DNA from: a virus | Lineage: Duplodnaviria > Caudoviricetes | Length of the DNA stretch: 25,087 nt | Reading direction: 5' to 3' (one strand) | Virus record (IMG/VR): IMGVR_UViG_3300037761_000253 | Span: 1 to 25,087 of that record | In this document: positions 1 through 25,087 of the stretch, one piece after another | Layout of the letters: every line of letters starts with the position of its first letter | Position numbering within the stretch: the stretch's first letter is position 1 | Translations under genes and position numbers: made by a program | Notes under the pieces: generated by a model | Told to the model about the DNA's origin: nothing | What the model saw: the letters and a program-made list of their open reading frames with translations, nothing else | Databases searched by the model: none

Positions 1-534
1 AGAGATGACCTGATCGAGAAAGAACTCAAGCCCAAGCCTGCTCACGTCGGCCACAACAGCGGCGATAACGAGTGGTACACCCCGTCCGAGTACATCAAGG
101 CCGCCACCGCCGTCATGCAGGCGATCGACCTCGATCCGGCATCCAGCGCCACGGCCAACGAAGGCGTCGGCGCGCTCACGTACTACACCGCCGAAGACGA
201 CGGGCTGACGCAGCCCTGGTCGGGGCGCGTGTGGATGAACCCGCCCTATGCCCAGCCGCTCGTGGACCGCTTCTGCTCCCGGCTCGCCCGCGAATACACG
301 GACGGCGACGTGGACGAGGCATGCGTACTCGTCAACAACGCCACCGAAACCGCCTGGTTCCAGACGGTGGCAGCCCCGGCGTCCGCGATCTGCTTCCCGC
401 GCGGGCGAGTGAAGTTCTGGCATCCGGACAAGCAGGCCGTTCCGCTTCAAGGGCAGGCCGTGCTCTATCTCGGGGAGAACGTGGCCGCGTTCAAGCGCGA
501 GTTCCTGCCCTTCGGATTCGTGGCGGTGCTGTGA
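1..534 (+). CDS. Phage Dam-type DNA N6-adenine methyltransferase (5' end outside window)
   Basis: Frame is open from base 1 ([10 protein letters not shown]...NEWYTP...IDLDPASS...WMNPPY...ETAWFQ...FPRGRVKF). The EWYTP, DLDPAS and catalytic NPPY motifs are typical of phage Dam-family MTases. Confidence 0.88.
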
Positions 535-962
535 TGGCGGACATCAGGAACTGGGCGGCATTCCTTCGGGGACGCTGGGACTGGACGAGCTTCGGGTACG
601 AGAGGGGCTTCCCTCGCGGATGCCAGATCACCGACGTTGATGCGGCCGTGGAGTTCGACGGGAACAGCCTGCTGATCGAGGCCAAGCAGTACGACGGAGA
701 GGGAGACCTCCCGGACGTTGGTTCCGGGCAGCGCTACTTCCTGCGGGACGAGGTGAAGCGCGGGAAGACGGTGTTCGTGCTGTGGGGTTGCGGAGTCTGC
801 AACGACCCGTATGCCGTCAAGCAGTTGGGGGCTACCGCTCGGGAGGATCGCTTCGAGGACTGGCGCGGGAATCCCAAGGCGTGGCGGCGGGCCCAGCTGA
901 AGCGCACGATCGATCAGGCTATGAGGCTTCCCTGCGGGGATGCTCAGCCGATTCGGCGGTGA
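534..962 (+). CDS. Putative PD-(D/E)XK-fold nuclease-like protein, 142 aa
   Basis: ATG overlaps the MTase stop (TGATG at 532-536). Contains TDVD..VEFDGNSLLIEAK (D...ExK) followed by a GQ helix and a hydrophobic strand (TVFVLWG). Confidence 0.55.
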   Translation: MADIRNWAAFLRGRWDWTSFGYERGFPRGCQITDVDAAVEFDGNSLLIEAKQYDGEGDLPDVGSGQRYFLRDEVKRGKTVFVLWGCGVCNDPYAVKQLGATAREDRFEDWRGNPKAWRRAQLKRTIDQAMRLPCGDAQPIRR

Positions 963-1020
963 AGGCCCCGCCGCCCGGTTTCGCGTGCACCGAATGCGAC
1001 ACCACCACCAAGGAGACCCC

Positions 1021-1224
1021 GTGAGTGCCCCGTTGAACCTGACCGCCGAGCAACTCCGCACGATCGCCGCAGCCCTCGACGAACTCACCGAAATCACGAA
1101 GCTGCGTGAGGTGTCGTTCACGCCTTCCGGCTTCCTCGAAATCGGGCTTGCCGACAACACGCTGAGCGTGACGCGGGACAGCGAGACCGGCGCGTACGTC
1201 ATCGACGACCGCAACGGCGACTAA
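1021..1224 (+). CDS. Hypothetical protein, 67 aa
   Basis: AAGGAG RBS then GTG; GC3-biased codons. Confidence 0.7.
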   Translation: MSAPLNLTAEQLRTIAAALDELTEITKLREVSFTPSGFLEIGLADNTLSVTRDSETGAYVIDDRNGD

Positions 1225-1234
1225 GGAGAAACCC

Positions 1235-1540
1235 GTGAGCACCTGTCCCACCGAACCCCCCGGCCCCCACGACTTCACCGTCGAAGCCTGCCCCCACTGC
1301 GACACCTTCCAGTGGCCCAGCCGCACAGACCAGCATGTCGCTACCGTCCACGCCGACCTGCCGCCCTGCACAGCCCGCCTCGACAACGAGTACGGCTCGT
1401 ACGCGTGCGTCCTCCGCGAAGGGCACAAGTCCGGCCACGGCCCCTACGGCTACTACCACGTCAGCGTCATCGGGCCGAACGGGCGCACCGTGTGGAACGA
1501 CACCGCCGGCGGCGCCACCCCGCACAAGGAGCAGCCGTGA
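1235..1540 (+). CDS. Hypothetical Cys/His-rich protein
   Basis: AAGGAG RBS; CPHC and C...CVLREGHKSGH motifs. Confidence 0.7.
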   Translation: MSTCPTEPPGPHDFTVEACPHCDTFQWPSRTDQHVATVHADLPPCTARLDNEYGSYACVLREGHKSGHGPYGYYHVSVIGPNGRTVWNDTAGGATPHKEQP

Positions 1541-1950
1541 GCAGCACCTACTACATCCTCTGCCTCTCCCACGATCCCGCGATCACCGTCAACGACCCCG
1601 GCTACAACCGGCCCGAGGAAGCCGAGGCCGCCATCACCGCCGGCATCAACGACCACGCCGACTGCGACCTCGTCATCGGCCGCTACTCGTACCCGCTCGT
1701 CGAACTCGGCTGCCCCGCCGCCCTGGGGCGTCCGAAGCACCTACGGCCGAGCGTGGTCACCTGCTACCACGGCGGCACCATGTGGATCGACCGGGACTGG
1801 TTGTGGATCCTCGCTGCCGCCTACCAGTCGCCGGACCCGGACATGCGGGCGGCGATTGAGAAGGGGCATCAGCAGCAGTGTCTGCCGTGGGAGCGGCTAC
1901 GGCGGTTGCGGAACGAACTCGACTTCACGATCAAGGAGACCGCCCCGTGA
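1537..1950 (+). CDS. Hypothetical protein
   Basis: GTGA start/stop coupling with RBS; VSSTYYILCLSHDPA... Confidence 0.72.
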   Translation: MSSTYYILCLSHDPAITVNDPGYNRPEEAEAAITAGINDHADCDLVIGRYSYPLVELGCPAALGRPKHLRPSVVTCYHGGTMWIDRDWLWILAAAYQSPDPDMRAAIEKGHQQQCLPWERLRRLRNELDFTIKETAP

Positions 1951-2336
1951 GCGTTGCCCACATCGTTGTCATCGTCGTCGCGGTGGCCGTCATCGCCCTC
2001 TGCACGTGGGCGGCTCCCCGCCGATACCACCTCCAGCGGTCGAAGTTTCAGCACCCCACGCCCCGAGTGCTCACTATCCCTGAGCCGCTCACGGAGGCGG
2101 AGTACGAGGCGATCAGGACGCGCTGGCTGGCCCTGTACGGCAGCAACACGAACGCGCACCTCGTGACGCCGCTCTGTGGGGAGCACGACGTCAACGAGTG
2201 GGCGTGCGTCATCAACCCGCGCACCGGGCGTATGGAGCACTTCAAGCGGGCGTGGACCGGCTGCCGGGTCGACTTCGCGGGGAGTTCGTGCGACGGCGCG
2301 AAGGATCCGCTGGGAGAGGAGCGACCCGATGCGTGA
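1947..2336 (+). CDS. Hypothetical protein with N-terminal transmembrane segment
   Basis: GTGA coupling; IVVIVVAVAVIALC hydrophobic stretch. Confidence 0.65.
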   Translation: MSVAHIVVIVVAVAVIALCTWAAPRRYHLQRSKFQHPTPRVLTIPEPLTEAEYEAIRTRWLALYGSNTNAHLVTPLCGEHDVNEWACVINPRTGRMEHFKRAWTGCRVDFAGSSCDGAKDPLGEERPDA

Positions 2337-2517
2337 CCATCTGCGCCCGGTGCGCCTGTTCGGCCGGAACTACTACTGGCACCACGAGCGCGGCCAGCCG
2401 CTGGAGTTGCTGCCCGCACCGTGGCCCGACCCGCCCGAGATACGGCCGGAGGACCTGTACTCGGAGTTGGTCCGCCTGTACGCCCGCCCGCTCCCACAAC
2501 CCGAGGAGACCACTTGA
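2329..2517 (+). CDS. Hypothetical protein, 62 aa
   Basis: GAGGAG RBS, ATG at 2329; MRDHLRPVRLFGRNYYW... Confidence 0.6.
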   Translation: MRDHLRPVRLFGRNYYWHHERGQPLELLPAPWPDPPEIRPEDLYSELVRLYARPLPQPEETT

Positions 2518-2957
2518 CCGCCGAACAGAGCACACGGCACCCCAAGGCCGGCGAGACATGGCACCCCGTAGACGACCCCGAAGACACAGCCATCATCACC
2601 AGAGTGGAAGGAGACAACGTCTACTGGACAGCACCCGCAGACACCACCCGCGACCGCCCCCAGGACAGGGGGTGGGCCACACGCATCGACGACTTCACCC
2701 ACTACTTCATCCCACCCCCGGCGACGCCCACGAGCAGACAGCGGCCGACCGCCCCCGACCTCACGACCGGCACCCGAGGCGAATACAACGAGTGGGTCAT
2801 CGAGACGAAGCTCGGCCGCCGGCTTGCCGTGTGCGTCGACCGCAGCCCGTACCGGGAGGACGCGCGCCAGCGGTTGGAGGAGTTGCGGGCTGAGCGTCCG
2901 GGGTTGGTGTTCCGGGCGGTTCGGGAGACGAGCACGCGTACCGAGGAGGACTGGTGA
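2514..2957 (+). CDS. Hypothetical protein
   Basis: GAGGAG RBS and TTGA coupling. Confidence 0.6.
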   Translation: MTAEQSTRHPKAGETWHPVDDPEDTAIITRVEGDNVYWTAPADTTRDRPQDRGWATRIDDFTHYFIPPPATPTSRQRPTAPDLTTGTRGEYNEWVIETKLGRRLAVCVDRSPYREDARQRLEELRAERPGLVFRAVRETSTRTEEDW

Positions 2958-3628
2958 TGCCTGACCTGCATGGCTGGATCACCCAGCAGATCGACGACCG
3001 TGAGCGCCTCGCCCGCAGGGCCGCCGCCCTGTGCGGCTGTCACCCGTCCGCCCCGGTCTGGTCGTTCCATGACGGCGACGAGCCGACCGACGGGCGCATC
3101 CTGGTCGTCGATGATCCGCATCCGTCCTTGCGGCGGAGGATCAGCCGCAAGTGGAGCACGACGTACGAGGGCCTGTTCATGGCCGAGCACATCGTGGCCA
3201 ACGACCCGCACGCAGTGCTGCGGCGGTGTGCCGCCGACCGGAAGATCCTCGCCGAGCACCGGCCCCAAGGCGGCGGCTACCCATCCCACTACGCCTGCGA
3301 AGGCTGTGGCTACGACGGCAGCTACTGCCCCGAACCGAACACCGACCACGTCAACGACTGCCCGACGCTGCTCGCCCTGGCGGAGGGGTACGGGCTCACC
3401 GAGGAGCAGCGCGCCGCGCTGGACCGGCCGGAGCCTGAGCGGCCCACGCCGACCGGGCCAAGCCTCATCCCTGACGGGCTCGCTGAGGCCATGTACGGCA
3501 ACCTGTACGCCTTCGCCCTCGGTGTACGGGAGGTCGAGCGGCGCCCGGAGGTGAAGGCGATGGAGATCCTGGACCCGGAGTTGAAGAAGATCCCCGGCTA
3601 CCTGCCCACCAGCGAGGAGCAGCCGTAA
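2954..3628 (+). CDS. DUF6221-like actinobacterial/phage protein
   Basis: AEHIVANDPHAVLRRCAADRKILAEH...CPTLLALAEGY resembles the DUF6221 pattern; GTGA/ATG coupling. Confidence 0.7.
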   Translation: MMPDLHGWITQQIDDRERLARRAAALCGCHPSAPVWSFHDGDEPTDGRILVVDDPHPSLRRRISRKWSTTYEGLFMAEHIVANDPHAVLRRCAADRKILAEHRPQGGGYPSHYACEGCGYDGSYCPEPNTDHVNDCPTLLALAEGYGLTEEQRAALDRPEPERPTPTGPSLIPDGLAEAMYGNLYAFALGVREVERRPEVKAMEILDPELKKIPGYLPTSEEQP

Positions 3629-3951
3629 TGGCCCACACCGCCACTCTCCGCCTCAAAGTCGACGCCGACACCACAGCTGCCGGGGAACTCGTGCCCCGAC
3701 TCAGGACCGCCATCGACGACGCTCTGACCACGGCTCGCAAGATGGGCGTGGACGACCTGGCGGGCGCTGCGGCCTACGCGGTCATGGTGGAGATCCTTCA
3801 GGTTCGGCAGGCGACGCCTGCTGAGGTTGCCGTCGATCGTGTTCGTGAACTCCACCGGAACGAGTACGAGTCGTGTGTGGAGTGCACCCACGAGTTTGGG
3901 GTGTCGTGGCCGTGCCCGACCGTCCGCGCGCTCGACGGGGAGCAGCCGTGA
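3628..3951 (+). CDS. Hypothetical protein with C-terminal H..CxxC..WPC module
   Basis: TAATG coupling; RVRELH...CVEC...WPCPTVRAL. Confidence 0.72.
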   Translation: MAHTATLRLKVDADTTAAGELVPRLRTAIDDALTTARKMGVDDLAGAAAYAVMVEILQVRQATPAEVAVDRVRELHRNEYESCVECTHEFGVSWPCPTVRALDGEQP

Positions 3952-4229
3952 CCATGCCGCTTCAGCTCGTCGTCGAGACGTGCTGCGCCTGCCCCAATCA
4001 GTGGGACGCCTGGACCACCGACGGCCAGTACTACTACCTGCGCTACCGATCGGGCATCGGCACCGTCGACGCCTACGACGCACCCGGCCCCGACGGATGG
4101 ACTATGCCGCCAGACGGGTCCGTGGCCCGCTTCGAAGACGACGATGAGCCGCCCGCGATCGATATCGGGCTGGATGAGTTCCTGCATCGGACGGGGCTGT
4201 CGCTCTCAGCGTATGCGGTGGTGAGGTGA
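3948..4229 (+). CDS. Hypothetical phage protein
   Basis: GTGA coupling; TCCACPNQWDAWTTDGQYYYLRYRSG. Confidence 0.7.
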   Translation: MTMPLQLVVETCCACPNQWDAWTTDGQYYYLRYRSGIGTVDAYDAPGPDGWTMPPDGSVARFEDDDEPPAIDIGLDEFLHRTGLSLSAYAVVR

Positions 4230-4381
4230 GCGGCTGGTCGTGGCAGGACGTCATCCTGTACGGGCCCGGCTGGGCCGCCTGCCTGATGCTCCCGCTCGGA
4301 CCGCTCGTCGACCGCTGGCTCGAACGCCGCTTCCAACGGCAGTACCGGGAGCGGTGGGGCGTCGACTACGACGGGCCGTGA
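4226..4381 (+). CDS. Small putative membrane protein, 51 aa (not in ORF track)
   Basis: GTGA coupling; VSGWSWQDVILYGPGWAACLMLPLGPLVDRWLERRFQRQYRERWGVDYDGP; stops 3 bp from the portal stop. Confidence 0.5.
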   Translation: MSGWSWQDVILYGPGWAACLMLPLGPLVDRWLERRFQRQYRERWGVDYDGP

Positions 4382-4384
4382 CCG

Positions 4385-6523
4385 CTACTCCCAGACCGCG
4401 ACGAACGTGCCCCTGCATCGGACGCCGCCCTCGCACCGCAGATAGCCGCCCGCACCATACGCAGCCCGCACCGCATCCAAATCGTCGAACTCCGTACCGT
4501 CGATCTCCGAACACGGGTCACACACCCGGCTGTCGTTCTTCTCGCTCGCGAAATACCGGGCAGTCGGCGCCACAGCCAACGTCGCGATCCGGCCCGCGTT
4601 CTGCGCCCGATGCAACGCACCACCAAGCTGGTCACGGCGGAACCAGTTCTTCAACCCGCGCAGGAACCCGCCCACCCGCTCAGCAACCTCACGCCCCACC
4701 ACACCCGGCGTCAACAACCTGAGCGCCTCACGACCCGCAGACCCCGCCACATCCGCCGCCAACAGCCCGGCAGTCGCCGCAGCAATCTCCACCAACTCCG
4801 ACCCGAACGCATTCGTAAGCGACCGACTCAAACGCGGCGGCTTCACCTTCACACCCTGCTCCGCAGCCTCCGCAGCCATCTGCACGGCAGCCGTCTTCGC
4901 CATATCCGCAAGCGCACCACGCAGCACCCTCGCCGCAGCATCCGAGTCCACGCTCAGATCAGCGAGCGCCTCAGCGTCACCCGCATCCACCGCGGTCTCG
5001 ATCTGTACGGCGAGCGCCTCAACCTGCGCCTCCGCAACCGGCTCCCACGCCTCCAACAACCCGGCGAGCGCCTCCTCGAACTGCTCGCGCACCGCGTCCA
5101 ACGCATCGTCATCAGCCTGCGCACGCACCCGGCCGCGCTCCAACACCCGGTTGTACGACGGCTGCCGCGCAGGCAACGCGAACGGAACATGGTGATGCAA
5201 ATCCAACCGGGCCGCCGCCGGCTGCACAGGCACAGCGGCGACCGCGGGAGCAGGCGCAGCCAGCTCCGGGACATCGAAACCCAGCAGCGGCAGAATCATC
5301 GGCGCCGTCGACGGAGCACCCGTCACAATCCGCACCAACAGATCCCGGTCCGCATCCCCAGCAAACTCAGGCAAGTCGAGATACTCGGCAACCAGAAGCG
5401 GGTCGGCGCCGGACTCGACGAACTGGGCGTAAGCCGCTGCCTTCGCGGTGAGCTCCTCATTCCGCGCGGCAGCATCCGGGGGTACCGGATCGCAGTAGTC
5501 GAACTCCAGAAGCCGTGTCGCGTCCTTGCCGTACAGCGGCAGCAGATCATTGTTCAGGGCCTGCTTGAAACGCTCCAGTCGCGGCACCGTCAACTGCTCA
5601 GCGAACAGGACCTTCGACGCTTCAGCGGTCGCCCGGTTGACATCACCGACCTCACCCAGCACAAACGCGGGCGCACCAAACGCTTCGCGGATCACGTCAC
5701 GGGACACCGACCGAAGCTCAGCGAACTGCATGTCCCGCTGCGTGTACTTGCGGTCCTTCCACTGCCCGTGCTCGATGAACGCGACGCGGTGGGCGTTGGC
5801 GACACCCTTGTGCTGCTCGTTCCAGCGGGCCTGCAACTGGTCCCATTCGGGGTCGGACAGGACGGAGGGAAGTTCGATGATCCCGCCGGGCTCCGCACTG
5901 TTCATGAAAAAGTTGCGGTTCCACTCCGCGCTGTACCTGCTCGCGTCGAGTTCCGTGAGGATCGACTGCACCGGCCCCATACCCCGATACGGGTCCAGCG
6001 GGTTGGGCATGCGGATCTGAATGACGTCCTCGGTACGGAGGGCGATCTCCTGCCCGTCCGGGCCCGTGTACAGGTAGCCGGAGATGAAATCGACCGGGTG
6101 CGGCACCGGCTGGATACGGTCCGGGCGCACCGGCCACAACTCCAGCGGCAGCGACGAGCGCGGACTGTGAGCGATGACGATCCAGCCCTCACCAGTCAGG
6201 TCGATGTGCTGCTGCTCCGACTCCACCAGCTCCTGGCGGGTGAAGAACTTGTTCGGCTTGTTCCACAGGTCGAGGGCGGCGTGCTGAGTGACCTCGATGC
6301 GGTCTTCCGGCTTCCCCGAGGCGGCCTTCCTGTACAGCTTCCAGTCGACGAGCGCCGTCGCATTGCTGGTGCGGTTGACGATCGAGAACAGTGTTCCCAC
6401 CGTGCCCATTGCCCGCATCTGCGCCTCAGCACCGGACGGGGCCCGCCATGGAATCGACAGCCCGCCACGCGACGACACATACGGCACCGGCGTCTTATTC
6501 CTCAACGCACGCAGAGACCTCAC
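4385..6523 (-). CDS. Phage portal protein (HK97-like) fused to a C-terminal MuF/gp7-like minor head domain, 712 aa
   Basis: GTG at 6523 after AAGGAGG. Portal motifs DLTGEGWI..ELWPVRPDRI, DVIQIRMPNPLDPYRGMGP, NFFMNSAEPGGII, DMQFAELR..IREAFGAP. C-terminus NDSRVCDPC...RCRGTFV. Lies downstream of the terminase. Confidence 0.9.
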   Translation of the reverse strand: MRSLRALRNKTPVPYVSSRGGLSIPWRAPSGAEAQMRAMGTVGTLFSIVNRTSNATALVDWKLYRKAASGKPEDRIEVTQHAALDLWNKPNKFFTRQELVESEQQHIDLTGEGWIVIAHSPRSSLPLELWPVRPDRIQPVPHPVDFISGYLYTGPDGQEIALRTEDVIQIRMPNPLDPYRGMGPVQSILTELDASRYSAEWNRNFFMNSAEPGGIIELPSVLSDPEWDQLQARWNEQHKGVANAHRVAFIEHGQWKDRKYTQRDMQFAELRSVSRDVIREAFGAPAFVLGEVGDVNRATAEASKVLFAEQLTVPRLERFKQALNNDLLPLYGKDATRLLEFDYCDPVPPDAAARNEELTAKAAAYAQFVESGADPLLVAEYLDLPEFAGDADRDLLVRIVTGAPSTAPMILPLLGFDVPELAAPAPAVAAVPVQPAAARLDLHHHVPFALPARQPSYNRVLERGRVRAQADDDALDAVREQFEEALAGLLEAWEPVAEAQVEALAVQIETAVDAGDAEALADLSVDSDAAARVLRGALADMAKTAAVQMAAEAAEQGVKVKPPRLSRSLTNAFGSELVEIAAATAGLLAADVAGSAGREALRLLTPGVVGREVAERVGGFLRGLKNWFRRDQLGGALHRAQNAGRIATLAVAPTARYFASEKNDSRVCDPCSEIDGTEFDDLDAVRAAYGAGGYLRCEGGVRCRGTFVAVWE

Positions 6524-6738
6524 CGGGTCACCTCCTTCTCCGACAGGACACCCATCAGCAGAAACGAGGCACACGCCCCAGCAAGGCCCGCACCCACACC
6601 CCAAGTAACCCACGCGGACGCGGTACCGCACGCGAACCCGGCAGTCGTGAACAGGCCGGCACGGGCCTCGGACGCTACAGCCGCGGCCTTGGCGAGGCGG
6701 GCGCGGACGGCGGCGAGTGTGGCGGCTGTCTGTTTCAC
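6520..6738 (-). CDS. Small membrane protein between terminase and portal
   Basis: GGGAGG RBS; two hydrophobic segments; GTGA coupling to the portal. Confidence 0.65.
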   Translation of the reverse strand: MKQTAATLAAVRARLAKAAAVASEARAGLFTTAGFACGTASAWVTWGVGAGLAGACASFLLMGVLSEKEVTR

Positions 6739-6812
6739 GCCGGCCTCCCAAATTCGGTTCGACTACCTGGCATTGTCCACGCACCCGCGCTACCGGGGCC
6801 AGCAGCGGGCAA

Positions 6813-8336
6813 TCACAGCCAACGCACCCGCGTCTTCGGTCCCGCATGAAACGCCAAAAGGAGCGCGTCCGCATTGTCCGGAGACCGGCCGATCCGCTTC
6901 TTCGTCTCGTCTTTCGGCTCCACCACAGTCCGCCCCGCGCTGTCCGTCGTGTACTTCGGGGCCGTCAACTGCGACACCAACCGCTCCCGATCCTTCTCCT
7001 CCAGCCCGGACATGTCCCACGCCAGATCCTCCGACAGCTGCCGGCCGACCTCCCACCACAGCTGAGACCGCAGATTCTTGAACCGGGCCGGATCCGACGA
7101 CGACTCCGACACGTTCACCCCCACCACCTGCGCCCGGTGCAAGCCCTGCGACTGCTTCTCCCGCAGTGAGCCGACCACACCCCACCCGATGCCGATCGCA
7201 TCCACCTTCACGATCGCGGCCTGAGACTGGTTGATCGCCTCAACGATCCGGGCCACAGACCTCACCGGGTCCCGCTCGCGGAACCGCCACTCCCGGCCCA
7301 CCACCACACCACGCCGCTCCCGGATCACCGTCTCGTCACCGCCGGCGCCCATGTCGATCCCGAGTTCCACCGGAACGAGCTGGCCCGGCTGCCACGGGAT
7401 GTCACGGGGCCGGCAGCAGGCGCGGACCTTCGACAAGCGCACCACGCCATCCTCAGCATCGTCGGGGAACTCACCGAGCACCTTGGAGATGTAGGTGGGC
7501 GACTCCTCCCCGTATTCCTGCCGCATCTCCTCCACGTAGGAGCGGGAGACGAGCATCTCCCGCAGTTCGTCGGGCACGGCTTCGCCGGTGAAGTTGGGGG
7601 TGTCGAACGCGGAGATTTTGATGGTGTTCCAGCGTCCGCTCCCGCAGACGCGAGCGAACTCGGTGCCGGGGTCGTCGGGGTTGCCGATGGCGAGGAGGCG
7701 GCAGTGCTCGCCGGTGGCGATGGCGCGCGCGGCGGTCCAGAACTGCTTGTTCACGCCGCAGGCTTCGTCGAGGATGACGAGGACGTACTTGGCGTGGATG
7801 CCCTGGAAGGCGTGCGGGTTGTAGTCGGACGGTTTGCGGCCGAACGCGATCAGCCGTTTCCCCAGCTTCCAGTCTGTTTCGTTGATCCGGCCCAGGAACG
7901 GCCGGCCCCGCGCTTCCGCTTTCGTGAACGCCCCGTTGATCTCCGACCACAGGATCGCCTTGACTTGATCGCCCGTTGGCGCGGTCGTCACCACCCGCGC
8001 CTCACCCGGCGGATGAATGTCCAGCCACCACGCGACGAGCTGTGCGGCGAGGAAGCTCTTGCCGACACCGTGGCAGGACTGCACGGCGGTCTGCCGGTGG
8101 TCGCGTACCGACTCGGCGATCTGCACCTGCTTCGACCACAGGTGCACGCCCAGTCTCTCCGACGCCCAGCGGGCGGGCTGTGTGCCGTACGCGGTGGCGC
8201 GGCTGGCGAACTCGCGCTCGTCGACGGCGCCCTGTAGTTGGTCCCGCAGATCCTTCAGTTGGCGGGTGTCGCCTGCGCGTACGAGCTGGCCGACTTGGGC
8301 GCGGATCCGCGCGACGTCATCCGTCGGTGCTGTCAT
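6813..8336 (-). CDS. terL: Terminase large subunit
   Basis: Walker A SCHGVGKS, TAPT, Walker B LVILDEA, IGNP coupling motif, RNase H-like GIDMG, VDAIGIG and SPDNADAL. Confidence 0.93.
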   Translation of the reverse strand: MTAPTDDVARIRAQVGQLVRAGDTRQLKDLRDQLQGAVDEREFASRATAYGTQPARWASERLGVHLWSKQVQIAESVRDHRQTAVQSCHGVGKSFLAAQLVAWWLDIHPPGEARVVTTAPTGDQVKAILWSEINGAFTKAEARGRPFLGRINETDWKLGKRLIAFGRKPSDYNPHAFQGIHAKYVLVILDEACGVNKQFWTAARAIATGEHCRLLAIGNPDDPGTEFARVCGSGRWNTIKISAFDTPNFTGEAVPDELREMLVSRSYVEEMRQEYGEESPTYISKVLGEFPDDAEDGVVRLSKVRACCRPRDIPWQPGQLVPVELGIDMGAGGDETVIRERRGVVVGREWRFRERDPVRSVARIVEAINQSQAAIVKVDAIGIGWGVVGSLREKQSQGLHRAQVVGVNVSESSSDPARFKNLRSQLWWEVGRQLSEDLAWDMSGLEEKDRERLVSQLTAPKYTTDSAGRTVVEPKDETKKRIGRSPDNADALLLAFHAGPKTRVRWL

Positions 8337-8829
8337 TGCCGACGGCGCGGTCGAGGAGGCTGATGATCTCGTCGCCGAGCTGCTGCGCGTCGACGCTCAC
8401 GCGGGAGGGTGCGTCGAGGCCGGTGAGTTTCCGGAAGCTTTCGAGGCTGGCCCTCGCTTCGCGGATCGCGGCGAGTTTGGGCCCGTTGTCCTTGAGTGGC
8501 TGGCCGTCTGCGCCGGTGATGATCCTGCCGTGGGAGACGACGACGTGGTCCGCTTCGAGGACTTCGAGGGCGGCTTCGTAGAGGGTTTCCAGGCGTTCCA
8601 TGTGGAGGGCGAGGAGCTGTTCGGCTGGCCCTTGGACGATTTCGCGGAGGGCGCGGCGGATTGCTTTGCGGCAGGTGCTCTTGTCGCCGTAGCCGAGCTC
8701 GTTGGCGATGGCTTCGAAGGTCCATCCTTCGGCGCGGAGTTCCGCGGCTTGGGCGTCGCGCTTGGCAGTTTCGGGGGTGCGAATGTATTGGCCTTTGCCG
8801 CTGCGGGCGTGTTGGTTGGGGTTGGTCAT
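8317..8829 (-). CDS. Probable terminase small subunit (N-terminal HTH)
   Basis: Overlaps the terL start; AAELRAEGWTFEAIANELGY HTH; RKLTGLDAP tail. Confidence 0.7.
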   Translation of the reverse strand: MTNPNQHARSGKGQYIRTPETAKRDAQAAELRAEGWTFEAIANELGYGDKSTCRKAIRRALREIVQGPAEQLLALHMERLETLYEAALEVLEADHVVVSHGRIITGADGQPLKDNGPKLAAIREARASLESFRKLTGLDAPSRVSVDAQQLGDEIISLLDRAVGNDSTDG

Positions 8830-8910
8830 GTTGCCCGCCTCTCGCGTTGTTACCTGGTGGTGTGGTCTGATGGTAACGGCGGCGTGCAACTGGTGGACGG
8901 GTGTGCGCAG

Positions 8911-8950
8911 CGAAGGCCCGCTCCCGATGGGCGTCGGGGGCGGGCCTTCG
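8911..8950. terminator. GC-rich hairpin (intrinsic-terminator-like)
   Basis: CGAAGGCCCGCTCCCGA / TCGGGGGCGGGCCTTCG just downstream of 8965..9855. Confidence 0.65.
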
Positions 8951-8964
8951 TCATGCCGTGAGGG

Positions 8965-9855
8965 TCAGGCGTCGTCTCGGGTGCCAGTCCACTCGACTCC
9001 GGAGACGACACCGGTCTGCGGGCTGGAGACGAACGATGGCGCCCAACCGTCGGCAATGAACTTCGCCGCAACCTCCTGCGGCACCCAGCGGTTACCGCGC
9101 TCCGGGTCGGACATCCATGCGGCCAGATCGTCGGCGGTGGCGAACACGGGGCTGACAGGGGAGCCTTCGCTCACCGTCTCCCACAGTTGCCAGCCGTCGC
9201 CCTTCGGCGGGTCGGTCGGCTCCCACGCTTCCGCCTCGGCGCGCTGACCCTCGTACTTCTCCAGGCTGGCGTGCCCCTTGCAAGTCGGGCATGTGTCGTC
9301 GATACCCTCACGCTCGCAGCGGGCACGGATGACGACGCTGGCGTTGATCCCGTCGTGGCCCATGCCGCCCAAGGACCATTCGTTGACCTGCTCGGCGGTG
9401 GGCGTCACGGGCGGCTCGATTTTCTGCCAGCCGTCGCCGCGACTCCAGGTATGCGTGAAGTCCATGAGCCGTCCGGCCTCGACGAGTGCGTCGACGTCAT
9501 CCTGGTCGATGTGATGCAGCCACCCGTTGTTGAAGTGGTCGGCAAGCCGCTGCGCCTCGCGTGCGATGGCGGCCTCTCCGCTGCCGTAGTAGCCGGGCGC
9601 GTCGGCGATGTTGCGCTCGGCGCGCGCTCGGATGGCCGGGGTGTCCGGGCCCCAGGGCGTGGATCCGGTGGTGTTCGGGTTGAAGGGGATCTTCCCGTAC
9701 CAGAGGTCGTATAGGTTCTGCGCGCGCGGCGAGTAGCCGCTCTCGCAGTCAGGGCACGGGGTCTCGTCGAACCTGTCGGGGCTGAGGAACCCCTCCCATA
9801 CCTTGTTCTGAGGCCATTCGAAATTGAGGGGTACTCGACGGACTTCGCGTCCCAT
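8965..9855 (-). CDS. Phage protein of unknown function with split CxxC zinc motifs
   Basis: AGGAG RBS; CPDC and CPTCKG; GWQLWETVSEGSPVSPVF motif. Confidence 0.8.
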   Translation of the reverse strand: MGREVRRVPLNFEWPQNKVWEGFLSPDRFDETPCPDCESGYSPRAQNLYDLWYGKIPFNPNTTGSTPWGPDTPAIRARAERNIADAPGYYGSGEAAIAREAQRLADHFNNGWLHHIDQDDVDALVEAGRLMDFTHTWSRGDGWQKIEPPVTPTAEQVNEWSLGGMGHDGINASVVIRARCEREGIDDTCPTCKGHASLEKYEGQRAEAEAWEPTDPPKGDGWQLWETVSEGSPVSPVFATADDLAAWMSDPERGNRWVPQEVAAKFIADGWAPSFVSSPQTGVVSGVEWTGTRDDA

Positions 9856-9904
9856 GCGGGTTCTCCTGATGATGTGGTGGCGAGTTCAGCGTAGGCCCGG
9901 TGGG

Positions 9905-10357
9905 CTACGCCGCGAGTGCGTCGGCGAGGAGCTGGACGCGGGCGGTGGCGGGGCAGTCGACGGGGTAGAGGACGGTGACGGTGGCGAGGCCGTGGGCGGG
10001 GCGCGCCTTGGGCTCGTCGGTGGGGCGGGCGATGACGAACGACGTCCTGTGAACCGAGTAGGCCACGATCCGGTCCAGCCGCCACGACCTCGCTTCGCCC
10101 GTCTCGCGGTCCATGGCCTTGATGAGGATGTCTCCGGCTGCGCTCACGACTACATCGAAGATCTCGATCGTCCTCACCGTCTCGACGAGGCGGCCGGTCT
10201 TGATGGTGCGGCGGACGGTGACGCCCTTGCTGTCGACGGCGAAGACGTCGCGGGTCTCTTCCCGGAGGTAGGTGAGGGTGACCGGCTGGCGCTTGTCGAG
10301 GGCGGTGATGAGGCGGGTGAGGGTCTGGGTGCTGGTCTCGTTCTTCGTGTGCCTCAT
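9905..10357 (-). CDS. Stand-alone WYL-domain protein, 150 aa
   Basis: ALDKRQPVTLTY...ETVRTIEIFDV...AMDRETGEARSWRLDRI matches the WYL SH3-like consensus (R.F/W.R.DRI). No HTH domain is present. Confidence 0.8.
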   Translation of the reverse strand: MRHTKNETSTQTLTRLITALDKRQPVTLTYLREETRDVFAVDSKGVTVRRTIKTGRLVETVRTIEIFDVVVSAAGDILIKAMDRETGEARSWRLDRIVAYSVHRTSFVIARPTDEPKARPAHGLATVTVLYPVDCPATARVQLLADALAA

Positions 10358-10378
10358 CGTGGTCCCCTCGTTCGGTGC

Positions 10379-10456
10379 GTGTATATGCACTGTAGCCCGT
10401 TGTGCATATACACCGCAACCCCTACAGTGGATCCCATGCATATACAGCCCTACGAT
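10379..10456. promoter_or_regulatory. Divergent promoter with operator boxes
   Basis: GTGTATATGCAC (10379-10390) / GTGCATATACAC (10402-10413) perfect 12-bp inverted repeat. Third TGCATATACA at 10437-10446. -10-like TACGAT at 10451-10456 and TACAGT on the minus strand at 10389-10394. Confidence 0.72.
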
Positions 10457-10462
10457 GGACCC

Positions 10463-10690
10463 ATGGCCAAGCAGAAGACCGACGGGCACACGCCCATGCG
10501 TCCGATCCGCATCCCCGACGACGAGTGGGAAGCCCTCGGCCAAGCCGTCGGCGACCGCAACCGCGCCCGCCTGATCCGCGAGTACATCCGCTGGCATCTC
10601 CGCTGGCCCGGCAACACCCAGCCCACCCGCGCGGCCGAGCAGATCGGCGCCCCCGGCATCAGCAGCAAGACCGAGGAGACCACCGCATGA
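10463..10690 (+). CDS. Ribbon-helix-helix (Arc/CopG-like) repressor, probably leaderless
   Basis: TPMRPIRIPDDEWEALGQAVGDRNRARLIREYIRWHL; ATG 6 nt after TACGAT; no RBS. Confidence 0.72.
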   Translation: MAKQKTDGHTPMRPIRIPDDEWEALGQAVGDRNRARLIREYIRWHLRWPGNTQPTRAAEQIGAPGISSKTEETTA

Positions 10691-10878
10691 AGATGAGCTT
10701 CGCGACCCTCACCGGACACGACAGCCTGTCCGGCGTCCTCCGGTCGTTCGCCGACAAGCTGGAGTCCGACACGTTGAACGACTCAGAGCGGTCCGGGATC
10801 GCAACGGCCTTGCTGCTGATCTCCGAGGAGATCAAGGGCGAGATCAAGCGCGACGACACCGAGGAGCAGACCGCATGA
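10687..10878 (+). CDS. Hypothetical protein, 63 aa
   Basis: ATGA coupling, GAGGAG RBS. Confidence 0.65.
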   Translation: MKMSFATLTGHDSLSGVLRSFADKLESDTLNDSERSGIATALLLISEEIKGEIKRDDTEEQTA

Positions 10879-11411
10879 GCGAGTTCGTAGACACCACCCT
10901 CAGCCGCTACCTCGACCAGCAGCCAGGAATGCGCGACGCACTCCTTACAGACCCCGTGCAGCACATGCAGGTCGAGGTGCTACGGCAGACGCTGAACATG
11001 GTCGAGCGTGCGCTGATCGACGAGGGCGTGCCGGAGGAGACCCGACGCCGAGTGCTGAACCGCGCCGTCTGGGGCGAGCCCGAGGCCCGCGTCGACGTGC
11101 ACGCAAGGATGCGCGACTCGGAGAAGCTGCGCCGTGAACGCGACTGGCTCCTCGCCGACATCGATCCGTCGCCCCTCATCGAGGAGCGTCGACGCCAGCG
11201 TGAGACGGAAGCCCAGTGGGACGCGAACCGTGAGGCGGAGGAACGCACATTGGATCGCATGGCCAGCCAGCCGGATCAGTTGACCACGGAACAGGTGCGC
11301 GGGATGTGGCACGACGTCATGCCCGTCCCGGACGGCCCGCTGAGGACAGAGACCGAGACGTTCGGCGACGACGGCACGGGCCCGGTGAGCGGCGAGGAGA
11401 CCAGCGGATGA
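10875..11411 (+). CDS. Hypothetical protein
   Basis: ATGA coupling, GAGGAG RBS. Confidence 0.72.
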   Translation: MSEFVDTTLSRYLDQQPGMRDALLTDPVQHMQVEVLRQTLNMVERALIDEGVPEETRRRVLNRAVWGEPEARVDVHARMRDSEKLRRERDWLLADIDPSPLIEERRRQRETEAQWDANREAEERTLDRMASQPDQLTTEQVRGMWHDVMPVPDGPLRTETETFGDDGTGPVSGEETSG

Positions 11412-11698
11412 GCGAGACCTTGGCCCTGCGCGCACAGATCATGGGCGGCCCCCACGACGGGCGCACCCTCAACGTCGAAGCGACCGTCCCGCCCGTCGGC
11501 ACGCCCATGCCGCCGACCCGAATCATCCTCGCCGCCGACACGAAGCTCAAACCCGGCGACTACTACGACCTACAGGAAGAGCTCCGCAGGTACGCGTACG
11601 ACTTCGTCGGGTTCTCCGGAGAAGACGCGGTCTACCACTACGTCGAGCCGGGGTACGGCGCGGGCCCGGGGCGCCCGGACGAGGAACCCACGACGTGA
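11408..11698 (+). CDS. Hypothetical protein (GGPHDG motif)
   Basis: ATGA coupling; IMGGPHDGRTL. Confidence 0.68.
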   Translation: MSETLALRAQIMGGPHDGRTLNVEATVPPVGTPMPPTRIILAADTKLKPGDYYDLQEELRRYAYDFVGFSGEDAVYHYVEPGYGAGPGRPDEEPTT

Positions 11699-11919
11699 GC
11701 TGGTCGAAGCCCTACTACACCCCCGCCGAGGGCGTGCAGGACCGAGAAGCCTTCCGCACGATGCTCGCCCGCCTCGACATCGACAGCCACATCACGGTCA
11801 ACGGGACGATCGCCATCGACCAGGCCGGGATGGAGCAGTTGGCCGCGTGGTTCGCCGAGCATGGCGACACGGCCCAGGCCGACGCGATTCAGCGGGCACT
11901 CGACGAGGAGCGGCCGTGA
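11695..11919 (+). CDS. Hypothetical protein, 74 aa
   Basis: GTGA coupling. Confidence 0.65.
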   Translation: MSWSKPYYTPAEGVQDREAFRTMLARLDIDSHITVNGTIAIDQAGMEQLAAWFAEHGDTAQADAIQRALDEERP

Positions 11920-12140
11920 GCGCCGAGCCTCTCTGGCGCGACCAGCTCGAAGCCCACATCCGCAACGAAGGCGGACGCTGGGACAGCAGACGCATGCAGG
12001 AAGCGTGCGCCGTCGCTGGGCATCACGTCACGGTGCAGCGGGCGCGCCTGATCTTCCAGCATCTCGCCGAGACGAACCCCGATCTGCTGGTCAAGGTAGA
12101 GGGGACGCGCTGGTCGTACGACACCGCACCCGCAGCATGA
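11916..12140 (+). CDS. Small protein, possibly winged-helix
   Basis: GTGA coupling; helical pattern ending LLVKVEGTRWSY (wing-like). Confidence 0.6.
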   Translation: MSAEPLWRDQLEAHIRNEGGRWDSRRMQEACAVAGHHVTVQRARLIFQHLAETNPDLLVKVEGTRWSYDTAPAA

Positions 12141-12143
12141 CGA

Positions 12144-12170
12144 AGGCCCCGCCCGGAAGGTGCGGGGCCT
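12144..12170. terminator. Hairpin between convergent genes
   Basis: AGGCCCCGC / GCGGGGCCT 9-bp stem. Confidence 0.6.
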
Positions 12171-12182
12171 CTCGCGTGCGGG

Positions 12183-12467
12183 CTACTGCTCCCCGTCGAG
12201 CGCGTCCTCATAAAACTTGCCCTTGTCGAACCGGCCGTCCTCGTCCAGCCAGCCCTCATCGCCCATGATCTGGTTCATGAGGATCGCCGAGTAGTCGTCT
12301 TCCTTCACGTCCTTGCAGGCGTCCGGCTTGCCCTTGCCGTCCTCCTCGAACTGTGCGGCGAGGGCCTTCCTGCAGTCGTTCACGGTGTCGTCGTACGACT
12401 TGGAGCAGCCGACCGCGGCCCCGGCGAGCAACAGGACAGTGGCGAGCAGGGTGGTGGTGTGGCGCAT
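12183..12467 (-). CDS. Small lipoprotein
   Basis: MRHTTTLLATVLLLAGAAVG-C signal peptide with lipobox; two further Cys. Confidence 0.75.
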   Translation of the reverse strand: MRHTTTLLATVLLLAGAAVGCSKSYDDTVNDCRKALAAQFEEDGKGKPDACKDVKEDDYSAILMNQIMGDEGWLDEDGRFDKGKFYEDALDGEQ

Positions 12468-12546
12468 GGTCCCCCCAAGGACGTGATGGTGGCCCGGATC
12501 GTAGCGGCCGGCACCGACACAGTGGGCGGGAACTGCGAGAGCCCCG

Positions 12547-12759
12547 TCACCGGTCAGACGACTCCGGCATCTCCCGACAAGCGTCCGGGAAGCACACCGA
12601 GCAGTTCCCTGCATCGTGGTCGGCGGCGATCCTCCGCATCACGTCCCCGGCGAGGTCCCGCTTCTCCGGGCCGAACGGCACGCCCATGAACGCGAGTGAG
12701 GGTGAGGCGATCCAGCCTCGGCGGTGGAGGAACATCCGTACGGACTTCGGCATCTGCAT
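12547..12759 (-). CDS. Hypothetical protein, 70 aa, probably leaderless
   Basis: GATAAT-6nt-ATG on the minus strand; CSVC motif. Confidence 0.5.
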   Translation of the reverse strand: MQMPKSVRMFLHRRGWIASPSLAFMGVPFGPEKRDLAGDVMRRIAADHDAGNCSVCFPDACREMPESSDR

Positions 12760-12777
12760 GGGCCCATTATCGCGCGA

Positions 12778-12817
12778 AGACCCCACGACGCCCGGGGGGG
12801 ATCACGCCGTGGGGTCT
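12778..12817. terminator. Hairpin closing the tra operon
   Basis: AGACCCCACG / CGTGGGGTCT 10-bp stem. Confidence 0.55.
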
Positions 12818-12984
12818 GGCTGCCGGTGAGGCAGTGCGCTGGCCGCGCAGCCTTCAGTGTGGCAGGCGCGTCAACTGATCGGGGGTCGGAACGCGGGGCG
12901 AGCGGTGGCCGGCGGACCCGACTCGTCGGCCGTCCAAGTCCGACCCCGTATCCGACCCGCCAACCACCGCGTTGACCTGCACGT

Positions 12985-14745
12985 TCACTGCGTTGCTATG
13001 GCCTGCACCTCCCACGTCTCCGCTGGCAGGATCCGCCACGTCTGGGTGTCGGCGCAGCGCTCCACTTCCGGGCCGAGCGCGCGGGCCGCGTCCAGGACTT
13101 GCTTCTCCGTGAGCCCGGTCGCGGCCTCCAGTTCGCGGCGCGTGCAGTTGCCGTACTTCACCAAAGCAGACCGCACCTTATCCTGATTCGTTCCACCGTT
13201 GGCGGGCAGGACCAGCCGCTTCCCCACCGGCGCCTTCACCGTATCCGCGCCGATCCGCGCGACCTCCGCCGTGAACTCGTCCTTCGTCAACCACATGCCC
13301 TTGTACGGGGCCGGCTGCTGGTGGTCCGGGGACTGGAGGAGGAACTTTCCGGGCGCGTCGAGGTCGCCGGGCTCCCATCCGGGGGTGGTGCCGAAGATGA
13401 ACCGGCGGTGATCCCGGTCCGCCATCCGCGTGCTGATGCGGACGCTGTAGTTGCCGCGGGCATCCGTGGTCCCGCCGAAGACTTTCCGCGACGGCTGCTG
13501 CGTCGCGGCGATCAGGTGAATGCCCGCGAACCGGGCCAAAGCGAGCAGCGATTCCAGCTTCTTCGACGCCGGATCCTTCTTCCACTCACCCACGTCGGCC
13601 TGCCGAACCAGCTCGCCCAGCTCGTCGAACACCGCCCACAGCGCAGGCCGACCGTGCTTGACCGGGTCCCACTCCTGGTCACCGGCCTGCGCGAGGATCT
13701 CCCCGCGCTCCTGCAACTCGACCTTCAGCCAGTCGAGGAAGGCGTGCGCCTGCTCCGGGGTCTGCGCCAGGTCTTGCAGGATCGGCAGCATCGGCGTCAT
13801 CTCCGGCGCCCCCGGTTTGAGGTCGACGCCGTAGACCACGATGTCGGGCCGGTCCGCGAGCTGGAGGACGATGGACCGGACCAGGGTGGACTTCCCGAAC
13901 TTCGATGAACCGGCGACGAGGGCGTGGGCGTAGGCCAGTTCAACTTGGACCGGGTTCAGGAACCGGTCCACGCCGAGCGTGATCGGGTCGGTGAACCGGG
14001 CCGCGGTCTGCCGGGCGTATGGGACCACGGCTCCGAGGGGGTCGCCGTCGATGAACCGGGCGATGAGCTGGTTCGTGAGCGCCCCGTCTTCCAGCATGAA
14101 CTCCCCGGCCACACCCATCCCAGAGGCCACCTTGGACCAGGCGGACTTGAGCTTGTTGCGGTCCAGGTTCACGGGCAGGTCCAGGACTGCGGTCCAACCG
14201 GTTCTGGTCCGTTCCACGGTGCAGCCCGGCAGTTCGGCGGCGAACAGTTCGTGGACCACGGTCCGCAGCCGTGTTTCTTCCACGGTCCGGCCGGTCAGGT
14301 TCGGTCCGGACTGAACCGGCTCGGGCGCGGTCTTCTGAACCAGGGCATGGTGGGCCATCTGCTGCCGGATAAGCGCGGTGTTCAGCTTCACCGACTCGTG
14401 GTCCAGTTTGACCTGGTCGTGGCGGGCGTCGTGCCGGTGCTTGACCATCGCCCCGAACACGGCGGCCGCGCTGATGACGTACCCGTACAGGGCGGCGAAC
14501 CCGCCGACCGTGCTGGTGAGCCACGCCTGCGTGGAGACGCCGGCGAGAGCGAGGCTGCCCCAGGCGAGCGAGGCTGGCCACTTCTTCGCGAAGGACACGA
14601 ACGACAGCTTCCCTGCCGCAAGGGCGGTGCCGAACTCGATGGCGGCTGCGGTGGTGCCGTAGACGCCGTCGGCGGTCAGGGCTGCTGCGGAGACGATGCT
14701 GGGGACGGTGATGGCGGTGATGATGTCGACGCGGTCGATCTTCAC
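12985..14745 (-). CDS. FtsK/SpoIIIE-family DNA translocase, TraB-like (Streptomyces dsDNA conjugation)
   Basis: N-terminal TM segments; HALVAGSSKFGKST Walker A; GVDLKPG; AVFDELGEL Walker B; ARFAGIHLIAATQQP; C-terminal wHTH (CTRRELEAATGLTEKQVLDA). Confidence 0.85.
   Translation of the reverse strand: MKIDRVDIITAITVPSIVSAAALTADGVYGTTAAAIEFGTALAAGKLSFVSFAKKWPASLAWGSLALAGVSTQAWLTSTVGGFAALYGYVISAAAVFGAMVKHRHDARHDQVKLDHESVKLNTALIRQQMAHHALVQKTAPEPVQSGPNLTGRTVEETRLRTVVHELFAAELPGCTVERTRTGWTAVLDLPVNLDRNKLKSAWSKVASGMGVAGEFMLEDGALTNQLIARFIDGDPLGAVVPYARQTAARFTDPITLGVDRFLNPVQVELAYAHALVAGSSKFGKSTLVRSIVLQLADRPDIVVYGVDLKPGAPEMTPMLPILQDLAQTPEQAHAFLDWLKVELQERGEILAQAGDQEWDPVKHGRPALWAVFDELGELVRQADVGEWKKDPASKKLESLLALARFAGIHLIAATQQPSRKVFGGTTDARGNYSVRISTRMADRDHRRFIFGTTPGWEPGDLDAPGKFLLQSPDHQQPAPYKGMWLTKDEFTAEVARIGADTVKAPVGKRLVLPANGGTNQDKVRSALVKYGNCTRRELEAATGLTEKQVLDAARALGPEVERCADTQTWRILPAETWEVQAIATQ
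13851..14405. repeat. Dispersed array of YGRACC/GGTYCR hexamers inside the TraB-like gene
   Basis: About 24 copies counted by eye in both orientations, e.g. 14160, 14166, 14178, 14191, 14206, 14284, 14298, 14303, 14312. Confidence 0.75.
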
Positions 14746-14808
14746 GGTGTGGGCTCCGCAGAGACAGGCGAACCCCCGCGTGTAGCGGGGGCCGGGGCGG
14801 CCGGACGG

Positions 14809-15690
14809 TCAGCGGTACTGGTTCAGGAGCGCCTGGGCGGCAGTGAGACGCCGGTACGCGGTGGACTCGGGGATGCCGAGGATCTTGGCTGCCGTCGGCT
14901 TGGTGATGTGCTCGCCGAGCTTGAGACGACGAAGGAGTTCGTTGACCTGGTCGTCGATCTGAACCGGCTGATCCGGCCGGTTCACCGCGGCCTGGACCGG
15001 CTGAACCGGGGCCGGTTCAGGGATGGCCTCGATCTGGTTCACCGCCTGGTCAGGAGGCTTAACCAGCGTGGACTCAGGGCGGTCCGGTGTGCGGTCCACG
15101 GTGACCTGCGGCCGGTCCGGCGCTTGGCCGAGTTCGGCCTTCACCTGGTCCACGCCCGCCATGATGAACATCAGCGCCTCGGTGTGGAACGCCTTCTCCA
15201 GCTCGCCCCCGTACCCGGCGTTGCGGGCGCGCTTGACGTAGTCGGGGAACGCGTTGGAGAACGCCGCCTTGAACCCGATCGGGAACAGCGCGAACACCGC
15301 GCCCGCAACGAACCCGTTCACGGTGGCCCCGAAGAGGATCAGGCCGTGGGCGAAGTTCGCGGCGACCGACACGGCGAACATACCTTGCATCCGCTTGTGG
15401 GCTTCGATCGCCCGGTGTGGTGACTGCTGGTTTTTGATGACGACGATCGCGGACTGGAACCACACGACGTCGATGAGCGCGAACACGGCCCACGCGGCCC
15501 AGCCGGGCATGTGGAAGTGCCGGCCGAGGTCGTAGAGGGACCAGCCGGAGGCGAAGGCTACGGCGACGGCGAGGACGGGGACGGTGCCGAGGATGGCGGT
15601 GTCGAGGGCGCCGCGTTTGCGGGCGGTGCTCTTGTCGTGCTTGGCGTCGATGACTGCGGTGGCGCGGGCGTAGAGGTCGTCGCGGTTCAT
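14809..15690 (-). CDS. Spd-like (DUF2637-type) membrane protein with C-terminal HTH
   Basis: About four TM helices (ASGWSLYDLG..WAVFALIDVVW..SVAANFAHG), a Pro/Gln-rich linker and TKPTAAKILGIPESTAYRRL HTH; directly upstream of the TraB-like gene. Confidence 0.72.
   Translation of the reverse strand: MNRDDLYARATAVIDAKHDKSTARKRGALDTAILGTVPVLAVAVAFASGWSLYDLGRHFHMPGWAAWAVFALIDVVWFQSAIVVIKNQQSPHRAIEAHKRMQGMFAVSVAANFAHGLILFGATVNGFVAGAVFALFPIGFKAAFSNAFPDYVKRARNAGYGGELEKAFHTEALMFIMAGVDQVKAELGQAPDRPQVTVDRTPDRPESTLVKPPDQAVNQIEAIPEPAPVQPVQAAVNRPDQPVQIDDQVNELLRRLKLGEHITKPTAAKILGIPESTAYRRLTAAQALLNQYR
14960..15152. repeat. Second YGRACC/GGTYCR array in the linker of the Spd-like gene
   Basis: Ten copies: 14960, 14979, 14993, 15002, 15014, 15036, 15081, 15093, 15114, 15147. 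Confidence 0.72.
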
Positions 15691-15705
15691 TTCGAGGCTC
15701 CGGGG

Positions 15706-15954
15706 TTAGTGGCGGGCTCGGGCGGTGCGGGGGCGGTGGGTGCGGATTTGGTGGGCGATGTAGCAGGCGCCGGCGGTGAGGAGCGCGGCCTCGGGCTGGT
15801 GGGCGGCGGCCTCGGCGATGCCGGTGACGATGGCGAGGACCATTCCGGCGGCGAGTTGCGCGATGGTGTTGGCGGTTTCGGGGTACATGGCGGCGAGGAT
15901 GAGGAGGGTGGCGGTGAGGAGGGTGCGGAGCAGGTGGTTGGGGCGGGATCGCAT
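15706..15954 (-). CDS. Small membrane protein (Spd-like accessory)
   Basis: GGGAG RBS; LLTATLLILAAMY and LAAGMVLAIVTGI hydrophobic segments. Confidence 0.65.
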   Translation of the reverse strand: MRSRPNHLLRTLLTATLLILAAMYPETANTIAQLAAGMVLAIVTGIAEAAAHQPEAALLTAGACYIAHQIRTHRPRTARARH

Positions 15955-16034
15955 CGGGGTCTCCCAGAGCGGGCGGGGTGGGCTGGCGCGGTTCTCCTCA
16001 CCGCCCGTGCGAGACGGGCGGATCGGGCAGCCGG

Positions 16035-16220
16035 TCAGCGGCGGCAGTCGAGTGTTTCCAGTTCGGTGTTCATCTGCTCGTGGAGCTTGTTGGCGAGGTC
16101 GCGTTGCTGCGGGGTGGACATGGGGTCGTCTTCGATCTGGCGGGCGAGGGTGGCGGCTGCGGTTACGGAGCCTTGGAGCTGTTCGGTGGTGCGGGTGTCG
16201 CGGCACATGGGGTGCTCCAT
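16035..16220 (-). CDS. Small helical hypothetical protein
   Basis: ORF track; flanked by hairpins at 16001-16021 and 16231-16264; may start at ATG 16208. Confidence 0.55.
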   Translation of the reverse strand: MEHPMCRDTRTTEQLQGSVTAAATLARQIEDDPMSTPQQRDLANKLHEQMNTELETLDCRR

Positions 16221-16275
16221 CGAAGGTGGGGCCGCGCCCCGGTTGGGGGTTTCCGGGGCGCGGCGGTGTGTGGGG

Positions 16276-16434
16276 TCAGTGGTCTCCGCTGGGGAGGACG
16301 CCTTGGCGGGTGCCGGGTCCGCCTTGTTGCTGCTTCGCCTTGGTGGCGGCTTGCGCGGCGGCGAGGTCTTGTGCGGCGCGGCGCAGCAGCTCGGCGGCGT
16401 TGGCTTGGGGGTCGGTGTCGATGGGCTCGCTCAC
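16276..16434 (-). CDS. Hypothetical protein, 52 aa (not in ORF track)
   Basis: GGAGG RBS, GTGA coupling; VSEPIDTDPQANAAELLRRAAQDLAAAQ... Confidence 0.5.
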   Translation of the reverse strand: MSEPIDTDPQANAAELLRRAAQDLAAAQAATKAKQQQGGPGTRQGVLPSGDH

Positions 16435-16577
16435 AGCGACCCTCCGGGCGCGCGGCGGGGAAGCGTGTCCTCGGGGTGGGGGCGACCCGCGGGCACCGGG
16501 TGACGTTGCGGCATGTCTCCACCGGGACGCTGGTGCTCGGGGGTGGGCTGCGGGGGTTGCTGATCGGTACGCTTCAC
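16431..16577 (-). CDS. Pro-rich leader ORF, 48 aa (not in ORF track)
   Basis: AGGAG RBS; VKRTDQQPPQPTPEHQRPGGD...; coupled to the next ORF. Confidence 0.4.
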   Translation of the reverse strand: MKRTDQQPPQPTPEHQRPGGDMPQRHPVPAGRPHPEDTLPRRAPGGSL

Positions 16578-16611
16578 GCGGTCATCTCCTGGTCAGATCA
16601 GGTGGATGGCT

Positions 16612-16645
16612 GGCCAGGCGGGAAGGTGAGATTTCCCGCCTGGCC
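16612..16645. promoter_or_regulatory. Perfect 13-bp hairpin at the 5' end of the tra operon
   Basis: GGCCAGGCGGGAA / TTCCCGCCTGGCC. Confidence 0.55.
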
Positions 16646-16674
16646 GTTTCTGTTGGTGCCGTTCCAGAGTGCAC

Positions 16675-16701
16675 GTTCTGCTTTACAACGTCAAGCAGAA
16701 C
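16675..16701. promoter_or_regulatory. Palindromic operator between the tra operon and the HTH regulator
   Basis: GTTCTGCTTTAC-AAC-GTCAAGCAGAAC: 12-bp arms, one mismatch, AT-rich. Confidence 0.68.
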
Positions 16702-16716
16702 AGGGAGGATGTTGCC

Positions 16717-17259
16717 GTGCCCGAAAGCCCTGGACCAGAGGGGAGCCCGCGCTTGATGACCACTACCGAGATCGCGGCAGAGCACGGGGTAAGCCGTCAG
16801 ACGATCCACACGTACCGGCGGACTGGCGTCTTCCCTTCCCCTGTCGAGGGCGAGGGCAGTACGCGTCCACGGTTCCGCGAGGACGAAGTGGCCGCGTTCT
16901 TTGAGGCGAACCCCAAGCAGCCACGCAAGAAGCGCGCAGTGCCCCCCGAACCCGAGCAAGGAGACCCCATGACCGACGTCGCCCAAGAGGAGACTGAGCC
17001 CGCCAACGATGCCGACTGGCGGGTGCCGTTGAAGTACACCCGTCAGGAGCTTGCTGATCTCCTGGGCAAAGTTGAGGCGGGCCAGTACGCCCGCATGCTC
17101 ATCGCTGACTATCCGGACGGCGGTGACAACTACGTGATCGTTCAGGGGCGCGGTCGGTCGATCCGGTTCAACCGGCTTCGTGTTGTGGATGATCCGCAGT
17201 ACGCCCGTGATCTGGCGGCGGTGCTGCTGGCGTGGGCGGACCGGGAGGAGCAGCGGTGA
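16717..17259 (+). CDS. AlpA/MerR/excisionase-like HTH regulator with C-terminal extension
   Basis: GGGAGG RBS; LMTTTEIAAEHGVSRQTIHTYRRTGVFPSP...RPRFREDEV; internal RBS and ATG at 16969. Confidence 0.78.
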   Translation: MPESPGPEGSPRLMTTTEIAAEHGVSRQTIHTYRRTGVFPSPVEGEGSTRPRFREDEVAAFFEANPKQPRKKRAVPPEPEQGDPMTDVAQEETEPANDADWRVPLKYTRQELADLLGKVEAGQYARMLIADYPDGGDNYVIVQGRGRSIRFNRLRVVDDPQYARDLAAVLLAWADREEQR

Positions 17260-17483
17260 GCGGGCGTGAGTACCACTACGTGATGACGATCCAGCACCAA
17301 CGCGGGCAGCCCGCGGGGGACATTGCTGTGTCTTCGGCCGAGGGGACGATCACGGCACGGGAGGGTGCGACGCGTCAGGAGTTGTACCGGGACGTCTACA
17401 ACCACGTGCGCGAGCAGGCGGGCGTTGAGGGTTTCGGCGCGGTGCTGTTCTTCAGCCTGGACCGTAACGACCTGGATGGGTGA
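17256..17483 (+). CDS. Hypothetical protein
   Basis: GTGA coupling; ends VLFFSLDRNDL. Confidence 0.68.
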   Translation: MSGREYHYVMTIQHQRGQPAGDIAVSSAEGTITAREGATRQELYRDVYNHVREQAGVEGFGAVLFFSLDRNDLDG

Positions 17484-17662
17484 TCACGGTGGCTGAGGAC
17501 GAGATGACGGAGGCTGGTCGTGCGTGGATGCGCGGCGAGCTGGACAGCGAGACGTACTTTGCGATGGCCCGGCGTGAGGCGCGGCGCCCTGTGTGGCGGT
17601 CGCGGCGTGAGGCGCGCACGGGCTGGTGGACGAGGTTGCGGCGGGCGACGACCGGGAAGTAG
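17480..17662 (+). CDS. Small basic hypothetical protein
   Basis: GTGA coupling; followed by a terminator. Confidence 0.55.
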   Translation: MITVAEDEMTEAGRAWMRGELDSETYFAMARREARRPVWRSRREARTGWWTRLRRATTGK

Positions 17663-17674
17663 CCGCGCGTGACG

Positions 17675-17705
17675 AAGCCCCGCCGGTAGCAGGTCGGCGG
17701 GGCTT
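17675..17705. terminator. Bidirectional terminator-like hairpin
   Basis: AAGCCCCGCCG / CGGCGGGGCTT followed by T; lies between convergent units. Confidence 0.65.
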
Positions 17706-17908
17706 TCGCTTGCCCGTGAAGCGACGCGGGCGGTAGCAGTGCGGGGGCCCAGCCATGGAAGCCGCCCGCACCACGAAGCGTATCCGCCGGGTACGGCAAC
17801 GGGCGCCTGCTCTGGGGGAACAGGCGCCCTACGCGGAGTCTGTGACCCTTGGCCGTCGAGCGGCTCAGGCGTACGCGTCTTGCCTCGGGTGTCAGGATGC
17901 CACGGCCG

Positions 17909-19327
17909 TCACCCCGGGCCGTTACCGGTGAGGCCGATGGGCGGGTACGGCTGCTCCTCCGGATGGTCGGGGTGGCATCCGCAGACACAAAGTTGACCAG
18001 TGAACTTCTGGTTTTCCCGGCACCGGTTGTGGAGCCGTTCGGCGTGCTCACGGAGTTCGTCGTACTCCGGGCGAGGGACGCCGGACCTGGGGTAGCAGGC
18101 GGCGTCGGCTGTGATGCGAGCTGTCTGGCAGGCGGTGGACAGGTAGTCGGTCAGGTCGGGGCGGACGATGTTGAGGATGTGGTCGGGGAGTTGTTCGCGG
18201 GTGCTGCCGGGTGGGGGCGGCGTCCACGCGGCGGCCGGCGGCCTGGTGCTGTCGAGGGCTTCCATGGCGCCGCGGGTGGCGAGTCGGGCGATCTCGGTCG
18301 TGATGCCGCCTTCTTCCCAGAACATGGTGCGTTCGCGGTATTCGTAGATCTCGGACTCGATCGTGGCGCGGATCTGCTCGCGGAGTCTGGCTGGGTTGTT
18401 CGGTTCGGTTTCTGCGGCTGGCGGTGAACAACTTCCCTCGGTCGTTTGGGCCGTGGCCGTGGCCGTGGCCGTGCCGGGTGCGGGCGCGGCGAGGGCGTGC
18501 AGGGTGTCGCATGGGTAGTCGGTGAGGACGCCGAAGCATCGTTGGCGTTTCTCGTCCCAGTGGGAGCAGTGGGCGCAGATGGTGAGGGCGCCGCGTTGCA
18601 TGGGCTGGTGCAGGGCGCGGACGCGGTTGATGCTGGCGGTGCGTTGGTCGCGGGCTTGGACAACACGTCGCCACTGGGCGGTGCGGAGTTGGTAGAGGTG
18701 TTGTTCCTCGGCGAGCTGGGTGGTCACCTCTTGTAGCTGTTCGAGGGCGCGGCGGGCTGTCTCCTCGGCGTGCTCGGCTCGGTGGGTGTAGGAGCCGGCT
18801 GCGGCGTCGGCGGACTCGGCGGCGGCCCACTGCTGGCATTCGGTGTCGGCGAGTGTGAGTCGTTGGCGGAGTTGGTCGAGGTGCCGGTCGCGGACGCGGA
18901 GGACGGCTTCGGCGATCTTTCGGTAGCGGTTGGCGGCTGGTGTGTCCAGGGTGGTGAAGTTGGCTCCGGCCCAGTCCCAGCCGTCGGCGGAGGCCATTGC
19001 TGCGGCGTACTGGTCGCGCAGCCAAGTCGGGTCGAGGATGCTGCCAGGCGCGGCCGGGGCGGGCTCGGCGGCGGTGTCTTCGGCTTCGGCTTGGAGCCAC
19101 GGCCACTCCCGGTACAGGACCGAAAGAGCCGTCTCGGCGAGGTGGCTGTCCCAGTCGCTCTCGTCGTCCACCGCGGCTCCGGGTTCGTGCCAGTCGCCGC
19201 AGCGGCAGGGCATGTTCCCGTCGGCGTCGGCCTCGTCCGCGTTGGTGGCGAGGTAGTGCTCGCGCATGGCTGCGGCGATCTCAGCGTGGAGTCCGGCGCG
19301 GCGGGACGGTGTGGGCTGGTCGGTCAT
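17909..19327 (-). CDS. Mosaic hypothetical protein with coiled coil and Zn-finger-like modules, 472 aa
   Basis: ATGA coupling; CRCG, H..CAHC..YPC and CVCGCH motifs. Confidence 0.75.
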   Translation of the reverse strand: MTDQPTPSRRAGLHAEIAAAMREHYLATNADEADADGNMPCRCGDWHEPGAAVDDESDWDSHLAETALSVLYREWPWLQAEAEDTAAEPAPAAPGSILDPTWLRDQYAAAMASADGWDWAGANFTTLDTPAANRYRKIAEAVLRVRDRHLDQLRQRLTLADTECQQWAAAESADAAAGSYTHRAEHAEETARRALEQLQEVTTQLAEEQHLYQLRTAQWRRVVQARDQRTASINRVRALHQPMQRGALTICAHCSHWDEKRQRCFGVLTDYPCDTLHALAAPAPGTATATATAQTTEGSCSPPAAETEPNNPARLREQIRATIESEIYEYRERTMFWEEGGITTEIARLATRGAMEALDSTRPPAAAWTPPPPGSTREQLPDHILNIVRPDLTDYLSTACQTARITADAACYPRSGVPRPEYDELREHAERLHNRCRENQKFTGQLCVCGCHPDHPEEQPYPPIGLTGNGPG

Positions 19328-19497
19328 CGGTCCCTCCGTGCTGCGCGCTGCATGGCGCGCCGTGTGGCCCGGTTGGGCCGGGGCGGGTCGGGGCTGTCGT
19401 CGTCGACGAGCTGCTCGACGCGGACGGGTTGCTGCTCCCAGAGGGCGCCGGGCCGTGGTGTGTGCTCGCCGCGCGGGCTGTTGGACGGGCCGTTCAC
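19324..19497 (-). CDS. Hypothetical protein, 57 aa
   Basis: Coupled at both ends; VNGPSNSPRGEHTPRPG...PNRATRRAMQRAARR. Confidence 0.55.
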   Translation of the reverse strand: MNGPSNSPRGEHTPRPGALWEQQPVRVEQLVDDDSPDPPRPNRATRRAMQRAARRDR

Positions 19498-19709
19498 AGC
19501 GTCTCCAGTGCGTATCCGGTGCGGCGGGGCTGCCCGGTTTTGGTGGTGTCGGTGGCGTGGAGCTGGGTGGCGAGGATCCAGCGGCCCCGCTTCCCGGTGA
19601 CGGCGTCGACGACCCAGACGCGGTTACCGCCGGGCGCGATGGCTTCGACTCGGATGCGGGGTCCGCCTCGCGGGTCGCAGGAACGGTAGGTCTGCTCTGG
19701 CCGGATCAC
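19494..19709 (-). CDS. Hypothetical protein, 71 aa
   Basis: GTGA coupling; VIRPEQTYRSCDPRGGPRIRV...RRTGYAL. Confidence 0.62.
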   Translation of the reverse strand: MIRPEQTYRSCDPRGGPRIRVEAIAPGGNRVWVVDAVTGKRGRWILATQLHATDTTKTGQPRRTGYALETL

Positions 19710-19870
19710 GCGGTCTCCCGCTGCTGGTTGATGGTGTCGGCGGCGTCGAGGGCGGCCCGGTCGGTGCAGGGGCAGCCGGGTGCCGGCGGTACGAAGGGGC
19801 GCATCCGGTAGCCGAGGGTGAAGCCGACGGATGCGGTGAGGGTGGCGGTGAGGATCAGGTACGCGATCAC
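19706..19870 (-). CDS. Small membrane protein, 54 aa
   Basis: VIAYLILTATLTASVGFTLGY; coupled at both ends. Confidence 0.5.
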   Translation of the reverse strand: MIAYLILTATLTASVGFTLGYRMRPFVPPAPGCPCTDRAALDAADTINQQRETA

Positions 19871-20244
19871 GAGCGGGCCTTCCTCGCGGTGCGGCGGCGT
19901 CCGCTGTACCAGGGCAGTGCGAGCCCGTCATTGACGGCACGGGGCAGCAGGTGAAGATGCAAATGGAAGACGGACTGTGTGGCGTGCACGCCTCGGCTGG
20001 TGATGAGGTTGGCGTGCACCAGGTCCAGCTCGCGGCATAGCTGCGCCGCCCGCCGCGCAGTCGCTCCGGTTACGTCGGGGTCGTCTGTGAAGTCGATGAC
20101 GTGGGTCTTGGGGATGACCAGGGTGTGGCCCTCGGTCACGGGGTTCAGCGGGACGATGGCGATGGTGTCGGACCACTCGTGTACGAACGTGGCGGGTGCG
20201 CGTCCGGTGTTGATCTCGCAGAAGGGGCAGGGCGGTTCGGTCAT
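19867..20244 (-). CDS. HIT (histidine triad) family nucleotide hydrolase
   Basis: CPFC, PVTEGHTLVIPK, QSVFHLHLHLLPR triad. Confidence 0.92.
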   Translation of the reverse strand: MTEPPCPFCEINTGRAPATFVHEWSDTIAIVPLNPVTEGHTLVIPKTHVIDFTDDPDVTGATARRAAQLCRELDLVHANLITSRGVHATQSVFHLHLHLLPRAVNDGLALPWYSGRRRTARKARS

Positions 20245-20366
20245 CGTGTGCTCCGGGTGCGTGCGGTGCGGTAGAGGGCGCGGCCTGCTGAGCGGAGGGC
20301 GTAGAGGATGGCGCTGATGAACGGGGCGCAGACGATGCCGACGCCGAGGCCGTAGCCGGGGTTCAC
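20241..20366 (-). CDS. Small membrane peptide, 41 aa
   Basis: GGAGG RBS, GTGA coupling; GLGVGIVCAPFISAILYAL. Confidence 0.45.
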   Translation of the reverse strand: MNPGYGLGVGIVCAPFISAILYALRSAGRALYRTARTRSTR

Positions 20367-20557
20367 GACGCCTCCGGGCAGGCGCTCCAGCAGCTGGCGT
20401 TGTGCCGCGCGCAGTAGCCGTCGTAGATGAACCAGCGCCAGCACGGGAGCCGCATCCGGTGTGAGCGGTGGGCGCAGTAGCGCCAGTGGTAGCCGCCGAT
20501 GATGCGGGTCGTGCGGTGGCGGCCGAGGAGCGCGAGGTGTGCCAGGACGGCGGTCAC
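20363..20557 (-). CDS. Small Cys-rich hypothetical protein
   Basis: GTGA coupling; five Cys (YCAH, LPCW, YCARHNASCWSAC). Confidence 0.45.
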   Translation of the reverse strand: MTAVLAHLALLGRHRTTRIIGGYHWRYCAHRSHRMRLPCWRWFIYDGYCARHNASCWSACPEAS

Positions 20558-20727
20558 GGGGTTCTTCCGGTGGCGGGGCGCCCCCAGTGGGTGCAGCCGT
20601 CCTTGTGCTTGCCGTCGTGTCCGGCGTCGCGTTCGCACCGGTTGATCACGAGACCGTTCGACAGCTTCGATACGGCCGGGCAGATGGTGGATGCGTCGCG
20701 GAGGTTGCGGGGTCGAGTGGGTTTCAT
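20554..20727 (-). CDS. Small Cys/His protein
   Basis: GAGG RBS; CPA...CERDAGHDGKHKD. Confidence 0.5.
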   Translation of the reverse strand: MKPTRPRNLRDASTICPAVSKLSNGLVINRCERDAGHDGKHKDGCTHWGRPATGRTP

Positions 20728-20771
20728 GCGGCCTCTTCGTAGTCGGGATCGGCTGTGATTGGATGCGAGGC

Positions 20772-20802
20772 GAGGCGCCCCCGATATGCGCGGGGGCGCC
20801 TC
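20772..20802. terminator. Hairpin downstream of the endonuclease VII-like gene
   Basis: GAGGCGCCCCCG / CGGGGGCGCCTC 12-bp stem. Confidence 0.6.
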
Positions 20803-20808
20803 TTGGTG

Positions 20809-21204
20809 CTATGCGGTTGCGCTTGGCGGTACGACGGGGACGTCTCGCCTGCGGGCGGCCTTCCGCTCTTCCCTCCTTTGCAGGACGGTGGCGGCGTGCT
20901 TGGCGCGCAGCACGCGGACGAACCACGCGTTGGTGCGGTACCGGATCGCGAGCGGGTGGGTCTTCTCGCCCCGGTCGACGAACCCCATATGGGTGTTGCA
21001 CTTGCCGCAGAGCAGCCCGCGCACGGCGAAGAACCCGTACTCCTGCGCGTGATCGATGAACAGCTTGCCGACGGGAGTCTCCTCCGGCTTCTTGCCGCAG
21101 AGTTCGCAGCGCCCCTTGGCGTGCTCCCACAGGTCGTCGTAGTCGTCACAGGTGAGGCGGTAGCCGAGGTGCTGGCTGGACGCGTGGCGACAGTTGGTCA
21201 TCAT
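20809..21204 (-). CDS. Endonuclease VII-like (His-Me finger) nuclease
   Basis: YRLTCDDYDDLW...GRCELCG...LFIDHA...VRGLLCGKCNTHMG, the Endo VII signature; GGAG RBS. Confidence 0.85.
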   Translation of the reverse strand: MMTNCRHASSQHLGYRLTCDDYDDLWEHAKGRCELCGKKPEETPVGKLFIDHAQEYGFFAVRGLLCGKCNTHMGFVDRGEKTHPLAIRYRTNAWFVRVLRAKHAATVLQRREERKAARRRDVPVVPPSATA

Positions 21205-21219
21205 TTCTCCGCAGCTCAA

Positions 21220-21280
21220 AGGTGGATACCCACCCAAGTATGTCACCCCTGTCGACGGGTGGCTATCCACCTGAGAGAAT
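21220..21280. promoter_or_regulatory. Divergent promoter with twin palindromic operators
   Basis: AGGTGGATACCCACCC (21220-21235) and GGGTGGCTATCCACCT (21257-21272); each is GGTGG-N4-CCACC and they are mutually inverted. -10-like GAGAAT at 21275-21280 and CATACT on the minus strand at 21237-21242. Confidence 0.72.
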
Positions 21281-21286
21281 CGGCGC

Positions 21287-21484
21287 ATGGCAAACATGCA
21301 CAAGCACAAGCAGCGGATGCTGCGCGGCGTCGACGACGAGACGTGGGCCGAGCTTGGCGCTGCCGCAGACCTCTCAAGGGCGGACCGGTCGGCGATCATC
21401 CGCGAACTCATCGCCTGGTACCTCCGTCGCCCGAGTGCGAAATTGCCTGAGCGCCCGCCTGCGAGGCGATCCGGCCCCGAATGA
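21287..21484 (+). CDS. Ribbon-helix-helix repressor, probably leaderless
   Basis: KQRMLRGVDDETWAELGAAADLSRADRSAIIRELIAWYL; visibly similar to 10463..10690. Confidence 0.75.
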   Translation: MANMHKHKQRMLRGVDDETWAELGAAADLSRADRSAIIRELIAWYLRRPSAKLPERPPARRSGPE

Positions 21485-21538
21485 GGACGGCTTCGCATTC
21501 GCCCTCCAAACCCGTCACAGCGCCGCACAGCCCACTTC

Positions 21539-21571
21539 CCGGCCCCTCGCAGGTGTTCCGCGAGGGGCCGG
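21539..21571. terminator. Hairpin between convergent units
   Basis: CCGGCCCCTCGC / GCGAGGGGCCGG. Confidence 0.55.
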
Positions 21572-21707
21572 ACTGCGTCCCGAGGCGCTCCTGCGGCCGC
21601 TGAGCGGGCTGCACGCCACCAACACGCGGGAGGGAACGGCTGCCCCTGATGCCCGCACACCGCTGCCGTGACGGCGACCACGGCAGCGACGAACACGAGA
21701 ACGACGA

Positions 21708-21866
21708 TCACGAGGACGGCTCCCGCGGTACGAGGCCGAGGACGACCGCGCTCGTGCACGGCCACGGGATGTGGCAGCGGTAGCACCACACCGCGCGGAG
21801 CTTGCCGTTGGTGATGACGTCCATGGGCTCGTGGCCGAAGTCCTCGACGGCGGTCTGCTCGGCCAT
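21708..21866 (-). CDS. Small Zn-finger-like protein, 52 aa
   Basis: AGGAGG RBS; GHEP...WCYRCHIPWPCTS. Confidence 0.6.
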   Translation of the reverse strand: MAEQTAVEDFGHEPMDVITNGKLRAVWCYRCHIPWPCTSAVVLGLVPREPSS

Positions 21867-21867
21867 G

Positions 21868-22053
21868 TCAGGCCTCCTTCGGCTGGGATGCGGCGGCTCG
21901 GTCGAGGGTCCGGTGCGCGTCCTCGGCGGCGAACGCGGCACGGAAGTACGGGTCGGCCATGTCCTGTCCGGCCTCGGCGAGTGCGGCGTCGGTCTCGTAC
22001 TCGGCGGCGATGGTCTCGATGGAGAACCCGCACGCGTTCAACTGGCGGGCCAT
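21868..22053 (-). CDS. Hypothetical protein, 61 aa
   Basis: AGGAGG RBS; MARQLNACGFSIETIAAEY... Confidence 0.6.
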   Translation of the reverse strand: MARQLNACGFSIETIAAEYETDAALAEAGQDMADPYFRAAFAAEDAHRTLDRAAASQPKEA

Positions 22054-22054
22054 G

Positions 22055-23317
22055 TCAGGCCTCCTCGTCGGGCTGCGCCACAACAGCGGGCGCGTCCCGG
22101 TGCTCGGGCAGTCCGGACCACCAGCTGAGGTCTCGGCCGAGTTCGTCCAGGTCTTCGCCGGGGTGGTCTTCGACGAACCAGCCCCAGCAGGACCGGCACT
22201 TGCACCACTGGCGCGACTGCTGCTGTGGCGGCTCGTCGGCCATACGGCGCAGCTCGCGCATGGCGGTCTCCAGGCCGTTGGCCCGCCCGATCTCGTGGTC
22301 GGACAAGGCGTGCTCGTATGCCTGGCCCGTCAGCGTCTCAACGTGGTCGGCGGCTTCCCGCAGCGCGGCAGTCGGCTCCAGTAGCTCGCCCCGATAGCGC
22401 CGGATCATCTGCACGTTCCGGACGCCCGCGAGAAGTTCGGCCCACCAGTCGCCCCAGGACTTGCGACCTTGGTGTTCGACGGTGGCAGAGTGGTCTACAG
22501 GCCAGCCGAGTGCCTGGTGGAGGTCGAGGGCCATCCAGGCTTGTACGCCGCGTACTTGCTGGTCGGCGGTGAGCGGCGTCTCCTGGGGGTTACCGCGGCC
22601 TGCTTCTTCCTGCCGCGGCTTGTCGGCCATGCGGCGGATGCGGTCTTCGGCTGCTGCGCGGGAGTTCCACCAGCCGTTCTCGTAGTCGCTGCTCATGCCG
22701 CCGCGGGGGCCGAGGTCGCCGTCACGCACCGCGTCGGCGGCTTCCCGCAGCACGGCGGCCCGGTCGAGGCTCGCGGGCAGCACGGCCAACACCGCGTCGG
22801 CGAGTTTCGGCACCCACTCCTGCGAGTCGGGGGCGGCTTCGAGCGCGTAGGAGACGTCGTCCATCCCGAAGTCGTCGAACGGGAAGGCGCGGATCGCCTC
22901 GGCCACGTCTGCGGCCTGGTCTGTGGCAGGCGCAGGCACGGCAGCGGGCTCCCACACGGCGCGGAACGTGGCGTCCGCCTTCGCCACGAAGTAGCCCTCG
23001 AACTTCACCACCCAGTCCGTGGGCTTGATGCCCACCCAGTGGCTCGCCTCAACGAGCAACTGCGCGTCCTGGTCCGGGTCCTCGATGCGGTCCTCGGGAT
23101 CGATCGTGTCGAAGTCGCTGCCCGCGAAGGTGCGCAGCTGCTCGGCGTTGGTGCCGGTCCACTGCACGGCTTCGACCTCTGCCGCGCGGCGGCAGTAGCG
23201 GGCGACCGGCGCCACTCGGCCGATCGGGCACTCCGGGTGCGGATGCACTTCCTCCCCCTGCTCCTCGTAGCAGAGCCCACAGTCGAGGAGGCGGGGGCTG
23301 TTGGTGGTGTCGCTCAT
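22055..23317 (-). CDS. Mosaic hypothetical protein, 420 aa, with repeated LREAAD...RRMAD units
   Basis: GGAGG RBS, ATGA coupling; modules CGLC..HPHPEC, VEAVQWTGTN, two LREAAD repeats and CKCRSC. Confidence 0.75.
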   Translation of the reverse strand: MSDTTNSPRLLDCGLCYEEQGEEVHPHPECPIGRVAPVARYCRRAAEVEAVQWTGTNAEQLRTFAGSDFDTIDPEDRIEDPDQDAQLLVEASHWVGIKPTDWVVKFEGYFVAKADATFRAVWEPAAVPAPATDQAADVAEAIRAFPFDDFGMDDVSYALEAAPDSQEWVPKLADAVLAVLPASLDRAAVLREAADAVRDGDLGPRGGMSSDYENGWWNSRAAAEDRIRRMADKPRQEEAGRGNPQETPLTADQQVRGVQAWMALDLHQALGWPVDHSATVEHQGRKSWGDWWAELLAGVRNVQMIRRYRGELLEPTAALREAADHVETLTGQAYEHALSDHEIGRANGLETAMRELRRMADEPPQQQSRQWCKCRSCWGWFVEDHPGEDLDELGRDLSWWSGLPEHRDAPAVVAQPDEEA

Positions 23318-23484
23318 CGGGTTCCTCCAGTGCGGCGGGCGATCATCCGGGCCTTGGTCTGGCCTTGGGTGGGCTGGATCCACTGGTGCCAGCCGGGTCC
23401 GCCCTTGGACGGCGGGGTCCAGCGCTGCATGTGGTCGCGCTTGCTGATGCCGCACCAGCGGCAGCCGGACGGGGCGAGGGTCAC
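23314..23484 (-). CDS. Small CxxC..H protein, 56 aa
   Basis: AGGAG RBS; PSGCRWCGISKRDHMQRW...WHQWIQPT. Confidence 0.58.
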   Translation of the reverse strand: MTLAPSGCRWCGISKRDHMQRWTPPSKGGPGWHQWIQPTQGQTKARMIARRTGGTR

Positions 23485-23520
23485 GGTGTGGCTCCTGGGT
23501 TCGTGATGGAATCGGGCGGG

Positions 23521-23553
23521 CCGGCCGCCGCTGGTTCGAGCAGCGGCGGCCGG
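23521..23553. terminator. Intercistronic perfect 13-bp hairpin
   Basis: CCGGCCGCCGCTG / CAGCGGCGGCCGG. Confidence 0.55.
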
Positions 23554-23564
23554 TCTCGTGCGGG

Positions 23565-24386
23565 TCAGGTGAAGCAGTAGCCGGAGTCACAGGCACCATC
23601 GGCTTCGTCGAACATCGGCAGCAGGTCCACGCCGTCCGGGATGGCCTGCCGCAACGGCTTGTTGAACCGGGTCAGATAGACGTGGTCCTTGCCCAGCTCG
23701 TCACGGCGCTCGTTCAGCAACTCTTCGAGCTGGCACGACTTCTCGAACAGCTCCGGCTCGTCGCGGCGTTGGTCGTGCCATGTCTCCGGCCGGTGGAACG
23801 GGCAGAACCAGCACGACGACTTCGGCGGTACGGGCAGCCCGGCCTCGCGGATGACCCGCGCACAGTCGGTACGCCTCAGCCCGAGGTCGAGGAGCGGGTA
23901 CGTGATGACCTCGTGCGGCTCGGTGCGCCGGTTGTTCGCGCGCTGGATCTCGTCGACCGAGATACCGATGCCGATCGTTGCCGGGGCCGCTGCGGTTGCG
24001 CCGCGCCGCTTCAGTTCCTTCCCGATCACCTTGATTTTGAAGTCGGCGGTGCACGACCGCTGGCCGGGCGCCCCGTTGGACATGCGGACCGGTATGGGCA
24101 GCGAGCGGGAGCCCTCGCGGGTGAGGCGGCCCAACAGTGTCTCGACGCTGCCGTCGCGCTTCACCCGGTCCAGGACGGTCAGCTCTATGCCGTGTTCGGC
24201 AGCGAACGGGCGGGCGTACTCCTCGACGTATCGGAGGGTGGCCGGGTTCTCGCTGTCGTCGCCGACGTTGGCCATGAGGAACAGGCGGAAGTCGATGCGC
24301 TCCTGTGCGGCGAGGACGAGGAGGGCGGTGGACTGGACGCCCCCCCCGTAGCTGATGGAGCGGATTTCTGGCGGTCGGTCGGTCAT
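23565..24386 (-). CDS. PAPS-reductase-like PP-loop (adenine nucleotide alpha hydrolase) protein, 273 aa
   Basis: ISYGGGVQST PP-loop, ANVGDDSENP, RSCTADFKI, IGISVDE, YPL, PPKSSCWFCPFH, terminal CDSGYCF. Confidence 0.82.
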   Translation of the reverse strand: MTDRPPEIRSISYGGGVQSTALLVLAAQERIDFRLFLMANVGDDSENPATLRYVEEYARPFAAEHGIELTVLDRVKRDGSVETLLGRLTREGSRSLPIPVRMSNGAPGQRSCTADFKIKVIGKELKRRGATAAAPATIGIGISVDEIQRANNRRTEPHEVITYPLLDLGLRRTDCARVIREAGLPVPPKSSCWFCPFHRPETWHDQRRDEPELFEKSCQLEELLNERRDELGKDHVYLTRFNKPLRQAIPDGVDLLPMFDEADGACDSGYCFT

Positions 24387-24426
24387 GTGCTGCTCCTGGG
24401 TGTGTGCGGGCCGGACGGAACCGGAT

Positions 24427-24837
24427 TCAGGCGGGGGTGGCGGCGGGCTGGTTGACGAGGCAGACCAAGACCGCCGCGTGACAGTGGTCCGGCTCGCCGT
24501 CGGCAGGCAGCGGACACCAGCAGGTGAGATCACGGCCGTGGAGGAGGGCGCGGAACAGGCGCAGGGTGTCGGCCTGCTCGGGCAGGTTGATCCAGACGCG
24601 GTAAGCCTCAGTGGCGTACCGGCGGGCCTCAAAGTGGTTGTGGAAGGTGCCGACGCTGCCGCCGTTGTCGCCGAACTGGACGGCCCAGCCGTTGTTCTGG
24701 CGGACGAGGCGGTACGGGTTGCCGAAGCGGGTGGGGCGTCCGACGTAGGTCGAGTTGGGGGGTGTGCGGTAGCCGCGGGTTCGTCGGCGTTGGATGCGAC
24801 GGGGCTGCTGGTCGTGGGTTTGGGGTGTGGTGGTCAT
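24427..24837 (-). CDS. DUF4326-like protein
   Basis: RIQRRRTRG..YVGRPTRFGNPY...LHGRDLTCWCP...CHAAVL. Confidence 0.82.
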   Translation of the reverse strand: MTTTPQTHDQQPRRIQRRRTRGYRTPPNSTYVGRPTRFGNPYRLVRQNNGWAVQFGDNGGSVGTFHNHFEARRYATEAYRVWINLPEQADTLRLFRALLHGRDLTCWCPLPADGEPDHCHAAVLVCLVNQPAATPA

Positions 24838-24881
24838 GGGTTTTCCTCGCGCGGTGGTGATCATTTGGGGCGCGTGATCGG

Positions 24882-25070
24882 TTAGGCGGCGTCGGGTTGG
24901 CGGATGAGGCGGAGGTGGCGGGGGTCGTCTTGCCAGTGCCAGCCGTCGAGGGCTTCGAGGAGAGCGGTTTGGTGGGCGGCTTGTTGGGTGGGGGTCCATG
25001 TGGGGCGGGGGTCTGCGGGTTCGGGGCGGGTGGGGATGGCTTCGGCGAGGAGGCGTTCGTACGGGTTCAT
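24882..25070 (-). CDS. Hypothetical protein, 62 aa
   Basis: ORF track; MNPYERLLAEAIPT... Confidence 0.55.
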   Translation of the reverse strand: MNPYERLLAEAIPTRPEPADPRPTWTPTQQAAHQTALLEALDGWHWQDDPRHLRLIRQPDAA

Positions 25071-25087
25071 GCGACGGTCTCGGCTTC

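Follow-up and report, generated by a model that had tools for sequence, protein, structure and literature searches.

We have found that a hexamer, YGRACC, is concentrated in two arrays written into adjacent spd-like and traB-like coding sequences of a phage, that these arrays are under selection at the DNA level, and that they are unique within the element. Comparison with related loci indicates that the helix-turn-helix (HTH) domain at the C-terminus of the Spd protein very probably reads them, and we lean towards an explanation in which this membrane protein would use its cognate array in coding DNA to hold its own element beside TraB. The window, by which we mean the whole stretch of DNA analysed (25,087 nt, IMG/VR record IMGVR_UViG_3300037761_000253), is a virus record with terminase and portal genes and is from a Streptomyces-type temperate phage; its named relatives are nearly all from Streptomyces, and the closest complete relative carries a tyrosine integrase. 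The features discussed below are as follows.

15706..15954, minus strand: small hydrophobic ORF of 82 aa immediately upstream of the spd-like gene (translation)
14809..15690, minus strand: SpdB-like membrane protein, 293 aa, with hydrophobic helices, a disordered linker and a C-terminal HTH
14960..15152, unstranded: YGRACC array of 10 copies, codons 180-242, in the spd-like linker; extended consensus approximately SYGRACYGG
15002..15019, unstranded: inverted pair TGAACCGG-NN-CCGGTTCA, coding for PEPAPVQ; candidate strong dimer site, from sequence
14812..14958, minus strand: HTH domain, approximately residues 245-293, the proposed array reader (AlphaFold model and co-variation)
14845-14871, minus strand: Spd recognition helix PESTAYRRL, within the C-terminal HTH
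12985..14745, minus strand: TraB-like FtsK/SpoIIIE translocase, 586 aa (PF01580, E=8.8e-14; PHROG 1358)
13851..14405, unstranded: YGRACC array of 24 copies, traB codons 114-297 (exact count and synonymous controls)
13323..13609, unstranded: sparse tail of 5 more YGRACC copies in the ATPase core (exact search)
13075-13107, minus strand: TraB C-terminal wHTH-like helix EKQVLDAARAL (translation)
12883..12958, unstranded: clt-like locus, proposed TraB site (its word varies along with the wHTH helix)

The spd-like protein, encoded upstream of traB, has hydropathy peaks at residues 28-46, 67-85 and 117-135. It matches DUF2637 at E=5e-4 and 20.4 bits, below the cut-off of 22.8; a relative (P0095) exceeds that cut-off, and relatives carry precomputed annotations to PF27080 (SpdB_N). 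An AlphaFold model of the protein has a three-helix C-terminal domain (pLDDT ~95) and a linker that is disordered and repetitive; a Foldseek search with this model returned nothing at E<=0.001, and Pfam HTH matches on the relatives are weak. The TraB-like protein has hydrophobic peaks near its N-terminus (6-24 and 83-101), and its Walker A motif is a variant, GSSKFGKS (13888-13911), that is invariant across 37 aligned relatives. The 82-aa ORF is by its position a candidate accessory spread protein; the ORF enclosing it gave no Pfam match. We also note a G+C hairpin between spd and traB (14773-14791), a 15-pair hairpin at 16611-16646 upstream of a divergent excisionase-like HTH gene, and phage gene cargo at 23565-24632, 19867-20244 and 20809-21789 (PAPS-reductase-like, HIT-domain and endonuclease VII-like).

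YGRACC arrays under DNA-level selection

An exact search of both strands gives 24 copies of YGRACC in the traB region and 10 in the spd region (121 in the window), just as the first-pass annotation had counted by eye. The numbers it had expected by chance, about 2 and fewer than 1, likewise agree with the ~1.9 and 0.65 that follow from a background of 1.62 copies per 480 nt outside the arrays. This is the sole YGRACC peak in the window (top 1-kb count 27, runner-up 8), and a complete 59-kb relative (G402) also has one peak (26 per kb, runner-up 9). The dense traB array stops at codon 297, shortly beyond Walker A, and 5 further copies lie at codons 379-473, which refines the earlier remark that copies thin out in the ATPase core.

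That annotation had also argued from the presence of both orientations and from the varied peptides encoded that the copies are not a protein repeat, and we find the same: relative to the genes, the traB-region copies comprise 14 forward and 10 reverse and occupy all three codon phases, and the spd-region copies comprise 7 forward and 3 reverse in two phases. Enrichment persists against synonymous-codon permutation within each gene, which the annotation had proposed as a check; permuted sequences contain 10.2+-2.4 copies in the traB region (maximum 20 in 5000, observed 24) and 4.8+-1.6 in the spd region (observed 10, P=0.0026), and resampling with the codon usage of the other genes yields 7.4 and 3.9. 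Of the sites at which the amino-acid sequence allows YGRACC, 24 of 29 in the traB region and 10 of 13 in the spd region carry it, as compared with 7-23% in nine of ten other genes and 4 of 8 sites in the tenth. The motif and the array borders were picked post hoc from these same data, and recurrence of the array in relatives, described below, is the counterweight.

Background, synonymous controls and the single-peak scan rule out chance or a GC effect as the cause of the arrays, and orientations, phases and permutation rule out a protein repeat or codon bias for the window. A palindromic operator with fixed spacing can be set aside as well, since the spacing varies. There is a partial phasing at 10-11.5 bp, which would put the sites of some linkers on the same face of the helix: it is detected in the spd part (P=0.005) and in 4 of 10 single loci (P<=0.005), and was tested for and found absent in the traB part (P=0.59). 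The commonest forward-reverse offset in related linkers is 12, at 28 of 70 non-independent pairs.

Co-variation of the DNA word with the Spd recognition helix

From a set of 76 fetched loci together with the window, removal of partial and duplicate traB genes left 50, and these divide by Spd HTH into types A (32), B (8), C (3) and D (2), with one untyped and four in which the upstream gene is missing. The array in traB codons 100-300 follows this division: 16-27 copies of YGRACC occur in 31 of the 32 A loci and in all four loci with the upstream gene missing (35 of 50 loci, the window counted), and 0-6 copies in 13 of the other 14, the exception being L029 with 11. Within the last 480 nt of the spd gene, YGRACC goes with the helix (P/S)(E/P)STAYRRL, TGAGCY with PATAKRYL or PATAGRRL, CGGACR with DSIRR, CGAACR with SVEATVRR, and TGAGAC with RAT(A/G)GRRL. 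Among 57 loci, linker motif and helix agree at P<0.001 in 50, mostly in-sample; the remainder comprise four with the right top motif at P~0.001, one weak A locus and two similar HTH genes that lack a membrane domain and have no array. Most words were defined on the same loci as were scored, and linker and HTH are adjacent and co-inherited, so that most loci are not independent; we count approximately 8-10 independent helix-motif pairs.

Loci fetched after the motifs had been defined also fit, namely L126-L129 and L174 (TGAGCY) and L177 (TGAGAC). Plasmids of the pSLE1 type carry 19-22 copies of GGCTCA in 1.2 kb, extending into the neighbouring gene; four loci (L119-L122) had been expected to have YGRACC and showed TGAGCC, and the account of them by helix is post hoc. 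Together with L128, the HTHs of the pSLE1-type plasmids are 41-51% identical to the window HTH and 26-36% identical to those of L070 and L049 (for the pSLE1-type HTHs alone, 41-45% to the window and 28-36% to the phage B-type L070 and L049), and they bear the B motif and have the helix start ATA in common with B. Novel helices come with novel words: TGAGAG in L175 and in gp8 of phage Success, GAGACC in L176, TGAAA/TGAGAG in L172-L173, and GCACCC at gp24 of phage VWB, with 28 copies in 800 nt. Nine of ten arrays tested pass synonymous permutation; that of phiC31 gp25 fails (P=0.095) and is explained by a peptide repeat. Arrays extend into the next gene in the case of traB, the pSLE1 neighbour and the DNA downstream of VWB gp24, and they also occur in elements without an adjacent traB, such as Success gp8, which lies near a tyrosine recombinase. 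Of the plasmid DUF2637 genes, three were examined; one lacks an array and another has a weak one.

In related elements any change in the helix is matched by a change in the word, which suggests that the membrane protein grips the DNA of its own element, and we think it very likely, on this comparative evidence, that the C-terminal HTH of Spd is the reader. Of the two candidate readers named in the first-pass annotation, the Spd HTH is thus the likely one and the TraB wHTH, whose helix the array ignores, is not; the test of co-variation that the annotation had suggested succeeds for the Spd HTH, and that the array is a cis-acting feature of the DNA within coding sequence is borne out by the synonymous controls, the recurrence and the co-variation with the Spd HTH.

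Natural exchanges of the HTH point the same way. L056 (=L012) combines an A-clade TraB core with a C-type spd gene and has a small HTH gene between spd and traB that is T5orf172-like, by its likeness to P0035. Eight YGRACC remain at this locus beside 7 CGGACR, and copies have been lost through synonymous changes at codons 153, 184, 194 and 259. Use of permitted sites is 0.50 in L056 and 0.45 in L029, whereas the 30 loci matched to them range over 0.68-0.91. Within motif codons the two have a synonymous divergence of 0.32 and 0.25, versus 0.02-0.18; the lowered synonymous divergence of motif codons is thus largely gone in the swapped loci, with the caveat that no other A cores have diverged as far as these two. 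A first test of conservation within the motif was partly circular, and we relied on the used/permitted and divergence comparisons. In both swapped loci, then, the traB sites have decayed.

The array in traB also follows ancestry of the TraB core (residues 110-500), which falls into three deep clades, A, B+C and D. The eight B-type cassettes have just 0-4 TGAGCY in traB, and five of them retain 5-7 CGGACR; a matched traB array is therefore not obligatory, and the pattern fits either recent replacement of the module or a traB part that can be dispensed with. Across loci any membrane domain may occur with any HTH type, so that the HTH and its linker act as an exchangeable unit. TraB is itself a mosaic, its membrane part (1-110) and wHTH helix types mixing across core clades. 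In six spd genes described as B-type (L070, L049, L032, L033, L047 and L029) and in P0035, a T5orf172/MUG113-like domain is fused between membrane domain and HTH; the Pfam match was shown on P0035, and the others were assigned by translation. Four distant FtsK loci with no annotated spd-HTH neighbour have no comparable array (best words P~1e-4; L080 has 8 TGAGCY).

Several further observations concern membrane-HTH genes elsewhere. The GCACCC array of VWB (L170:17200-18400) runs past gp24, and the N-terminus annotated for gp25 there resembles a wrong-frame extension over the array. A membrane-HTH gene of pRVR1 has GTGGAA/TGGAAC words, and a 34-kb terminase-bearing element has a weak GTATCA set (L180:3200-4100; L123:4400-5500). 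DUF2637 is matched in 201 of 201 genomes sampled, the best matches being one conserved gene ending ELEEDHIA (L089-L118). The notion that every DUF2637 gene has an array is rejected, the best chromosomal DUF2637 gene having none where it was correctly framed (17 of 30 loci were misframed or failed).

A proposed self-addressed membrane tether and other possible roles for the array

We propose that the Spd protein, inserted in the membrane and probably oligomeric, would bind many weak sites in the last part of its own gene and the first part of the gene that follows. This arrangement raises the possibility that the protein captures its own element in cis, possibly during synthesis. In this way the excised phage circle would stay anchored to the membrane or septum beside TraB; TraB would load separately at clt, ~0.9 kb away, and pump DNA, so that two independent address labels would lie within one 2.3-kb stretch. 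We see about an even chance that the array serves chiefly for such tethering, in aid of transfer or spreading. Whether SpdB-like proteins of actinomycete phages and plasmids are, more broadly, a family of sequence-specific, self-addressed tethers, with residues 275, 276 and 279 as the code, HTH and array exchanged as a module and the word written into linker codons and neighbouring genes, is a more tentative suggestion, to which we give a little less than even odds.

Among the nearest known systems is SpdB2 of pSVH1, which is oligomeric and pore-forming, interacts with TraB and is required for spreading; homologues on actinophages (phiC31 and a second phage paper) are cited in the same report, which describes the role of most Spd proteins as unknown (PMC4447253). 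Compared by description, pSVH1 SpdB2 and the window protein are both multi-pass membrane proteins upstream of traB, and relatives of the latter match SpdB_N or DUF2637. They differ in that the window protein has a putative cognate array and none is described in the text on SpdB2, where binding to dsDNA is reported to be non-specific (PMC4447253), a report that speaks against a cognate tether. The SpdA2/sps system of pIJ101 is alike in that a spread protein has its binding sites within the gene that encodes it, where they impose peptide motifs. The sps site, a 12-bp palindrome present in 2-3 copies, is conserved between plasmids, and its ligand is a small protein whose DNA-binding region is N-terminal (PMC4170104); the window has at least 34 hexamers spread across two genes, an HTH at the C-terminus of a membrane-anchored protein, and a word that varies between elements. 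The SRDD/E peptide of SpdA is absent from the 293-aa translation.

In ParB/parS, Noc/NBS and RacA/ram, too, many short sites are read by an HTH protein, which thereby connects the DNA with a structure of the cell. The window differs from these in its integral membrane anchor, in sites overprinted on the gene of the binder, and in that a search limited to AAA_31 found no ParA in five related phage records (two of them complete) and no ParB-family match was found among the 28 window ORFs scanned. The term 'centromere-like', used in the first-pass annotation, is accordingly unproven, there being neither an AAA_31 ParA in those five records nor regular spacing in the traB part. Neither such arrays nor co-variation of HTH and motif are described in the literature searched (full texts, few subscription journals), including passages of PMC9239103 and PMC3218068. 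SpdB2 linkers have reportedly been noted before as amino-acid repeats.

Two other roles would retain the same HTH reader. In the first, which we consider unlikely, the protein blocks or silences transcription of the end of its own gene and of traB, thereby autoregulating a costly translocase, and its membrane domain serves as a sensor or an anchor. Unregulated traB/kilA is harmful, indeed lethal, in pIJ101; the array spans the spd 3' end and the traB 5' half along the direction of transcription, and no GntR-type TraR/KorA was matched among the 28 window ORFs scanned, all of which would suit such a role. Repressors of pIJ101 traB/kilA have been named. The DNA upstream of the operon, the usual place for a repressor, is however nearly siteless (0-1 copies per 200 nt at 15401-16400), and two array-bearing pSLE1-type plasmids have a GntR gene upstream. 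The second role, somewhat less probable still, is stability, in which the membrane anchor retains or partitions excised copies in hyphae or spores independently of TraB. It would be in line with arrays that lack an adjacent traB, such as that of Success gp8, and with SpdA2, which is described as binding within its own gene and affecting stability rather than transfer (PMC4170104). Set against it are the tight linkage of the gene to traB and clt in traB/clt/spd phage loci and the closest complete relative, which has a tyrosine integrase, lacks an AAA_31 ParA and hence needs little partitioning as a prophage.

A reading with no binding function at all, in which the array is a by-product of low-complexity linker expansion or gene conversion and is inherited with the HTH, we regard as very improbable. 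The linkers here are disordered and repetitive, and a peptide repeat does explain phiC31 gp25. Expansion of this kind nevertheless fits poorly with copies in both orientations and several codon phases, with sites in the folded TraB region, with the use of 24 of 29 permitted sites, with decay after HTH swap, and with occurrence of one and the same motif alongside HTH scaffolds and membrane domains that differ from each other.

Arrays of cognate sites, if that is what they are, would explain how an element chooses its own DNA among co-resident plasmids, integrated elements and prophages, and the binding word would be predictable from protein sequence, with at least 8 helix-motif pairs as a natural panel; gp24 of VWB (GCACCC) and gp8 of Success (TGAGAG), both cultured phages, and plasmid pSLE1 (TGAGCC) are open to direct testing. 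Selection at the DNA level here shapes a folded ATPase gene, and the TraB-clt-Spd module sits on an integrating phage. Should the tether reading be true, the odd repetitive linkers of Spd proteins would owe their form to the DNA sites imprinted on them, and tether and TraB together would let temperate phages move their genomes through hyphae without particles.

A separate repeat that varies with the TraB wHTH

At each locus displayed, a small repeat with direct and inverted copies follows closely on the end of traB. In the window it consists of two copies of GGGTCGGA on the traB strand together with a degenerate and an inverted one. In 47 loci (3 of the 50 lack downstream DNA), with the wHTH typed by helix class and the words defined on these same loci, QVLDA goes with GGGTCGG in 18 of 18, QVRDAAG with GGGTGRA in 5 of 5, QVLKA with GGGTCCC in 15 of 20 and QVLRALQ with GGGTCTC in 2 of 2; there are two other helices. 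An FtsK-type TraB with short downstream repeats that vary with the wHTH helix is known from TraB/clt plasmids of Streptomyces and is what we see at 12883-12958 (PMC3583192, PMC4170104). The window differs from those plasmids in that the YGRACC array is a second system ignoring the wHTH, and in its host, an integrating phage with terminase and portal.

Arrays of 19-27 YGRACC copies accompany each common wHTH helix, the three being represented by 14, 5 and 14 loci, and are missing (0-3 copies) in 9 loci that share those helices and have another Spd HTH. The array as a TRS read by the TraB wHTH is thus strongly disfavoured, the array being independent of wHTH type and the clt word tracking it. 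In favour of such a reader are the position of most copies inside traB and the cited finding that helix 3 of its wHTH lets TraB recognise short repeats (PMC3583192); we consider it scarcely credible.

Two further words flank the clt-like locus with any wHTH type, GCWGGTCA right after the traB stop (12973-12980) in 34 of 47 loci and TGCCACAC further past clt (12857-12864) in 22 of 47; these are possibly a host-factor site or a promoter element.
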